DNA of 64,000 nucleotides, from IMG/VR virus record IMGVR_UViG_3300025913_000019; one strand, written 5' to 3'. This DNA comes from a virus (lineage: Duplodnaviria > Caudoviricetes). Both the position numbers and the translations under genes were made by a program. Positions 1-64,000 of this stretch are shown piece by piece (within the stretch, counting starts at the first letter, position 1; each line of letters opens with the position of its first letter). The notes beneath the pieces are model-generated. The model did not search any database. It had not been told where the DNA came from and saw only the letters and a list, made by a program, of their open reading frames with translations.

Positions 1-1
1 G

Positions 2-727
2 CGGTACGGCAAGGACTACATCCAGACGTTCATCAAGAGCCTGTGGGCAAGTGCCAAGTCGTGGCTCATCGACGGGCTGAAGAACTTCTTCCTCGGCGGC
101 AAGAAGCTGGCTGACATGAAGCCCGGGACCCCGGAGTACAGCGCTAAGCTGATCCAGGGTGAGATGAACCCGATGAAGACCAGCAAGCCGAAGTACTTCG
201 CGACCAACTGGGCTGCCTCGCAGTCCAACGCGAAGCAGGAAGAGCTGCTGCAGGACTACGTCGACAACTACAACAACGAGACGGACCCGGTCGACAAGCA
301 AGGCTTCCTCAACGCTCTGCAGTTCTTCGTCGCTGGCGGCAACGGCATCAACCTCAAGACGGTGCGAGCGCCGCTCTACGACCAGATCAAGGCCACGGGC
401 ATCGATGTCTCGCACATCAAGCGCGGTGGAGCCACGACCGAACGCATGCCGGCTGCAGCTGCTCCTGCCACCGCGTTCTCGTCTCCGATCCGTGCTGCAG
501 GTGTTGCCAATCCTGTCGTGAGCCGCGGTGCCGGCGCGGCCGTGAAGGCAACAGCTCCTGCCGTGACTGCACCGGTGGCGCCTAAGACGGTGGCTCCGCC
601 TTCCGGTCAACGTGCTGGCGCATCGTCCCCTGGCGTCGGTCCTGGTCTCGGCAACGCCAACATCTCGAACAAGGGTGTTCGGGATGATCTGCATCTCATC
701 AATGGAGGCACGCTCGTCGCGCACTAA
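2..727 (+). CDS. 5'-truncated virion/tail-region protein (C-terminal part; Ala/Pro-rich tail)
   Basis: Frame of ORF 116..727 is open back to nt 2 (RYGKDYIQTFIKSLW...) and uses the host-like codon pattern. It abuts the tail lysin gene. Function is inferred from position only. Confidence 0.5.
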   Translation, partial: RYGKDYIQTFIKSLWASAKSWLIDGLKNFFLGGKKLADMKPGTPEYSAKLIQGEMNPMKTSKPKYFATNWAASQSNAKQEELLQDYVDNYNNETDPVDKQGFLNALQFFVAGGNGINLKTVRAPLYDQIKATGIDVSHIKRGGATTERMPAAAAPATAFSSPIRAAGVANPVVSRGAGAAVKATAPAVTAPVAPKTVAPPSGQRAGASSPGVGPGLGNANISNKGVRDDLHLINGGTLVAH

Positions 728-730
728 ACC

Positions 731-2278
731 ATGAGCATCATCGATTCGATTCGTATGAGTCAACGACGGCAGGCCATGCTTGCTTCAGGAGCAGCCGTCG
801 AAATGCTGGCCCCGACTGCCGTCGCCGGACTCGTCGTCTCGATCGGTGATGTGATGCAGAACGGCAAGTCGATCCAGTATCAGCGTATGCTGAACTCGGC
901 CTTCAAGAAGATCAAGCATGCGGTCCTGGTCGCGAACCGCGACAAGGCGGTGCCGAAGTTGGCGCTCGAAGCCGAAGAGTCGGAGGCGATGGAGACCTTG
1001 ATCGGCGCCGTCAAGTCTGGCTTCAGCACTGCGATCGAGACCCTGTGCGAAGGTCTGTTCTCGTTCATCCCGTTCGCAATCGAGACCGTGGTAGCCCCAC
1101 TCTTCACGCTTGCGAGCTGGACTATCGCGGCTGTGCTGCCCCTGATCCTGACGCCTGAAGGGCTGGCCGTCGTTGGCACCATCGCCCTCGGCACCTTCTT
1201 CTACAAGCGCTGGAAGGCTTGGGAGTCGGGCGAATCTGAAGGGGAGTACAAGCCGGCCGAGCCACAGGTGCCGAGCCTGCGTGCGTTCCAACCGAGCGCA
1301 GCTGGTGTCCCTCCTTCGACCGCGGCTGAAGCGCCGATGACAGGTCTCGAAGCACGTGGCTTCAGGAACAACAACCCGGGCAATCTTCGATACGCGCAGC
1401 AGCCCGGAGCCCTGCCTCAGTCGGGACCGTTCGCGCAGTTCGCGACACAGGGTCAAGGGCTCTACAACCTGGGGCGACAGATCGAGCTGAACTACAGTCG
1501 TGGCACCAACACCGTGACCTCGATGATCTCGACGTGGGCACCGGCGACCGAGAACAAGACCAAGGAATACATCGCCGACGTGTCGCAGCGCATGAACGTC
1601 AAGGCCGATGACAAGCTGGATCTTGGCAAGCAAGAAGTGCTGGCAGCGCTGATGAAGGCGATCATCATCCATGAGAACGGCTCGTGCCCGTACTCGGATG
1701 CACAGATTGCGGAGGCAGCTGCACAGGCCCTGGGCTTTGCGGCCAACGGCTACAAGGATCAGGGTGAGACCGATGTCCGACTCGTGTATCCGACGAGCGG
1801 TGTCATCTCGTCTCCTTTCGGTCATCGTGAGAAACCGATTGAAGGCGCGTCGACAGAGCACCAAGGTGTCGACATCGCGGGTTCTGAGGGTACTGCCGTG
1901 GTTGCGGCCGCAGCAGGTACGGTGGAAGTGGAGCGGGAGTCGAGCTCCTACGGCAATTTCATCCAACTCAAACACGCCAGCTTCTGGACTCGCTATGGTC
2001 ACCTCTCTGCCTTCAACGTCAAGCAGGGCGAAGCCGTTGTCGCCGGACAGAAGATCGGCACCATGGGCTCCACCGGCGTTAGCACCGGAGCCCACCTCCA
2101 CTTCGAAGTCCAACCCTTCACGTCAACGCATCCTGTCGATCCTGCGACCTACCTTGCGTCCCTCGGGCGTGGCTCACACGTGGCCGCTTCCGAGGTCAAG
2201 CCCGCTCCGATAGCTGTTGCGCCAAGCGACAAGCTGTTCATCAAGCAGGGCGACCGCATCATCACTCTGAACTCTTGA
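731..2278 (+). CDS. Virion-associated peptidoglycan hydrolase: lysozyme-like 'NNPGN' domain plus C-terminal M23 peptidase
   Basis: RNNNPGNLRY...WAPATENKT...HENG motifs, then M23 motifs HQGVDIAG, TRYGHL and TGAHLHFEV. Lies immediately upstream of the baseplate genes. Confidence 0.8.
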   Translation: MSIIDSIRMSQRRQAMLASGAAVEMLAPTAVAGLVVSIGDVMQNGKSIQYQRMLNSAFKKIKHAVLVANRDKAVPKLALEAEESEAMETLIGAVKSGFSTAIETLCEGLFSFIPFAIETVVAPLFTLASWTIAAVLPLILTPEGLAVVGTIALGTFFYKRWKAWESGESEGEYKPAEPQVPSLRAFQPSAAGVPPSTAAEAPMTGLEARGFRNNNPGNLRYAQQPGALPQSGPFAQFATQGQGLYNLGRQIELNYSRGTNTVTSMISTWAPATENKTKEYIADVSQRMNVKADDKLDLGKQEVLAALMKAIIIHENGSCPYSDAQIAEAAAQALGFAANGYKDQGETDVRLVYPTSGVISSPFGHREKPIEGASTEHQGVDIAGSEGTAVVAAAAGTVEVERESSSYGNFIQLKHASFWTRYGHLSAFNVKQGEAVVAGQKIGTMGSTGVSTGAHLHFEVQPFTSTHPVDPATYLASLGRGSHVAASEVKPAPIAVAPSDKLFIKQGDRIITLNS

Positions 2279-2285
2279 GGGACCT

Positions 2286-3272
2286 ATGGGCATCCTTGAC
2301 CAATGGAGTGCGGCTTCGCGCTCTGCGATCGCAGGCGTGAAGGCGAGCCTTCCATCCAACAACAGCGGGTCGAGCACAACCGACCCGATGTTGATGACAT
2401 CGAATCGCAAGTATCTGATCCAGATCACTCAGGCGCAGGACATCGCGACTGTCGGCACGCAGGGCCAGCCCCTGATCGTCGTCGGTCAGGTGCCCGAAGA
2501 ACTGCAGATGGATCAGTCGGTGAACTGGAAGGCGCCGTGGGGTGCAGGTCTCGCTGGCGACGGCACGACCAGCGACCTGCTGGCTGTCACCATGGGCACA
2601 CGCCTGCTGGCGCAGGTGCAGACGCTGCAGGTCTGGCAGGGCTCCGGCAACGACATTGACTTCACGGTCACGCTCGAGTTCCGGGCCTGGTCGGATGTCG
2701 ACCGCGATGTCATGATCCCGATGCAGAACCTGCTGGCCATGAGCGTCCCCAGCGTCGACCCGTCGACCGGCTGGCTTCGGAGTCCGGGTCCGATCCTCGA
2801 TGCGGCGGCCGTCAAGGCTATCGGTCAGGGCGCGGTCTCTGTCGTCTCCGACCTCGTTGACGCCGGTACGAACGCGGCCACGAAGGCACTGACCGATGGC
2901 CAGGGTTACTCCAAAGCTGTCGTCTCCACGTTCCAAGCCGTGGGCTCGAAGGCCGGACAGAAGCTGCGTGCTGCCAAGGGCGAGCTCGAACAGCTGCTGA
3001 AGAACAAGATCGAGGTTCGCATCGGCGACTGGTTCCGCATGAGCAACGTCGTGGTCACGAACGTGCAGAACACGATGAAGCCGCAGCAGCCGGGACCCAA
3101 CGGCGGTATCATGGCCGGTACGTCGACCGTGACCTTCCGACCCATGTTCGCGATCACGACCGACGACATCCAGTCGATCCTCATGACCGCGGGTGCACGT
3201 CAGCTCAACAACGGGTCGCAACGGTCGAACAGCTTCCTGTCCCTCGGCGGTGGCGGACCTTCCTTCTTCTAA
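2286..3272 (+). CDS. Putative baseplate/tail-tube initiator protein (T4 gp48/gp54-like)
   Basis: Position between tail lysin and baseplate genes; QVWQGSGNDIDFTVTLEF and MSNVVVTNV...TVTFRP beta pattern typical of tube-fold proteins. Inference. Confidence 0.45.
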   Translation: MGILDQWSAASRSAIAGVKASLPSNNSGSSTTDPMLMTSNRKYLIQITQAQDIATVGTQGQPLIVVGQVPEELQMDQSVNWKAPWGAGLAGDGTTSDLLAVTMGTRLLAQVQTLQVWQGSGNDIDFTVTLEFRAWSDVDRDVMIPMQNLLAMSVPSVDPSTGWLRSPGPILDAAAVKAIGQGAVSVVSDLVDAGTNAATKALTDGQGYSKAVVSTFQAVGSKAGQKLRAAKGELEQLLKNKIEVRIGDWFRMSNVVVTNVQNTMKPQQPGPNGGIMAGTSTVTFRPMFAITTDDIQSILMTAGARQLNNGSQRSNSFLSLGGGGPSFF

Positions 3273-3281
3273 GGCCAGACC

Positions 3282-3623
3282 ATGAGCATCCCACTCTACT
3301 CTGACGCGACACCTCTCATCACGCTCTTCAATGGCGACACCGACATCGACTGGCTGTCGAGCCAGTACGCGAACATGCGCTACAGCGTCACGGTCGACAA
3401 GGTCGTGACCATCGATGCGAAGTACGAGGCGAACCTCCCTGGTCTCGCGTTCGACTACTACGCTGACGTCGAGTACTGGCGCGCCATCATGTGGTTCAAC
3501 GGCCTGTCCGATCCGATCAACGACGTTTGCGTCGGTGCCAAGATCGGCATGCCGAACAAGAGCAGCCTCGACGCCTTCTTCGCAGCAGCAATCGCGACCA
3601 AGAACAACACCCTCACGATCTAG
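3282..3623 (+). CDS. Small baseplate wedge protein (gp53/LysM/TailX-like)
   Basis: LPGLAFDYYADVEYWRAIMWFNGLSDP...GAKIGMP matches the LysM-like gp53/TailX pattern; 113 aa. Confidence 0.65.
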   Translation: MSIPLYSDATPLITLFNGDTDIDWLSSQYANMRYSVTVDKVVTIDAKYEANLPGLAFDYYADVEYWRAIMWFNGLSDPINDVCVGAKIGMPNKSSLDAFFAAAIATKNNTLTI

Positions 3624-3631
3624 AGGACGCC

Positions 3632-4741
3632 ATGACCTTCCGCGTCAATGACCAGGTGACAGCATCGGTCTTCATCGCCGGACGCGAGTTCCTTCTCGAC
3701 TACGGCAACAGCCTGCGGTCGCTCCACATCCAGGCTTCGTCTCTGCTGCACCTGCCGCAGATGCGGATCAGCTTCGTCGACACGCTGGACCAGATGCCCA
3801 ACTTTGGGCTCCAGGACGGCGCACAGATCACGGTGCAGATCAACTCGACCGTGACGACGACGCGCAACTTCCGCGTCTTCCACTGGGATCGTGACCCGGC
3901 GCCGCAGGGCTTCGTCTACACCATCGACTGCTACTGGGATGCGCCGCGGTACTGGGCAGGCACCTCTCAGGCCGGCATCCGCGGCTCAAGCTCGCAAGCG
4001 CTGCAGGACATTGCATCGACCTGCGGCCTCAAGTGGTGGTCGAAGAATGACAACACGAGCGACTCGATGCTGTGGCTGCCGGGTAACAAGACGTTCGCGG
4101 CCTTCGCGCGTGACATCGCAAGGGCTGGCTACATCTCCGACACGAGCCACATGGGCCTGGCTGTCGATTCGATCGGCAACATGCTCTACCTTGACATCAA
4201 CAAGATCCCGAAGCCGGAGATCAGCGTCGGCACGCTGGCCGTGCAAGGCGGCGGGCACTTCCTCATGTGCACCGACTTCACGCCGCAGACGAAGTCGGGG
4301 ACCAACAATCTCGTGGGCGGGTACAGGCACAACCGCTACGTGCAGTCGGTCAACGGTACGCTCGAACTCGACAACCTGGAAGACGAACTGCAGTTCGACT
4401 CGGACTCGAAGTATCCGCTGCTGAGCCAGGACGTGCGTGGTCGCATGGTCCGAGGCGGCGTCAGCTACGGACATGTCGACTTCGGCAACGTGCACGACAA
4501 GTACGAGCGTGCGAAGTATCAGAACGGCCGGTACAACTTGCTGAACAGCCTGACGGGCGAAGTGCTGTTCCCGTTTCAGACGAGCTGGGAGCCGTTCCAG
4601 AACTTCAGTCTCGCTCAGCCTGCCGACCTCGAGTCGTCCCAGTACAACGGTGAATATACGATCCGGGACAAGATCATCTTCATTCAAGGCACGACCTACG
4701 TCGAGAAACTTGTCGCGGTCAAGAATGGCCTGGGGTCCTAA
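3632..4741 (+). CDS. Baseplate hub protein (gp27/gpD-like)
   Basis: Start reassigned to ATG 3632 (MTFRVNDQ, after GAGG). About 369 aa, directly upstream of the spike gene, matching hub-spike-gp25 synteny. Confidence 0.6.
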   Translation: MTFRVNDQVTASVFIAGREFLLDYGNSLRSLHIQASSLLHLPQMRISFVDTLDQMPNFGLQDGAQITVQINSTVTTTRNFRVFHWDRDPAPQGFVYTIDCYWDAPRYWAGTSQAGIRGSSSQALQDIASTCGLKWWSKNDNTSDSMLWLPGNKTFAAFARDIARAGYISDTSHMGLAVDSIGNMLYLDINKIPKPEISVGTLAVQGGGHFLMCTDFTPQTKSGTNNLVGGYRHNRYVQSVNGTLELDNLEDELQFDSDSKYPLLSQDVRGRMVRGGVSYGHVDFGNVHDKYERAKYQNGRYNLLNSLTGEVLFPFQTSWEPFQNFSLAQPADLESSQYNGEYTIRDKIIFIQGTTYVEKLVAVKNGLGS

Positions 4742-5542
4742 ATGAGCTTCGACACACTCAACAACGCGCTCGCGCTCTTCACCGACAACCTGGGGAACAA
4801 GTGGTTCAAGGCCAAGGTGAAGACCAACGTCGACCCGGATAATCTCGATCGCATCCAGGTCGAACTTCCTGGCATGTACGATCCAGACCTCGGTGATGTG
4901 CCGTGGTGTGGTCCCATGAAGATGAGCCCCTTCGGCTTCGGCCAGGGCTACGGAGTCTTCGGTACCCCGGTCCCAGGTTCCGACGTGCTGGTGACGCTGC
5001 AGGGCGGCGATCCGCATTACCCGATGTACATGCACATCCAGTGCTGGCCGAACCCCTCGGAGTTCCCGTCGGGTACGGCCTGGGGCTGGAAGGACCCGGA
5101 TGGCAATGCCCTCATCGTCCAGGGCAAGGACATCCAGTTCAAGACCGGCGGCGGCTGGTCGATCCATATCACTGCCACTGGCGACTACACGGTGACGGCG
5201 CCCGCAGGTGCGACCGGGACCTACAACGTCCCAACCGTGGTGTGGAACTGCACGGACTTCACGATCAACGCCAGCAACGGCGTCCACGTCACGGCCGCGT
5301 TCACTACGGTCCAGGGCATCTTCGACGTCAACGGCGACACCAACATCAACACGGTGACGATCAGCTCTGCGGGGGCTGTGAATGTGCCGACGGTTGCGAC
5401 GTTCACGATGCAGCCGATCATGACCGCGGGTCTGAACATCACGGGTGGCAGCTTCCTGTACGGCACCCACGACCTGGGTCCGAATCACAAGCACACGGGT
5501 GGTACGCTCAGCGGCGGACTCACCGGCACGGTCAGCACATAA
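4742..5542 (+). CDS. Baseplate central spike (gp5/gpV-like)
   Basis: OB-fold start KAKVKTNVDPDNLDRIQVELPG...PW, PVPGSDVLVTLQGGDPHYP, beta-helix repeats and C-terminal apex HxH motif (NHKHTGG). Confidence 0.85.
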   Translation: MSFDTLNNALALFTDNLGNKWFKAKVKTNVDPDNLDRIQVELPGMYDPDLGDVPWCGPMKMSPFGFGQGYGVFGTPVPGSDVLVTLQGGDPHYPMYMHIQCWPNPSEFPSGTAWGWKDPDGNALIVQGKDIQFKTGGGWSIHITATGDYTVTAPAGATGTYNVPTVVWNCTDFTINASNGVHVTAAFTTVQGIFDVNGDTNINTVTISSAGAVNVPTVATFTMQPIMTAGLNITGGSFLYGTHDLGPNHKHTGGTLSGGLTGTVST

Positions 5543-5551
5543 GGAGGGCGA

Positions 5552-5968
5552 ATGCCTGCAACTACCACGTACCAGACGCAGCTGTCGGACGCGCTGTGGG
5601 TCGACGTCAACACGGACTTCGGCCTCAACAGCTTGCCCGACAGGCTGCCCGACGGGCTGGCGATTGTCAAGTCGAGCCTGCGCAACCTCTTCAACTGCGT
5701 ACCCGGCCAGCGTGCACGCACGTTCCAGCCGACATACGGTTCGATCTGGCTGCACTTCATCCACGAACCCATCTGCGACATGACGGCACAGAAGATGGAG
5801 ACCTTCATGGTGCAGGCGATCGAGAAGTGGGAGCCGCGTATCACGCTCGACCTCGTCAACACCGCAATCATCCCCGACACGACGATCCCCGGCTATAAGG
5901 TTCGCATCGCATTCGTGATGCCGAATGTGCCGGGGCTCCAACAACTTGACTTCGAGGTGCCCGTATGA
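5552..5968 (+). CDS. Baseplate wedge gp25/gpW-like protein
   Basis: SLRNLFNCVPGQR...PTYGS...AIEKWEPRI is the gp25 signature; follows the spike gene. Confidence 0.85.
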   Translation: MPATTTYQTQLSDALWVDVNTDFGLNSLPDRLPDGLAIVKSSLRNLFNCVPGQRARTFQPTYGSIWLHFIHEPICDMTAQKMETFMVQAIEKWEPRITLDLVNTAIIPDTTIPGYKVRIAFVMPNVPGLQQLDFEVPV

Positions 5969-8196
5969 GTCTCGCCTTCACCGCCACCTATCTGCCGGCG
6001 GCGTCTGTCAATCAGGCGTTCGCGCAGTTCATGACCGTCACGGGTGGCGTGGCTCCCTACACGTTCGCTCTGGTCGGCGGCACCATGCCCCCTGGCCTCA
6101 GCATGAACAACCAGGGTCTGATCTCCGGTACGGCGACGACGCTGGGCCTGTACTCGATCACGATCGAGGCTGCCGACTCGACCCCGGGCACGCCGCAGAC
6201 GGTGACCGCGACCTTCAGCTTCCAAGTGCTGGATCTCATCAACCTGCTCGACTCCACCGTCGATCAAGCGCAGTTCGTCTCGCAGTTCGAAGCCGACCTG
6301 GCAACGACGGACACGTGGAGCACCGGCCTCACGACGCAGACGAGCCAGACGCTCATCGAGTTCATCTCGGCCATCGGCACGTTCCTGACCAGCCGCATCA
6401 GCCGTGCCGTCGAAGACGCATTCCCCGAGACCGCGCAGTCCGACTCGGCGATCCGCGCCATCGTCAACATGCAGGGCACACGCCTCAGCCGCAAGCTGCC
6501 CGCGACCGTGCCCGCGACTCTGGTCTCGACAACGACGCAGACGCTGCCTCCGTACTCGCAGCTGTCGGGTGGCGGCTACAACTGGTTTCTGAAGGATGCG
6601 ATCCACCTGAGCGCCAACGTGCCGCAGACTGTGACGCTGCGCGAGGGCATCGTCGTCTCGAGCACGCTGTCGGGTCTCGGCTCCGATCTCCAGACCTGGG
6701 TGTCGGTCGATGACGCATTCACGGTCAGCGATCAGGACGTGCTGGTTCAGCTCAACGGCGTCGACCTCACCAAGGCCTTCGGCGCGCTCTGGAACTACCC
6801 CGGACAGAAGGCGTACGCGGACTCGACCCTGAGCGACGGCCGGCTCAACATCCAGTTCGGCGCGCAGGGTTATGGCGCTGTCCCTGGCGTCAACGACCGC
6901 GTGGCCATCACGTATGCGAAGACGCAGGGCACAACCGTCAACGGTGCGAACCTGACCAACGTGAGCATCAACGGCTCGTCGGTCTCGAACGTCACCGGCC
7001 ACTTCACGGGCAATCCGTCCGGTGGTGCCGACGAGCGTTCGACCTTCGCCTACAAGAACTTCGCGGCTGGCTCCTTCGGCACGTACAGCTCCGCGGTCAC
7101 GAAGTCGCAGTACGCCGCGACAGTCGCGAACTACCCGGGCATCATCGACGCGATCACGCAGGCCCAGCGCGAGATCAACCCGGCGGCGCTCGAGTGGATG
7201 AACGTGATCCGTGTCTCGGCTCTCACGAGCTCGACATGGAGCCAGGACCAGGTGGACGAGTTCCTGTCCTACCTGCAATCGGTCACGATGTACCAGCCGA
7301 AGTTCCTGTGGCAGGCGCCGGTCGCGATCCCCAACATCGTCGACATCTCGGTCTACTGCTTCAACTCGGTCAACAGCCTGGACGACGTGAAGACCAAGGT
7401 GACGAAGGCGATCGAGAACCTGTTCTCGGCCCGGCCCGGCATCCTGCTCACCGACTTGTTCGCATCCGACCTGGTCGAGACAGCGTTTAACGCAGCACCC
7501 GGCCAGATCAGCTACGTGTTGGTGAACAAGCCTACAAGCCCCATGATCGTCACCAGTCCTCTGAGCCCCAAGCTCACGGCCACGATCATCGCTGGTTCCG
7601 GCACCGTCACGCCCGCCGTCTACGCCTACGCGGTGGCAGTCGATGCTGCGACGCCAAGCCCGAACTTCCTGGGCTATATCGACGCTTCCGTGAATCCTGG
7701 ATACCCGACAGGTGCGACGGCTGCGGGCCAGTACTGGATCATCAGCAAGCCCGGTATGATCGGTCCGACGGGTCTCCAGTTCGCGGTCAACAAGGGCGAC
7801 CAGATCGTCAGCGGCGATCCTCCGGGAACCAGCTGGACCATCGTGGCAACGCCTCCCGGCATCATCGACCACGGGAACCCGACCAACTGGATCAACCCGC
7901 AGGTGGTCACGACATCGGAAGGGATCATCATCGACTGGAGCTCGAACCCGGTGCCGAACGCTCTCACCTACAAGGTGTGGGGCCGCCGTGCAGGAGCGCT
8001 GGGCATCATCGCTGCGCTGGATGCGGACACGCTGCACTACCTGGACATCGCTGCGTCCGACCCGACGCCGCTGCCCTTCGGTGCCGCGAGCGACACCCTC
8101 ATCCGGTACAACACGCTCCAGAGCCTCAACGTCAACGTCGACTACTCGCCGCGTCAACAGAACGCTCTGTTCCCGATCCGGGACGCCAACCAATAA
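5965..8196 (+). CDS. Baseplate wedge protein (gp6/gpJ-like) with N-terminal putative Ig (He_PIG) domain
   Basis: N-terminus GGVAPYTFALVGGTMPPGLSM...GLISGT is the He_PIG pattern. AQSDSAIRAI, QFG...G.VP, GGADERS and AVTKSQY are baseplate-J motifs. Confidence 0.8.
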   Translation: MSLAFTATYLPAASVNQAFAQFMTVTGGVAPYTFALVGGTMPPGLSMNNQGLISGTATTLGLYSITIEAADSTPGTPQTVTATFSFQVLDLINLLDSTVDQAQFVSQFEADLATTDTWSTGLTTQTSQTLIEFISAIGTFLTSRISRAVEDAFPETAQSDSAIRAIVNMQGTRLSRKLPATVPATLVSTTTQTLPPYSQLSGGGYNWFLKDAIHLSANVPQTVTLREGIVVSSTLSGLGSDLQTWVSVDDAFTVSDQDVLVQLNGVDLTKAFGALWNYPGQKAYADSTLSDGRLNIQFGAQGYGAVPGVNDRVAITYAKTQGTTVNGANLTNVSINGSSVSNVTGHFTGNPSGGADERSTFAYKNFAAGSFGTYSSAVTKSQYAATVANYPGIIDAITQAQREINPAALEWMNVIRVSALTSSTWSQDQVDEFLSYLQSVTMYQPKFLWQAPVAIPNIVDISVYCFNSVNSLDDVKTKVTKAIENLFSARPGILLTDLFASDLVETAFNAAPGQISYVLVNKPTSPMIVTSPLSPKLTATIIAGSGTVTPAVYAYAVAVDAATPSPNFLGYIDASVNPGYPTGATAAGQYWIISKPGMIGPTGLQFAVNKGDQIVSGDPPGTSWTIVATPPGIIDHGNPTNWINPQVVTTSEGIIIDWSSNPVPNALTYKVWGRRAGALGIIAALDADTLHYLDIAASDPTPLPFGAASDTLIRYNTLQSLNVNVDYSPRQQNALFPIRDANQ

Positions 8197-8199
8197 GAG

Positions 8200-9072
8200 G
8201 TGTGCATGATCTACACCTACGAAGCCGATCTGCCGTTCACGACGGCGATCGAGAATCGGCGAGCCTTCATCAAGCTGCCGCGGTCGATCCTTCTCGCTCC
8301 GTACCTCGCGACCAACCCGTACTTCGTCGACTTCGCGGACTCCATCGATTCGGTGTTCGACTACCAGATCGAAGCCAAGATCGACGCGCTGAACAACCTG
8401 CGTAATATGTGGGTTGCGACGAAGGCGGTGGAGGCCAAGATCAAGGCCGGCGAGATGATCGACTTCCTGGACTGGGGTGGTCCCGAGCGCGCAGTCGTCG
8501 TCTCGCAGGTCAACCTGCTGGGCATGAAGCTCGCCAATGCCGGGGTGATTTCCGAGTCGGGCTACCGTGCGATCGCAAAGTTCCTCGGCTCCTACTGGTT
8601 CGGCAAGGGCAAGAATGCGGCCATCGACTTCCTGAACTTCTGTCTCGGTGGCGGTCTCAGCATCGCGATCCTGGAAACGCAGGACTACGTGCACTTCTAC
8701 ACCCCTGACCCGACGGCTGGTCGTGCCCACATCTACGACTCGCCGCCGGGCCCGTGGTTCCCGACGACGCACGTACAGATCGGCATGCCCGATCAGTACG
8801 GTGTCGACCCCGTGACCCTCGGCTCCTTCTTCTACGAAATCTGCAACTACAACTTGGTGCTGCACGCAATCGCAGTCTCGTTGAAGTTCCTGATCGTGAC
8901 GGAAGACAGTCCCACATTCGCCAACGTGATGCTGGCGGGTGGGCTGTGGGCGCCGCGGTTCTCGGGACAGACACCGAACTACCCCATCAAGTATCACTCG
9001 CGTGTTGGTGGCTGGACGGGAGGCGTTGGTCAGCCTCTCATGCAGATCAGCGACGCGCAGTGGCCGGACTAA
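8200..9072 (+). CDS. Baseplate wedge protein (gp7/gpI-like)
   Basis: Follows the gpJ-like gene; YWFGKGKNAAIDFLNF and WFPTTHV pattern. True start may be ATG 8206. Confidence 0.55.
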   Translation: MCMIYTYEADLPFTTAIENRRAFIKLPRSILLAPYLATNPYFVDFADSIDSVFDYQIEAKIDALNNLRNMWVATKAVEAKIKAGEMIDFLDWGGPERAVVVSQVNLLGMKLANAGVISESGYRAIAKFLGSYWFGKGKNAAIDFLNFCLGGGLSIAILETQDYVHFYTPDPTAGRAHIYDSPPGPWFPTTHVQIGMPDQYGVDPVTLGSFFYEICNYNLVLHAIAVSLKFLIVTEDSPTFANVMLAGGLWAPRFSGQTPNYPIKYHSRVGGWTGGVGQPLMQISDAQWPD

Positions 9073-9087
9073 ACCCAGGAGTTTCAA

Positions 9088-9657
9088 GTGGATCTTATCA
9101 GTTTCATCCCGGGCATCGGCCCGGTCGCAGCCTTCACACCGGGCGCCAATACGCCCGCCCCCTTCAACGTCAGCCACACGGGCGCGACCGATGGCTCTGG
9201 TCCGTCGACTGCAACCGTCAATCAGGCGGAGCTCTACAACAGGCTGTTGCTGCAGGTCGCATCCGTGATCGCCGGATCGGGCCTCACCATCGACAACGCG
9301 AACTGGGCGCAGCTGCTGGCAGCGGTCCAGAAGATCGCGCACGATGCGGCCGCGGGCACCTACGTCACGGTCGCGAACTACATGTCGGACTTCGCGGTCC
9401 ACAAGGTCGCGAACGGCTACGCGTACCTGGGCCCTCTCGGCATGCTGCTCCAGTGGGGTACGTTCACGAACCCCGGCGGCGGCTCCTTCCTCAACGTGCC
9501 GCTGCCGATCAACTACACGGGCACCCCCTTCGCCGGCGTGGCGACAACGGCTGACGCATCGGCCATCACCGCGACCGAGACGGTCACCTCCAGCTACATC
9601 CGCGTCCAGAACGGCGGCGGTGTCGGCTTCTTCCTCACCATCGGGAGCATGTTCTAA
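9088..9657 (+). CDS. Short tail fibre protein
   Basis: VIAGSGLTIDNANWAQLLAAVQK fibre motif and C-terminal LLQWG...PLPINY (gp53-like fibre tip); followed by a chaperone gene. Confidence 0.7.
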   Translation: MDLISFIPGIGPVAAFTPGANTPAPFNVSHTGATDGSGPSTATVNQAELYNRLLLQVASVIAGSGLTIDNANWAQLLAAVQKIAHDAAAGTYVTVANYMSDFAVHKVANGYAYLGPLGMLLQWGTFTNPGGGSFLNVPLPINYTGTPFAGVATTADASAITATETVTSSYIRVQNGGGVGFFLTIGSMF

Positions 9658-10190
9658 TGAGCGACGAGAACAAGCCGACCGTCGACGGCACCAACATCGA
9701 CAAGACGAGCCTCTACTGGAGCGCGAAGACGGCAGGCTTCTACGACGGCCAGTTCTACGACCAGTACGTCAATCACAGCAACTGGCCTTCGGACTGCGTG
9801 CCGATCAGCCAGGAGATCCACGCGAAGTACGCCTCCGGCATCCCGGCCGGCATGACGCGCGGTGCGGGGCCCGATGGCATGCCCGCCTGGGTGCCGCTGC
9901 CGCCGCCGACTGGAGCCGAAGCCGCACGTGCATTCAACTTCAAGGTCGACGCACGACTCGACGCCGTGGCCAAGCTGTGGGGCTACTCGAAGGGCATCGA
10001 CAACGCCACCACCTGGGCCACGAGCGCGAACCCGCAGTTCGCGGCCGAAGGTCAAGCTCTCGCAGCCTGGCGCGACAAGGTCTGGAACTGGGTGGCATCG
10101 ATCGATCCTGCGACGGCCGATGTCCGGGAGATTCCGAAGCCGCCGATGCGTCCTGGCACTGAATCCACGAACCCCAGCACCGGAGCCTGA
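9657..10190 (+). CDS. Tail fibre assembly chaperone
   Basis: YWSAKTAGFYD...PSDCVPIS...GPDGMPAW then DARLDAVAKLWGY...AAWRDKVW, typical of Tfa/DUF4376-like proteins. Confidence 0.75.
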   Translation: MSDENKPTVDGTNIDKTSLYWSAKTAGFYDGQFYDQYVNHSNWPSDCVPISQEIHAKYASGIPAGMTRGAGPDGMPAWVPLPPPTGAEAARAFNFKVDARLDAVAKLWGYSKGIDNATTWATSANPQFAAEGQALAAWRDKVWNWVASIDPATADVREIPKPPMRPGTESTNPSTGA

Positions 10191-10192
10191 AC

Positions 10193-11191
10193 ATGACCGC
10201 AGACGTTTTCGTCGTCACACAGACCGGCCTCGACGGTGCGACCAGCGCTGCCGGTGCCGGCATCTTCCTCCAGCTCACGACCTTCAAGGTCGGCACAGGC
10301 GTGGGCTACACGCCGACGAAGAGTGACACGGCCCTCCACGGCACGATCCTCTACTCGGACAACATCACAAGCTTCAGCACTGCGGCCGACGGGTCCCTGA
10401 TCGTCAACTGCACCATCGACGTGAACGCGGGCCCCTTCGACTTCGGTGAGGTCGGGATCTACACGTCGACCGGCGCACTGTTCGCTCTCATGGCGCTGCC
10501 TCAGCTCGAGCACAAGTACACGGCACTGGGCTCGAACGTGGCTTCGACCTTCACGTTCCAGTGCTATCTGCGTCTCGGCCAGGCTGGCGGCATCATCCAG
10601 ATCGTCACGGGCGGTGGTGGTGGGGGTGGCGGGGGCACCTCCAACTTCGTGTACTCGATGCAGACCGGCCAGCCGACTGCGCTGTGGGGCTCGAACAACT
10701 CCGGTGTCGACTCCTACGTCTGGAACCCGTCGAACTTCAACGTCAACACGGCGAAGGGCATCCAGTCGGGTGTCACCGGCTTCTACAACGCCGAAGGTCA
10801 CACCTGGCACCGCGCCGACGGCACGACCGTCTTGGCAACGCTGGACACCGCGGGCGTGTTCCTGGCCAACAACGTCGGCACCATCAGCGACGAGCGCCTG
10901 AAGAAGGACCTCGTGGAGATCAACGACGACGAAGCCTTCGTCATCGCCTGCAACGCGCAGGGCCTGACCTACGAGCTGCTGTCCGAGCCCGGCATCCGTC
11001 GACCCGGTGTCAGCGCTCAGCAGTTCCAGAAGCTGATGGGCGAGGCCGTGCACACCACGGACGAGGGTCTGCTGTCGGTGCTCTACGGCCAGGCGGCACT
11101 CGCACTCCTGCCGTCCGTGGCTCGCAAGGTCCAGGCACTGATCGATGACGTGGAGACCATCAAGCGCAAGGTCCCGGCCCTGATGGAGTAA
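10193..11191 (+). CDS. Tail fibre with DUF3751-like N-terminus and C-terminal intramolecular chaperone (peptidase S74)
   Basis: VTQTGL...FKVGTG...GPFDFGEVGIY N-terminal collar domain, Gly8 linker, and the S74 signature SDERLKKDL. Confidence 0.8.
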   Translation: MTADVFVVTQTGLDGATSAAGAGIFLQLTTFKVGTGVGYTPTKSDTALHGTILYSDNITSFSTAADGSLIVNCTIDVNAGPFDFGEVGIYTSTGALFALMALPQLEHKYTALGSNVASTFTFQCYLRLGQAGGIIQIVTGGGGGGGGGTSNFVYSMQTGQPTALWGSNNSGVDSYVWNPSNFNVNTAKGIQSGVTGFYNAEGHTWHRADGTTVLATLDTAGVFLANNVGTISDERLKKDLVEINDDEAFVIACNAQGLTYELLSEPGIRRPGVSAQQFQKLMGEAVHTTDEGLLSVLYGQAALALLPSVARKVQALIDDVETIKRKVPALME

Positions 11192-11194
11192 GCC

Positions 11195-11863
11195 ATGACC
11201 ATCAAGACGAGCGGGCAGCTGTTGCTCACAGAAATCGCTGCCGAGTTCGGAGGTACGGGAGCCCTCCGACTCACCGACTACTACCGTGGCGGTGCGCACG
11301 TCCCTTCGGGGACTGCGGCCGGCACAGGTAGCTCCCAAACGACCCCGTTGACACCGGCTGCCCCAGCGCAGATCAGTGCCAGCGGGCCGATCCAGATGTC
11401 TCAATTCTATGGCACGTCGCAAGCAGCGAATCCGATCTCGAGCGGTACGCTGACTGCGAATAACACGTCGAACATCGCGACGACAGCACCCAAGACCGCG
11501 CGGGCACAGGTGGGTCTCACCTACGACGGTCGCACCTTCACCGACGACGCACTCGGTCTCGTCTACCACGCGAACTGGTACGCTCCATACGTGGCTGGCG
11601 TGTCGGTGGTCGAGAACTTCTGGTTCCGCATCACCATCACGTCGGGTGCGTTGACGACTGGTGGCGGTGCTGGTTCCGGTGTCTGGTTCCAGGGTACTCA
11701 CCTGTCGGATATCGCACCGGGTGCGAGCGCGCATACGTCCAATGCCCACCAGACCGACAGCCAGCACGCGGCCGGCTACATCGACATCAGCGCCACGAAC
11801 GGGGGCGCGATCCTCGGTACGTGGAACTTCAGCTGCACGTCCTTCATCGACAGCGCCGACTAA
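11195..11863 (+). CDS. Fibre-tip/adhesin-like protein
   Basis: MTIKTSGQLLLTEIAAEFGG...LTDYYRGG...SGPIQMSQFYG is the common N-terminus of proteins encoded after S74-bearing fibres. Confidence 0.65.
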   Translation: MTIKTSGQLLLTEIAAEFGGTGALRLTDYYRGGAHVPSGTAAGTGSSQTTPLTPAAPAQISASGPIQMSQFYGTSQAANPISSGTLTANNTSNIATTAPKTARAQVGLTYDGRTFTDDALGLVYHANWYAPYVAGVSVVENFWFRITITSGALTTGGGAGSGVWFQGTHLSDIAPGASAHTSNAHQTDSQHAAGYIDISATNGGAILGTWNFSCTSFIDSAD

Positions 11864-11907
11864 GAGCGTCTAAGCCCTATCCATAGACTAGAGACCAAAG
11901 AGGAATC

Positions 11908-12138
11908 ATGGCCGATTCAGTTGACATTGCGAGTGCCAACGACTTCACGGAAGAGAAGTTGGCTCTCCACCGGAATCGCAAAGAGGAGCAGGTCAGGCGA
12001 GGCACCTGTCTGTTCTGCAATGCAGTCATCGATCCGCAGAAGCTGTACTGCGACGATGACTGCAAAGAGGACTTCGAGCGCGAGCAACTCATCAAGCGCA
12101 AGACAACCCGCATGGCCAATCATCCCGGCCAGTACTGA
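11908..12138 (+). CDS. DksA/TraR-like C4 zinc-finger protein
   Basis: MADSVDIAS (DxxDxA tip) plus CLFC-x10-CDDDC; AGAGG RBS. Confidence 0.65.
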   Translation: MADSVDIASANDFTEEKLALHRNRKEEQVRRGTCLFCNAVIDPQKLYCDDDCKEDFEREQLIKRKTTRMANHPGQY

Positions 12139-12152
12139 ACAAGGAGCAACAG

Positions 12153-12536
12153 ATGCAACCCGTTCTTCCGGACCCGGCGACAAGCCCGCAGGCTTCGCTC
12201 ACGGTCGAGATCGAAGCCTTCGCCGGCATGAACCAGATCAGGCGCAGTCTCGGCCGCGCAGTCGGTCTCTGGATCGGCACGAACCAGAACGAGAAGTTCG
12301 CCGTCATGCAGCCCGGCGACACCATCACCATCAGCGACAACATCAAGGCGTTCGTTGCCTACTCCGATGGTCCTCTCACCATTACGGTAAATGGAGATGG
12401 CGGCCCCGTAATCGCGATGCAGCAGATGCTGGTGCTCGATGCGCCTGCCACGACTGGCATCACGATCCACAACGCCGGGTCCTCGGTCGTGAATTTCAAC
12501 ATCGACTGGCTGGCGATCCCGGTGCCCGCTGTCTGA
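12153..12536 (+). CDS. Hypothetical protein (beta-rich)
   Basis: AAGGAG RBS, in-operon position, codon pattern. Confidence 0.6.
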   Translation: MQPVLPDPATSPQASLTVEIEAFAGMNQIRRSLGRAVGLWIGTNQNEKFAVMQPGDTITISDNIKAFVAYSDGPLTITVNGDGGPVIAMQQMLVLDAPATTGITIHNAGSSVVNFNIDWLAIPVPAV

Positions 12537-12550
12537 CCAAGGAGCGACGC

Positions 12551-12862
12551 ATGAAGCCCATTGACATCGAGTTTCGCGTCGCGGCCTCTCCACTCGTGGA
12601 CATATTCGACAACGACCGGCGCCTGCTCCGGTTCCTGGACAACGACCTGTTCAAGATCCTCAGCGTCAGCGACACGAGTGTGGAGTTCCGCGACCTCGTG
12701 AACAAGCACCTGCGCGAGCTTCAGTATCCCGTCCCGATTCAGGCCGTCTTCGTCGACGGTCTCGAAGGCTACGAGACGGACTACCCGGAGTTCGTGCGCG
12801 TGCCTGTACTCATGATCTGCCCGCGCGATGCGACGGGTCAGCTCTACCCGACCAAGCACTAA
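12551..12862 (+). CDS. Hypothetical protein (MKPIDIEF...)
   Basis: Start reassigned to ATG 12551 after AAGGAG; the upstream part of ORF 11921..12862 is shadow. Confidence 0.6.
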   Translation: MKPIDIEFRVAASPLVDIFDNDRRLLRFLDNDLFKILSVSDTSVEFRDLVNKHLRELQYPVPIQAVFVDGLEGYETDYPEFVRVPVLMICPRDATGQLYPTKH

Positions 12863-12901
12863 AGCCTGGCGATCTCAACCTCACCACACATTGGAAAACA
12901 A

Positions 12902-13978
12902 ATGAAGCGCATCGGCATTACGTGTGCCCTTGAATCCAACGGCGGCATGGACCTCTTCTCGAACAGCCTTGCACAGACTGCGGTCTTCCTGCTCCGGCTC
13001 TTCAAGAAGGCGGGGCATGCCGCCGTCCTGCTTTCGGGTCACGACAGTCCGGCACCGGACCTCAAGCTCAGCTCCTTCGGCATCGAGATCCAGGACGTCA
13101 CGAACGCGTGGCCCGACCTCGATGTCGTGATCGTCTGCAACCGCAAGCTCTCGCTGACCGAGATCGCGACCTACAAGGCGAAGGGCACGAAGATCGTGCT
13201 GCACATCGGCGGCTCGCTGGCGCTCGACACGATGGCGTCGCTCATCAACGGCGCGCCGGGCTTCGGCTACGAGGACGCGAAGCTCTATGACCAGGTGTGG
13301 ATGACGGTCGCGCAGGCCAAGTCGTGCCGCTCGTGGTGCGAGAACGTCTACGGCTGTCCAGTCGTGGTCGTGCCTCCGGTGTGGGAGCCGCTCTTCATCC
13401 CGAAGAGCTACGGCTTCCTCGAAGGCGGACCGCAGCCGCATCCCGAGGACGACATCCGTGGCTGGCAGATCGTGGTCAACGAGCCGCCTCACACAGTGAG
13501 CCGCTCGGTGCATTGGCCGCTCATGGCCATCCACCACGCGATGCTGGCGATGCCGAAGATGAATCGCGTGGTCGGCATCTACGTCAACCACGCGGCACAG
13601 CTCAGCTCCAACGTCCCGTTCGTGCACTTCCTGTCGAAGCTCGGCTTCCGACCCATGCCGCCGGGTGCCGATCTCTTCCTCATGGAGTCGACCGTCGGAT
13701 TGCAGCTCGTGAGCAACCGCGCCGACATGATCGTGACCCACGACATCGAGGACGGTCTGGACTACTCGTGGTTCGAGGCTCTGTACGGTGGCTACCCGCT
13801 GATCCACTGCTCCGAGTTCCTGGGTCAAGGCTACCGTTACCATCGCTTCGACATGGGCGGTGCTGGCCTCCAGATCCGCAAGGCGATCGAGAGCCACGAC
13901 CCGAAGCAGACGAAGGCTGACTTCCGGGACATGATGCCCCAGCTCCAGAACCAACAGGCCTACGAGGTGCTCCTGTGA
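12902..13978 (+). CDS. DUF2827 family protein, copy 1 (putative GT-B glycosyltransferase-like)
   Basis: RIGIT...FSNSLAQTAVFL, DQVW, VPPVWEP, VNEP and FEALYGGYPLIH match the DUF2827 pattern. Confidence 0.75.
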   Translation: MKRIGITCALESNGGMDLFSNSLAQTAVFLLRLFKKAGHAAVLLSGHDSPAPDLKLSSFGIEIQDVTNAWPDLDVVIVCNRKLSLTEIATYKAKGTKIVLHIGGSLALDTMASLINGAPGFGYEDAKLYDQVWMTVAQAKSCRSWCENVYGCPVVVVPPVWEPLFIPKSYGFLEGGPQPHPEDDIRGWQIVVNEPPHTVSRSVHWPLMAIHHAMLAMPKMNRVVGIYVNHAAQLSSNVPFVHFLSKLGFRPMPPGADLFLMESTVGLQLVSNRADMIVTHDIEDGLDYSWFEALYGGYPLIHCSEFLGQGYRYHRFDMGGAGLQIRKAIESHDPKQTKADFRDMMPQLQNQQAYEVLL

Positions 13979-15087
13979 CCGACAAGAACAACAAGCCGAA
14001 GCCCATCCGCATCGGCATCACGATCCCCGACAATGCGAAGCTCGCGCTCGAGCAGGCGCTGTGGTCCAACGGCCTGGTCCAGAATGCGGTCTTCCTCTAC
14101 CGCACGTTCGAGAAGCTGCCAGGCGTCAAGTGCTTCCTGCTCGGGTCCTTCCCGCTGGCCAAGGCCCTGAAGTGCGACCACACGGTCAAGGGCCCGGGCT
14201 ACCTCGATGTCGTGATCGAGATGTCGGCGAAGATCGACCTGAAGTCGCGTCAAGCCTTCCAGGCACGCGGCGGCAAGGTCGTGCACTACGTGCCGGGCAA
14301 CACGATGTTCCTCAACATGGACAACGCGGTCGGCGCGCCTGTGAACGCGGACGTGCCGCACGGCAACTACGACGCGGTGTGGCTGCTGCCGCACGTCAGT
14401 CCATCGAACTTCGCGTACTACGCGACGATGTACAAGTGCGGCATGGAAGTCGTGCCCATGGTCTGGAGTCCGGAGTTCATGCTCCCTGCCGCGAACAAGG
14501 AACAGGAGTGGCCTTCGTACCAGCCGCAGAAGCGCAAGGTCGTCGGCGTCTTCGAGCCCTCGTTCTCGACCGTGAAGACGCCGCATGTCCCGATCCTGAT
14601 CGCCGACCGCTGCAACAGGCTCAATCCGGAGCAGGGCCCGATCATCGATGAAGTGCGGCTCTTCGGTACCGCAGGCCGTGTCGAAAACGACCCCGGTTTC
14701 CGGTCTTTCACTTCCGTCCTGGGAGTCGAAAACAGGCTCAATTTCACCGAGCGAATTCAAGCGAAAACAGCGTTTTCCGGCCTCGCCTGTGTCCTGAGTC
14801 ACACTGTCGAAAATGGCCTGAATTACAACTGGTGGGAGGCACTTTACGCAGGCTACCCGCTGGTGCACAACAGCGACATCGTACAGGCCGGCTACAGGTA
14901 CAAGAGCTGGAACATCGACGACGGCGCGGACATGCTGCACAACGTGCTGCGCAAGCACGATGATCCGCAGATCAGCGTCGCCTACAACTACGCTGCGAAG
15001 AACTGGCTGGCGAGGCTGGCTCCTGAAGTTGCGGCCAAGGACTACCTGGTGGCGCTGCAACGTCTCCTGGGAAGGAAACTCGGATGA
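13975..15087 (+). CDS. DUF2827 family protein, copy 2
   Basis: RIGIT...WSNGLVQNAVFL, DVVIEMS...ARGGKVV, VPMVWSPEF, GVFEP...VKT and EALYAGYPLVHNS; paralogue of 12902..13978. Confidence 0.85.
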   Translation: MTDKNNKPKPIRIGITIPDNAKLALEQALWSNGLVQNAVFLYRTFEKLPGVKCFLLGSFPLAKALKCDHTVKGPGYLDVVIEMSAKIDLKSRQAFQARGGKVVHYVPGNTMFLNMDNAVGAPVNADVPHGNYDAVWLLPHVSPSNFAYYATMYKCGMEVVPMVWSPEFMLPAANKEQEWPSYQPQKRKVVGVFEPSFSTVKTPHVPILIADRCNRLNPEQGPIIDEVRLFGTAGRVENDPGFRSFTSVLGVENRLNFTERIQAKTAFSGLACVLSHTVENGLNYNWWEALYAGYPLVHNSDIVQAGYRYKSWNIDDGADMLHNVLRKHDDPQISVAYNYAAKNWLARLAPEVAAKDYLVALQRLLGRKLG

Positions 15088-15923
15088 CGAACGAACGCGT
15101 CTTTGGAGTCGACGGCAACTGGTATCTGCATCGCGTGATCCACACGCAGATGTTCGAGCCGGAGGACGAGGCCGACTCTCAGGCCAGGCGTCTCATGGGC
15201 ATGGTCTGCAAAGACGCGATCGCAGTTCAGGCGAAGCGCGTCGCCATCGCGTTCGATGCCGACAAGGTGTTCAGGTACAAGCTGTACCCCGACTACAAGT
15301 CGGGACGCAACGGCAAGGGCAAGGCCGAAAAGGAAGGACCGACGGCCAACCCGTATCTGCACCTGCCGTACATCATGGACTACTTCACAGACCGTGGAAT
15401 CCATGTGGTGCAGACACGGAAGCACGAAGCCGATGATGTGCTCTGCACCTGGGCACACATCCATTCGAACTTCGTGGGCGGCACGCAGGACAAGGACGGC
15501 TACCAGTGGGTCATGGACGGCAAGTTCATGTACGACTCGAGTCGCAAGCCCGAGCCCGTGCGGATCAGGAGCGCTGAGGTCCTGGCTCACTTCGGTATCC
15601 CGCCTGCGGCCTGCATCGACTACCAGACGTTGGTCGGCGATCAGATCGACTCGATCCCGCAGCTCATGCGCAAGGACGAGGTGCTGGTAGGCCTCAAGCG
15701 TCACGGATCGATCCAGGCGTGGGCCAAAGCCGACCCGAAGTTCCTCAAGTTCTGTCGCAAGCACGTCGATGCGCTGAACCTGAATCGCAGGCTGGTACGC
15801 TTGATCCCGAACATCGAGGGCATCGGTGAGGTTCCGCCGATCAAGTGGAGCTCGAAGAAGACGACCGCGGCGTACGACGAGCTGCGGCGTGTCGCAGGTT
15901 CCAAGGTCAAGTCGCTGTTCTGA
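15084..15923 (+). CDS. 5'-3' exonuclease / flap endonuclease (Pol I N-terminal / T4 RNase H-like)
   Basis: AFD...FRYKLYPDYKSGR, EADDV, TQDKD and LVGDQIDSIP motifs. Confidence 0.9.
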   Translation: MTNERVFGVDGNWYLHRVIHTQMFEPEDEADSQARRLMGMVCKDAIAVQAKRVAIAFDADKVFRYKLYPDYKSGRNGKGKAEKEGPTANPYLHLPYIMDYFTDRGIHVVQTRKHEADDVLCTWAHIHSNFVGGTQDKDGYQWVMDGKFMYDSSRKPEPVRIRSAEVLAHFGIPPAACIDYQTLVGDQIDSIPQLMRKDEVLVGLKRHGSIQAWAKADPKFLKFCRKHVDALNLNRRLVRLIPNIEGIGEVPPIKWSSKKTTAAYDELRRVAGSKVKSLF

Positions 15924-15930
15924 AGGCGTG

Positions 15931-15970
15931 AAAAAGGCCGCTGTCCAATCAAGGACAGCGGCCTTTTGTT
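15931..15970. terminator. Bidirectional rho-independent terminator
   Basis: AAAAGGCCGCTGTCC-AATCAA-GGACAGCGGCCTTTT perfect stem with A and T tracts, between convergent genes ending at 15923 (+) and 15998 (-). Confidence 0.9.
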
Positions 15971-15997
15971 TGCCTACTCGACTTCGGCTACGGCTGT

Positions 15998-16552
15998 TTA
16001 GCCCACCTTCCAGTTCGTGCCGTCGGAGAAGACGGGGATCGTGACGGCACCGGCGCCGGCCACGGTGGCACCGAAGGTCGGGCTGGTCGCATCCGACACC
16101 ATGGCGCGCGTGCCCTTGCCGGCGTTGGCGGCCGTCGGGAGGGTCGCGACCGTGTAGATGCCGGGCAGGTTGGCAGGCGGCTGCACGATCACGAACGTGC
16201 CCACCGCGTCGGCGAACGTGGCGCCACCGGACACGACCTGGCCGTCGTTGTACACGATGGCCGGAGCCGCGTAGGTCACGACGGTCGAGACGTTGATGGC
16301 GAGCGTGATGGTCGAGCCGTTGGCCAGCGCCGAGTTCAGGTTGGCGAGATCGAGGCTGAACTTCCAGCTGCCGTCACCCTGGAGGGTGTACAGGCCCGGC
16401 GTGTCCATGCCGTACTGCGCGGCCATGACGCAGAACTGGGAACCCGAGGGCACGTCCGAGAAGGCCGTGACCCAGGGCACCTGGACCTTGGAGCTGGAGC
16501 CGGCCAGACCGGCCAGGAGCGCGGTGACCGCGGTGTACGTGAGAATCTTCAT
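15998..16552 (-). CDS. Probable virion structural protein (paralogue of 19025..19639 N-domain)
   Basis: Start reassigned to ATG 16552 (AAGGA RBS). C-terminal VATLPTA...RAMVSDA...PVFSDGTNWKVG is a common fibre-end module. Confidence 0.65.
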   Translation of the reverse strand: MKILTYTAVTALLAGLAGSSSKVQVPWVTAFSDVPSGSQFCVMAAQYGMDTPGLYTLQGDGSWKFSLDLANLNSALANGSTITLAINVSTVVTYAAPAIVYNDGQVVSGGATFADAVGTFVIVQPPANLPGIYTVATLPTAANAGKGTRAMVSDATSPTFGATVAGAGAVTIPVFSDGTNWKVG

Positions 16553-16554
16553 GG

Positions 16555-17304
16555 TCAGTCCTTGGGGGTTGAGGGAACAGAGGAAAGTGCCGCACGTGCC
16601 TTCGAGGTCAGCACGATGCAGTCCTGAAGGCCCAGTGCGGCGGGCCCATTCACGCGCTTGCGAAGTGCCAGCGCGTCCGACAGCATCACGGTTGTGATGT
16701 TGTCGTGCCACCACGCGACCGCAGCCTCGATGGGCGCGGTCCCGATGGTACGCATGAGTTCAGGCTGAGTCGAGAACGGGATGTCCGTCTTCTTCTCTGC
16801 CCTGAGGAAGTTGGCTGCGCCCGTGGTCTCGATCCAGCCGGAGCCGCGGTACTTCCAGCCATCGCCATCACGTATGTTGCCGAGGTTGTGAGCGCCCCAG
16901 GCACCGCCGTAAACGATGTTGGCGATCGCCTCCTGATCGGCAGCCTTCGGTGTCGCCGGATAGAACACGCCGTTGACGACGAGACCGGTCTTGCCACCCT
17001 GCGTCGTCAGCGTCTTCTGGTCGACGCGCCCGAACTGCAGCGCCTGCGAGACCGCGATGCGTTGAGTGCCGAAGGTCAGGAGCAAACCGTTCACGTTGTA
17101 GTTCAGGTTCTCCGCCGTCTCGGTCAGCATCGTCGACTCGTGGAGGCACTGACCGAGGAATTGCGCCATCTCTTCGTCGCCGCCATCGAACACGTCGTCG
17201 CTGAGGACGGTCGCGCAATGCGGTGCCCATGCAGCAGCGTGGATGTCGTCGACTCCGCAGAGGTGGAGGATCTTCTGCCAGCCGGCAGCGTCACGCGCCA
17301 TCAT
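16555..17304 (-). CDS. Endolysin, glycoside hydrolase family 19
   Basis: AQFLGQCLHES...ENLNY, GDGWKYRGSG..TG..N and RKRVNG...GL match GH19 phage lysins; downstream of the spanins. Confidence 0.85.
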   Translation of the reverse strand: MMARDAAGWQKILHLCGVDDIHAAAWAPHCATVLSDDVFDGGDEEMAQFLGQCLHESTMLTETAENLNYNVNGLLLTFGTQRIAVSQALQFGRVDQKTLTTQGGKTGLVVNGVFYPATPKAADQEAIANIVYGGAWGAHNLGNIRDGDGWKYRGSGWIETTGAANFLRAEKKTDIPFSTQPELMRTIGTAPIEAAVAWWHDNITTVMLSDALALRKRVNGPAALGLQDCIVLTSKARAALSSVPSTPKD

Positions 17305-17315
17305 GTTGTTTCCTT

Positions 17316-17579
17316 TCAGCCGTTGGTCGTCGGCGGTATCGCGAAGAAGGACTTGATGTACGACACGGTCGGACCTTTCAGTATCACGGCCTCTTCGTCG
17401 CCCACCATCCGATCTGGCTCAGCACCGGGCCTCTCTTCATACAGCTGGTATCGATAGATACCCGCGTAGGATGAAGAGGCTTTGATCTTGCAACCGGTTG
17501 CGGTCAAGTTCTCAGCCGTCGGGCAAAGAACGGTGCATCGCTTCCCGTCAAGCATGATCTCAACCGGTGTCTCCATCAT
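17316..17579 (-). CDS. Hypothetical protein within lysis cassette
   Basis: 87 aa ORF coupled to the Rz stop (ATGA overlap). Confidence 0.5.
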   Translation of the reverse strand: MMETPVEIMLDGKRCTVLCPTAENLTATGCKIKASSSYAGIYRYQLYEERPGAEPDRMVGDEEAVILKGPTVSYIKSFFAIPPTTNG

Positions 17580-18226
17580 TTCGTTGCTCCTTGGTCATCG
17601 ACCTTCGTGGTCGTCGTCTGGCTCGGGTCCGTCTCCGTGGCGACACCGAGATGGCCGACGCACTCGTTGTAGTGCGCGACTACTTCGTTTGCGGCAGCTG
17701 CTTCTTCGTCAAGTTGGCGTGCAGTGCTTGCAGAAAGTCGGCACTGGAGACGGTCAGGGAGGGGTCCGACGCCGCCGGCTTGGGGCACGAGGCTACGACC
17801 GTCTGGATAGCCGGCGCAGGTGTTGGTGTCGACATCGACCCACAGGCCGTCAGCGCCGCCAGGGGCAAGAGGACGAGTGTCGACATCGAGAGCAGCTTGT
17901 TTCGCATGATTGACTTCCTTGAGTGCGGTTTGGTACTTCGTGGTGAGGCTCGCGATCTTGTCCTGATCGGCTTTTTCTTTCACGGCATTGGCTGCGTCGT
18001 GCTCTTGCAGAGCCTTCAACGCATCGGCAGCCATGTGCGTCTTCGTGTCGGCCCACACCTGCTTGTCGTGGTCGTAGTCCGACTGCAAGGCCGCGTACTT
18101 CGTGTCCGCCTTGCCCTGCGTGATGAGCGAGCCGTAGTGGTAGCCGAAGCCGAAGATGGCAGCGACCAGAGCCAGGATCGCGATGAGCTTGATCCAAACC
18201 ATGTAGGGAGTCAGTGCGGTGGGCAT
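17576..18226 (-). CDS. Rz: Inner-membrane spanin (i-spanin)
   Basis: N-terminal TM helix, Ala/Lys/Gln-rich coiled coil and C-terminal Cys residues; contains an embedded lipoprotein gene. Confidence 0.8.
   Translation of the reverse strand: MPTALTPYMVWIKLIAILALVAAIFGFGYHYGSLITQGKADTKYAALQSDYDHDKQVWADTKTHMAADALKALQEHDAANAVKEKADQDKIASLTTKYQTALKEVNHAKQAALDVDTRPLAPGGADGLWVDVDTNTCAGYPDGRSLVPQAGGVGPLPDRLQCRLSASTARQLDEEAAAANEVVAHYNECVGHLGVATETDPSQTTTTKVDDQGATK
17680..17907 (-). CDS. Rz1: Outer-membrane lipoprotein spanin (o-spanin) embedded in Rz
   Basis: Signal peptide II with lipobox LTAC, Pro-rich mature part with a second Cys, and its own AAGGAAG RBS inside Rz in another frame. Confidence 0.8.
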   Translation of the reverse strand: MRNKLLSMSTLVLLPLAALTACGSMSTPTPAPAIQTVVASCPKPAASDPSLTVSSADFLQALHANLTKKQLPQTK

Positions 18227-18248
18227 GTCGTTCTCACTTGTAGTAGGT

Positions 18249-18578
18249 TCAGGACTTGTGGTCCGTGGGGCAGTGGTCGTCGGGACACGGGTACGTCGCG
18301 CAGGTGATGACGCTGAACTTGATGCCGTACCCGCGCATCAGCATGTCGAGGACCGCCACCACCTTGGCGATGAAGGCCACGATCAGGAACTCGGCCGCCC
18401 TGTTCTGGTTTCCGTCCCATGCGCTGACGACAGCGCCGACGCTGAAGCCGAACATGGTGACGATCTCGATCGCAATCGTCAGCGGCGCCGACTTCGTCAT
18501 CGCGTTCGCCGTGCAGATCGAGTGAACGGCCGCAACCAATGCGACCGCGAACATGAGCATGAGTAGTGGTGTGTTCAT
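18249..18578 (-). CDS. Holin/antiholin candidate (3 TM helices)
   Basis: Three hydrophobic segments in 109 aa; upstream of Rz. Confidence 0.55.
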   Translation of the reverse strand: MNTPLLMLMFAVALVAAVHSICTANAMTKSAPLTIAIEIVTMFGFSVGAVVSAWDGNQNRAAEFLIVAFIAKVVAVLDMLMRGYGIKFSVITCATYPCPDDHCPTDHKS

Positions 18579-18994
18579 GGCTGATCCTTTGCCGCATTCA
18601 TGCGGTCGAAGACTTCGGAGTCGTGGTCTTCCTTCTCTTCGCGACCGGTGATGACGAGTCGGATGCGCTTCGCGACCATGGGGACGATCCAGGGCCAGAA
18701 CGCCGAGAGCAGGAACGCCAGCGGGTACGGATTCTGGAGCGACTTGTCGTAGTGCGATCCGAGGTACGTCGCCACGTATGGACTGACGAGACCGCCGATC
18801 ATCACCGAGATCATGCTGTTCACCACTGCGTCAGACTTCGACGCCGGGTGATTCTTCACGTAGACGATAGCCGCACCGAAGCCGCCGATGATCCAAACCC
18901 AGGGATCTTTGTGCTCGATGTGAGCAGCGACAGCTCCTTGCGCCCAGGCTTGGCCGCACACCAGGAGCAGGGTCAGTACAAGTTGACGGTTCAT
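18575..18994 (-). CDS. Holin candidate with signal-peptide-like N-terminus
   Basis: Hydrophobic segments (WVWIIGGFGAAIVYV; SMISVMIGGLVSPYVA; LAFLLSAFWPWIVP) and a highly charged C-terminal tail; first gene of the lysis cassette. Confidence 0.6.
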   Translation of the reverse strand: MNRQLVLTLLLVCGQAWAQGAVAAHIEHKDPWVWIIGGFGAAIVYVKNHPASKSDAVVNSMISVMIGGLVSPYVATYLGSHYDKSLQNPYPLAFLLSAFWPWIVPMVAKRIRLVITGREEKEDHDSEVFDRMNAAKDQP

Positions 18995-19012
18995 ACGTCC
19001 TCCCTTCTCCTG

Positions 19013-19020
19013 ATGAAATT
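19013..19020 (-). promoter_or_regulatory. Putative late promoter element AATTTCAT
   Basis: Intergenic, ending 18 nt upstream of the 18994 start; same motif recurs before three other minus-strand genes. Confidence 0.45.
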
Positions 19021-19024
19021 GCGA

Positions 19025-19639
19025 TCAACGATTCAGGCCGGTGACAAGCAGGCCGAGGTCGACGCCACCGATCGATCGCAGCGGCTGGAGGTTCAGGTGC
19101 GAGACCGACACCCCACTTTCGTTGAGATCGATCTTCGGGTCGCCAGGCTGCGGAGTCGGCAGGTCGTTCGGCAACTGCGTCGCCGTGAGACTGACGTCGC
19201 CGCCACCTCCACCGCCCGAAGACGGCACGTGAGTGACAACCCACACGGCACCGTCTTCGGGGAAGACGTCGGCACTGTCCTGCAGGTGACCGTTCTTCCA
19301 CACCGTGTAGCCGGGCGGGAAGCTCGCGCTTGACTCGACGTTGACGAAAATCTGCAAGATGGCACCGACGGCGATGACGTTGCAGACCTCACGGAAGCCG
19401 AGGCCCAGCTTCCACTTCACGGCGAGGCCTGTGCTGGCCCGTGTGTGTTCGGTCGTCGGCAGCAAGACCCAAAGCCCTGCCACCGAAGAGGCCGAGGGCT
19501 GGGTCAAGACGCAGACAAGATCCTGTGGGCCGACGATGCCGAAGTCAACGACCCACGGGATACCGAGAGAGACCGGGCCGGTGTTCGCATTGAACGTGAC
19601 GGCGGCCGGTTGAAGGAAGGTTGGTGCTGGGGTTGTCAT
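19025..19639 (-). CDS. Probable virion structural protein (paralogue of 15998..16552)
   Basis: Shares PWV..F..V.....CV...GL(W/Y).L and NV...V(W/Y).(N/D)G motifs with the 15998 product. Confidence 0.6.
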   Translation of the reverse strand: MTTPAPTFLQPAAVTFNANTGPVSLGIPWVVDFGIVGPQDLVCVLTQPSASSVAGLWVLLPTTEHTRASTGLAVKWKLGLGFREVCNVIAVGAILQIFVNVESSASFPPGYTVWKNGHLQDSADVFPEDGAVWVVTHVPSSGGGGGGDVSLTATQLPNDLPTPQPGDPKIDLNESGVSVSHLNLQPLRSIGGVDLGLLVTGLNR

Positions 19640-19648
19640 CCCTACTCC

Positions 19649-20863
19649 TTATGTGCATGTGATCCATGAGCTCGTGGCCGACGACCAGTACTTCGCGGGC
19701 TTCGAAACCCAGGCGCTTCCATTCCAGACCTTCCGGGGCTTGCCTGTCACCCAGCTCGTGCCGTTCCAGACCTTGACGACACCTTGCGCAGTGCTTGTGC
19801 TTCGCGGTCCAATCGTGCTCGGATCGAAGTAGTCGGCGTCGACAAAGCCTCGCTTGAAGAACGCCATGCCATCGTTGTCGTAGCTTGCGCTTTGACGACG
19901 GCGACGCGGGGTCACCACACGATTCCGAATCACGCGGAGGTAGGCCGGGAAGCTGAACGTGGACCCGAGACTGTCGGTCGCGGTAACGACGACGGTCGAC
20001 AGGGTCTCACCCTTCTGTGCCTGGTAGACCAGCGTGGGCGAGTTGGTGCCGACATTGACGCCATTGACCGTCCACTGGTAGCTGACGGTCCCCGAGTTGT
20101 TGGCCGCCGTCGTCGTGAACGTGGCGAACTGTCCGACGCTGACGACCTGCGATGCGGGAGTCGTGACGGTCAGGGCTGTCGGGTTCGGATAGAGGACGAT
20201 GATCGCAGCGCTGGTGTCCGAGATCGCGGGGTCAACCGATGTCCACGTCGCGCTCAGCGTCGATCCACCACCCGACGTAATCAACAGGTGACAGTTGTCC
20301 GTCGGGATGTTCAGCGAGCCATTGAGGTACTGAATGTCGTCAGTCCATCCAGCTGGCGGCGTGATCGTGTCTGTAGAGCCGACTGTGTTCTCGTGGCAAC
20401 GCGCACCGAATGCGAGGTCACCGACTTGAACGTTGCCAACCGTGGTGACCGTGATGGTCTGACTGGAGTTGTTCTGGTCGAGCTTGCCGTAGGTACGAAT
20501 CGCCACGCCCTGCGGCGCACCGGTGACGATGTAGACGCGAACAATACCGTCCGAACCGCCAAAGACTTGCGGCGGTACGAACGTGTACGTACCAGGCATG
20601 GCGTTGACGAATTGGCCGAAGCCACCCATCGTACCGCCAGAGCTGAAGAACGGGTTGTAGGCGCCGTTGACTCGACTGGCTGTTCGGCCGGAACCATCCG
20701 GCTGGATAATGCCGACGTCACCGTAAGCGAAGTTCTGGACGCCGTTGAAGTAAACAAGGATCGTCTCGCCGCCAGAGCACTTGAAGCTCTGGTTCCCCGA
20801 CTCCACGTTGTATCCAGCTCCCGTGGAGTTCGCGGCGTAGACCAGTGTAGTCGCGAGTGCCAT
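19649..20863 (-). CDS. Virion/fibre-associated protein with Ig-like domain and KVWNG repeats
   Basis: PASQVVSVGQFATFT...VSYQWTVNG Ig pattern; C-terminal KVWNGTSW/KVWNGSAW repeats. Confidence 0.6.
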   Translation of the reverse strand: MALATTLVYAANSTGAGYNVESGNQSFKCSGGETILVYFNGVQNFAYGDVGIIQPDGSGRTASRVNGAYNPFFSSGGTMGGFGQFVNAMPGTYTFVPPQVFGGSDGIVRVYIVTGAPQGVAIRTYGKLDQNNSSQTITVTTVGNVQVGDLAFGARCHENTVGSTDTITPPAGWTDDIQYLNGSLNIPTDNCHLLITSGGGSTLSATWTSVDPAISDTSAAIIVLYPNPTALTVTTPASQVVSVGQFATFTTTAANNSGTVSYQWTVNGVNVGTNSPTLVYQAQKGETLSTVVVTATDSLGSTFSFPAYLRVIRNRVVTPRRRRQSASYDNDGMAFFKRGFVDADYFDPSTIGPRSTSTAQGVVKVWNGTSWVTGKPRKVWNGSAWVSKPAKYWSSATSSWITCT

Positions 20864-20894
20864 GGTCAGTTCAGCTCACTGGTTGGTCCTGGCT

Positions 20895-22145
20895 TTACAG
20901 GTTGGAATGGCACTGATGAGACATCAGCTCGAAGGCGACAGTCGTGACCGTCACGTTGGCCGTGCCGTTCGACATCGCCAGCTCCTGACCCATGAATGCG
21001 GTGTTGAGAGGCAGGGTCGAACCCGTGATGAACGAATCCACGAGAACGCTGCCGGTCAGCACGTCGGTCAGCTTGTAGCCGATAGTGCTGCCGTTCGGGT
21101 CGCAGGCCATCTCGAAGTCGTAGGTTGCGCCAGCGGCCAGCGCCGAGCCCAGGGTGATCGCGTTCTTGACGGCGGTGCCGGCGTTGACGACCACAAGGCT
21201 CAGGGTCGAGGCCGAGTCCGTCGTGTCATGCCAGAGGCCGATACCGTTGCCGGTCAGGGTGTCGGAGATCACGTAGCCGGAGTTCGAATCGTTGAGACCG
21301 ACGAACAGGCGAACGGTCGCGGCGGCCCAAAGGCCGACAGCGAAGCGCGCATGGAACTGGAAGCCACCCTGCCCGCTGGCATTGCCGCGCCAGTAGCGCT
21401 TTTCAGCTGTCGCCGTGCGAAGACCGAGGACCTGATTGGTCGTCGTCACCACGTTGGCCCAGCGCGTGCGCTTCTGCTGCGCGTAGATACCGGCCGACGG
21501 GGTCGGGTGGCTGACCGTACCGCCAGAGGTCCAACCGACGCCGATGTTGAGACCGACGGTGGAGCCCGTGTTCGGGAAGTAGCAGCTGTAGCCGGACGAG
21601 GACAGACGCTCCTGGAAGCGACGGAACTGGCCGTCAGGCGCAACCCACAGAGGCACCATGCGTTGAGCGACGGTACCGCTGTAGATCGCAAGCGTGCTCG
21701 GATCGGGGGCGGCCGGCGCGTCGACTGTGGTCGCGGCCAGCGTGAGGCGATAGCCCACACCGGTCTGCTTGGGTGTCCCGTCCGAACCGAAGTACGTCCA
21801 GTAGCCGCTCGCGTCGAGGATCACGCGCTCGCCGAAGCCGAGTGTGCCGGCCCACAGGCGGACCACGTTGGTGCCGTCGTAGAACTCGACGCGGATCGCA
21901 TTGTTGACCGACGACGAATCGTTGGCGACGATCAGGCCAGTGACGTTGCGACACGTGGATGCCGCAGGGGACGCGACCACGGTGGTCGTCGTCGCGGTCG
22001 TGATCTGCGTCACGGCGGGGCCGCCGACACCGGTTGCAGCGGGTGTCGACTGGCTCACGTCCACGTAAGACGCCTGCACATCGATTGCGCCGGCAGAGCC
22101 CGTGACGACGCGGATGATGGCAGTTGTGGAATTCAGATTGAGCAT
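20895..22145 (-). CDS. Virion structural/fibre-associated protein
   Basis: Thr/Ala/Gly-rich beta protein in the fibre cluster; N-terminus MLNLNSTTAIIRVVTGSAG resembles other phage structural ORFs. Confidence 0.55.
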   Translation of the reverse strand: MLNLNSTTAIIRVVTGSAGAIDVQASYVDVSQSTPAATGVGGPAVTQITTATTTTVVASPAASTCRNVTGLIVANDSSSVNNAIRVEFYDGTNVVRLWAGTLGFGERVILDASGYWTYFGSDGTPKQTGVGYRLTLAATTVDAPAAPDPSTLAIYSGTVAQRMVPLWVAPDGQFRRFQERLSSSGYSCYFPNTGSTVGLNIGVGWTSGGTVSHPTPSAGIYAQQKRTRWANVVTTTNQVLGLRTATAEKRYWRGNASGQGGFQFHARFAVGLWAAATVRLFVGLNDSNSGYVISDTLTGNGIGLWHDTTDSASTLSLVVVNAGTAVKNAITLGSALAAGATYDFEMACDPNGSTIGYKLTDVLTGSVLVDSFITGSTLPLNTAFMGQELAMSNGTANVTVTTVAFELMSHQCHSNL

Positions 22146-22154
22146 GTCAGTACC

Positions 22155-22823
22155 TTAGTTTGTGTCGATCCAGATGTCACCAACCGCAGGATTTGCCGGC
22201 GCGGTCGTACCCACCGACACCGATGCCTCCGGGTGCCAATAGGTTCCGTCCCAGTAGACAGGACGGCCCAGCGTTGACGACCACGCCTGATAGCCGGTAG
22301 TACCGGGGTTAGGCGTCGTGTCACCAGCGGCCACAGCCACCGTGGCAGGATTGACCGTGGACCAGACCGGCGCAGAGCTGGAGCCCTGCGAGGTCAGCAC
22401 CTGTCCGCTCGTGCCGTAGTTCGCACCCGAGAGACCCCAGGCACCGGCGCCCGTGAAACGCAGACGCTCTGTGCTGTTCGTGTAGAACCGCATGTCAGCG
22501 TTTGCACGCTGGACGAGCTGCGCGATGGACGACGAATCCTGACGGAACAGGAAGCCCGAGGTGCCGATGACGTTGCCGTTACCCGCGATTTCGATGCTGC
22601 CGTTCTGAGCACTGGGTGCCGCAACGCTGAACAGCGGAGATCCTGCCGCCGACGTGAGTGCGAGGTTGCCAGTCAGCGTGTTCGACCACTGACTGTCTCC
22701 ACGCAGGAACATCGTCGAGTCGGCAGTGCCCGTGCCCAGCGCCGCCGGGCTGACTACGTCAGTCGACAGCAGCTGGCACAGGTCCCCATTCGCATCGATG
22801 TAGATTGGAAGTCGATTTGCCAT
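22155..22823 (-). CDS. Fibre-like protein (N-terminal peptide shared with 22855..24687)
   Basis: ALGTGTADSTMFLRGD, NSTERLRF, GTSGQVLTSQGSSSAPVW and SVGTTAPANPAVGDIWIDT fibre motifs. Confidence 0.65.
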   Translation of the reverse strand: MANRLPIYIDANGDLCQLLSTDVVSPAALGTGTADSTMFLRGDSQWSNTLTGNLALTSAAGSPLFSVAAPSAQNGSIEIAGNGNVIGTSGFLFRQDSSSIAQLVQRANADMRFYTNSTERLRFTGAGAWGLSGANYGTSGQVLTSQGSSSAPVWSTVNPATVAVAAGDTTPNPGTTGYQAWSSTLGRPVYWDGTYWHPEASVSVGTTAPANPAVGDIWIDTN

Positions 22824-22854
22824 AGCGTTCCCTCATTCAAAAGCCATGGCCTCC

Positions 22855-24687
22855 TTAGGTCAGACGGATAGGCACGGGCGCCGGTTCGATCTGGAGCTGC
22901 GTCGTCGACAGAGCCTTGCCGACGTAGACGAGGTAACCCGTCGTCGGAGCAGTGGCGGTGATGCCACCGGCTGTGCCGTTCGACAGGAAGTACTTCGCGC
23001 CCGCGGTCAGGCCACCCGAGCCGCCGGTCACGACGTCCCACTGGGCAGTTGTCGCCGTCAGCACACCATCGGTCGCGATGTTGCCGGCCGCACCGTTGTT
23101 CACCGACGTGTCGAGGACGAGACCGGTGACGAGACGCGTGGCCGAGGCATTGGCTTGCGCCAGCTTGAACGTGCCCGATGCATCCGAGTAGACCGCACGA
23201 CCGATGACGACCGTCGAGCCCTGGTTGTTCGTCAGCGACGTCTGCACGACAGCCGCGACAGAGGACACGGTCGTACCGCTCGTGATGCGGCCGTATGTGT
23301 CGACCGTCACCTGGTTGTACGTGCCCGGGGTCGCGATGACGCCAGAGGCCAAGTCGAGGGTGGGGTTGCCTGCAGCGCCGTCGCCATTGGAGACCGTGAT
23401 GCGGCTGGAGCTTGCGGTCGCGACGCTGCGGTTCGCGAACGTGTTGGCACCCGTCTGCGCGACGATGCCGTTGCCAGCCAGGGCCGCGATGTTGGTCAGG
23501 CTCGTGCTCGAGGCCTGCGCACCCACATCGGCAGCGGTCGCAGTCGCGCCCGTCGTGACCCGACCGTAGGTGTCGACCGTGAGCTTCGTGTACGTGCCCG
23601 GCGAGACGATGCCGGATGCGAGATCGATGCCCGAACCGCCGACGACGATACGACCCGAGTTCGCAGTCACGACCGACACGACGTTGCCGCTGATGCTGAT
23701 GCCGTTGCCTTGCGACAGGTCGGTACCCTTGTTCAGCTGCGTGAACGTGATCGCGGTCGTGCCGACGGTGACGGCGCCGTTGTTGTTGCAGATCCACAGC
23801 GAGCCACCGTTGGAGGTGCCGGCCGTGTCGACGACGATGAAGGCACCGGTGAACTCGGCGCTCTGATCCATGTCGACATGGCGCGTCAGGATGTACGGGT
23901 GCGTGCCGTCCCCCAGCTGCGTCAGCGTGTACAGGCCGTTGTTGGCTTGGGTCGCCTCGTTCTTGACGAAGACGACCATGCCCACCGTGGTGGCCACGCC
24001 GTCAACCGTCAGCGCGCCGTTGGCAGTCGCCGTCAGGGTCGCACCCACGCCGGCCGTGCCGTTCGAGTACGTATTGGTCGGGAGAGCCGCGGTCGTCGCA
24101 ACCCACGCGGTCGGCTTCTGCTGCAGACCCTGCGCGATGTTGTCCACGTACTGCTTCGTTGCAGCCTGGAGAGCCGCAACAGGATCGGCAGCCAGGGTCA
24201 CGGTGCCCGTGAATGTCGCACCAGCGCCACCGGAGAGCTGCGCGTAACGCGAGTCCACCAGGCTGCTGATGTCGGCAGCGAGAACTGCGGTCGTGCCCGA
24301 GACACGGCCGTAGGTGTCCCTCGTGAACTTGAGGAACGAGCCGGTGCCGCCGTCGGTCAGAGTTGCGAGGTCGAGGGTCGGATTGCCGCCCGAGCCGTTG
24401 GCATTCGCAACCGTCAGGCGCGCAGTCGACGCGACAGCGATCGAGACATCGGTGAACGTGTTGGTGCCGGTCTGGACCATGAGGCCGGTGCTGTTCAGCG
24501 CCGCCAGGGCATCGAGACGCGCAGACCAGGCCTGCGTGTTGGTGCCGATCGTGAGACCCAGGTTGGCGACTGCACCAGACTGTGTCGTCGCTCCCGTACC
24601 ACCCTGAGCGATGGCAAGGAAGTCGCCCGACAACATCTGGCACATGTCGTTGTTCGAGTCGATGTAGAGAGGAAGAACTGCGGCCAT
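22855..24687 (-). CDS. Long fibre protein with repeats and C-terminal DUF2190-like (cement/adaptor) domain
   Basis: AATKQYVD, VFVKNEATQANNGLY, repeated GTY.K/Q.TVDTYGR.T.G shaft repeats, and C-terminal IGRAVY...LTAGAKYFLS...VGKALS. Confidence 0.7.
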   Translation of the reverse strand: MAAVLPLYIDSNNDMCQMLSGDFLAIAQGGTGATTQSGAVANLGLTIGTNTQAWSARLDALAALNSTGLMVQTGTNTFTDVSIAVASTARLTVANANGSGGNPTLDLATLTDGGTGSFLKFTRDTYGRVSGTTAVLAADISSLVDSRYAQLSGGAGATFTGTVTLAADPVAALQAATKQYVDNIAQGLQQKPTAWVATTAALPTNTYSNGTAGVGATLTATANGALTVDGVATTVGMVVFVKNEATQANNGLYTLTQLGDGTHPYILTRHVDMDQSAEFTGAFIVVDTAGTSNGGSLWICNNNGAVTVGTTAITFTQLNKGTDLSQGNGISISGNVVSVVTANSGRIVVGGSGIDLASGIVSPGTYTKLTVDTYGRVTTGATATAADVGAQASSTSLTNIAALAGNGIVAQTGANTFANRSVATASSSRITVSNGDGAAGNPTLDLASGVIATPGTYNQVTVDTYGRITSGTTVSSVAAVVQTSLTNNQGSTVVIGRAVYSDASGTFKLAQANASATRLVTGLVLDTSVNNGAAGNIATDGVLTATTAQWDVVTGGSGGLTAGAKYFLSNGTAGGITATAPTTGYLVYVGKALSTTQLQIEPAPVPIRLT

Positions 24688-24726
24688 TGACTTTCTCCTA
24701 GTTGGCCGCCCACCGCGGCCTAGTTG

Positions 24727-25341
24727 TTACGCAAGCCGGATCACCGGCTGAAGATCGAGAACGAATTCTGTGGCGCTCAAGGCGTAACCTACCGGAACGA
24801 GGTAGGAACTCGAAGGGGCACCCTCCGACGTGACCGTAGAACGCAGAGCACCCGGAACATGGAGGTCCAAGAAGTACCTCTGTCCGGGTTGGAGACCACC
24901 GACATCACCCGTGATCTGCTGCCACTGGAGTGCGGTGAGGACGAGGCTCCCCTCGACCAGGAAGTTACCAACGCCCAGCCAAGGCAGGACGCTCGAGTCA
25001 GCGTAGAGGCCGATGACGCGACGACCGACAAGATTGCCGATGGCGCCGAGGACCTGTGTGGGACTCGAAAGGAAGACAGGGGTGCCGGGATTCATGTCGG
25101 CACCGGTGTTGTTCTGGTACGAGTAGTACGTGTTGGCGCCTTCCAGCGCCTGCGTCACCTGGCCCTGGAGCTTGCCCAGGGCCTGGCCGACGGTATCGCC
25201 GTTTTGTACAGGCACGGCGTTGCCTGGATCGAAGCCCGACAGTGTGTTCGGTGCCTTCGTCGGATCTTGCGCCTTGACCTTCCCTCCCACGATTGGTAGC
25301 GTGGTCGAGTCGAGGTCGGCGTCAGTTACGATGGCGACCAT
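24727..25341 (-). CDS. Fibre adaptor protein with DUF2190-like C-terminal domain
   Basis: GDTVGQALGKLQGQV trimer motif; C-terminal GLQPGQRYFLD...PVGYALS...PVIRLA parallels the 22855 product's C-terminus. Confidence 0.6.
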   Translation of the reverse strand: MVAIVTDADLDSTTLPIVGGKVKAQDPTKAPNTLSGFDPGNAVPVQNGDTVGQALGKLQGQVTQALEGANTYYSYQNNTGADMNPGTPVFLSSPTQVLGAIGNLVGRRVIGLYADSSVLPWLGVGNFLVEGSLVLTALQWQQITGDVGGLQPGQRYFLDLHVPGALRSTVTSEGAPSSSYLVPVGYALSATEFVLDLQPVIRLA

Positions 25342-25353
25342 GAGCTTGTTCCT

Positions 25354-25638
25354 TTAACGTGGGCGATCGGCCTTGCCGTCCAACTTGTCGTAGATGCGAT
25401 TCAGCATCTCGTGCATCTGCGCCTGGTGCTGTGTGAACATGGCTTCCAGGCGTTGGACGTGGCCGGAGAAGTCGTCCCTGCGAACGTAGTCCCTGGCGAT
25501 GGCCTTGTTGAGCTCGAGCATGTCCTCGCGGAGTTTGTCGATTGCGCCCCACATGGCTTTCAAGAGAAAGCCGCCGAGAAAGGCGACGACGGCGAAAAGA
25601 CCGTCGACCAGCAGAGTGGCGATGTCGAAGTGTTCCAT
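25354..25638 (-). CDS. Small single-TM protein (holin-like/XhlA-like)
   Basis: N-terminal TM helix followed by coiled coil with YVRRDDF...IYDKLDGKADR, a frequent phage small membrane protein pattern. Confidence 0.55.
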   Translation of the reverse strand: MEHFDIATLLVDGLFAVVAFLGGFLLKAMWGAIDKLREDMLELNKAIARDYVRRDDFSGHVQRLEAMFTQHQAQMHEMLNRIYDKLDGKADRPR

Positions 25639-25656
25639 GGCGTTTGCTGTCCGTCG

Positions 25657-26817
25657 TCAGTTGGAGGGAGCAAGAGGACTGAGCTGGATCGTGACGCGCT
25701 TGGCGCCGTACTTCCTGTACATGGGAACCATGAGGCGGCCCCACGCGGTGAGCTCGGTCGCATCGTTGCCGGTATAGCGTCCGCACTTGTTGCTCATGGC
25801 GAAGCCGCCGACGTCGGTGCTGCTGCAGGCTGCACCATTGTTGTCATCCCACGACCAGGGCATCCAACCCCAGCCGGCGGCCTCCGCATCGGCAACCAGC
25901 TGCTCGGCCGGCACCTGCGTCTGCGACGGTCCTGTCTTCAGAGGGCCGAACTCGCCGATCATGATCGGCAGCTTCGTGGCCTTCAGGTCGTACATGGCCT
26001 TGGAGTAGCTCTGCATCCAGGGCTGCAGCGGGATCGCTGCCGTCGTCGCAGTTGCGGGAATGGGGACGTGCCACGAACCGTAGATGTGGACCGAGAACAG
26101 GATGTTCTTCAGCGGATCGGAATCGAACACGGCCTGGCCGTCGCGCACGATGGTACCGGCGTCCTGTCCGCAGTTGCCGGCATCGATCACCAGCGTACCC
26201 GTGTAGCCGCCGGCACGCATCCGACTGATGGCTCCGATGTTCGAGTCGCGCCAGACGTAGGTCGGCACGTTCGACACGCGCTTGGTCACGGGGTCTGTGA
26301 CCGCCATGACAGTACCGGGACCCCACTCGTTGGCGATGTTGATGAGGCCGAGAGTGTTCAGGCGTGTCCACGTCGAAGCCTGCGCGATCCACGTGTCCAC
26401 GATGGCGGTCAGGTACGACGGGTCCGTCTTGCACGTGCCGACCCAGCTGGAAGGCATGGGCACGATGCCCTTGTCCAGCATCTCTGTCTGGACGATGTTC
26501 CAGTTGTAGGTCGTGGAGTTCGCGAAGTTGAGGACGAGGCGCTCGGTGTTCGCGCCCGTGAGCGGGACACCCTCCTTCGATCCACCACTGTCCCAGTGAT
26601 TGCGGTTGAGACCGCGAATGCGGAACTCGTTGCCCGCCGGATCGTAGAGCTTGTAGCTGTCATCCGTCGACTGGACGCTGAGCTGCGTGCTCGGCTTCGC
26701 CACGTAGAAGCCGGCACCGGAGGCCGGACGAGGCGGATCGATGACGCAGTACTGGCCCGCGACCGCGGCATTCAGGGTCGCGACCGCGAGGGTGAGAAAT
26801 GTGATGAGGCGCTTCAT
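25657..26817 (-). CDS. Secreted glycoside hydrolase family 5 (beta-mannanase GH5_8-like)
   Basis: Start reassigned to ATG 26817 (AAGGAAG RBS) giving signal peptide MKRLITFLTLAVATLNAAVAG. GH5 motifs RGLN, INIANEW (acid/base Glu), VIDAGNCGQ, FSVHIY, IGEFG (nucleophile Glu) and WMPWSW. Confidence 0.85.
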   Translation of the reverse strand: MKRLITFLTLAVATLNAAVAGQYCVIDPPRPASGAGFYVAKPSTQLSVQSTDDSYKLYDPAGNEFRIRGLNRNHWDSGGSKEGVPLTGANTERLVLNFANSTTYNWNIVQTEMLDKGIVPMPSSWVGTCKTDPSYLTAIVDTWIAQASTWTRLNTLGLINIANEWGPGTVMAVTDPVTKRVSNVPTYVWRDSNIGAISRMRAGGYTGTLVIDAGNCGQDAGTIVRDGQAVFDSDPLKNILFSVHIYGSWHVPIPATATTAAIPLQPWMQSYSKAMYDLKATKLPIMIGEFGPLKTGPSQTQVPAEQLVADAEAAGWGWMPWSWDDNNGAACSSTDVGGFAMSNKCGRYTGNDATELTAWGRLMVPMYRKYGAKRVTIQLSPLAPSN

Positions 26818-26858
26818 GAAACTTCCTTGATCCACGGCGAGATCGTTGGGAGGGGAAT

Positions 26859-26890
26859 AGATGGGATGAAATTGATGCTTCACCCCATCC
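26859..26890 (-). promoter_or_regulatory. Hairpin containing AATTTCAT motif (putative late promoter) upstream of GH5
   Basis: 12-bp stem AGATGGGATGAA/TTCACCCCATCC (mismatches become G-U on the minus-strand RNA); motif at 26866-26873. Confidence 0.45.
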
Positions 26891-26935
26891 ATTGTAAGCT
26901 TCATGTAAGCGCTCTAGGTGCTTCCCAGCAACCCG

Positions 26936-28399
26936 TTAACCGAGCGTTTGCGTCGAGACGCGACCCCAACCCATGTGCGGTGCCCACGCTTTTGCGCTCG
27001 TCGTCGACCCGGCATTGACCGGATCGTAGAAGAACGAGGCGTCGGTTCGTGCACCGAAGTAGCCGCCCTTCGTGTCGTAGGCGAGCTGCCAACCGAACGC
27101 GAACTCGGGCACGCAGGTCATACGCTTGGTCGGGTCCGAGTTCGGTTGACCCAGCGTCAGATAGGCCCAACCCGTCGGCGGACTCAGCGCCACAGACTGC
27201 GTGACCGAGAGACCGTCGCTGTTCGTGACCACAAGGTTGTAGGTGCCGAACTTGATGCCCGCGACCGTCACGGTAACAGTGATGATGCCGTCAGCCCACG
27301 AGAGGACAGGCTGCAGCACGCCACCGATGTAGACCGAGCCCGTCGTCTGGCTAGCGTGGTAGTGAGCGCCGTTGATCGTCAGCACCGATCCTTCAGCTGG
27401 CGACGTCGAGCTCAGGCTCGTGATCGTCGGCATCGGGGGCAGCGTCGTGAACGTGGAACCACCGACCAGGACGTTCGAGTTACCGCCCGTGTTGACCTGA
27501 CAGAACGCGTAGTGGTAGGTCGTGTTCGACGCACCGTTGAGCAGCTGAACCGACACGGAGCCGGTGGCACCGACCGTCGTGGACCCGGCTGCTGTTGCTG
27601 CACCAGTCGAGTCTTGGCCCGCGATGATCTGCGTATCGGTCGGGGTCGAGCCGACATAGCCGACGGCGTAGAGAGTACCGGCGCCACTGTCGGTAACGCA
27701 GGTCACGGTCGCACCGACAGACGTGGGAGTGCTTTCGCTCGGCGAGGTCAGGGTCGCTGCGGGCAGTGGTGCTCCGGGCTTGATCGCGACTGCGAAGTTC
27801 ATGCCCTCATAGTTCACCGTGTCACCGGAGAACGCAGGACTGATCGCTGTCGTCGCACTCGTCACCAGGGTCGCCATCGCATAGCCGCCAGGACCCACGT
27901 AGCCGATGCCGCCCGAGGTCCAGGTGCCACCCTGTGTCGGCAACGTCGACGCCGTGATCGTGGAGTGGACGTTGCCGATGCAGAGGACCAGGAGTTCCGG
28001 CGTGACTGCGAACGGCCCGACGGAACCTACCCCGTAGAGAGTGCCATACGAGCCGTCGGTCTTCGTTACGTCGACGGTGGCGCTGTAGAGGTTCGCCCAC
28101 TCGTCGATGAACTGGATGCCGACTTCACCCGTGGCCGACGGGGTCACGGTGATCGTGTGAGATCCCGCGACTGCGTTGAGGATCAGGTAGAAGTAGGCGC
28201 TCCAGCCAGTGTCGCCGTTGGTGGCCGTGGCCACGGGAGTGATCGGACTCCCGTTGTGGGTCACTGAGGTCAGAGCCACCGATGAGTTGACGCCGACCAG
28301 CAGGGCCGACCCGAGAGCGACGCCTGTACGGGTCAGGCTGCCTCCACTCGGAATGTCGACTCCTGCAGTCGGAGTCCCTACGCGGACGGGTGCTGTCAT
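26936..28399 (-). CDS. Fibre/spike-associated protein with IPT/TIG domain
   Basis: PTITSLSSTSPAEGSVLTING...VYIGGV..PVLSW IPT/TIG pattern; C-terminal module paralogous to a central module of 28396..31431. Confidence 0.65.
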   Translation of the reverse strand: MTAPVRVGTPTAGVDIPSGGSLTRTGVALGSALLVGVNSSVALTSVTHNGSPITPVATATNGDTGWSAYFYLILNAVAGSHTITVTPSATGEVGIQFIDEWANLYSATVDVTKTDGSYGTLYGVGSVGPFAVTPELLVLCIGNVHSTITASTLPTQGGTWTSGGIGYVGPGGYAMATLVTSATTAISPAFSGDTVNYEGMNFAVAIKPGAPLPAATLTSPSESTPTSVGATVTCVTDSGAGTLYAVGYVGSTPTDTQIIAGQDSTGAATAAGSTTVGATGSVSVQLLNGASNTTYHYAFCQVNTGGNSNVLVGGSTFTTLPPMPTITSLSSTSPAEGSVLTINGAHYHASQTTGSVYIGGVLQPVLSWADGIITVTVTVAGIKFGTYNLVVTNSDGLSVTQSVALSPPTGWAYLTLGQPNSDPTKRMTCVPEFAFGWQLAYDTKGGYFGARTDASFFYDPVNAGSTTSAKAWAPHMGWGRVSTQTLG

Positions 28400-31300
28400 G
28401 TGAGAACTCCTTCAGTTGCACCGATTGTCTTGGCAGAGCCAGGCCGTGTGATCCCGTAGATGTCGGTCGTGACTCCGCTGATGATGTCCGCCACAGTCGT
28501 TGCGGCCAGGGCCGGCGATCCGGACTGCAGGCTGTAGTCGCCTCCAGCTTGCGGGTTGTTGAACTTCGGATCACCGTAGATGGACTGCGCGTCGATCGAC
28601 CAGCCGGTTGTCGTCTGCCCCATCGGATCGAAGTACACGTTCTGACTTGCGGTCAGGCCCGTGTCCGTCGACGCATTGAGCGTGTACCAGTACTGCGTCA
28701 GCGCTGTGCCTGTCCGACCTTGACGCATACGCAGGATGTTGTGGTTGAACTTGACCGTCCCGTTGGCACTGTCCATGTTGCCGTCCATGAGGACGCCAGC
28801 CGACGGTGTGCCTTCCGAGTTGACCACGTCCCACGCATCGAACGTGTTGTACTCGACACGGATGTCGATGCCAGTGACCTGTGCGGGAGAGAAGCGGATG
28901 ATCGAGAAGCCCGAATTCCAGCACACGTTGTCCCAGGCCTGATAGCCGGTGGTCGACTCGCCGATGTTGAGGCAGTACTTCGCCACGTCGTGAACCACGT
29001 TGTGGTGGACGAGGTTGCCGTACATGTACTTCGAGTTGCCGCCCTGCCAGTAGAACTGGATGCCGGAGCCGCCAGTGCAGTTGAACACCCAGTTGTAGCA
29101 GATCTCGATGTTGAAGCTGGCGTTGTCGTAGCCGGTACCACCGGAGACGCCACCGAAGTACATCCCGTGGTTCTGGAGATCGGACAGGCCCTGGATGTCG
29201 TGGCACTTGTTGAACGCGATGTAGCAGTTCGATCCCTGACCACCGATGGCGCTCGAGTTCAGGAACGAGGACGAACCAGCGATCCACGGACCGCAGTCGT
29301 TGTTGGTGACGATCCAGTGGTCAGCTCCATTCTGGAGATTGATCGGGGCACCGTCGCGGTCAGAGCCCGCACCGATGTCGATCCGCAGGTTCGTCACCTG
29401 CACGTACTGACCCCAGCCTGCCTGCGCGCGGGCCGAGTCGCAACCCTGGATGCCACCCTTGCCGGTGAACGAGCAATGCACGTCCTCGCCGGGGTAGCCC
29501 ATGATCGTGATGTAGCCGTGACCAGTCGCACCCGTGGGTGCAGTACCGGTGCCAGCGAACGGCGAGACCGAGGGTCGCGGGAAGGCCAGGAAGCGCCCGT
29601 CCTCACCAACCTGATCCGTCCACGTGCCGGCATTGCCACGCATACAGATCATGTCACCAGGCTTGAGCGTTGCCCAAATGCCGGTGTAGGTGTTGCTGGT
29701 GGTGTTGAAGAACTGCGCGTAGCGATACGGATGCGTCACGTCATCGACGACACCCGTTCCGTCGTTGCCGGCCGGAGAGCAGAAGTAGACGTGACCCGGC
29801 TGCGACACATAGGCACCGACCAGGACGTTGGTCCGCACGCCATTGACCGTGACCGAGATGTCGAGCGCGTGGCCCGGCGTGAAGCCCGCGGCATTGCCCG
29901 GCTGGATGCAGAGCTCCAGCAGCTCCAGTGCCGAGTAGACCCGGCTGGTCTTCATGTAGCGGTAGGTCGAAGCCTGATGCCACGCATTGTCGCCCAGCGG
30001 ATCGCGGAACCAGAACTGCGTGCCTGTCGAAGTGCCGAGGCCGACGGGCGTGCCGAGGCTGTAGCCGAAGACCGAGAGCGGGAAGCCCTGGCCGTTCTCA
30101 CCGTTGATGAAGGAACCAGCCTTGAGGCTCAGACCCACGATGGTCGGAGTCGTGACGCGACCCGCAGGACGATTGCCCACCGGATACAGCGTGTCCTTGA
30201 AGCCGTCGAAGTTGACAGTCAGGAGACCACCCCAGGTCTTGTCCACGATGTCCGGAGTCGGAGGCGGCGCCGGAGTCGTGTTCAGCGTGATGGTGGCGAC
30301 ACGACCCCAGCCGAAGCCAGGAGCCCACGCCTGGGCGCTGAAGCCGGTGAGCCCCGAGTTCGGAATGTAGACGACTGTGCCGTCGGGCAGGACCTCGACG
30401 AGATCGGACTCGGTGTCGTATGCGATCTGCCAGCCGGGTTGCAGCTTGCGCAGCGCCGGGAGACGATATGCATCCGCAGCCTGCACGCCCATCGTGGTCG
30501 TGGCCCAGCCAGTCTGAGCACCGAGACCACTGATGGTCACGACGTTGGTCGTGATGCCACCTGTCATGTCGATGTAGAGGGGCAACGGATGGTCGAAACC
30601 GTTGGTACCGCGATCCAGCGAGGCGAGCACGATCAGGGTGTCGGACCAAGACATCACTGTCTGTGCGACACCACCGAGGTACACGACCTTCGATCCTTGC
30701 GAGGCCCCGAAGTTCACGCCGTTGAGGGTCAACGTACCTTGATACTTCGGATTCGACGGGCTGGTCGAGTTGATGAGGGGAGCTGTGGTCGAACCCTTGA
30801 GCGCGACGGCCAGCATCGCGTATGGCTTGCTGGACCCGAAGCTCCAACCTGGCATGAACGTGCCGGTCGATGTCGTCAGCAGCGATGCTGTTCGCAGCTG
30901 CATGAAGATCGTCTCGTCGTTCTGGACCAGAGTCTCCGTGAAACCAGAGTCCACGGTCGGCGTCACCACGCTCTCCGGCCATGCAGCAAGGAAACCCAGC
31001 ACTTCGTCGTTGGTGAACGTGGTCGGGCCAACAGACAGCACCGGATCCACCGGACCTGTGTCGTTGTCCGTGACTTGGTACACGGCATCGAACACAGTGG
31101 AGGTGAAGCCACCGCGCTCGAAGAGAGCTGCCATGAGCTGGAAGTTCGAGCTCTTGGCGAACGTCACCGTCGGCTTCGCACCGATCGAAGCCGAGTTGGC
31201 GACGCAGTACCAGACGCTGATGCACTGGTTCGAGCCGTTGATCTGCCCGATCTCCTGCCAGTCATTGCCCAGGTCGTCGCTGACGGTGACGAGATAGGCA

Positions 31301-31431
31301 CTGCCGTTGCGGGTGCCGAACATGGCGAAGAGTACGGAGCCGGCTTGGATGTTGTTCGTGTACTGCTTGACGACATTGACTGTCGTGTCGGCAGATCCGG
31401 CGTAGATGTCTTGCAAGCGCGTGATACTCAT
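28396..31431 (-). CDS. Tailspike-like protein: beta-sandwich, IPT/TIG and right-handed beta-helix (putative depolymerase)
   Basis: IPT motif, YFCSPAGNDGTG, LKPGD..MRG, ITIMGYPGE, and repeating Asn-ladder rungs (NHGMY, IEICYNW, VHHNVVHD). Confidence 0.75.
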   Translation of the reverse strand: MSITRLQDIYAGSADTTVNVVKQYTNNIQAGSVLFAMFGTRNGSAYLVTVSDDLGNDWQEIGQINGSNQCISVWYCVANSASIGAKPTVTFAKSSNFQLMAALFERGGFTSTVFDAVYQVTDNDTGPVDPVLSVGPTTFTNDEVLGFLAAWPESVVTPTVDSGFTETLVQNDETIFMQLRTASLLTTSTGTFMPGWSFGSSKPYAMLAVALKGSTTAPLINSTSPSNPKYQGTLTLNGVNFGASQGSKVVYLGGVAQTVMSWSDTLIVLASLDRGTNGFDHPLPLYIDMTGGITTNVVTISGLGAQTGWATTTMGVQAADAYRLPALRKLQPGWQIAYDTESDLVEVLPDGTVVYIPNSGLTGFSAQAWAPGFGWGRVATITLNTTPAPPPTPDIVDKTWGGLLTVNFDGFKDTLYPVGNRPAGRVTTPTIVGLSLKAGSFINGENGQGFPLSVFGYSLGTPVGLGTSTGTQFWFRDPLGDNAWHQASTYRYMKTSRVYSALELLELCIQPGNAAGFTPGHALDISVTVNGVRTNVLVGAYVSQPGHVYFCSPAGNDGTGVVDDVTHPYRYAQFFNTTSNTYTGIWATLKPGDMICMRGNAGTWTDQVGEDGRFLAFPRPSVSPFAGTGTAPTGATGHGYITIMGYPGEDVHCSFTGKGGIQGCDSARAQAGWGQYVQVTNLRIDIGAGSDRDGAPINLQNGADHWIVTNNDCGPWIAGSSSFLNSSAIGGQGSNCYIAFNKCHDIQGLSDLQNHGMYFGGVSGGTGYDNASFNIEICYNWVFNCTGGSGIQFYWQGGNSKYMYGNLVHHNVVHDVAKYCLNIGESTTGYQAWDNVCWNSGFSIIRFSPAQVTGIDIRVEYNTFDAWDVVNSEGTPSAGVLMDGNMDSANGTVKFNHNILRMRQGRTGTALTQYWYTLNASTDTGLTASQNVYFDPMGQTTTGWSIDAQSIYGDPKFNNPQAGGDYSLQSGSPALAATTVADIISGVTTDIYGITRPGSAKTIGATEGVLT

Positions 31432-34268
31432 ACGCCAACTCCTTGGAAGGGTCCAATGTCATTCTTCGTACCGATGGGTGTGCCGGTTCCGGTCTGAGGC
31501 CGCGGCATGCCGAAGAAGTCGTTTGCGATCGCGATCAGTTCGGCCTGTGTGACCGCGTTGAGCACAGGCGAACCTGCTTGGACAACGAAGTCTTCGGGCA
31601 GGACCGGGGTACTCGAGGCAAACAGCGGGTTGCCGACGACCGGACTGGTATCCGAGCTCGGTGGGCTCTTCAACGCATCCGGATCGTAGTACAGGTTGTT
31701 CAGCGGAGCCATCTGACCATTCGAGACCGAGTAGGCGTTGTCGGTCATGAAGTCGTTGTCAGCTCGTGGCACTCCGCGGTTCGCTGCGAGCACAAGGATG
31801 TTGTGCTGGATCGGATAGACGGTAGCAGGATCGAGTGCGTTGTCGTTGTTGACGATGCCCTGCGCCGCACCTGAGCCCGTGTAGCAGTTGTAGAACAGGT
31901 TGTGAAGGCAACGGAAGAAAGCGCCCGAGCCGCCTGCCGAGTTCGTGCGGAACCCATTGAGTCCTGTGTTGAGAACCACGTTGTCCCAAGCCGTACCCTC
32001 CCAAAAAGAGTCGGCGAAGTTGATGCCGTACTTGCGGCATCCGTTGATGTAGTTGTGATGGACCTGGATGCCCAAGAACTTCGCGTTCGTGCCCGACGCA
32101 GCCGAGTTGTAGAACTGGATGGCAGACCCGCCGGTCTGGAGCTCAGGGGCGTTCTCCAGCCGGTTGTAGGAGACCTCGACCTGTTGTGCGCATTGGTTGT
32201 AGCCGCTGCCGTTGTTGCCGCCGTCGAAGTAGATCAGGTGGTTCTCGTTGGCGCTCGTGCTCGGGTTGTTCTTGTCGCACTCGATGTCGTGGATGTAGCA
32301 GAACTTGACCTTGATGTTCGTGCCGTCACCCGCAACGCCACCAGCCTTGGCATTGCTCGGACTCACCAGGGTCGAGGGCCAGGGGCCCATCTCGCAGCCG
32401 TAGACGCGAGTGTTGTTCGCCCCGTACTGGAAGTTGACCATGCCGGCGTCGCCACGGCTGGTCTCGTTGCAGGTCATCACCCAGTTGCTGACCGACCAGT
32501 ACTGGCCATAGGTGCCGGCGTAGGCGCTGTTGACGCCCTGGATGCAACCGCCGCCGCCCGGAGGATCGTTGTAGTACACGGTCTCCGGCGCCTGTCCACC
32601 GATGGGACCCGGGTACGCGTCGAAGGCGATGTAGCCGTGACCGACGGCTCCGGTCGGCGCCGATCCCGTATGCGAACGGAAGCGACAGAACCGGTTGTCG
32701 AAGCCGACTTGATCCGACCAGGGCGTTCCGGTTTCGCGCGGAATGATCGTGTCACCCGCGCGAAGGCCTGCGTCGCCGCTGTCGGTGGTTGCATTCCACA
32801 GCGAGTAGAAGCTGGACGAAGTGCCCGTCCAGTGCTGGACGTAGCGGTGCGGCTTCGACATGTCATCGGGCTTGCCCGTTGCGTCGTTGCCGATCACGTT
32901 GTCGACGTACCAGAAGCGACCCGGGTTCGGCGTGAACTGGCCGACCAGGATGTTCGAGTCGACGCCGTTGACCACGAGCTTCCAGTCGCAGGCCGCACCG
33001 TCGACGATGGCACCACCGAAGTTCCCGACCTGGACACAGAGCTCCTGAACCTGGTGAGTCGCGAACACCTTCGACTGCGTGAGGTAGCGATAGTTCGCTA
33101 CCTCGTGCCACTGGTTGTCGCCCAGCGGATTGCGGCAGAAAGCGCGAACACCAGAGCTCAGACCCATGTGATCGGGCCGGCCGAAGCTGTAGCCGTAGAA
33201 GCGGATGAAGCCACCGAGCCCGTTGTAGTTGTTGACCATCGAGGTCGACAACTTGTCCGTGTCCAGCAGCACCGGCAACGTCTGGAACGCCGTCGGCTTG
33301 TCGCCTGCGGGGTACAGCGTATACGCGTTCCCGTCGGCCGAAGCCAGAGTCGTGTAGGTGTGGTCCTGGATGTTCGGAGCCACGAGGGCATCCGTGCTGG
33401 ACTTCAGTGCCGTCGAGACCGCAGGCATCGTCGACGTGCGGTTGCCCGTGTAGGCGACGAAGTTGCGGTAGTTGATGGCCGAGGTCGTGACCGTGGCGCT
33501 GATGGCACCGAGACGCAGCTCGTAGGCTCCGAAGTCCCCGGGCTCGCTCACGTTCACCTGCGAAGACTGCACCTGCGTGCCGTTGTCCCACAGGGTCATG
33601 ACCGGCGAGACACTCCGATCGGCGATGAAGCCGACCTGATGCTCTGCCGTGTCGATGAGATGCGAACCGTCGGACAGCTGCGAGTAGGTGGCGAAGCCGT
33701 TCGTCGTCGTGTAGGCCTCGATCGCATTCGGACTCGACTCGTAGTGCAGGACGGTCGCGTTGTTGCCGCTGCCGTTGAGGAACGCATCGTCACAACCGAC
33801 GATGGTGTTCGCGTCCTGGATGCGCCAGAAGTCGTAGTTCGTCATGAACGACAGCGCATTGGCGCCAACCATCGGCGCGTGCATGTAGTCGTCCACACCG
33901 TCGAAGTGCAGCTCGTTCAGGTAGAGCCCCTTGTCGACGATCTTCGGCTGCTTCGACGCCGTCGCCTGCACGATGTGGCGGCCGTTGCCCGACTGATCGT
34001 ACCAGGTCGTGACGTAGCCAGAACCCGAACCGACGAAGGTCATGAGGGCGCCGGTGTCGATGTTGCCTGCTGCGTCAGCACCGATGTCGAGTTCCGTGTT
34101 GTCCGAGTCGCGACGGACACGCATCAGTGGTGAGCCGAGGTACGACGAGACGAGGACGGTGAAGCTGCAGGCGATCGCCATACCAGTTGTGTAACTGTCG
34201 AGCGGCAGTCCACTGGGCGGCGGGGGCGGGGGCGGCGCACCCCCGGACTCGATGATGAAGAAGATCAT
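31428..34268 (-). CDS. Tailspike-like protein: poly-Pro leader, ConA/LamG-like domain and beta-helix
   Basis: MRVRRDSDNTELDIG...VTTWYDQSGNGRH...QPKI ConA/ArafB-like domain; YVDNVIGND; beta-helix rungs paralogous to the 28396 product. Confidence 0.75.
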   Translation of the reverse strand: MIFFIIESGGAPPPPPPPSGLPLDSYTTGMAIACSFTVLVSSYLGSPLMRVRRDSDNTELDIGADAAGNIDTGALMTFVGSGSGYVTTWYDQSGNGRHIVQATASKQPKIVDKGLYLNELHFDGVDDYMHAPMVGANALSFMTNYDFWRIQDANTIVGCDDAFLNGSGNNATVLHYESSPNAIEAYTTTNGFATYSQLSDGSHLIDTAEHQVGFIADRSVSPVMTLWDNGTQVQSSQVNVSEPGDFGAYELRLGAISATVTTSAINYRNFVAYTGNRTSTMPAVSTALKSSTDALVAPNIQDHTYTTLASADGNAYTLYPAGDKPTAFQTLPVLLDTDKLSTSMVNNYNGLGGFIRFYGYSFGRPDHMGLSSGVRAFCRNPLGDNQWHEVANYRYLTQSKVFATHQVQELCVQVGNFGGAIVDGAACDWKLVVNGVDSNILVGQFTPNPGRFWYVDNVIGNDATGKPDDMSKPHRYVQHWTGTSSSFYSLWNATTDSGDAGLRAGDTIIPRETGTPWSDQVGFDNRFCRFRSHTGSAPTGAVGHGYIAFDAYPGPIGGQAPETVYYNDPPGGGGCIQGVNSAYAGTYGQYWSVSNWVMTCNETSRGDAGMVNFQYGANNTRVYGCEMGPWPSTLVSPSNAKAGGVAGDGTNIKVKFCYIHDIECDKNNPSTSANENHLIYFDGGNNGSGYNQCAQQVEVSYNRLENAPELQTGGSAIQFYNSAASGTNAKFLGIQVHHNYINGCRKYGINFADSFWEGTAWDNVVLNTGLNGFRTNSAGGSGAFFRCLHNLFYNCYTGSGAAQGIVNNDNALDPATVYPIQHNILVLAANRGVPRADNDFMTDNAYSVSNGQMAPLNNLYYDPDALKSPPSSDTSPVVGNPLFASSTPVLPEDFVVQAGSPVLNAVTQAELIAIANDFFGMPRPQTGTGTPIGTKNDIGPFQGVGV

Positions 34269-37200
34269 GCTGCACGCAGGATGGTCATGATGAAGGAGAT
34301 GTCAACACAGCTCGAGTTCGAGGTCACGGTCATCGTGATCGTGTCGCCCTTCTTGAACGTGTTGCCCGACGTGTGCGACTGCGTGTTCGCAGCCGTCGTG
34401 ACCGAGTTCGCGGTACCTCCGATTTGCGTTCCGTTGATTGCGAAGGCCAGTGTGCAGGAGCCCGATGCGCACTTGGTCAGCGTCTGCGTGATGATGCCGT
34501 CGTACTGGGCACTGAGCACCAGCGTCAGCGTCTCGTTCGCGACCGTGCGATAGATCCCAGGCCACTCCTCGACCTGCAGCATCGGACCATTCGGCTGATT
34601 CGCGCAGAGGAGCGCGGCCGTCGAGGTCAGGTACTTCTGCGCGCCGAATGTGCCGGTCGTGTTCCACCACTCGTTGAGGCTGTTCGCTCCCTGCTCGAGG
34701 CTGTAGGAGTGCATCTCCAGGTACTTGGCCCTCGCCTTCGCGGGATCGATCTTGGCGATGGCATCGATGACCCATGGCATCGGCGTCGGCCAGAAGCCAC
34801 CGTTCTGGTACGTGCCGTAGGCCGTGGTGATGAAGTACGTCTGGTAGCAGGCGACACCCGGGTTGTAGTCCGTCGCCTTGTCGATCGAACGGATGCCACC
34901 ACGGAAGTAGTTGTCCGTCGTCGATGTCAGCGCGTAGTACAGGTAGTTCCCGATGGCGCGTGCGTCAGCTTCGCTCACGATGTCGCACCACACCAGATAC
35001 GGCGTGGACCACAGGTCGATCTGGTTCGCGCCCTTGGTCGTCGCCAGATAACCGTAGGCCATCTCGCGCGCGTTGTAGCCGGCGGCGAGTTCACCACCGG
35101 TAGCGGGGCGACGATGCACCAGGGTCGAGTTGATTCCGGCCTTGATCGTGTCGGCGACACCGAGCAGACGATTGGCTTCGCTGTAGTTGGCGAGCGCGTA
35201 CTCCATCTCGGCCAGCATCTGGTAGGCGCGGACTGCGAGAATGGATGGGAACAGGACCTTGCCGGTCAGCGTCACCGAGTCGTAGAAGCCGAAGCCGACG
35301 AACGGAGTCGAGTCGGAGATGGTGACCAGTCCGGTCGTGCCGTCGTAGGTGACACCGGTCTCGACCAGGCCCTTGAGCGCCACCTTGTTGGTCGAGTACG
35401 TCGCGGCCGAAGCTGCAGTCGAACCACCGGACACGTAGGCCAGCCACCACATCTGGATGAGGAAGAAGTTGCCGTCGACCGGAGCACGCGAACCCACGTC
35501 CGAGCTGGAACCCGGCTTCCAGTACACCGTGCCGTCGTGACCGATGTGGTCCGGCACCTCGCCGGTGCCCAGGTTCGACTTCGACAGCCAGTACGAGGCC
35601 ACGGCCTGGATCTCGGTCTGCGTGAAGTACTCGAGGTATCCCTCCATCGCCATCGCCTGATCGCGAGTCCAGGCCTTGCCGTAGAAGCCGCTGGCATCCG
35701 GTTCCCACACCTGGATTGCGCCGTCGGTGTTGGTCTTCCGTGCGCCTTCGTAGTTCGTATAGGCGAGTTGGCGTTGCGTCGCCGCAGGTTCGGGACGATA
35801 CGAGTTGATGCTCTTGCGCAGCGTCTTCTGGACCTGCGTCATGCGCTGGTTCAGGTTCGGGTACACGACTGGGATCGAGGTCCAGGTCGCAGGCTGACCA
35901 GGACCCGCAGAGGTTGCGACCTGACCCGCGGTGCCGACGGTGCCGTTCAGGCTCAGGGTACCGGTGGCCACGAAGTTGGCAGCCGTGATGGTCGTGAACG
36001 TGCCGGTCGAGGGCGTGGTGCCACCGATGGGGCCGGGGGCCGCAGGGTTGAAGCTGGAGCCCGAGCTCGGAGTCGCCCACACGATGTGACCGCCACCCGT
36101 GTTGGTCGGGACCTGGCCTGCAGTGCCGAGACCATTGGACAGTTGCAGCGGAGCCTCGATGTCCATCAACGTGTTGACGGTCAGGGTCGCGATCTCGGCT
36201 TGTGTCGCTTGCACGTCACCTGCGTAGACAGTCGTGAAGTGACCCGCAGCTGCTGTCGTGCCGCCGATGATGGCGCCGTTGATAGAGGTCGCAGTCACCG
36301 CACCCAGGGTCACGTTGCCGCTGAGGTTGACGTTGCCCGATGCCTGCAGCGTCGTGAACTTGCCGCTGCTGGGTGCGACGCTGCCGATGGGCGGCGGCGA
36401 AGCCATGAAGGCCGTGAAGGCGTTGCCACTGATCGTGTTGGTGACGCTCAGGGTCAGGAACGTCGCATCGTTCGGGAGCGGGGGCGCGACGCCACCTGTG
36501 GCCGAGTAGGGGACGTAGAACTTGACGACCGTGCCGTCAACCAGGGCGCGGGTCATCGGTGCGTTCAGCGTCAGGACCGTGTTGCCCGAGCCGTCGGCCG
36601 AGACCGCGGTGACGTAGCGACACACCGCAGCGTTCTGGCCCGTGCCCACCTGCATGATGACGGTGTCGGAGCCGCCGTAGGTGACGGTCGCCCAGTCAGT
36701 GGGATCGACCGTGATCGCGGTAGTCGACGAGTGGAGAGTGGAGGTCGACAGCTGCTCGTTCCAGGCGTCGAAGTTCCACAGCCCCTGCCGATCGGTGTAG
36801 GCCAGGAACGGCTTGGCGCTCCCGACGGCCTGCACGATGTAGAGGTTGGGGTTCGAGTTCACCGAATACGGCAGACCTTCGGGGCCCGAGACCACGGACG
36901 CGCGGTTCGTGTTCGACTGCGCGACGTTGGCCCACATCTGGTAGTTGGCGCCCACCATCGGCAGGAACGCATCGATGACGATGGGGCCACCGGTGCCGGC
37001 AACTTCGTCCAGCGGCGACTTCGTGATCGTGTGCTCGAAGACCAGGACCGCGAACAGGGTCGTGTTGTAGTAGTAGCCGACCTCACCGAACGTGTACGGG
37101 CCGATGTCGGCTGCCAGCAGGATCGGATACAGGGCAGTGTTGCCGTCCTGGATTTCGGGAGCGCCTGGGACGCCGGTGTAGACGATCGAGCCTTGCAGCG

Positions 37201-37324
37201 CCGTCTGCCCACCGGTGGGGATGTAGTTGACGCCCGTCCCGAGCTTGAAGCTGGTGAGGACAATCGGCTCGACGGCCGACTGCATCAACGCCAGACCGGC
37301 ATCGGTGATCTGAATGGTGCTCAT
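34265..37324 (-). CDS. Tail fibre with DUF3751-like N-terminus and (alpha/alpha)6 six-hairpin glycosidase-like domain
   Basis: IQITDAGL...FKLGTG...FGEVGYY N-terminus. Catalytic-like region WTRDQAM, GEVPDH, PVDGNFF, GFYDSV and YQNGGFWP. Confidence 0.7.
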   Translation of the reverse strand: MSTIQITDAGLALMQSAVEPIVLTSFKLGTGVNYIPTGGQTALQGSIVYTGVPGAPEIQDGNTALYPILLAADIGPYTFGEVGYYYNTTLFAVLVFEHTITKSPLDEVAGTGGPIVIDAFLPMVGANYQMWANVAQSNTNRASVVSGPEGLPYSVNSNPNLYIVQAVGSAKPFLAYTDRQGLWNFDAWNEQLSTSTLHSSTTAITVDPTDWATVTYGGSDTVIMQVGTGQNAAVCRYVTAVSADGSGNTVLTLNAPMTRALVDGTVVKFYVPYSATGGVAPPLPNDATFLTLSVTNTISGNAFTAFMASPPPIGSVAPSSGKFTTLQASGNVNLSGNVTLGAVTATSINGAIIGGTTAAAGHFTTVYAGDVQATQAEIATLTVNTLMDIEAPLQLSNGLGTAGQVPTNTGGGHIVWATPSSGSSFNPAAPGPIGGTTPSTGTFTTITAANFVATGTLSLNGTVGTAGQVATSAGPGQPATWTSIPVVYPNLNQRMTQVQKTLRKSINSYRPEPAATQRQLAYTNYEGARKTNTDGAIQVWEPDASGFYGKAWTRDQAMAMEGYLEYFTQTEIQAVASYWLSKSNLGTGEVPDHIGHDGTVYWKPGSSSDVGSRAPVDGNFFLIQMWWLAYVSGGSTAASAATYSTNKVALKGLVETGVTYDGTTGLVTISDSTPFVGFGFYDSVTLTGKVLFPSILAVRAYQMLAEMEYALANYSEANRLLGVADTIKAGINSTLVHRRPATGGELAAGYNAREMAYGYLATTKGANQIDLWSTPYLVWCDIVSEADARAIGNYLYYALTSTTDNYFRGGIRSIDKATDYNPGVACYQTYFITTAYGTYQNGGFWPTPMPWVIDAIAKIDPAKARAKYLEMHSYSLEQGANSLNEWWNTTGTFGAQKYLTSTAALLCANQPNGPMLQVEEWPGIYRTVANETLTLVLSAQYDGIITQTLTKCASGSCTLAFAINGTQIGGTANSVTTAANTQSHTSGNTFKKGDTITMTVTSNSSCVDISFIMTILRAA

Positions 37325-37344
37325 CTTGAGTCCTAGAATGGTGG

Positions 37345-37376
37345 AAGGGCTGACATCAAATTGAATGCCAGCCCTT
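37345..37376 (-). promoter_or_regulatory. Hairpin containing AATTTGAT motif (putative late promoter)
   Basis: AAGGGCTG...CAGCCCTT inverted repeat enclosing ATCAAATT (37355-37362), 31 nt from the 37324 start. Confidence 0.45.
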
Positions 37377-37380
37377 GATT

Positions 37381-37641
37381 TCAGGTCGAGTGGAGGTTGC
37401 GAGCGACACCGTCACGGATGAAGGCGTGCGCCACTTTGTAGAAGGTCTTGCCCTCTGCGTTCACGATCTTGACCTCCAGGTCGCAACCGTTCTCTTCGTC
37501 AGGAAGGTGGGACTCTTGCACGACTTTGTAGACGTTGTCGGGCCCACCCGGCAGCCCGACCTCGGCTTCAAAGCCGGGCTTGATGACGAGGTGCGAACCG
37601 ACGGGGAAGAAGAACCTGTTCTTCGAGAAGTCCATGGCCAT
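37381..37641 (-). CDS. Hypothetical small protein between fibre genes
   Basis: 86 aa, begins 2 nt after the 37643 stop; typical codon use. Confidence 0.55.
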   Translation of the reverse strand: MAMDFSKNRFFFPVGSHLVIKPGFEAEVGLPGGPDNVYKVVQESHLPDEENGCDLEVKIVNAEGKTFYKVAHAFIRDGVARNLHST

Positions 37642-37642
37642 G

Positions 37643-40600
37643 TTAGGCCCCCTTGATGATGAGAGATTGAGCCGTCCAACCGACAGAGGCCGAAGCCGTG
37701 CAGCTGAAGTTCAGGGTCTCGATTGTCGATGCCTTGTTGGCGAACAGCGCCAGCGTGGAGAAGGCGCTGCTGATGATGCCAACCTGGACCCAGCCCGCAG
37801 GCAGACCGCTGAACGTGACGCCTGTACCCTCGACCGTGACCTGCACCAGCTCCAAGTCCGTCGCCTTCGTGTTCGGCGTCGAGCCAACGAGAGCGATGGC
37901 CGTGCCGTGAGAACTCGAGGTCGCACTCGACTGCGGCACGTCGACCAACGTGGTGACATCCACACCCGTGATCTCGACGAAGATCAACGCACCCGAAGCG
38001 ATAGCCGCAGGGTTGTAGGTCGTCGTGTAGGTCGTCTGGTCAGCCGTGAGCCTGACCGCGAAGAACTGCGAGTTCGGGTTGTTCGAGTCCGGCACCGGCG
38101 CCCGCGCGTACATGGTGTACGTACCGGTCGAGCCCGATCCAAAGCCCGCGTAGACGTTGCCTTGGGTGTCGGTGATGCGACCGTTGTCCGGTGCGTTGTC
38201 CCACGACTGCGCGACACAGACGATGGCGTTGCCGGAACTCACTGGGTTCGGCATCGAGATCGTGTTGTTCGTGTTCGAGGTCGGAACCGCGGTCGCAACT
38301 TGACCCGAGACCAGAGTCGGATTGGCCACACCCGCAATCACGGTAGCGGTCTGACCCGAGCGCACGATGCCGTTGCCGGTCGTCGTGTTCACGGCCTGAA
38401 CTTCGCACAGCAGCGTGTTCTGGTAGTCGCCGTTCGTGCACGTGTAGGTCGTGCTCGATGTCGGGGACCCGAGTGCAGTCGCGACGCCAGAGACAACACG
38501 ATACCACTGGTACAGGAAGCCACCAGTGATGGACCCACTCCACGTGCCCGGGTTGCAGGTCAGGACGTTGCCGACCTGAGCTGTGCCCGAGATAGTGGGC
38601 AGGCTCGTGTTGACGGGACCGCCAACGCCCATGGCGATCGTGCCGATGACTCGCGTGAACTGGCTGGAGCCACTTCCGTTTGTCGCTGTCACGACCTCCT
38701 TCAGCACGTAGCGCACATCCGCAGCCACAGGGGTGTAGCTGCTGGTGCCGCTCGAGTTGAAAAACGAGGCCTTGATGACATCGTTGACCGTCCAGTCGGT
38801 GCGGTACGAAGTCGGGCTGTTGCCCCAGGTACCGAGACCACCCGATGTCGAGACTCCGACCTGCGGGCCACCTGAGAACGCAGGTGCCGTGATGTTGAAC
38901 GGGGTAGAGACCGCGCGCTCGAGAGCGCCACAGTCAGGAGCACCTCCGTACAGGCGGGTGTTCATGGCCGTGAAGTCGTCCACCACGTTCAGCAGCGAAC
39001 CCAGCGGGTACGTGCCCGCGTTCAGCGCTGGGCTGGAGGCTTGCAGACTGAAGTCCGCGGTGCTGACGTTCGTGAACAGCGGATCGCCGTAGATGCCCAT
39101 CGTCTCGGTCGAGTCGTTGGGAATCGTGCGACCAGCCGCCCAGTAGACGTTGCGCTTCAGGTCGTAGCCATCGGAGCCTGTGCTGTCACTGGATGCGACG
39201 AACCAGTGCATCGCGTTGGTCGTCGTCTGTGGACCGCAGGCGAAGATGTTGTTGTAGGCTCGGATGACGTGACCGGGCGCGCTCTGGTTGCCTTCGTTGC
39301 GGAGGAAGCCGTTGCCCGTGCCTGCCTGGTCGACCTGCACGCAGTTGTAGCACGTGTTGAAGGCGTAGAGACCGCTCGATGTCGTCGTGTTGGTGTTGAG
39401 ACGCAGCGGTGCCAGCCCCGTGTTGAGGATGATGTTGTTCCAGACCAGGAAGTCGAGCTGACCACCGTTGCCGGTGTTGATGTCGGCGAAGAGGATGCCG
39501 TACTTCGCGCTCGTGTCCAGCCAGTTGTGGTGGATCTTGATGTTGGTGAAGCCGGTCCACACACCGTAGGGCGTCTGGAAGATGTTGGTGCCGCCGTCCG
39601 AGTCGTTGAACTGGATGTGCGAGCCACCGATGCAGTTGGTGATCCAGTTGAAGCAGATCTCCCAGCCGTAGCTGGTCGTGCCCGCGTAGATGCCGTGGTT
39701 CTGTAGTGCCGACGTTCCCTCGATGTCGTGCATCTTGTTGAACGCGATGTAGATGAAGTTGCCTTCACCCGTGATGCATGCCGCGTTCAGAACTGCGGAG
39801 CTACCCGCGACCCAGGGACCGAGGTTGCAACCCGTGATGCGCCAGCGCTCCGAGTTGTACTGCATGTTGATCGGGCCAGCATCGCGCCGCGATCCACCTT
39901 GAACCTCCATGTTGAGGTTCGACACCGCCACCCAGTCACCGCACGTGCCAGTGAAGGCAGAGCCCGGACCTTGGAGACCACCCGCCAGATCGTTGCCGGT
40001 CGTGATGTAGTGGATGTACTGGCCGGGGTAACCCTTGAAGGTCATCCAGCCGGTACCAGCTTGGCCGGTCGGGGCCTTGCCCTGTTGTTGCGGGTCACGG
40101 AAGCGGAACCACGTCGAGTTGTACCCGATGTCGGTCCACGGCTGGCCGTCCGAGTCCATGATGATGACGGTGTCACCAGCCAGGAGTTCGGTGTAGACCG
40201 AGCGCTGCGTCCGTGTCGGATACTGGAGCATTCGGAACGGATGCGTGATGTCGCCGACGACCGCAGTCGTGTCGTTGCCCGCGTGCGAGACGTAGAGGAA
40301 GCGACCCGGGTTCGGCGTGAACGTGAAGTCCTGGTTCGAGTCCTGGCCGCCGTAGGTGACCTTGATGTGGAGGGCTTCACCCTGAACCGGAGACCCGAGA
40401 GCGCCGACGCGCACGTCGATGCGTTGCAGGCCGCTGAACTTCGGAGCCAGCTGATCGTCCACCATCTGGATGTAGTGAACGACTTCGACGCCACCGATGA
40501 AGACCTTGGTGTTGGTGCCGATGCCCGAGTTGGGGCCGAAACGACGACCGTAAATCGTCAGGTACATGCCCTGGTTGTTCTCACCGCCGGTCGTCGGACC

Positions 40601-42319
40601 AGCCACGACGTCAGTACCGAGAATCTGCGGTTGCGAGCCGGAGATCATGGGCGTGACGGCGAGCGTCAGGTACGACGGGACGACATTGACACCGTCGGTC
40701 ACGTTATAGGTCACGGTCGGAACCGGACCCACGTAGTCCTGTGCGGGAGCGAACGACCACGTGCCGTCCGAAGCGATGCTGATCTGGCCGTAGGTCGTGG
40801 ACCCGACCGTGATGGTGGTCGTGCCCGTGAACGTGCCGGTCATGCCGGCGACCGTGTAGCCTGCGATCGAGGGCGTGGTCTCGTAGTCGAAGGCCAGGCG
40901 GTAGATCAGGTTGCCGCTGACCGTCGTGTTCGTTGGCGTGCCGCTGTTGACGAACGAGACGATCGGCGCCTGGTTCGTGCCTGTGACCGTGATGGTCAGG
41001 TGGTTGGTGCGGATGCCACCCTTGCCGTCGGCCATCACGTAGGTGATGATCTCGTGCCCGATGTCGCCCGTGTTGAGCGCACGCGCACCCTGGCCCAGCG
41101 TGAACGTCCAGTTGCCGGATGTCGGATCGACGAAGAAGACGCCGAGGGTCAGCTGCACAGAACCCTGGGTCGGGTCGTAGGTGGTGAAGGCACCACCGTC
41201 GTTCGTGTAGCCGATGGTCTGCAGCGTCAGCGGATCGGCATCCGGGTCCGAGATCGTCGAGTACAGGTTGCCCGTGAGCTGACCTGCCGAGTCGAGCGTA
41301 CCGACCGTGTAGTCGGTGCCCGTGGGCGGACGATTGAAGCCTTGCTGCGAGAGCCAGGTCGTGAGCTCGCCCAGGTTCCACTGGTAGACCGTGCCGTTGA
41401 TGACGACCGGCATCTGCGCGCTGGTCGACGGCAGACTGGGGATGTGCGGCAGGTTGGTCAGGTCCTGACCGCCACCGCCACCCTCGTTGATGACGGTCGT
41501 GGTCGGGACGTAGATGCCCAGGCGGTCGCCGTTGTTCGACGCACGAGTCAGCGGAGCGTTCAGCGTCAGGACCATGTTGCCATGGCCGTCAGGTGTCGCC
41601 GCCGTCACGTAGCGGACAGCCGCAGCGTTGATGCCGTCCTGGAACTGGAGCAGCAGAGACCCGACCGTAGTGAAGTTCAGCGACCCGTAGTCGCTGAGAG
41701 TGATGGTGACGGCGGTGACACTGTTGCCGACGGTGACGACGTCGTTGCTCTTGTCGTAGGCGTCGAAGGTCCAGAGACCCAGGCGGTCGGTGTAGGCCAG
41801 GAATGGCTTGGCACTGCCGTACGCCTGGACGATGAAGACGTTCGGGTTCGAGTTGACGCTGTAGGGCAGGGCTTCCGGGCCGGCAGCGACGCTCACCTTG
41901 TTGATGTTGGACTGGCTGACGTTCGCCCACATCTGGTAGTTCGATCCCACCATGGGGACGAACGCGTCGATGACAATCGCACCACCCGCGTTGGTGTTGA
42001 CGTCGAGCGGAGTCTTTGTCACCAGCGTGTCGAGCACCAGGACGGCGAACAGCGTCGACCCGTAGTAGTAGCCGATCTCACCGAAGGTGTACGGGCCATC
42101 GCTCTGACCCAGCAGCGTCGGATACAGGACCGTGTTCGAGGTCTGGATCACCGGGGCACCCGGGACCCCAGTGGCGACGACCGAGCCTTGCAGTGCGGTT
42201 TGACCCGCGGTTGGGATGTAGCCGTATGCGGAGCCGAGCTTGTAGCTCGTCAGCACGATGGGCGACTCCGACGCTGCCATGAGGGCGACGCCGGCGTCCG
42301 TGATCTGGATGTGGCTCAT
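37643..42319 (-). CDS. Giant modular tail fibre (1558 aa): DUF3751-like N-terminus, cadherin/VCBS-like Ig repeats, IPT, beta-helix, titin-like Ig repeats
   Basis: N-terminal ~270 aa paralogous to the 34265 product; DPDADPLT...ITVTGTNQAP Ig repeats; YVSHAGNDT and NHGIY beta-helix; PVNTSLPTISGTAQVGNVLTCNPGTWSG repeats. Confidence 0.8.
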   Translation of the reverse strand: MSHIQITDAGVALMAASESPIVLTSYKLGSAYGYIPTAGQTALQGSVVATGVPGAPVIQTSNTVLYPTLLGQSDGPYTFGEIGYYYGSTLFAVLVLDTLVTKTPLDVNTNAGGAIVIDAFVPMVGSNYQMWANVSQSNINKVSVAAGPEALPYSVNSNPNVFIVQAYGSAKPFLAYTDRLGLWTFDAYDKSNDVVTVGNSVTAVTITLSDYGSLNFTTVGSLLLQFQDGINAAAVRYVTAATPDGHGNMVLTLNAPLTRASNNGDRLGIYVPTTTVINEGGGGGQDLTNLPHIPSLPSTSAQMPVVINGTVYQWNLGELTTWLSQQGFNRPPTGTDYTVGTLDSAGQLTGNLYSTISDPDADPLTLQTIGYTNDGGAFTTYDPTQGSVQLTLGVFFVDPTSGNWTFTLGQGARALNTGDIGHEIITYVMADGKGGIRTNHLTITVTGTNQAPIVSFVNSGTPTNTTVSGNLIYRLAFDYETTPSIAGYTVAGMTGTFTGTTTITVGSTTYGQISIASDGTWSFAPAQDYVGPVPTVTYNVTDGVNVVPSYLTLAVTPMISGSQPQILGTDVVAGPTTGGENNQGMYLTIYGRRFGPNSGIGTNTKVFIGGVEVVHYIQMVDDQLAPKFSGLQRIDVRVGALGSPVQGEALHIKVTYGGQDSNQDFTFTPNPGRFLYVSHAGNDTTAVVGDITHPFRMLQYPTRTQRSVYTELLAGDTVIIMDSDGQPWTDIGYNSTWFRFRDPQQQGKAPTGQAGTGWMTFKGYPGQYIHYITTGNDLAGGLQGPGSAFTGTCGDWVAVSNLNMEVQGGSRRDAGPINMQYNSERWRITGCNLGPWVAGSSAVLNAACITGEGNFIYIAFNKMHDIEGTSALQNHGIYAGTTSYGWEICFNWITNCIGGSHIQFNDSDGGTNIFQTPYGVWTGFTNIKIHHNWLDTSAKYGILFADINTGNGGQLDFLVWNNIILNTGLAPLRLNTNTTTSSGLYAFNTCYNCVQVDQAGTGNGFLRNEGNQSAPGHVIRAYNNIFACGPQTTTNAMHWFVASSDSTGSDGYDLKRNVYWAAGRTIPNDSTETMGIYGDPLFTNVSTADFSLQASSPALNAGTYPLGSLLNVVDDFTAMNTRLYGGAPDCGALERAVSTPFNITAPAFSGGPQVGVSTSGGLGTWGNSPTSYRTDWTVNDVIKASFFNSSGTSSYTPVAADVRYVLKEVVTATNGSGSSQFTRVIGTIAMGVGGPVNTSLPTISGTAQVGNVLTCNPGTWSGSITGGFLYQWYRVVSGVATALGSPTSSTTYTCTNGDYQNTLLCEVQAVNTTTGNGIVRSGQTATVIAGVANPTLVSGQVATAVPTSNTNNTISMPNPVSSGNAIVCVAQSWDNAPDNGRITDTQGNVYAGFGSGSTGTYTMYARAPVPDSNNPNSQFFAVRLTADQTTYTTTYNPAAIASGALIFVEITGVDVTTLVDVPQSSATSSSHGTAIALVGSTPNTKATDLELVQVTVEGTGVTFSGLPAGWVQVGIISSAFSTLALFANKASTIETLNFSCTASASVGWTAQSLIIKGA

Positions 42320-42327
42320 GGAGGTCC

Positions 42328-42693
42328 TTAAGCGAGGAACTTGAGTTTGTAGATCGCCGACGCGAACGTCTGCTCGATCTCATCGATCTGATTCTGGAGC
42401 ATCGTCTCGTCCTTCGGGACGGCCTTGTAGCGCATCTCGCGGACCATGCGCCAGTACTTCTCGAGCACGAGTGCCGGTGCGGTCGCGTCCGGCTCGTCGT
42501 GCATGTAACCGATGTCGAGCAGCTTCTGGAACCGACCCTGGTACGTCTCGGTCAGCTTGTCAGCCTGCTCGGTCATGGTTTCGTAGAAGCCTTCGAGCGC
42601 CTTGTGCTGCGCGTAGCTCTTGGTCCGAAGGTGGGCGCGGTGCGCGTAGTCGCGGCTGAAGAACAGAAGGGCAATGAGGTCGACGATGTTCAT
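42328..42693 (-). CDS. Ferritin/Dps-like four-helix protein (DUF5856-like)
   Basis: HRAHLRT.SYAQHKALEGFYE...D...E.YQG...LQNQIDEI...YKLKFL matches the phage ferritin-like family. Confidence 0.75.
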   Translation of the reverse strand: MNIVDLIALLFFSRDYAHRAHLRTKSYAQHKALEGFYETMTEQADKLTETYQGRFQKLLDIGYMHDEPDATAPALVLEKYWRMVREMRYKAVPKDETMLQNQIDEIEQTFASAIYKLKFLA

Positions 42694-42726
42694 CTTGGCA
42701 CCCGAAAATGGATAGTTTCATGGGGA

Positions 42727-42773
42727 GGTTGGCATAAAATTAGAGGACGCCGACCAGACTGAAACGGTAAATA
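42727..42773. promoter_or_regulatory. Divergent control region: minus-strand AATTTTAT (42734-42741, in a 7-bp stem loop) and plus-strand GGTAAATA (42766-42773)
   Basis: AT-rich intergenic gap between divergent blocks, carrying one copy of each recurring motif in the matching orientation. Confidence 0.55.
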
Positions 42774-42789
42774 CGACCTGAGGTACCCC

Positions 42790-43647
42790 ATGAAAATCTC
42801 GCCATCAAGGACGGGTAGTGCCGAGTTCCTCAAAGTCTTCAAGACTGCGATCGACGAGGCTACCGTCATCCACAAAGCCGACCCGAGTCGGCTCTTCAAG
42901 TTGCGCTGTTCGCAGCTTCCATACTGCCCCCGATCCGTCATCATGAACTACGTGACGCTCGGCATGTACCAGTCTATGGACATGATGATGGCCTACTACG
43001 TGGGCGTCGGGCATGCTGTTCACAACGTCATGCAGACCTATCTGGCGACGACCGGGGTTCTGCTGGCTGACTACTACTGCCGCGAGTGTCGCAAGAAGTA
43101 TCCCTTCTCGCACCGACACGAGTGCTGCGGCTTCCCGACCCAGTACGAGGAAGTCACCATCGACTACAAGGGGATCGGCGGCCACATCGACGCCATCTTC
43201 AAGGACTCGAAGGGCAAGTACTGGATCGTTGACTTCAAGACCTGCAGCGTCGCCGGCGCGAAAAAGAAGAAGGTCAATCCGGGCGCGAACTACAAGCGAC
43301 AGGTCAGGGCCTACGCCTACTTGCTGTGGAAGCAGTACGGCATCAAGGTCGAGGGCGTGATGCTCGTCTTCCTGCCCAGGGACAACCCGCGGGTCCCCAC
43401 CATTTGGGAACTGCGGATGAACGAGCACCACTACGAGGAAGCGCGGAAGGAGCTGAGCGCGGACCGCAAGCTCCACAAGCGTACCATGGTGGCGTCCACG
43501 TGGGAAGAGGTGCGCGATCTCTTCATGACCAACTGCGGCGGCGAGTACTGCGATCATTGCAAGAAGCCGGCCAAGATGTTGCTGGCAGACCTGAAGCCCA
43601 AGCTGTCGAAGCTGCCGATCAAGAAGGCGGAGGCGGCTCATGTCTGA
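42790..43647 (+). CDS. Cas4-like / RecB-family PD-(D/E)xK exonuclease
   Basis: SQLPYCPR, GHAVH, GHID...IVDFKT and RQVRAYA motifs; C-terminal CGGEYCDHC completes a likely 4Fe-4S ligand set. Confidence 0.8.
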   Translation: MKISPSRTGSAEFLKVFKTAIDEATVIHKADPSRLFKLRCSQLPYCPRSVIMNYVTLGMYQSMDMMMAYYVGVGHAVHNVMQTYLATTGVLLADYYCRECRKKYPFSHRHECCGFPTQYEEVTIDYKGIGGHIDAIFKDSKGKYWIVDFKTCSVAGAKKKKVNPGANYKRQVRAYAYLLWKQYGIKVEGVMLVFLPRDNPRVPTIWELRMNEHHYEEARKELSADRKLHKRTMVASTWEEVRDLFMTNCGGEYCDHCKKPAKMLLADLKPKLSKLPIKKAEAAHV

Positions 43648-43867
43648 CGGCAGGCCCCCGTACATGCGGCGCTCCCTTGACCGCGCGGAGGAGCGCTGCG
43701 TCAGGTTGGAGAAGGAGTTGCACGACGAACTCAACAAGTTTGGAACGACAACGTTCGGTCGATGTATGACTCTCGCACAGGCATACGTCGAACGAGCACG
43801 AGAGCGGCGAGGCCGCAGACAAGCGACGCCGGAAGACGATCGCATTCTCAAGAAGGTGAACGAATGA
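43640..43867 (+). CDS. Hypothetical protein
   Basis: Overlap-coupled 75 aa ORF with GGAGG RBS. Confidence 0.5.
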   Translation: MSDGRPPYMRRSLDRAEERCVRLEKELHDELNKFGTTTFGRCMTLAQAYVERARERRGRRQATPEDDRILKKVNE

Positions 43868-44541
43868 GTGACTATCTCCCTGGCGTAGGCACGAGCGCTG
43901 CGAAGATCATCTCCTACCTGCATCTGATTCCCGAGGATGCGGAGGTCGGTTCGGCCACGATCTCCGAGGCTACAGGTGTGAGCAGTGCCGACATCATCAA
44001 CAGCGGTGATCGCTGTGTCATGGCTGGCTACATGCTCAGGACGAAGGTCGGCTACAAGTACTTCTACAAGCGCGGCCACAAGAGCCCGCCTCAGGAGTAC
44101 ATCGAGCGTCATCGTCCCGCGAAGATGCCCGAGCTCGACTACGTGCCCAAGGCGACGAACGGTCACGAGGGTGCGGCACAGATCGTCGTCGGCCAGGTCA
44201 TGGGTTCGGGCTTCAATCCGGGCCCGCCGCAAGGCAAGCCTGAGGAGTCGTCGCTGACCAAGAAGTTCGCCGACCCGCGAATCCTCGACGACGAAGAGCG
44301 CTCGCCCGTCATGGAGATGCGCGACAAGATCATGACCGAGGGTGTGCCTCCTGCCAGGGAGAAGACGAAGATGATGAAGGTTCCGGTCGCGGCTACCGAC
44401 ATGAAGGTCGGCATCTTCAGCGACGGCTCGCTGACGATCGAACGCCGTGGCCGCACCGAGAACTACAGCCCTGAAGAAGTCGTGACGCTCGTGCGGTTCC
44501 TGGATCGCATGATGCTCAAGAACGGGAGTATCGCGCAATGA
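43864..44541 (+). CDS. Hypothetical protein, possible N-terminal winged helix
   Basis: Start reassigned to ATG 43864; AKIISYL...SATISEATGVSSADI HTH-like segment. Confidence 0.5.
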   Translation: MSDYLPGVGTSAAKIISYLHLIPEDAEVGSATISEATGVSSADIINSGDRCVMAGYMLRTKVGYKYFYKRGHKSPPQEYIERHRPAKMPELDYVPKATNGHEGAAQIVVGQVMGSGFNPGPPQGKPEESSLTKKFADPRILDDEERSPVMEMRDKIMTEGVPPAREKTKMMKVPVAATDMKVGIFSDGSLTIERRGRTENYSPEEVVTLVRFLDRMMLKNGSIAQ

Positions 44542-44903
44542 ATGACATGAACCACAACGGCCGACTGCACATGCCACTGATGACGCAGACGGCGAGTCCA
44601 TTCAATGAGCCGGAAGCGCCGCAGACGACGTGGCTGACGCGGGCCCAGGACTTCCTGGGTCTGACAGCGACTCCGCTGAATCGGACCAAGCTCCGCAACC
44701 TCCAGTACATGGTCGAGAACGAGATGACGACCCTGGGTCGAGTCAGTCTCGATCACTGCCTGGCCATCGTCTTCATCGAGGCGCTGCTGCACAACATCGA
44801 GGTCGCAACCGCGAACACGGAGCGTCGGCCGCTCAACAAGGAAGCACAGTACAAGGCTGCGCTGTTCAACCAGTTCAACAACCGCGAAGGACGCATCACA
44901 TGA
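44538..44903 (+). CDS. Hypothetical protein
   Basis: ATGA-coupled ORF. Confidence 0.55.
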   Translation: MNDMNHNGRLHMPLMTQTASPFNEPEAPQTTWLTRAQDFLGLTATPLNRTKLRNLQYMVENEMTTLGRVSLDHCLAIVFIEALLHNIEVATANTERRPLNKEAQYKAALFNQFNNREGRIT

Positions 44904-45118
44904 CCAAGCGCGTTCAGATCACTGCCAAGCACGCAATCGTTAGTGACGTGTGCCGCCGCAACAAGACGGCAGCCGGGGCTGTGGATGAGGCTCTGGAGCG
45001 TCTCCGAGCAGAGGCCATGCGTATCATCGCAAAACGTGGTGACGACCGTGGCGACGAGTTGCACTTCATCCTCCAGGTCGAGAGGGACAGTTCGATTTCC
45101 AACGTGGAGAAACCATGA
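44900..45118 (+). CDS. Hypothetical protein (MTKRVQIT...)
   Basis: ATGA-coupled start at 44900 within ORF 44630..45118. Confidence 0.5.
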   Translation: MTKRVQITAKHAIVSDVCRRNKTAAGAVDEALERLRAEAMRIIAKRGDDRGDELHFILQVERDSSISNVEKP

Positions 45119-45330
45119 GAATCAAGAGCATCAAGGTGACGGTGAGCCGCACCGTGCAGGTGGATCGCTTCGAACCCGTGCAGGTCACGATCGAAGAAGC
45201 GGCCGACCTGGAACCTGACGACGACATCGAGACCTGCGAGTTCGAGCTCTACAAGCAGGTGACCAAGCGCGTCAAGAAGTGCATCGACAACGAAGTGGCG
45301 AAGTACGCCAAGAGCAAGAAGGACGACTGA
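45115..45330 (+). CDS. Hypothetical protein
   Basis: GGAG RBS, coupled ORF. Confidence 0.6.
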   Translation: MRIKSIKVTVSRTVQVDRFEPVQVTIEEAADLEPDDDIETCEFELYKQVTKRVKKCIDNEVAKYAKSKKDD

Positions 45331-45331
45331 C

Positions 45332-45763
45332 ATGACCGACCTCACACTTTTCGAGCAGCTGAAGGCTGTGGCCAAGGCGCACGCCCCGTTCGGCGGCCGA
45401 CTCTACTACTTCCAAGCGTCGGGCTCCAAGCCGACCTACGAAGGCGAAGCCACGACGGGCATCGAGTTCCATCGCAGCGATGCGGTCAAGATGCGTGCCT
45501 TCAAGCCCGGTGACACCATCGGCGAGTACTCGATCATGCTGCGCTTCACGAGCAGCAACATGACGGTCGCTGAAGTCGAGCCGTTCATGGTCGAGGCCGA
45601 AGCCGTGGTCGTCGAGAAGATGCTCCAAGGTGCGGGCTCTGATCCGGACCTGCGGCTCTGGCATCGTGGCTGGGTCGTGGCTCCGATCAACGACTCAACG
45701 GTCGACTTCCACATCTCGACGGCGGTGGCCGCGATTCGTCTCCCGAGCAAGGAGGCAGCATGA
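45332..45763 (+). CDS. Hypothetical protein
   Basis: Coupled ORF, typical codon use. Confidence 0.6.
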   Translation: MTDLTLFEQLKAVAKAHAPFGGRLYYFQASGSKPTYEGEATTGIEFHRSDAVKMRAFKPGDTIGEYSIMLRFTSSNMTVAEVEPFMVEAEAVVVEKMLQGAGSDPDLRLWHRGWVVAPINDSTVDFHISTAVAAIRLPSKEAA

Positions 45764-46101
45764 TCCAGGTGATGACGAACAAGGGGCTCCAGACGCTGCC
45801 ACGGCAGAACTCGTACTGGAAGCACAGGAATGGCAACATCTACAAGGTCATCGATGTCACGAACCTGAGCGACCGCCAGGATCAGTACCCGGTCACCATC
45901 AACTACGTGGGGCCGAACGGGAAGAAGTGGTCGAAGACCGCGTTCGACTGGTTCGACAAGATGACGCCGCTGACCGATGTCGTCGTCGACTGGCTCAACC
46001 GCCACGAGGGCCAGGTCCTGACGCTCGAGCTCATCGTCGAGTTCGAGGCCGTGTGGCGCGGCATGATGCAGGAGGCCGGCGATGGCGACGAAAAGATTTG
46101 A
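45760..46101 (+). CDS. DUF1653-like domain protein
   Basis: YWKHRNGNIYKVI...V.Y...NGKKWS pattern. Confidence 0.55.
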   Translation: MIQVMTNKGLQTLPRQNSYWKHRNGNIYKVIDVTNLSDRQDQYPVTINYVGPNGKKWSKTAFDWFDKMTPLTDVVVDWLNRHEGQVLTLELIVEFEAVWRGMMQEAGDGDEKI

Positions 46102-46390
46102 AGGCGCCGCCGAGCGCGCGGTCAAGCCCTTCATGGACAACTGGTGCCGGAACGCGGCTGCGGCCAGGCCGTACTACGTCCCGGTCGTGGACGAGGACAG
46201 CGGCGAGGTCATCGGTCGCGCATGGCCATCGTCCGTCGGCGATCTCACGGCAGAGCCGATGTCCCATGTCGTGACCGTCACCTTCACCTTCGACTACGAG
46301 GCCTTCGATGGACGACGACAAGACGCTGCTGGAACTCCTCCAGCTCCCGCACAACAAGTGGACTCCGGAGACGCTGCAACGGATTCGTGA
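46082..46390 (+). CDS. Hypothetical protein
   Basis: GGAGG RBS; overlaps the next gene by 83 nt, so the C-terminal part is uncertain. Confidence 0.45.
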   Translation: MATKRFEGAAERAVKPFMDNWCRNAAAARPYYVPVVDEDSGEVIGRAWPSSVGDLTAEPMSHVVTVTFTFDYEAFDGRRQDAAGTPPAPAQQVDSGDAATDS

Positions 46391-46733
46391 GCACTACAAG
46401 CCACGCAAACTCAAGGTCATCATGACCTCGGCTCACGTCAAGGAGTACATGGACAACTACGGCGTCGACCTGACCAAGACGGACTGGATCGAGGTCCACG
46501 ATGGTCAGCCGGCGCTGGGCTCGGACTCCGTGTCGATTCAGTTCGACGAGAACGGCAAGTCGACGCCGTTGTTCAGTGGCGGCTTTGCGAACTTTGACCC
46601 GACTGCGCTCTCGACCATGCCAACGTTCGGGTTCAGTGGCAACGAAGGCATCCAGCAGGAGTATCGCGTCGCCAAGAAGTACGAGCCGAAGAAGAATCAA
46701 CCCTGGTACAGACGCCACGCTAAAAGGCGCTGA
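46308..46733 (+). CDS. Hypothetical protein
   Basis: GAGG RBS, typical codon use. Confidence 0.55.
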   Translation: MDDDKTLLELLQLPHNKWTPETLQRIREHYKPRKLKVIMTSAHVKEYMDNYGVDLTKTDWIEVHDGQPALGSDSVSIQFDENGKSTPLFSGGFANFDPTALSTMPTFGFSGNEGIQQEYRVAKKYEPKKNQPWYRRHAKRR

Positions 46734-46756
46734 CCACTCACCACACAGAGGACATC

Positions 46757-47518
46757 ATGAACGAAGACCAAACCCAACAGCCGATCATCGACCCCTCGAT
46801 GCCGGCTGTTCTCGACTCTGAACTCCTGATCGGCATCACGGGCCCGGTCGGAGAGCAGACCTACCTCATCATGGATCGCACGGTCCGGGTCAAGGTCACC
46901 GAGGCCGAGATGCGCGAGATCCTGAAGGGTCCGTACTCGCTGCCGACGATCGCCGAGTTCTACATGATGGCCGAGAACCTGCAGCAGGCGATGCCCGACG
47001 GCATCTACTACCTGCACGGCACTACCATCGACGACATGCTGGACCTGCGCCGTGGCTGCGGTGACCTGGCCGTCATGATCGACCACGGTCGTATCCGCAC
47101 CCTGTTCGGCCCCACAGCTGGCGAGCGCGATGCGATCCTGGTGCGCCGTCCTCGTGTCCAGACGCGGATGGCCGAGCATGGTCCCCTGCGCAAGGTCAAC
47201 GCGCCGCGCATCGCCTTCCTCCAACCGGGCAAGGACCCGCGGTCGTGGAAGCTGATCGTCGAAAGCGTGCAGGTCCTGGACTCGACCAGCGGCAAGTCCT
47301 GGGAGCAAGCGCAGGACATGGAGTCGCAGATCAACGCGAACTTCGCGCGATCGCAGCCCGTGATCGACCAGCAGCGCTGGAAGAAGCTCGAGCGCAACTC
47401 GACGGTGATCCATCCCGACCACAACCACCTCAAGGGCTCGACGCTGATCCGGGTCACGGGCCAGGGCGATACCGTCGAGAAGATCCTCGACTCGATCAGA
47501 GAGAACAAGGTGCTGTGA
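46757..47518 (+). CDS. Hypothetical protein
   Basis: AGAGGA RBS, 253 aa, typical codon use. Confidence 0.65.
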   Translation: MNEDQTQQPIIDPSMPAVLDSELLIGITGPVGEQTYLIMDRTVRVKVTEAEMREILKGPYSLPTIAEFYMMAENLQQAMPDGIYYLHGTTIDDMLDLRRGCGDLAVMIDHGRIRTLFGPTAGERDAILVRRPRVQTRMAEHGPLRKVNAPRIAFLQPGKDPRSWKLIVESVQVLDSTSGKSWEQAQDMESQINANFARSQPVIDQQRWKKLERNSTVIHPDHNHLKGSTLIRVTGQGDTVEKILDSIRENKVL

Positions 47519-47733
47519 TGGCGAGGCGCAGCGAAGCAGAAACGTGGGCTGTCCTAGCCTTCGTGCTCGTGGTGCTGACCGCGGTCGGCGGCTGGTGGTT
47601 CTTCAAGCCGCACGACACCGTGGTCTCCAAGTGCTACGATGGCCAGCTCTGGACCACGTACTGGAAGAAGGGACGGCACAAGGACAAGCTGATCCTGGTC
47701 GACGACAAGCCTGTCCCATGTGTGGAGCAGTGA
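47518..47733 (+). CDS. Small single-TM protein with two-Cys outer domain (paralogue A)
   Basis: TGATG-coupled start 47518; TM helix then KCYDGQLWT...ILVDDKPVPC. Confidence 0.6.
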   Translation: MARRSEAETWAVLAFVLVVLTAVGGWWFFKPHDTVVSKCYDGQLWTTYWKKGRHKDKLILVDDKPVPCVEQ

Positions 47734-47978
47734 TGAGCAACAAAAGCAAAGACGATGATGTGGTCACCACGCTGTGGGTGGTCTGTGCCATCATGGGATT
47801 CGTCTTCGTGATCGACAAGATCCTGACGGCGCCGCCCGATGTGCACGTACCGCCACCTGTCCCGACCGTGCAGACCACGTGTCACGGTGGCCAGGTCTGG
47901 ACCAGCCACTACTTCAGGGGCAGCAACGTGGCGGACAACATGATCCTGGTCAACGGGCAGCCCGTCGACTGTAAATAA
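47733..47978 (+). CDS. Small single-TM protein with two-Cys outer domain (paralogue B)
   Basis: TGATG-coupled start 47733; TM helix then TCHGGQVWT...ILVNGQPVDC. Confidence 0.6.
   Translation: MSNKSKDDDVVTTLWVVCAIMGFVFVIDKILTAPPDVHVPPPVPTVQTTCHGGQVWTSHYFRGSNVADNMILVNGQPVDCK
47970..47977 (+). promoter_or_regulatory. Putative phage promoter TGTAAATA upstream of clamp loader
   Basis: Recurring 8-mer, 25 nt before the 48003 start; forces rare codons TGT AAA. Confidence 0.5.
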
Positions 47979-48002
47979 CGAGGTCAAGACAGAGGACACC
48001 AC

Positions 48003-49139
48003 ATGACGCAAGAAGTGAAGAGCGCACTTTTCCACACGCGCTACCGACCCGAGACCTTCGAGCGGATGATCGGCCACGAGCAGGCCGTGACCCGTGTCAA
48101 GGGCATCATCGCCAAGGGCAACTGGCCGTCGGCGATGCTGATGACTGGCGCACCATCGGCGGGCAAGACGACGCTGGCGCGCTGCATCGCCACGGCCATC
48201 AACGGCAAGTCGATCGCCGAGCAGGTGCGGAACGGCACGTACCGCGAGATCGACGGCGGCTCGCAGCGCACCATCGATGACATGCGCGAGCTGATCCAGA
48301 ACTCGCGACACAAGCCTATGGGTGGCGGCAAGCGCATCTTCGTCATCGACGAGGCGCAGTCGATCCTGACGAACAAGCCGGCCGCGCAAGCGCTGCTGAA
48401 GCCCATCGAGGACTCGGGCACCAGGGACACCATCTGGATTCTGTGCTCGATGGACCCGGGCAAGTTCCAGACCACGACCGAAGGCAAGGCCATCGCCGGC
48501 CGCTGCACGCAGTTCGTCCTTCCGCCGCACACGCAGTCCGATCTCATGAAGATGGCGAAGCGCATCGTCGTCGGCGAAGAGATGACGTACATGAAGGACA
48601 GCGAACTCCTGACCAAGGTCGTGGAGCGCGCTGGCACCATGCGCGAGATCGCGAACCAACTGCAGGCCATCTCCGAGTACTACGAGGGGCTGGAGAAGAA
48701 GCCGAAGAAGCTGGACGAGGAAGCCCTCATGGAGGTGCTGACCAGCATCGAGGGCAACGACGATGCGGCCGTGGCCACGATCCTCTCGTCTGCGCTCGTC
48801 GGCAAGTTCACGCAGGCGCAGCTCGCGATCCTCGACATCGGCGACAGCTTCCAGGCCATCAACAAGATGGTGATGGCCGCGAACTTCATGCTCAACATGA
48901 TCGTCCTCAACGGCAAGAAGCACCCGAAGCTCATTTGGGCTCCGGTGTGCCGCATGGCCTGGGAGAAGACGAAGGGCCAGAAGATCCCTCTCGGTCACTA
49001 CGCCGGGCTGCTCGAGATGGCCGTCCAGCTGAAGAACGAGTCGATGGACTTCACGGTCGACGCCGGCGCCCTGATCTCGCAGAAGATCTACCGCTACATC
49101 AAGAACGTGGTGGCCCCGGCAGCCGAGAAGAAGGACTGA
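48003..49139 (+). CDS. Clamp loader AAA+ ATPase (DnaX gamma/tau / RFC-like)
   Basis: HTRYRPETF..MIGHEQ, Walker A GAPSAGKTT, Walker B VIDEAQ, ALLKPIED and an SRC-like GRC motif. Confidence 0.9.
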   Translation: MTQEVKSALFHTRYRPETFERMIGHEQAVTRVKGIIAKGNWPSAMLMTGAPSAGKTTLARCIATAINGKSIAEQVRNGTYREIDGGSQRTIDDMRELIQNSRHKPMGGGKRIFVIDEAQSILTNKPAAQALLKPIEDSGTRDTIWILCSMDPGKFQTTTEGKAIAGRCTQFVLPPHTQSDLMKMAKRIVVGEEMTYMKDSELLTKVVERAGTMREIANQLQAISEYYEGLEKKPKKLDEEALMEVLTSIEGNDDAAVATILSSALVGKFTQAQLAILDIGDSFQAINKMVMAANFMLNMIVLNGKKHPKLIWAPVCRMAWEKTKGQKIPLGHYAGLLEMAVQLKNESMDFTVDAGALISQKIYRYIKNVVAPAAEKKD

Positions 49140-49140
49140 C

Positions 49141-49782
49141 ATGAGCAGCCACACCAACGATGCGTACCGCGAAGGTTGGGATCGGATCTTCGGTCGGTTC
49201 GCCAAGGCATACCTCGATGCCCAGGTCAGCCACATCATCAGGCACGGTCCCGATGTGGCTGTCAACATGTACCCGGATAGGCCGACGTTCGAGGAGATCG
49301 TGGCTCGACTCGAGACCGTGATCTTCGTCACCAACAAGCTCGACACGTCGTTGGTACCGAAGCACGGAGCCTGCGTCCCGTACTACGTGAACGTGAAGGA
49401 CAAGCACATCGCGCGCTGGCACGAGATCATCGTCAAGCACTGGGCCGGATGCTACTTGAACTGCTCAGTCGACGAGACGCACATGATAGCGGGCCTGCAG
49501 CGTGGCTTCATCGATCTCGAGCGCCACGCTCTCACCGAGGAAGAGCACTTCACGCTGGTACCGAAGCCCCAGTGCGAGGCAGAACGTGATGAAGCCTGGC
49601 GCACGGGACTCAACGTCATTCGCAACATCGTGGGCCGCGGTCTCGTTCTTTGGGAGGGGCTGCTGTGGGTTGATGGCCGGTGCCGGATACCGATGCTGTT
49701 CCCACACGACAAGCGCGAAGCAGAGATCCGAGCAACGCTGCGTGCGCTGATCAGTCGTGGCATTCTCCCGCCCAGGGACTAG
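49141..49782 (+). CDS. Hypothetical protein with N-terminal NDAYREGWDRIFG motif
   Basis: Coupled ORF; motif shared with the next gene. Confidence 0.6.
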   Translation: MSSHTNDAYREGWDRIFGRFAKAYLDAQVSHIIRHGPDVAVNMYPDRPTFEEIVARLETVIFVTNKLDTSLVPKHGACVPYYVNVKDKHIARWHEIIVKHWAGCYLNCSVDETHMIAGLQRGFIDLERHALTEEEHFTLVPKPQCEAERDEAWRTGLNVIRNIVGRGLVLWEGLLWVDGRCRIPMLFPHDKREAEIRATLRALISRGILPPRD

Positions 49783-49816
49783 ACCATTTCACAACCTCAA
49801 TACAAGGAACAAGGCA

Positions 49817-50140
49817 ATGAGCCGCAAGAACGACATCACGGGCGCCGAGCTGGTGACGAAGGCCAACACCAAGGAGTACGCCGAGGGCTACGACCGCATC
49901 TTCGGCAAGCCGAAGGAACGAGACCCGTTGGCCGGGACCCTGAAGTGCTTGCAGATCGAGGTCAATGGCAAGCTCTACAACGTCGGCAACCCGTCGATGA
50001 CGAAGGAGAAGATCCTCAAGCTGGCCGGCATGACCGACGGTCGCGTCACCTTCCGGCGCGGCGGCTACGACGTGGGTCTCAACGATGGCGAGTCGATGCC
50101 GGTCTTCCAAGGCCAGCGCTTCTTCGTCAAGGAGCGCTAG
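49817..50140 (+). CDS. Small protein with C-terminal multi-ubiquitin (beta-grasp)-like domain
   Basis: Start reassigned to ATG 49817 (AAGG RBS). IEVNGKLYNV...MTKEKILKLAG...VTFRRGG...LNDGESMPVFQGQRFFV fits the Multi_ubiq pattern by eye. Confidence 0.55.
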   Translation: MSRKNDITGAELVTKANTKEYAEGYDRIFGKPKERDPLAGTLKCLQIEVNGKLYNVGNPSMTKEKILKLAGMTDGRVTFRRGGYDVGLNDGESMPVFQGQRFFVKER

Positions 50141-50530
50141 ATGAGCAGGTGTGATTCGTGCAAGCACTTCTACCAGAACGCCGTGGGTAATGCGCGTTGC
50201 GGCGCTGACCAGATGTTCCAGGACTTCAGCTGCCACACCGGACTGCCGGCCAACGTGAACCCGGTCGGCTGCAAGGCCTACTCGATCCACGAGCTGGACG
50301 AGCTGCGCAAGGTCGTCTACAAGCGGGTCATGTTCGGCACCTCCTACATGCAGGTGAAAGACCTGCCCGATGGCGAGTTCACGATCCCGCACCGTCGCTA
50401 CCTCGACGACAAGGACCCGCGGTTCACGGCTACGGTCGAGGACCAGGTGCGGACCCTCATGGTGGCCGGTGTCGTGGCTGCCGACGTGATCGCGGCTGAC
50501 AAGTACTACTTCGAGGAGTCGAAGAAATGA
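50141..50530 (+). CDS. Hypothetical protein with Cys-rich N-terminus
   Basis: CDSC...C...C...C in the first 45 aa; AAGGAG RBS. Confidence 0.6.
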   Translation: MSRCDSCKHFYQNAVGNARCGADQMFQDFSCHTGLPANVNPVGCKAYSIHELDELRKVVYKRVMFGTSYMQVKDLPDGEFTIPHRRYLDDKDPRFTATVEDQVRTLMVAGVVAADVIAADKYYFEESKK

Positions 50531-51300
50531 TCCACGACTACAACCCCATGCGGAACCTGCCGGCGGCATTGCTGAACGAGGACGGCCACAAGTCGCCGAT
50601 CACGATCAAGCGCCAGTTCGGCATCGCCATGCCCGAGGACTTCAACGGCAAGTGGTTCCACTCCGTCGGCGCGTTTCTGGCGGACCCGAAGCGCCAGTCC
50701 GGGACCTGGGTCATCACGTCGGACGCGTGGTCGTTCGAGCCCGTCTACGTGGCCTGGAACGATGTGAGCCGCGAGTGGATCAACGGCGGGATCGAGGGTC
50801 GCAACCTGTCGAACCCGACCATCTACGTCAACGGTCTGACGTTCAAGGCGCCGGCGGCGGGTCTGATCGATCGCTCGACGCTGATGACGATGATGAGCTT
50901 CACCGGCGATCCCGAGAACTACAAGTTCGAGTACAGGGTCGGCACGGGCTTCGCCGAGATCACGACGCACATGGTCCAGACGGCACACCAGATGCACTTC
51001 AAGGCCACGCCGCGCGATCCGAAGATCGTGGTCGCCGACCTGCTCTCCTGGCTGGCGGGTCTCAACTGCGTGCGTGCGCAGCTGACGAAGGAAGTCGTGG
51101 GCCCGAGAACCATGGAGACCTTCGCGCGTGAGAACTGGTTGACCGACACGGACTTCAGGGAGATCCAGCGCGCCGGCGTCTTCTGGCGTGTGAACATCTG
51201 CATGGACTGGAAATCCGACGGGCACTTCTTCTTCGGCGCAACTCCGCAGCGCACGCTGCAGCAGGCCAAGGACAAGCACACCCGTGGAGAGCTGAAGTGA
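50527..51300 (+). CDS. Protein with internal multi-ubiquitin-like domain (aa ~97-164)
   Basis: TIYVNG.TF...IDRSTLMTM...DPENYKFEYRVG...MHFKATP fits the Multi_ubiq pattern by eye. Confidence 0.5.
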   Translation: MIHDYNPMRNLPAALLNEDGHKSPITIKRQFGIAMPEDFNGKWFHSVGAFLADPKRQSGTWVITSDAWSFEPVYVAWNDVSREWINGGIEGRNLSNPTIYVNGLTFKAPAAGLIDRSTLMTMMSFTGDPENYKFEYRVGTGFAEITTHMVQTAHQMHFKATPRDPKIVVADLLSWLAGLNCVRAQLTKEVVGPRTMETFARENWLTDTDFREIQRAGVFWRVNICMDWKSDGHFFFGATPQRTLQQAKDKHTRGELK

Positions 51301-51539
51301 TCCCGTTCGATCAGCTCATCTCGTGGATATCGGTGGCACTCATCGTCGCCTTCGTGTTCGTGCTCCGATCTCTTGTCTTCGCCATGAAGGAAACCGAAGT
51401 GGAACTCCACGACCTGAACCGGATGATCGAGCGCCTGCAGCAGCCGGAGACCAAGAAGCGGAAGTCGCATCTCAGCCAGGCCGGCATCGAGATGTGGCTG
51501 AAGCGCAACCTCAAGCGGCGGAAGGGGATCAGGCGATGA
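51297..51539 (+). CDS. Small membrane protein
   Basis: N-terminal TM helix and basic C-terminal tail. Confidence 0.55.
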   Translation: MIPFDQLISWISVALIVAFVFVLRSLVFAMKETEVELHDLNRMIERLQQPETKKRKSHLSQAGIEMWLKRNLKRRKGIRR

Positions 51540-52063
51540 GCAAGTCTCAAGACATACTGCAGACACTGGAGCAGACGCTCTTCAGCCACTACCCGGGTCT
51601 CGAGTCCGTTGCAGCGAAGAAGCTGCTGCGCACATGGGTTGCGCTGAACTTCGATTCTCAAGGTGGGCTCCAGTGTCTGCCGACTCCGGTACTGCCTGTC
51701 AGCAAGCTCCTCAACACGGGGCAGCTTGGTGAGAACGGGAAATGCAGGCACGGTGGCGGCCGTCAGGGCGCGCGCTGCGTCAGCCACTGTGGCAACAGCG
51801 ACTGCACGGGCCCCGTCGAGCTCGCTGCCGACGTGCAGTGCCCGAACCTCACGGCCTGCTTCATCGTCGAGTGCGAACAGAACGAGCACGACTCGTGGGC
51901 GCGATCTTCGTTCGATCCGCCGCCAAGTCTCGAAGACTATCGAGTCATATGCCATGAACGTCCGCGAGAACGCATCTTCACCATGAAGTGCATGTGCCGT
52001 ACTCACCAGACGCTACTCATGCGAGTCCGCACCGAAGAGCGAGTCACCTACGAGAAGGCATGA
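51536..52063 (+). CDS. Cys-rich hypothetical protein
   Basis: ATGA-coupled start 51536; about 10 Cys. Codon use is less typical than neighbours. Confidence 0.45.
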   Translation: MSKSQDILQTLEQTLFSHYPGLESVAAKKLLRTWVALNFDSQGGLQCLPTPVLPVSKLLNTGQLGENGKCRHGGGRQGARCVSHCGNSDCTGPVELAADVQCPNLTACFIVECEQNEHDSWARSSFDPPPSLEDYRVICHERPRERIFTMKCMCRTHQTLLMRVRTEERVTYEKA

Positions 52064-52524
52064 TGACCAAGTACACAGCCGAACAAGTGAAGGACATGAG
52101 CGAGCTGATCGTTCGTGCTCTGCAAGAGCCGAACCTCATCGCCGCTCTGTCCTTCGTTGCCGTTTGGGATACCGAACGAGCCATCGAGCAGGCGCGACGG
52201 AACAACTTCGAGTCCTGGGAGACGTGCACTCGTTTCCTCTTCACCGAGGTCGTCAACGCTTGGAATGCGAGGGACGGTGACATCGAATGCCCGCGGACTC
52301 CGATGTGCACCCTGACCACCGTGGAGCCTGAGCGTCTGCAGCATCGCACGGTCGAACGTCGTGCGTCAGTTGCTGAGGAGCGCGAAGGTCCTGCAGCACG
52401 GAAGGCTCACAAGTCGCCGGTCGTCTCCTTCTGGCGATCGGTCTGCAAGTGTGCGACGCACGGTCGTACCTTTGAACGGGAGCGTGCGCTGCGCGGTACG
52501 ATTGAATACAAGGAGTTGCTATGA
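52060..52524 (+). CDS. Hypothetical protein
   Basis: ATGA-coupled start 52060 (MMTKYTAEQ). Confidence 0.5.
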   Translation: MMTKYTAEQVKDMSELIVRALQEPNLIAALSFVAVWDTERAIEQARRNNFESWETCTRFLFTEVVNAWNARDGDIECPRTPMCTLTTVEPERLQHRTVERRASVAEEREGPAARKAHKSPVVSFWRSVCKCATHGRTFERERALRGTIEYKELL

Positions 52525-52937
52525 GCGACCTCGACCTGATCCTCACGTCCAACGTGAACGAGTTCCTGACAAAGCGCGGGAACGGCTCGCTCTTCGAGTC
52601 TGCGCCATGGCTGTACCGAACGAACGAGGCCGACATCGCTGCAGGGACGAAGGTTCGTGTTCCCATGTCCGAGTTTCTGAGCCGCGAGTTTGTGTCTGAC
52701 GGCACGGTGGCGCTGAGACGCGTGCAGCTGAGCGTGACGCTGACCGCGAACCAGATGGAGCGGCACAACGTGACTCGACAGCTGCTGGCCTCGGAGCAGC
52801 GCTTCATCGACATGATGAACAGGAAGGACGAAGGAGTGCTCCATCTCTTCCGCTTCAGCAACGAGTGGAGCTGGCGCGAGTGGGCCGGCCGGATGGACTT
52901 CACGCGCACCGTGAGTGCGATCAAGGAACTGCAATGA
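52521..52937 (+). CDS. Hypothetical protein
   Basis: AAGGAG RBS. Confidence 0.6.
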   Translation: MSDLDLILTSNVNEFLTKRGNGSLFESAPWLYRTNEADIAAGTKVRVPMSEFLSREFVSDGTVALRRVQLSVTLTANQMERHNVTRQLLASEQRFIDMMNRKDEGVLHLFRFSNEWSWREWAGRMDFTRTVSAIKELQ

Positions 52938-53422
52938 ACGACGATCAACGCGACTACATGCGGCGAGGCACCGAGAGCTTCCTCTGCACGGTGGCCTTCA
53001 GCCACAAGCCCTTCGACGGCAAGCGGCGCTACACCCACCTGCCGTGGGACGAACAGGCGCGGCCGCACCTCGACGAGAGCCGAGTGCGCATGGTCCGTGT
53101 CGTGGACCCCGAAATGGTGCCGCGTACTGTCGAGACCGAGATCGAAGGCGCGCACTACGCGTCGATCAACGTCCCGGTCGTCCGGCTCTGGTTCGTGAAC
53201 ACGCCGGGCTTCCGTTCCTTCCAGGACACAGTGCGCGAGATGCAGCGGCAGGATGAGTTCCTGGTCTCGCGACTCGGTACCGAACGCACGATCAAGGAGC
53301 GGCTGCTCTATCGCGAAGACGAGCGCATCCGCCTCTGGCACTCTGGCTGGCGGGCCAGGGTCCATGAGGATGGCCGGTGGGAGTTCGAGGCAAAGACTGC
53401 AGCAGTGAGGATCATGCGGTGA
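52934..53422 (+). CDS. Hypothetical protein
   Basis: Start reassigned to ATG 52934 (AAGGA RBS). Confidence 0.6.
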   Translation: MNDDQRDYMRRGTESFLCTVAFSHKPFDGKRRYTHLPWDEQARPHLDESRVRMVRVVDPEMVPRTVETEIEGAHYASINVPVVRLWFVNTPGFRSFQDTVREMQRQDEFLVSRLGTERTIKERLLYREDERIRLWHSGWRARVHEDGRWEFEAKTAAVRIMR

Positions 53423-53673
53423 CGTTGGTGAACAAGTACCAGGAAGTCGAGGACCTGATCGTGGCCGCGATCCGGCGCGGCCAGAAGACCGATCATGTAA
53501 ATAACGGGGTGATCTGGAACGCGATGTCCGAAGTGACGGAGCGCGACGACAACCCGTATGTCGCCAACGCCATCAAGACCCGGATGCAGAAGTTGCGCGA
53601 CCAGAAGATCATCCAGCACTGCCGCACCAACGGCTGGTCGTTGGTCCCCAAACCCGAACAGGAACAATCATGA
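53419..53673 (+). CDS. Small hypothetical protein, possible winged helix
   Basis: GTGA-coupled start; ...IKTRMQKLRDQKII...NGW wing-like end. Confidence 0.45.
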   Translation: MTLVNKYQEVEDLIVAAIRRGQKTDHVNNGVIWNAMSEVTERDDNPYVANAIKTRMQKLRDQKIIQHCRTNGWSLVPKPEQEQS

Positions 53674-54026
53674 GCGAACCCAAGACCCGCAAGATCACGA
53701 CCATCGTCGCCGGCGGCGACATGTGGGAGCCCACCCACGAAGAACTGCAGACCCTCGTCGAGCAGTTCATGCACGCGGACATGGACCCGAACGGCTCCGT
53801 GGTAGCGACCACGACCTCGAAGCCCGTGAAGGTCCGTGTCATCGATGTCACGGCTTCCGAGGGCATCCTCGCTTCGACCGGCTGGCTCAGCGACAAGGAC
53901 ATCGAGCTCTGCTGCGAAGCCGCGGCGCGCGCTCAGCATGGTCTGCCCGCTGGCTCCGAAGAGCGCACGCGTGCGGGCATCCTGGCCTTCCGTGCCCGGC
54001 TCGACCTCCGCATGAACGAAGACTGA
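53670..54026 (+). CDS. Hypothetical protein
   Basis: CAGGA RBS, coupled ORF. Confidence 0.55.
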   Translation: MSEPKTRKITTIVAGGDMWEPTHEELQTLVEQFMHADMDPNGSVVATTTSKPVKVRVIDVTASEGILASTGWLSDKDIELCCEAAARAQHGLPAGSEERTRAGILAFRARLDLRMNED

Positions 54027-54037
54027 GAGGCACGACG

Positions 54038-54646
54038 ATGAGCAACAAGCTGAGCACCAAGACCGTGCAGCACCTCCAGAACGCGAAGGCGCTTATCGGC
54101 AACAAGATGGAGTCGTGGCTGGGTCGTGAGCCCTTTCCAGGCGAGGCCGAGAAGCGCTACAAGGGCATGATGTCCGACGTGAACTTCGAGCTCCACGAGT
54201 ACGAGACCACGGACGGACCGCAGCCGCCGATGAGCCCGCACCTCGCGGCCGTGCTCAACGAGTACAAGGGCCTGCTCGAAGACACGATCCTCTTCTGGAC
54301 GAGTCGCGATCAGGCGACGGCCACGAGCTACGAAGCCGTGCTGAAGGATCTCGAGCAGCTGCTGGAAGTGACCGAAGTACTGCCGGGTGCGCCGGTGCCG
54401 ACGCCGGCCCAACGTCCGAACGTCCGCTGCATGGAACTCGGGCGCTGCAAGATCAAGGTCGTGAACGAGACGATGCGGGCTGACACGCCGACGCAGACGC
54501 CCAACGGCCAGTGGATCTTCGATGACCCGGAGGTCTATCGCCAGAACCGCGAGTGCATGACGTGCGGCCGGCAGTGGACGACCTCGGTCAACCACGGCCA
54601 GTCCGGCACGTTCGAGGTCAAGGCGCCGCAGAGGATCATGCTATGA
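54038..54646 (+). CDS. Hypothetical protein with C-terminal Zn-ribbon-like Cys motifs
   Basis: Start reassigned to ATG 54038 (GAGAGG RBS); C...C and CMTC motifs. Confidence 0.55.
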   Translation: MSNKLSTKTVQHLQNAKALIGNKMESWLGREPFPGEAEKRYKGMMSDVNFELHEYETTDGPQPPMSPHLAAVLNEYKGLLEDTILFWTSRDQATATSYEAVLKDLEQLLEVTEVLPGAPVPTPAQRPNVRCMELGRCKIKVVNETMRADTPTQTPNGQWIFDDPEVYRQNRECMTCGRQWTTSVNHGQSGTFEVKAPQRIML

Positions 54647-55038
54647 GCGGCGGCCGCATCTATCGACTGAAGGTCGACCCGCTCCCGCTCTCGGCGTGCC
54701 GGCCCGATGCCGTCTACGAGTACATGGCCTACGGTGATCCGCTGAGCAGACCGGCCTTCGGACCGGAGCAGGTTGCGCGAGACAACATCAAGCGGCACGC
54801 GATCCCCGTCAAGTACTACGTGGCCAAGGGCGAGGACGCGTTCATCGCCATGGACAAGGAAGTCTTCGAGCTCATCGACTTCGTGTTCAACGAGGAGCGC
54901 GAGCACCTGGTATCCGTGGCCGCGAACTACAACCGGAAGCACGAGGACCTGGATCTCAAGGTCAAGGCCGACAAGCGAGCCTTCAACGCCCTGCCCTGGT
55001 ACAAGCGCGTCTGGCTCGCCTTCAAGAAGAACGTGTAA
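54643..55038 (+). CDS. Hypothetical protein
   Basis: ATGA-coupled start 54643 (MSGGRIY). Confidence 0.55.
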   Translation: MSGGRIYRLKVDPLPLSACRPDAVYEYMAYGDPLSRPAFGPEQVARDNIKRHAIPVKYYVAKGEDAFIAMDKEVFELIDFVFNEEREHLVSVAANYNRKHEDLDLKVKADKRAFNALPWYKRVWLAFKKNV

Positions 55039-55041
55039 ATA
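55034..55041 (+). promoter_or_regulatory. Putative phage promoter TGTAAATA
   Basis: Recurring 8-mer 26 nt before the 55068 start, heading the dNMP kinase/Rad50 run. Confidence 0.5.
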
Positions 55042-55067
55042 GACGGATCTACAGAACGGAGAACGAA

Positions 55068-55439
55068 GTGGCAACTGCGAATCGCAAAGTGAAGGCTGCG
55101 GCCCTCAAGCCCCGCAAGACACCGGCGGCCAAGAAGGCGGCAACCGGCGTCGAGTGGAAGAACAAGACCATCGCCGAGGTCGAGGTCTCCGAAGGCCATC
55201 ACTGGGTGGCACAACTCAGCGCCTGCAACGACGGCCGCAAGCTCCGTTCCGTCAAGCAGGTCATCACCAAGCGCGACGGCACCCAGCACTTCATCAACGG
55301 CTTCATGACCAAGAACGAGCCGGACGGCAAGGAGCTGAAGATCATCATCGGGCTGCTGCTCAAGGTGATGCCGAAGACGGCCAACCTCGGGTCTGTCCTC
55401 AAGGCGGTGAAGGCCGCAATCGCGGAGCGTGAAGCATGA
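55068..55439 (+). CDS. Basic nucleic-acid-binding protein (Lys/Ala-rich N-tail, possible PC4-like domain)
   Basis: KVKAAALKPRKTPAAKKAA tail, then a beta-rich ...RSVKQVITKRDG...GF segment reminiscent of PC4/Whirly SSBs. Weak. Confidence 0.45.
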   Translation: MATANRKVKAAALKPRKTPAAKKAATGVEWKNKTIAEVEVSEGHHWVAQLSACNDGRKLRSVKQVITKRDGTQHFINGFMTKNEPDGKELKIIIGLLLKVMPKTANLGSVLKAVKAAIAEREA

Positions 55440-56164
55440 AGCACAAGATCATCGCCATCGCCGGCAACATCGGCTCGGGCAAGGACACGGTCGGCGACTA
55501 CCTCGTCAAGAACCACGGCTTCAAGCGCATGAGCTTCGCCGGCGTCATGAAGGATGCCATGGCCTCCATGTTCGGCTGGGATCGCAAGATGCTGGACGGC
55601 ACGACCGAGGAGTCGCGCGAGTGGCGCAACGAGATCGACGAGTGGTGGACGGAGAAGCTGGACCTCGATCAGGCGGTGACGCCGCGCTGGATGATGCAGA
55701 ACTTCGGCACCGAGGTCGTCAGGCGCAACCTCCACGACAACTTCTGGATCTTCGCGCTCCAGCGCCAGATCGAACTTCACGACGGCCCGGTCGTCATCAC
55801 CGACGGCCGTTTCCTGAACGAGCTCTACCACGTCCACGAGTGGGGCGGCCAGGTGTGGGGCATCCACCGTCGGCAGCCCGATTGGTTGCGGCCCTTCTAC
55901 CGCGAGGTCGAGAAGGGCGGGCTCACGCAAGAGGCGTGGTCCCAGCTCAACCTCGCCAACGAGAAGATCCGCATGGATCTCCTGGGTCAAGGGCGTCTCG
56001 CCATGGCTGCCATCGCCAACAGGTTCGTCGGCGGCGTTCCGATCCACGAGTCGGAGTGGCAGTTTACGCTCTGGAACGACTACGACCTCATGATCGACAA
56101 CCGCACTTCGTTGCCTCACACCTTCGACCAGGTCGAGGCGCGGCTGCAAGGCAAGGACAAGTAA
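55436..56164 (+). CDS. Deoxynucleoside monophosphate (dNMP) kinase (T4 gp1-like)
   Basis: IIAIAGNIGSGKDT, MSFAGVMKD, FGWDRKMLDG, TPRWMMQNFGTEVVR and VVITDGRF.NE. Confidence 0.9.
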   Translation: MKHKIIAIAGNIGSGKDTVGDYLVKNHGFKRMSFAGVMKDAMASMFGWDRKMLDGTTEESREWRNEIDEWWTEKLDLDQAVTPRWMMQNFGTEVVRRNLHDNFWIFALQRQIELHDGPVVITDGRFLNELYHVHEWGGQVWGIHRRQPDWLRPFYREVEKGGLTQEAWSQLNLANEKIRMDLLGQGRLAMAAIANRFVGGVPIHESEWQFTLWNDYDLMIDNRTSLPHTFDQVEARLQGKDK

Positions 56165-58321
56165 ATGCTACTCATCACGGAGATCGGCCTCGGCGGCGTT
56201 GCCGACTTCAAGCCGACGGTTCTCAAGGTGACGCCGGGCGTCACCTACCTGTATGGCAAGAACATGCTGATGGACGGCATCGGCAACGCCGCTGGCAAGT
56301 CTGTGTTCGCCTCCAGCCTCGCCGACATCTTCTACGACACCCCGATGGTGGGCGAGAAGACCGACAAGCCGAAGACCGGCGTTCGCATGGTTCGGTTCAA
56401 GCGCGGCGACAAGGACATCAAGATCCAGTCGACGTTCAAGGGCCGGTCGGAGCGATTCAAGATCGCGGTCGACGGCGTCGAGAAGAAGGGCCGCACTCCG
56501 TCGATGACGAAGAAGCTGGCGCCCAAGTACTGGCCGATCAACGAGGACGAGTTCCGGACCTACGGCTTCCTCTCGGCGAACGTGCCGCATCCGCTGGTCA
56601 TGGGGAACTCGACTGCGCGCAAGGCCTTCTTCACCTCCTTCTTTCAACTCGACCGTCTCGACGCCGAGAAGAAGGTGCTGGCCGCCTACAGCTCCGAGCT
56701 GAAGAAGGTGAGGGCCAGGTTCAACGAACTCGAGACCACGTTCAACGCGGTCAAGACCGACATGCTGAAGAAGGGTCAGCGGCTGGAGCTCGAGTCTCAA
56801 GTCGCTGACCTTTCCGCTCGTCTGAAGGCGCTGCGTTCCAAGTCGGATCGTGCGGCCAAGGTCAAGTCGCTCCTGAGCTTCGAGTCGTTCGCCAAGGACA
56901 AGATCGAAGCCGGCCTCAAGCTCTGCTCCGACTTCGATGAGCTGGAGCCCATGATTGCCGGCTTGCAGAAGCGTCGCAGGGCCGCACTCCGTGCGAGCGA
57001 ACAGCTAGCCGAGTACAAGGCGTACAGGCGTGCGCTCGAGGCCTGGGAGACCGCAGCCGAAGGCATCGACACCCGGGACGACATGCGTACGCTGGAGGAC
57101 GCGAGCGCCAAGTTCACGAAGGCGACGGCCGAGCTCCGGGTCTACGAGAAGCTGGTCGACCCGCGGCTGATCCATCCAGGGCACCTGTTGGACCCGGTGA
57201 CGAAGCCTGAGCAGTCGAAGGACGAGCTGGCCGAGATGCGGGTCAAGCTGCGCCACCTGCAGGAGCACAGCCGCAAGTTCAGCTCGGGCGTCTGCGACGA
57301 GTGCGGTCAACCCGTGGCCAAGGCCGACCCGGAGAAGATCGACCGCATGAAGTCCAAGGTCAAGAAACTGGGCGACGCATGGGACAAGTACGACGAATGG
57401 GCAGAGCATCGTCGTAACTTCGAAGCCGAGCTCAAGGACTACGAGCCGAAAGCGAAGCGCCGTGACGCAGCCGAGAAGGTGCAGAACGAGAACCGCGAAG
57501 CTCACGTGCTGTACAAGCAGCGTCAACGCCTGGGGCCCCGGCCCGACAAGGTCGAGAAGCCCGAAGAAGCAGAGGACGTTGAGGTCCTGAATCGTGACAT
57601 CGAGCTCCTGAAGTTCCTGCTGCAGCACCAGTCGAACATCGAAGAGCTCCGCGCTCTGACCAAGGAAGAGCGCGAGCTCAGCTTCGACTCAGAAGTCATG
57701 GAGCGCGTGCAGGACAAGCTCTCGGGCATGAAGACGAAGCTCGACGTTCACAACACGGTCAAGGGTCGTGCGTCGGAGATGCGCGAGCGACTGGCCGAGC
57801 TGAAGGCGCAGCTTGAGGACGAAGAGGCCGTGCTGTTCGCACTCGAGGCCTACTCTGACACGGCGATCAAGCGCATGGCAGTCGAGGCAATCAGCGAGCA
57901 GATGATGGCGACCATCAACAAGATGGGCACGATCGTCTTTCCTGACTACCGGTTCGAGTTCGTGTGGGACTCGCAGGTGCGCATCCTGGTTCATCGTCAG
58001 GGCAAGGCACCGACCGACGTGCGCAAGCTCAGTGGCGCGGAGACGATGCTGTTCACGCTCATCATGGTCTTCTCGCTCCTCATGTTCGTGCCGTCGCGGA
58101 AGCGCCTGTCGCTGCTGATCCTCGATGAGCCGTGCGCCAGCTTCCACGAGCGCATGATCCCGAAGTTCCACGCGCTGCTGCCCGAGATGCTGAAGGTGAT
58201 TCCCAGCATCCTGATCGCAACCCCGAAGGAGTACGAGCGATACCCCGGGGCCAAGGAGTACACCATCTACCGCGACCAAAGCGGTGCCTGCCTCAAGAAG
58301 GGACATGCCAGTGTCAACTGA
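56165..58321 (+). CDS. SbcC/Rad50/gp46-like recombination ATPase
   Basis: Walker A G.N...NAAGKS, coiled coil, Zn hook CDEC, signature LSGAE and Walker B LILDEP. Confidence 0.9.
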   Translation: MLLITEIGLGGVADFKPTVLKVTPGVTYLYGKNMLMDGIGNAAGKSVFASSLADIFYDTPMVGEKTDKPKTGVRMVRFKRGDKDIKIQSTFKGRSERFKIAVDGVEKKGRTPSMTKKLAPKYWPINEDEFRTYGFLSANVPHPLVMGNSTARKAFFTSFFQLDRLDAEKKVLAAYSSELKKVRARFNELETTFNAVKTDMLKKGQRLELESQVADLSARLKALRSKSDRAAKVKSLLSFESFAKDKIEAGLKLCSDFDELEPMIAGLQKRRRAALRASEQLAEYKAYRRALEAWETAAEGIDTRDDMRTLEDASAKFTKATAELRVYEKLVDPRLIHPGHLLDPVTKPEQSKDELAEMRVKLRHLQEHSRKFSSGVCDECGQPVAKADPEKIDRMKSKVKKLGDAWDKYDEWAEHRRNFEAELKDYEPKAKRRDAAEKVQNENREAHVLYKQRQRLGPRPDKVEKPEEAEDVEVLNRDIELLKFLLQHQSNIEELRALTKEERELSFDSEVMERVQDKLSGMKTKLDVHNTVKGRASEMRERLAELKAQLEDEEAVLFALEAYSDTAIKRMAVEAISEQMMATINKMGTIVFPDYRFEFVWDSQVRILVHRQGKAPTDVRKLSGAETMLFTLIMVFSLLMFVPSRKRLSLLILDEPCASFHERMIPKFHALLPEMLKVIPSILIATPKEYERYPGAKEYTIYRDQSGACLKKGHASVN

Positions 58322-59045
58322 ACGAAGCGTCGTCAGCGCCAGCATCACAATGACAACGGAACTAAGCGTCTTCAGCTCCAGCATCTTCTCGGTGTGGGAC
58401 ATCAGCGATGGACTGCGTAGGCTCAAGGTCAGCCACACCATCGACCCTGAGACCAAGGGTCAGAAGGTGCTGAACGTGAACCTGAAACGGGCACAGCCGC
58501 GGCCGGTGCACATCACCACATCCGTGGCTGCGCTCCGTCCCGGCTCCATCAATTTCATCGTGGGTTCGTATGGGATGCTGTCGCAGACAAACATCCCGCA
58601 ACTGATCGGCCCCGATCTCGCGACTGCGTTGAAGACGGCTCTGCTGTCGCACCAGACCACGAAGATCAAGGTCTCGACGATGAGCCCGGTCGACTACATC
58701 AACCACGTGGCCAAGCCGTCGCTGCTGAACAAGATCCTCACCGAGTTGCAAGGCATCCAGCCCTACAACCCGTTGCGGAAACAGACGCAGGCGCTCATCA
58801 TTGCGTACTTCAATGGACGCGTCGCCGAGCGCACGGTCATGACCTTCCTGTCGAAGACGCTGCGGCTCGAACGTCTGAAGCCGCTGATCGTTGAAGGCAA
58901 GACGCTGCGCGACGCCGTGGAGATGATGAAGACGATGGACGCCGAGACCATTGCGTTGCAGACCGGTGTGCCGGCCTTCGACATCCAGTACTTCCACAAC
59001 GCGGGCAAGCCCAAGCCCGAGAAGAAGCCCAAGGTGAAGAAATGA
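58305..59045 (+). CDS. Hypothetical protein
   Basis: Start probably ATG 58305 (AAGAAGGG RBS); typical codon use. Confidence 0.55.
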   Translation: MPVSTERSVVSASITMTTELSVFSSSIFSVWDISDGLRRLKVSHTIDPETKGQKVLNVNLKRAQPRPVHITTSVAALRPGSINFIVGSYGMLSQTNIPQLIGPDLATALKTALLSHQTTKIKVSTMSPVDYINHVAKPSLLNKILTELQGIQPYNPLRKQTQALIIAYFNGRVAERTVMTFLSKTLRLERLKPLIVEGKTLRDAVEMMKTMDAETIALQTGVPAFDIQYFHNAGKPKPEKKPKVKK

Positions 59046-59422
59046 GTACTCCGAGCGGCCCCTCTATCAAGGCGTGGTTCAACGGCAGGCAGGTGCTGCT
59101 CGGGCTTCAACAGAATGCCCTGGTCTTCAATGGCTTCGAGTTCGTCAGACCGCAAGACGCGAAGTTCGTCGCCATCATCGAGACCGTGACGGTGGGGCCG
59201 GAGAACGTGCCACCACCCTGGCCCGAGACGCAGACGATTGACCAGGCGGCCCTGACCTGGACCAACTACTGGTTGTGCGAGGTCATCGCCATCAATCAGA
59301 CAACGATCGGTGACCAGGATGTAGTCGCCGTCAACGATCCCAACAACGGAGCCTGCGTCTGCGGCATCAGCTGCCAGGGCCGTGATCTCCAGTACGTCCA
59401 GGTGGCGAACGTCACCGCCTGA
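59042..59422 (+). CDS. Hypothetical protein
   Basis: ATGA-coupled ORF. Confidence 0.55.
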   Translation: MSTPSGPSIKAWFNGRQVLLGLQQNALVFNGFEFVRPQDAKFVAIIETVTVGPENVPPPWPETQTIDQAALTWTNYWLCEVIAINQTTIGDQDVVAVNDPNNGACVCGISCQGRDLQYVQVANVTA

Positions 59423-59445
59423 TCCTCAATCCCAAGCAAGGAACT

Positions 59446-60243
59446 ATGATGAACAAGTACGGCCAGCCCCTCGCGGCTCCCATCCGCCAGACGATCCTCC
59501 CGGCCATGACGAAGGACGGCCGCATCATCGGCTGGTATCCAATCGCTGCACAGACCTTCACCGGTGCGGAGACCTCGGTCACGATCCCGGACACGGGCAA
59601 CGGCGGCGCAGGCACCGTGATCCCTGTCATGTCCGTGACGCAGGACTCGGGCATCGGTCTGCCCCAGTACATGGCGGCGGTCTGGCCCACCGGCCTCGCG
59701 GCCAACTACCAGCCGTGGGCATCGACGTTGCTGCAGAAGCCGGATGTCGGCTATTCGCGCTGGTACTCGATGGCGACCGAGTCGTGGTTCGAGCACTTCA
59801 CGAAGGGAGCGCTCATCGACGGTCTGACCGGCGGCACCCTCAACCTCGCGGTCTCTGCCGCGTCCAACCCGAGCGCTCCGACCGTGACCACTCCTGCCGC
59901 GCAGACCTGGCAAGCGTCCATCGAGTACGCGATGCTCAACGGCGACTGCCCGTTCTTCGACTTCAACTGGATCACGCTCTTCGCGGCCAAGTCGAACACG
60001 ACCGGCATCCGCATCGTCGTCAACACGAACCCGGCGCCCATCGCTCCCGATCCGCTGCCCCCGATGAAGGCCGTGAACATCGGCATCCCGGTGGCCGGCC
60101 CGACGGGTGCTCCGATCTACGACTCGATCCGCATCATGAAGCTCATGGACGAAGTGCCGCCCGGCGCCTACGCCTTCACCTTCACGATCTACGACGACCT
60201 GGGCCAGAGCACGGCCGCGACGCTCAACCTCACGGTCGTGTAA
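59446..60243 (+). CDS. Thr/Pro/Ala-rich hypothetical protein, possibly structural
   Basis: AAGGA RBS; strongly biased codon use; followed by a terminator. Confidence 0.65.
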   Translation: MMNKYGQPLAAPIRQTILPAMTKDGRIIGWYPIAAQTFTGAETSVTIPDTGNGGAGTVIPVMSVTQDSGIGLPQYMAAVWPTGLAANYQPWASTLLQKPDVGYSRWYSMATESWFEHFTKGALIDGLTGGTLNLAVSAASNPSAPTVTTPAAQTWQASIEYAMLNGDCPFFDFNWITLFAAKSNTTGIRIVVNTNPAPIAPDPLPPMKAVNIGIPVAGPTGAPIYDSIRIMKLMDEVPPGAYAFTFTIYDDLGQSTAATLNLTVV

Positions 60244-60274
60244 TCCAACTTGCATGGGTCCCCTGGACCTCCTT

Positions 60275-60311
60275 AGGGTCCCTGGCCTTCAAAAGTCAGG
60301 GACCCTCTTTT
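60275..60311 (+). terminator. Rho-independent terminator
   Basis: AGGGTCCCTGGC-CTTCAAAA-GTCAGGGACCCT stem followed by CTTTT. Confidence 0.75.
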
Positions 60312-60342
60312 CGTTCTGGACTCGAAGTTCACGGTCCGAGAC

Positions 60343-60350
60343 TGTAAATA
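60343..60350 (+). promoter_or_regulatory. Putative phage promoter TGTAAATA upstream of sliding clamp
   Basis: Intergenic, directly after a terminator and 43 nt before the 60394 start. Confidence 0.55.
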
Positions 60351-60393
60351 AGGGGACATAGCAGTCCCTTCCATCCAACACCACAGAGTAACC

Positions 60394-61482
60394 ATGGCTC
60401 TCAACATCCAAGTCGAAACCGACGCACTGCACACTGCCCTCGACGTCATCTCGAAGACGGCGCCGCCGTTCGAGGGCGAAGTCACGTTCCGCATCAAGGA
60501 CAACAAGGTCACGGTCAACTCCGTCTCCGACTTGAGCCGGGCCACCGTCGTCATCCCCTGCACGTCGAAGGGCGAAGGCGAGTTCGCGATCCCGATGGAG
60601 TCGCTGCGCTCGGCCTCGAAGGGGAAGAAGGAGCTGAGCCTCGCCTACAAGGACGGCACGCTCAACGTCAAGGCTGCCGGCGGCTACACGGCTGACCTCG
60701 CGACCCTCGACGTGGTGCCGCCAGACGAAGTGCCGAAGGAAGAGACGCAGGACTGGAAGCTGACGGCCGACCAGGCGACGTGGCTTCGCAAGGCGCTGAA
60801 GGACGTGACGCTGAAGCCGACCTCGATCCTCAGCGCGTGGATGCCCGTCGGCATTCGCCTCTCGTCGTCGGGTGCGTTCGTGGCCTGCTACGATGCGGCC
60901 CACATGAGCTGGGTCAACGACAAGACGATCAAGGGCGAGTTCGAGTGCGTGATGCCGCTCGAGACCGCGAAGGCTCTGGTCGAGGTCTTCCACACGGGCA
61001 ACTTCGTGATCCACCTGACGAAGAACTCGATCCGTGTCAGGAACAAGACGGTCAACGTCCTGCTGTCGCTCCCGAACACGGAAGACCTGCCGACGCTCGA
61101 GCAGGTGCGGGCCAAGATCAAGGAAGCGATGGCGGTCAAGGCCACGACCTTCAAGGTCGGCCAGAAGGACATGCTGGCCTTCATCGACAACGCACGCGCG
61201 GTCATGGGCAAGGAGCGCGCCGAGATCCTGGTCACGAGCGCCAAGGGATCGAAGGGCGACAAGCTGGAGCTGCTGGTGAAGACGGGCCAAGGCCAGGTCA
61301 AGACCCTGGTCGCCGGCGGCACGGGCGGGACCAAGGAGCGCTCGTTCACGGTCGACCTCGACTACATCCAGGAGCTCATCAGCAGGGCGTCGGACGAGAT
61401 GATGCTCAACGTCGTGGACGGTTCGTTCCTGTCCATCGCGCTGGCCGGCTCCAATGCAATCGTAGCGTTGAACCAGCAATGA
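60394..61482 (+). CDS. DNA sliding clamp (Pol III beta-like)
   Basis: 362 aa with three-domain beta-clamp-like pattern (IQVETDALHTALD..., GEGEFAIPM, F.VDLDYI.E); a clamp loader is present in the same block. Confidence 0.75.
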   Translation: MALNIQVETDALHTALDVISKTAPPFEGEVTFRIKDNKVTVNSVSDLSRATVVIPCTSKGEGEFAIPMESLRSASKGKKELSLAYKDGTLNVKAAGGYTADLATLDVVPPDEVPKEETQDWKLTADQATWLRKALKDVTLKPTSILSAWMPVGIRLSSSGAFVACYDAAHMSWVNDKTIKGEFECVMPLETAKALVEVFHTGNFVIHLTKNSIRVRNKTVNVLLSLPNTEDLPTLEQVRAKIKEAMAVKATTFKVGQKDMLAFIDNARAVMGKERAEILVTSAKGSKGDKLELLVKTGQGQVKTLVAGGTGGTKERSFTVDLDYIQELISRASDEMMLNVVDGSFLSIALAGSNAIVALNQQ

Positions 61483-61868
61483 TCCAAGGCGCAACCCTGC
61501 GCTCACTGATCCCGTGGGAGACAGGCCTGTTCCACAGGCTGGGTCAGGGGCACGCGATTGTCTCCACACCTCAGGAGCCCGGCACCTACGAGCTGGGCGC
61601 CAAGTTCAATCTCATCTGCATGTTCGAGATGTGGGAGCTGAAGCGCGACGGTAAACCCGTCGGGCACTTCTTCCTCTCCGGCATGAAGGTCGAGTCGAAG
61701 GGCGGCTACATCGTCACGTTCATGGAGTCGAAGCGCGGTCGCGCCGAGACCTGGAACCTGTTGATCCGCAGCCCCGAGTTCCTGCTCTTCGACTTCCCCA
61801 ACTGCGGCGCTATGGCGATCAGCATGGAAGTCAGCGAGCACATGCAAAAGATCCTGGAAGGTCAATGA
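61479..61868 (+). CDS. Hypothetical protein (MIQGATLR...)
   Basis: ATGA-coupled start 61479 within ORF 60780..61868. Confidence 0.55.
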   Translation: MIQGATLRSLIPWETGLFHRLGQGHAIVSTPQEPGTYELGAKFNLICMFEMWELKRDGKPVGHFFLSGMKVESKGGYIVTFMESKRGRAETWNLLIRSPEFLLFDFPNCGAMAISMEVSEHMQKILEGQ

Positions 61869-62413
61869 TGGTGAAGAAGACACAACCCGCGAACCAGGGC
61901 CTCATCGCTACGATCCGTGAGGACGAGACCTACAAGACGTTCAAGACGATCCTGACCGGTGCAAAGCAGGGCCTCGATCTCGAAGCGCTGTCGAACGAGG
62001 TGATCGGTCTGCACGTCGGCCGAACCAGCACCGGCCTCACGGGGGACGGCCGCTACAGCCCGAAGACGTTGCTGGATGCGAACACGACCGACATGTCGAG
62101 CCGCGGTCGCATGACCCTGATTCGTGTCCGCCTCGACAAGAAGGTGGGGGCACTGCGCAAGGGCATCGGTGCGATGCGCAAGCACATCCTGACGAAGTAC
62201 GCGGAGGAGCTGAAGGCCTACGGTGGAGTCACGATGCAGAAGGCTGTGGCTGACCGCGTGATGAAGGCGGCCATCGAGTACGTGGAAGAAGCCGATCTGC
62301 TGATCGCCAGCATCGACCACCTCATCCGTGACATCGACAGCGCAGGGCATGGTCTGCATCGCTGCGGCGAGCTAATCAAGATCCTGAGCGAAGGGCGAGG
62401 TCGCACGCTGTGA
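61865..62413 (+). CDS. Helical hypothetical protein, possibly UvsY-like recombination mediator
   Basis: All-alpha coiled protein directly upstream of the UvsW-like helicase. UvsY assignment is by synteny only. Confidence 0.45.
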   Translation: MMVKKTQPANQGLIATIREDETYKTFKTILTGAKQGLDLEALSNEVIGLHVGRTSTGLTGDGRYSPKTLLDANTTDMSSRGRMTLIRVRLDKKVGALRKGIGAMRKHILTKYAEELKAYGGVTMQKAVADRVMKAAIEYVEEADLLIASIDHLIRDIDSAGHGLHRCGELIKILSEGRGRTL

Positions 62414-63957
62414 CGAAGCAGATCACCCTCACCAAGCGCGAGGCGGTCTTCATTCCGATCAAGGCGATCACGACCGAGATCAGGGACCGCATCAAGCAGA
62501 AGCTCGACTTCAAGTTCTACGACGAGAAGGCGTGCAAGGACTGCGAGTGGTTGTCGGAGCGTCATTGCGACATCTGCGACACGTGCCCTGGCTTCAAGGC
62601 CGGCTACAACCTCGCACCCACGGTCAAGGTCAACGAGAACCGCTACATCAAGGTGCCGGTCGGGTCTCACAACCTGATCGTCGACTACCTGGAGACCAAG
62701 GGCTACGAGGTCACGATCAAGGACAAGAGCCCGAAGCGTCCGATCCGTGCCATCCAGTGGCGCGGCAAGTTCCGTGAAGGCCAAGCCGACGCAGTGGTGG
62801 CGATGCGCCGCAAGCGTCGTGGCGTCATGAAGGCGCCACCTCGAAGCGGCAAGACCGTGAGCGGCACAGCCGTCATCTGCAAGCTCCAGCGCAAGACCAT
62901 CGTGATCGCAGCGCAGCGCGAGTGGCTCAACGGCTTCATCGAGACCTTCATCGGCTCGAAGACGCAGAAGGCCCTGACGAACCTGGACCCCAAGCGCATC
63001 AAGCTCTGCAAGACCTACGAGGACTTCAAGAACCACGACATCTGCCTGTGCACTCCCAACATCTTCTACTCCGACAAGGGGCAGGCGATCCTTGCGAAGC
63101 TGCGGGACATGTTCGAGGTCATGTTCGTCGACGAAGTGCACATGGGTGCTGCCGACAAGTTCATCGGCATCCTCTCGAAGTTCAACGTCCGGTGGATGAT
63201 TGGCCTCTCGGGCACGCCGAGTCGCAAGGACGCGAAGTATGTCCTGGTCCGACACGTGGTCGGCCCCATCATCCACGAGGTCAAGGTCGAGTCGCTGCGG
63301 CCGCACGTCAAGGTCAGGTTCACCTCGTACCAGAAGACGCACAAGGGCAACGTGCTGTGGGTGCGTATGGTCAGCGCACTCGAGAACGACAAGAAGCGCA
63401 TCGACCAGATCGCGAAGGAAGCGATCAAGGACGTGGCCGCGGGTCACCTTGTGATGATCCCGTACACGCAGATGAAGCCGGTGCTCGCAACTATAAAGAG
63501 GATCAACGAGCTTGCGGGCAAGACGTTGGCCTATCCGTATCATGGTCAGGTGCCGAAGAAGGTGCTCGACCAGACGCTGGAGCGGGCACGCAAGTACCGG
63601 GTCAAGATCCTCGTGGGCACGACCAAGAAGCTGAGCGTGGGACTCAACATCCCGCGTGCGTCGATGCTCTACGAGGTTGCGATGTCGAGCAACAAGGAAA
63701 ATGCGGAGCAGCGGATGCGCCGGGTCACGACGAAGATGAAGCCCGAGGACGAGCGCCCGGGATTCCCGAAGCCAGACCCGTGCATAAAGTACTTCCTCGA
63801 CGACATGAACGTCCGTAGGAACTGCGCGAAGAACGAGTTCTTCAATGTGCTGCGGCCGAAGCTCCAGCCCCACATCGATGAACGCACGCAGCTGCTGCTC
63901 GATACGTACTTCAAGGCCAAGTCGGGTGGCAGGGCCGAAGGCAAGTTTGAACTCTAG
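62410..63957 (+). CDS. Superfamily 2 DNA helicase (UvsW/D10-like)
   Basis: Q-motif FREGQ, Walker A APPRSGKT, DEVH, GLSGTPSRKD and VGLNIPR motifs. Confidence 0.9.
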   Translation: MTKQITLTKREAVFIPIKAITTEIRDRIKQKLDFKFYDEKACKDCEWLSERHCDICDTCPGFKAGYNLAPTVKVNENRYIKVPVGSHNLIVDYLETKGYEVTIKDKSPKRPIRAIQWRGKFREGQADAVVAMRRKRRGVMKAPPRSGKTVSGTAVICKLQRKTIVIAAQREWLNGFIETFIGSKTQKALTNLDPKRIKLCKTYEDFKNHDICLCTPNIFYSDKGQAILAKLRDMFEVMFVDEVHMGAADKFIGILSKFNVRWMIGLSGTPSRKDAKYVLVRHVVGPIIHEVKVESLRPHVKVRFTSYQKTHKGNVLWVRMVSALENDKKRIDQIAKEAIKDVAAGHLVMIPYTQMKPVLATIKRINELAGKTLAYPYHGQVPKKVLDQTLERARKYRVKILVGTTKKLSVGLNIPRASMLYEVAMSSNKENAEQRMRRVTTKMKPEDERPGFPKPDPCIKYFLDDMNVRRNCAKNEFFNVLRPKLQPHIDERTQLLLDTYFKAKSGGRAEGKFEL

Positions 63958-64000
63958 AGGTGTGAGATGAGAATGCAATGCGGGCGGTGCCTGTCTTCGA

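What the first reader, a model, noticed from the sequence alone, without database searches (positions are those of the whole stretch)
49817..51300. Two phage-encoded ubiquitin-like (Multi_ubiq/beta-grasp) domains without conjugation machinery: candidate decoys against bacterial ubiquitination defence
Seen: the C-terminal ~60 aa of 49817..50140 (IEVNGKLYNV...EKILKLAG...VTFRRGG...LNDGESMPVFQGQRFFV) and an internal segment of 50527..51300 (nt ~50815-51018: TIYVNGLTF...DPENYKFEYRVG...MHFKATP) both follow the I.VNG.../Y.V.Y..G/F.V pattern of bacterial multi-ubiquitin domains. A Cys-rich ORF lies between them. Neither has a free C-terminal Gly (one ends FVKER, the other is internal), and no E1/E2/JAB gene is visible. 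Established: Bil-type bacterial defence conjugates a Ubl onto phage tail fibres. Inference: this fibre-rich phage may carry non-conjugatable Ubl mimics that jam host E1/E2/DUB enzymes.
Basis: partly seen in the sequence, partly recalled or inferred. Interest (0 to 1): 0.75.

Follow-up and report, generated by a model that had tools for sequence, protein, structure and literature searches.

The report
Phage gene with BubA-like ubiquitin fold
A large soil phage carries one real copy, not two, of the ubiquitin-like domain that bacteria use in their "Bub/Bil" protein-tagging systems; it lacks the reactive tail and any tagging enzymes, so it may be a mimic that interferes with that host system, but this is untested.

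Summary
One of the two claimed ubiquitin-like (Ubl) domains is real. Residues 45-105 of the 107-aa protein at 49817-50140 pass Pfam Multi_ubiq (E 3e-7, above the cut-off). They also match a profile built only from bacterial Type II Bub Ubls (E 7e-6). They fold at pLDDT 94 into a beta-grasp whose best solved matches are BubA structures (TM 0.85).

The second claimed domain, inside 50527-51300, fails every profile test. That protein is an orphan that could not be folded.

No E1, E2 or JAB gene turned up in the window, in 34 kb upstream, in 10 kb downstream or in two relatives. About 18.5 kb downstream, outside the window, the phage carries two DUF6527 (BubE-type peptidase) genes.

The Ubl sits behind a 35-aa N-terminal leader shared by many small phage proteins. 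A relative has the same leader at the same locus fused to a zinc ribbon instead.

The tail after the last strand is short and not conserved. Note that the nearest bacterial relatives end in Ser, not Gly, so a missing Gly alone is not diagnostic.

My best reading, at about 0.4, is a non-reactive BubA mimic that binds Bub-type enzymes.

The scan noted the same domain in the overlapping window of this genome. It also recorded many bacterial Bub operons elsewhere, but no other phage-borne one.

The parts
49817..50140 (+). Gene for the 107-aa protein P0001: N-terminal leader, linker, one Multi_ubiq beta-grasp and a 3-residue tail
   Evidence: ORF with GC3 0.88. The ATG at 49817 is the start because all homologues begin M-x-x-x-ND[IV]TG. 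Among listed natural variants, 5 are synonymous and 2 non-synonymous.
49817..49921 (+). N-terminal leader of about 35 aa (ND[IV]TG..L..K......Y.EG[YW]DRIFG), shared by many small phage proteins with unrelated C-termini
   Evidence: 21 of 27 hits in the exhaustive search match only this part. It has no Pfam or PHROG family. 26 of 30 residues are identical to P0005. The same leader is fused to a zinc ribbon at the syntenic locus of relative G003.
49949..50131 (+). Single BubA-type (Multi_ubiq, PF14452) beta-grasp domain, residues 45-105
   Evidence: The ESM Atlas model gives independent support.
50129..50140 (+). C-terminal tail K-E-R plus stop. It has no Gly and none of the R-[TS]-x-[KQR]-S tail of Type II BubA. 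P0005 has KDKPW here.
50141..50530 (+). Adjacent 129-aa Cys-rich protein P0002 (CxxC plus 3 further Cys in residues 4-44). Function unknown, and whether it belongs to the system is unshown. It is absent at the syntenic place in G003.
50527..51300 (+). 257-aa orphan protein P0003. The claimed internal Ubl (about 50815-51018) is not supported.
49141..49782 (+). Upstream 213-aa protein P0004. Its N-terminus carries only the second half of the leader motif (YREGWDRIFG).
47970..47977 (+). TGTAAATA, a promoter-like motif heading the run from the clamp loader through P0004, P0001, P0002 and P0003
   Evidence: 5 matches on the + strand against 0.09 expected; the next one is at 53496.

Best explanation
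Shown:
- 49817-50140 encodes an accessory phage protein in the replication/early gene block.
- The domain has lost the reactive C-terminal tail.
- The phage encodes no E1 or E2 in the DNA that could be examined.
- The genome also carries two DUF6527 (BubE-type Ser/His peptidase) genes in its virion operon.

Inferred:
- The protein cannot be conjugated. It acts as a non-reactive look-alike of the host's Ubl.
- It occupies the Ubl-binding site of Bub/Bil-type enzymes (the E1 adenylation domain, the E2, or the DUF6527 peptidase), so host Ubl tagging during infection is blunted.
- The phage's own DUF6527 peptidases may strip off any tags that are still attached.

The second claimed Ubl, in 50527-51300, is not part of this.
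For: Identity of the domain:
- Pfam PF14452 E 3e-7, above the cut-off.
- A profile built only from bacterial domains gives E 6.6e-6.
- The AF2 model has pLDDT 94.
- Best solved matches are E. coli ZDHYS365 Type II BubA 9cd2 (TM 0.85, rmsd 1.8 A, 25% identity), then 8u38, 9d5a and 9ea8_B.

What that family does in bacteria:
- In G004, G357 and G372 the Multi_ubiq gene sits directly beside DUF6791+ThiF (BubBD) and DUF6527 (BubE).

Loss of the reactive end:
- The phage tails are KER and KDKPW. Eight bacterial Type II BubA proteins share a conserved 6-residue tail ending in Ser.

No conjugation enzymes:
- None in 71 window ORFs or in 36 ORFs of the 35 kb upstream.
- None in the precomputed Pfam hits for 10 kb downstream.
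- ThiF, DUF6791, Prok-E2_E and Prok-JAB are not found in G001, G002 or G003.

Other Bub-related genes in the genome:
- A 107-aa PF20137 gene and a 230-aa DUF6527-like gene lie about 18.5 and 22.6 kb downstream.
- Orthologues sit at the syntenic place in G003 and G002.
- The phage-type DUF6527 keeps the invariant Ser and His of operon BubE.

Accessory, variable locus:
- The Ubl is absent from G002 and is replaced by a zinc ribbon behind the same leader in G003.
- Weak Lar-like restriction-alleviation hits lie next door in two relatives.

From the literature:
- The authors of the Bil study speculate that phage tail-assembly DUB domains are counter-defence (10.1101/2023.09.04.556158).
Against: - No binding or inhibition has been shown.
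- An antiviral role for Bub is unproven. Its discoverers found no phage protection in E. coli (10.1101/2024.11.21.623953).
- The host is unknown, and only 13 of 401 sampled Pseudomonadota genomes carry PF14452.
- Stand-alone DUF6527 is common in phages that have no Ubl (287 INPHARED records). G002 and G003 keep it without the Ubl. The co-occurrence here may therefore be coincidence, and the genes are 18 kb apart on opposite strands.
- The leader is far better conserved than the Ubl (26/30 against 26/60 identical to P0005) and carries other cargoes. The shared function may lie in the leader.
- About half of the roughly 212-kb genome was not available, so an E1/E2 elsewhere is not excluded for this phage itself.
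Confidence: 0.4

Rival explanations
1. The N-terminal leader defines the function, for example targeting to a host machine, to the replisome or into the capsid. The beta-grasp is just one of many interchangeable binding or cargo domains, with no connection to ubiquitin-like conjugation.
For: The leader recurs on more than 20 small proteins with unrelated C-termini. G003 has the leader plus a zinc ribbon at the same locus. The leader is much more conserved than the Ubl. The gene is co-oriented with, and probably co-transcribed with, the clamp loader. Beta-grasp domains are versatile binding modules (established knowledge).
Against: The domain is not a generic beta-grasp. It is specifically a member of the conjugation-linked Multi_ubiq family by sequence and structure. 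The genome also holds DUF6527 genes, the other Bub-specific family.
Confidence: 0.3
2. The Ubl is a partner of the phage's own DUF6527 peptidases, acting as a regulator, an activator or a substrate mimic. This would be a phage-internal module, for instance in virion maturation, that does not touch host Bub enzymes.
For: Both families are in one genome. In bacteria BubE acts on BubA (10.1101/2024.11.21.623953). Phage DUF6527 genes lie in virion/tail modules.
Against: The genes are 18 kb apart, on opposite strands and in different expression blocks. G002 and G003, and hundreds of other phages, have DUF6527 without a Ubl. Nothing follows the Ubl that a peptidase could cleave off.
Confidence: 0.12
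3. One reading: both 49817-50140 and 50527-51300 carry Ubl domains and form a selected cluster of Ubl mimics with the Cys-rich protein between them.
For: The three genes are tightly packed (0 and -4 nt spacing). The P0003 segment fits a loose I.VNG / Y.F.Y..G / F.A pattern. The very low-confidence model has a strand-strand-helix-strand-strand-strand order there.
Against: No Pfam hit at E<=10. hhalign probability is 0.1-0.4%, while the same profile finds P0001 at 85%. A third 'I.VNG' ORF, at 12153-12536, is equally negative. P0002 and P0003 are orphans and are absent from the syntenic place in G003; the relative carrying P0005 has no 257-aa gene beside its Ubl.
Confidence: 0.08
4. The phage Ubl is conjugated after all, by host Bub/Bil enzymes or by enzymes in the unseen half of the genome. 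The phage would then tag host or phage proteins for its own ends.
For: Type II BubA relatives also lack a terminal Gly, so the chemistry in this family is not restricted to Gly. About 100 kb of the genome was not examined.
Against: The tail is shorter than in BubA and differs between the two phage homologues (KER against KDKPW). No E1/E2/JAB was found in about 108 kb of this phage or in 185 kb of two relatives.
Confidence: 0.05

Closest known systems
BubA, the Ubl of Type II Bub operons (E. coli ZDHYS365, PDB 9cd2; Citrobacter Type I BubA, PDB 9ea8/9d5a; Ye et al. and Gong et al., bioRxiv 10.1101/2024.11.21.623953 and .623966)
   Same: Same Pfam family (PF14452) and the same beta-grasp. It is the best structural match (TM 0.85, 25% identity). 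Single-domain forms preceded by variable N-terminal regions are known in bacteria; 40% of Bub Ubls have one domain.
   Different: It is encoded by a phage, not in an operon with BubBD/BubCD and BubE. It lacks the roughly 10-residue loop and the conserved reactive tail. It carries a phage-specific N-terminal leader.
BilA, the Ubl of Bil anti-phage systems (Hör et al., 10.1101/2023.09.04.556158; Chambers et al., 10.1101/2023.09.26.559546; Type II BilA, PDB 8u38)
   Same: Type II BilA is also a multi-ubiquitin protein and matches the model at TM 0.84. Bil is the one system of this kind shown to tag a phage tail protein, so it is a plausible target of a mimic.
   Different: Lower sequence identity (17%). 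BilA has a conserved Gly exposed by a JAB peptidase. No BilB, BilC or BilD homologue is in the phage.
Engineered ubiquitin variants (UbVs) that inhibit DUBs and E3s (for example PDB 6cpm, which appears among the fold matches)
   Same: They illustrate how a decoy could work: a non-reactive ubiquitin fold that blocks an enzyme by occupying its ubiquitin-binding site.
   Different: They are man-made. No natural phage counterpart acting on bacterial Ubl enzymes has been described in the literature I could search.
Ubl and JAB/DUB domains of siphophage tail assembly proteins (lambda gpI/gpK type; Iyer, Burroughs and Aravind 2006, cited from memory; discussed in 10.1101/2023.09.04.556158)
   Same: These are phage-borne members of the ubiquitin toolkit, and they have been speculated to counter Ubl tagging of tails.
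   Different: They are structural-module proteins of a different beta-grasp lineage. The best phage tail-assembly match in BFVD has only TM 0.49.
Ubiquitin genes of eukaryotic viruses (baculovirus v-UBI, giant-virus ubiquitins)
   Same: They are virus-encoded copies of the host's tagging protein.
   Different: They are true ubiquitin with a GG end that the host machinery can use. Fold matches to them are only TM 0.5-0.6.

Membership tests
Multi_ubiq (PF14452) / BubA-type beta-grasp domain | Profile match above the curated threshold | tested here: met
   31 bits against a cut-off of 24.5, E 3e-7, residues 46-104. An independent profile built only from bacterial domains gives E 6.6e-6.
Multi_ubiq (PF14452) / BubA-type beta-grasp domain | Beta-grasp fold superposable on solved BubA / multi-ubiquitin structures | tested here: met
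   AF2 pLDDT 94.1. Foldseek matches: 9cd2 TM 0.85 at rmsd 1.8 A, 8u38 0.84, 9d5a 0.83. The ESM Atlas model independently lands on Multi_ubiq clusters. Caveat: the AF2 alignment contained bacterial BubA domains.
Functional Bub/Bil Ubl (a conjugated tag) | Conserved reactive C-terminal tail: Gly in Type I BubA and BilA, and a ...[KQR]-S end in the Type II BubA proteins sampled here | tested here: not met
   P0001 ends FFV-KER and P0005 ends FAV-KDKPW. Eight bacterial proteins end F[ND]V plus 6 residues, the last being Ser.
Functional Bub/Bil Ubl (a conjugated tag) | Encoded next to its E1 and E2 (BubBD or BubAB+BubCD; BilB+BilD) and a peptidase | tested here: not met
   No ThiF, DUF6791, Prok-E2 or JAB in the window, in 35 kb upstream, in 10 kb downstream or in G001-G003. 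DUF6527 genes exist, but 18-23 kb away on the other strand. About half of the genome was not seen. The DUF6791 genome search had no positive control, although the model does detect BubBD by hmmscan.
Anti-defence decoy / enzyme-blocking mimic | Binds the defence enzyme and relieves defence | not testable with these tools
This needs pull-downs, in vitro conjugation assays and plaque assays.
Second Multi_ubiq domain in 50527-51300 | Profile match to PF14452 or to BubA domain profiles | tested here: not met
   No Pfam hit at E<=10, whole or as residues 90-175. hhalign probability 0.13% and 0.38%.
Second Multi_ubiq domain in 50527-51300 | Beta-grasp fold | tested here: inconclusive
   The single-sequence AF2 model has mean pLDDT 33. 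There are no homologues to build an alignment from.
DUF6527 / BubE peptidase (the phage genes beyond the window, judged through orthologue P0033) | Pfam match plus a conserved Ser/His dyad and Cys cluster | tested here: met
   P0033 scores 50 bits against a cut-off of 23.6. Ser50 and His65 are invariant in the alignment with operon BubE, and four Cys are conserved. The window phage's own 107-aa protein is known only from a precomputed Pfam hit; its sequence could not be obtained.

The most novel reading that the evidence does not exclude
The phage carries a two-part kit against Bub/Bil-type protein tagging. The first part is an early-expressed, non-reactive BubA mimic that jams the host E1/E2. 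The second is DUF6527 deconjugases in the virion operon that clean tagged structural proteins. In addition, the 35-aa N-terminal leader would be a general delivery or targeting tag behind which phages swap different counter-defence cargoes. If true, this would be the first evidence that Bub pathways act against phages, and the first natural Ubl-mimic inhibitor of a bacterial ubiquitin-like system.
Probability: 0.2. Interest if true: 0.8.

Novelty: new variant of a known kind. Interest (0 to 1): 0.55.

Why it matters
The biological role of Bub operons is an open question. Their discoverers could not show phage protection. A phage that has picked up look-alikes of two Bub-specific parts (the Ubl and the DUF6527 peptidase) but none of the conjugating enzymes is circumstantial evidence that phages meet these systems.

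It also supplies a concrete reagent. A 66-residue domain can be added to the published in vitro BubA conjugation and BubE cleavage assays, or expressed in Bub/Bil-carrying strains.

Separately, the conserved leader with interchangeable C-terminal domains marks a family of small phage proteins that no database describes.

Tried and rejected
- AF2 of P0003 without an alignment gave pLDDT 33, which is unusable. The ESM Atlas holds no model or neighbours for P0003 and nothing informative for P0002.
- tblastn of P0002 and P0003 against 50,697 phage records found no match.
- Complex prediction of the P0001 Ubl domain with the DUF6527 protein P0033 of relative G003, plus Zn, gave 'no answer' (score 0.02). 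This is neither for nor against binding. P0033 was only a stand-in, because the window phage's own DUF6527 sequence could not be fetched.
- The samples holding the window phage's own contigs downstream of the window were too large to yield DNA, and the metagenome scan returned only relatives.
- No RNA holder was listed among public runs, so expression could not be examined.
- I tried to assign the phage domain to the first, second or third BubA domain class with class HMMs. The result was contradictory: P0005 scores best with class 3 and P0001 with class 2. No claim is made.
- A first MAFFT alignment mixing leader fragments with Ubl domains misaligned them (A4) and was discarded.
- The four long repeat proteins that hit residues 25-100 in the exhaustive search are not Multi_ubiq by Pfam and were set aside as spurious.
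- P0035 was checked as a possible DUF6527 of the phage that carries P0005. It belongs to an unrelated 62-kb phage.
Full report
THE DNA. The window is part of a phage genome of about 62% GC. Contigs that carry the gene reach 212 kb.
- The left third and the minus-strand middle hold virion genes: baseplate gp25 and V, tail-collar fibre, Peptidase_S74, M23 peptidase, and four ORFs of 946-1558 aa.
- From 42.8 kb onward the + strand holds replication and nucleotide-metabolism genes: clamp loader, dNMP kinase, SbcC-like, PD-(D/E)XK nuclease and helicase.
- The finding lies in this second block.
- The nearest held record, G001 (IMG/VR, 91 kb), is nearly identical over the locus and extends 34 kb upstream of the window.
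- The phage recurs in rhizosphere and soil metagenomes from several studies.

THE GENES. Three ORFs are packed end to end: 49817-50140 (P0001, 107 aa), 50141-50530 (P0002, 129 aa) and 50527-51300 (P0003, 257 aa).
- All three have GC3 of 0.88-0.91 against 0.38-0.43 at codon position 2.
- Among the differences listed when contigs of four other soil and rhizosphere runs were laid on the region, synonymous changes outnumber non-synonymous ones: 5:2 in P0001, 6:3 in P0002 and 5:2 in P0003.
- I take all three to be real genes.
- A motif, KGTAAATA, occurs five times on the + strand against 0.09 expected. The copy at 47970 precedes the clamp loader and the next is at 53496, so the three genes probably share a transcription unit with the clamp loader.

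THE FIRST UBL IS REAL.
- P0001 residues 46-104 match Pfam Multi_ubiq (PF14452) at E 3e-7 and 31 bits, above the gathering score of 24.5.
- As an independent test I collected bona fide bacterial domains. PF14452 is present in 13 of 401 sampled Pseudomonadota genomes.
- In three of those genomes I checked the neighbours. The gene order is Multi_ubiq x3, then DUF6791+ThiF, then DUF6527, which is a Type II Bub operon (BubA, BubBD, BubE).
- A profile of 25 such domains, with no phage sequence in it, finds P0001 residues 45-105 at E 6.6e-6 and 85% probability.
- With that alignment AlphaFold2 folds residues 42-107 at mean pLDDT 94 into a two-strand, helix, four-strand beta-grasp.
- The best solved matches are the E. 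coli ZDHYS365 multi-ubiquitin protein 9cd2 (TM 0.85, rmsd 1.8 A, 25% identity), then 8u38, 9d5a, 9d59, 9d5b and Citrobacter BubA 9ea8_B. Ordinary ubiquitin follows at TM of about 0.5.
- The ESM Atlas's own single-sequence model also lands on Multi_ubiq and Multi_ubiq+Prok-E2_E clusters.
- Nothing comparable exists among catalogued viral protein models; the best TM there is 0.5-0.6.

THE SECOND UBL IS NOT SUPPORTED.
- P0003 has no Pfam hit at E<=10, either whole or as residues 90-175.
- The Multi_ubiq profiles that detect P0001 give P0003 probabilities of 0.13% and 0.38%, aligning only nine columns.
- BLASTP between the two proteins aligns nothing in that segment.
A third ORF carrying 'I.VNG' (12153-12536) is equally negative.
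- P0003 is an orphan, with only one homologue at 98% identity. It therefore could not be folded (pLDDT 33), so a beta-grasp there is unsupported rather than excluded.
- P0002 and P0003 are missing from the syntenic place in relative G003. The relative that carries the other Ubl homologue has no 257-aa gene nearby.

ARCHITECTURE OF P0001.
- The exhaustive search of 1.84 billion representatives found one full-length relative, P0005 (54% identity). About twenty small proteins match only residues 1-40.
- This N-terminal leader (ND[IV]TG..L..K...Y.EG[YW]DRIFG) has no Pfam or PHROG family. It is followed in different proteins by unrelated tails, several of them Cys-rich.
- Between P0001 and P0005 the leader is 26/30 identical and the Ubl 26/60.
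- In G003, a relative whose helicase is 69% identical, the gene after the clamp loader and a weakly Lar-like gene encodes the same leader fused to a 30-residue CxxC..CxxC ribbon.
- G002 has neither the leader gene nor a Multi_ubiq domain.
- So the locus is a variable accessory islet with a constant leader and swapped cargo.
- One soil variant carries a compensated frameshift confined to the linker between leader and Ubl.

THE C-TERMINUS.
Type I BubA and BilA do use a conserved Gly (10.1101/2024.11.21.623953; 10.1101/2023.09.26.559546).
- However, the eight complete Type II BubA proteins I recovered end F[ND]V-x-x-[TS]-x-[KQR]-S, with no Gly.
- The stronger argument is that the phage proteins have only 3 or 5 residues after the last strand, and that these differ (KER and KDKPW). 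Nothing like a conserved reactive end is maintained.

CONJUGATION MACHINERY.
- No ThiF/E1, Prok-E2, DUF6791 or JAB family appears among 71 ORFs of the window at E<=1e-4.
- None appears among 36 ORFs of the 35 kb upstream, or in the precomputed Pfam hits for 10 kb downstream.
- Six-frame searches of G001, G002 and G003 with PF00899, PF20590, PF14462 and PF14464 are also negative. These records together span far more of this phage type's genome.
- About half of the window phage's own genome remains unseen.

- Contigs carrying the window's helicase show, 4.7 kb past the window end on the minus strand, a 107-aa gene with a PF20137 (DUF6527/BubE) hit. Its window-equivalent position is 68681-69004.
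- I could not fetch this DNA. The syntenic orthologues in G003 (P0033, 50 bits) and G002 (222 aa, weak) were readable.
- Phage-type DUF6527 proteins keep four Cys and the Ser and His that align with the catalytic dyad region of operon BubE.
- Stand-alone DUF6527 is widespread in phages: 287 INPHARED records, often mislabelled 'ammonia monooxygenase' or 'anaerobic dehydrogenase'. In the one further phage whose gene neighbourhood I read, it lies in a virion or tail module, as it does here.
- I found no paper on phage DUF6527.

INTERPRETATION.
- What is shown: a phage accessory protein with a single BubA-type beta-grasp and no conserved reactive tail, no E1/E2 in reach, and BubE-type peptidase genes elsewhere in the genome.
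- What is inferred: a non-reactive mimic that occupies Ubl-binding sites of Bub/Bil-type enzymes, possibly working alongside phage DUF6527 deconjugases.
- Points in favour: the specificity of the family, the loss of the tail, the accessory islet, and the second Bub-specific family in the same genome.
- Points against: there is no interaction evidence. Bub has no proven antiviral role. The host is unknown, and Bub is present in only about 3% of sampled Pseudomonadota. DUF6527 is common in phages that lack a Ubl. The leader-with-swappable-cargo pattern allows the function to reside in the leader.
- I put the mimic reading at about 0.4, the leader-driven generic reading at 0.3, and the remaining rivals lower.

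NOVELTY.
- The domain family and its bacterial role are known.
- A phage-borne, tail-less, leader-fused single BubA domain is not described in the papers I could search.
- It has only one relative among 1.84 billion representatives and no counterpart among viral structure models.
- The scan had already noted the same domain in the overlapping window of this genome, and many bacterial Bub operons elsewhere, but no other phage case.
- I class it as a new variant of a known kind.

Noticed in passing
window 49817-49921; L134:1408-1602:- (G003); P0006, P0010-P0032: An undescribed N-terminal leader of about 35 aa (ND[IV]TG..L..K...Y.EG[YW]DRIFG-KK) heads many small phage and metagenome proteins with unrelated C-termini. 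At the syntenic locus of a relative it carries a zinc ribbon instead of the Ubl. It has no Pfam or PHROG family.
   Followed up: partly
window 49141-49200 (N-terminus of the 213-aa ORF 49141-49782): The gene just upstream starts with only the second half of the same leader motif (NDAYREGWDRIFGRF). These are the only two matches to that motif in all six frames of the window.
   Followed up: partly
about 68681-69004 (-) and 72758-73450 (-) in window-equivalent coordinates, beyond the window end; L006:984-1313:+ (G003); L007:1027-1695:+ (G002): Two DUF6527 (BubE-type Ser/His peptidase) genes lie in the virion operon of this phage lineage. The family is common in phages (287 INPHARED records, often mislabelled 'ammonia monooxygenase' or 'anaerobic dehydrogenase') and keeps the catalytic Ser and His. 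I found no paper on its role in phages.
   Followed up: partly
L090, L093, L100, L103, L114, L116, L117, L118 (C-termini of bacterial Type II BubA genes): Eight complete Type II BubA proteins from Pseudomonadota end in a conserved ...F[ND]V-x-x-[TS]-x-[KQR]-Ser rather than Gly. This is unexpected for a tag that is activated at its C-terminus, and I did not see it discussed in the Bub papers I read.
   Followed up: partly
window 42766, 47970, 53496, 55034, 60343 (+): KGTAAATA occurs five times, all on the + strand, against 0.09 expected.
   Followed up: partly
L002/L003 (G001 1-35000, upstream of the window): The upstream 35 kb holds a hit to the T7 gp5.9 RecBCD-inhibitor family (PF25708, E 1.3e-5). 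It also holds RecA, Cpn10, MmcB-like and PNKP-phosphatase genes.
   Followed up: no
window 49916-49921: One soil population carries +T after 49916 and -1 at 49921. This is a compensated frameshift that rewrites two residues of the linker between leader and Ubl, which suggests the linker is unconstrained.
   Followed up: no
window 116-42693 (virion block): Two ORFs match DUF2827 very strongly (best E 7.8e-58), and one matches a GH5 cellulase family. I did not work out which ORFs these are or what they do.
   Followed up: no
L134:1604-1966:- (G003), and the 126-aa gene upstream of P0005: Weak, sub-threshold Lar restriction-alleviation hits lie next to the leader-bearing gene in two relatives. 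This hints that the islet after the clamp loader collects counter-defence genes.
   Followed up: partly
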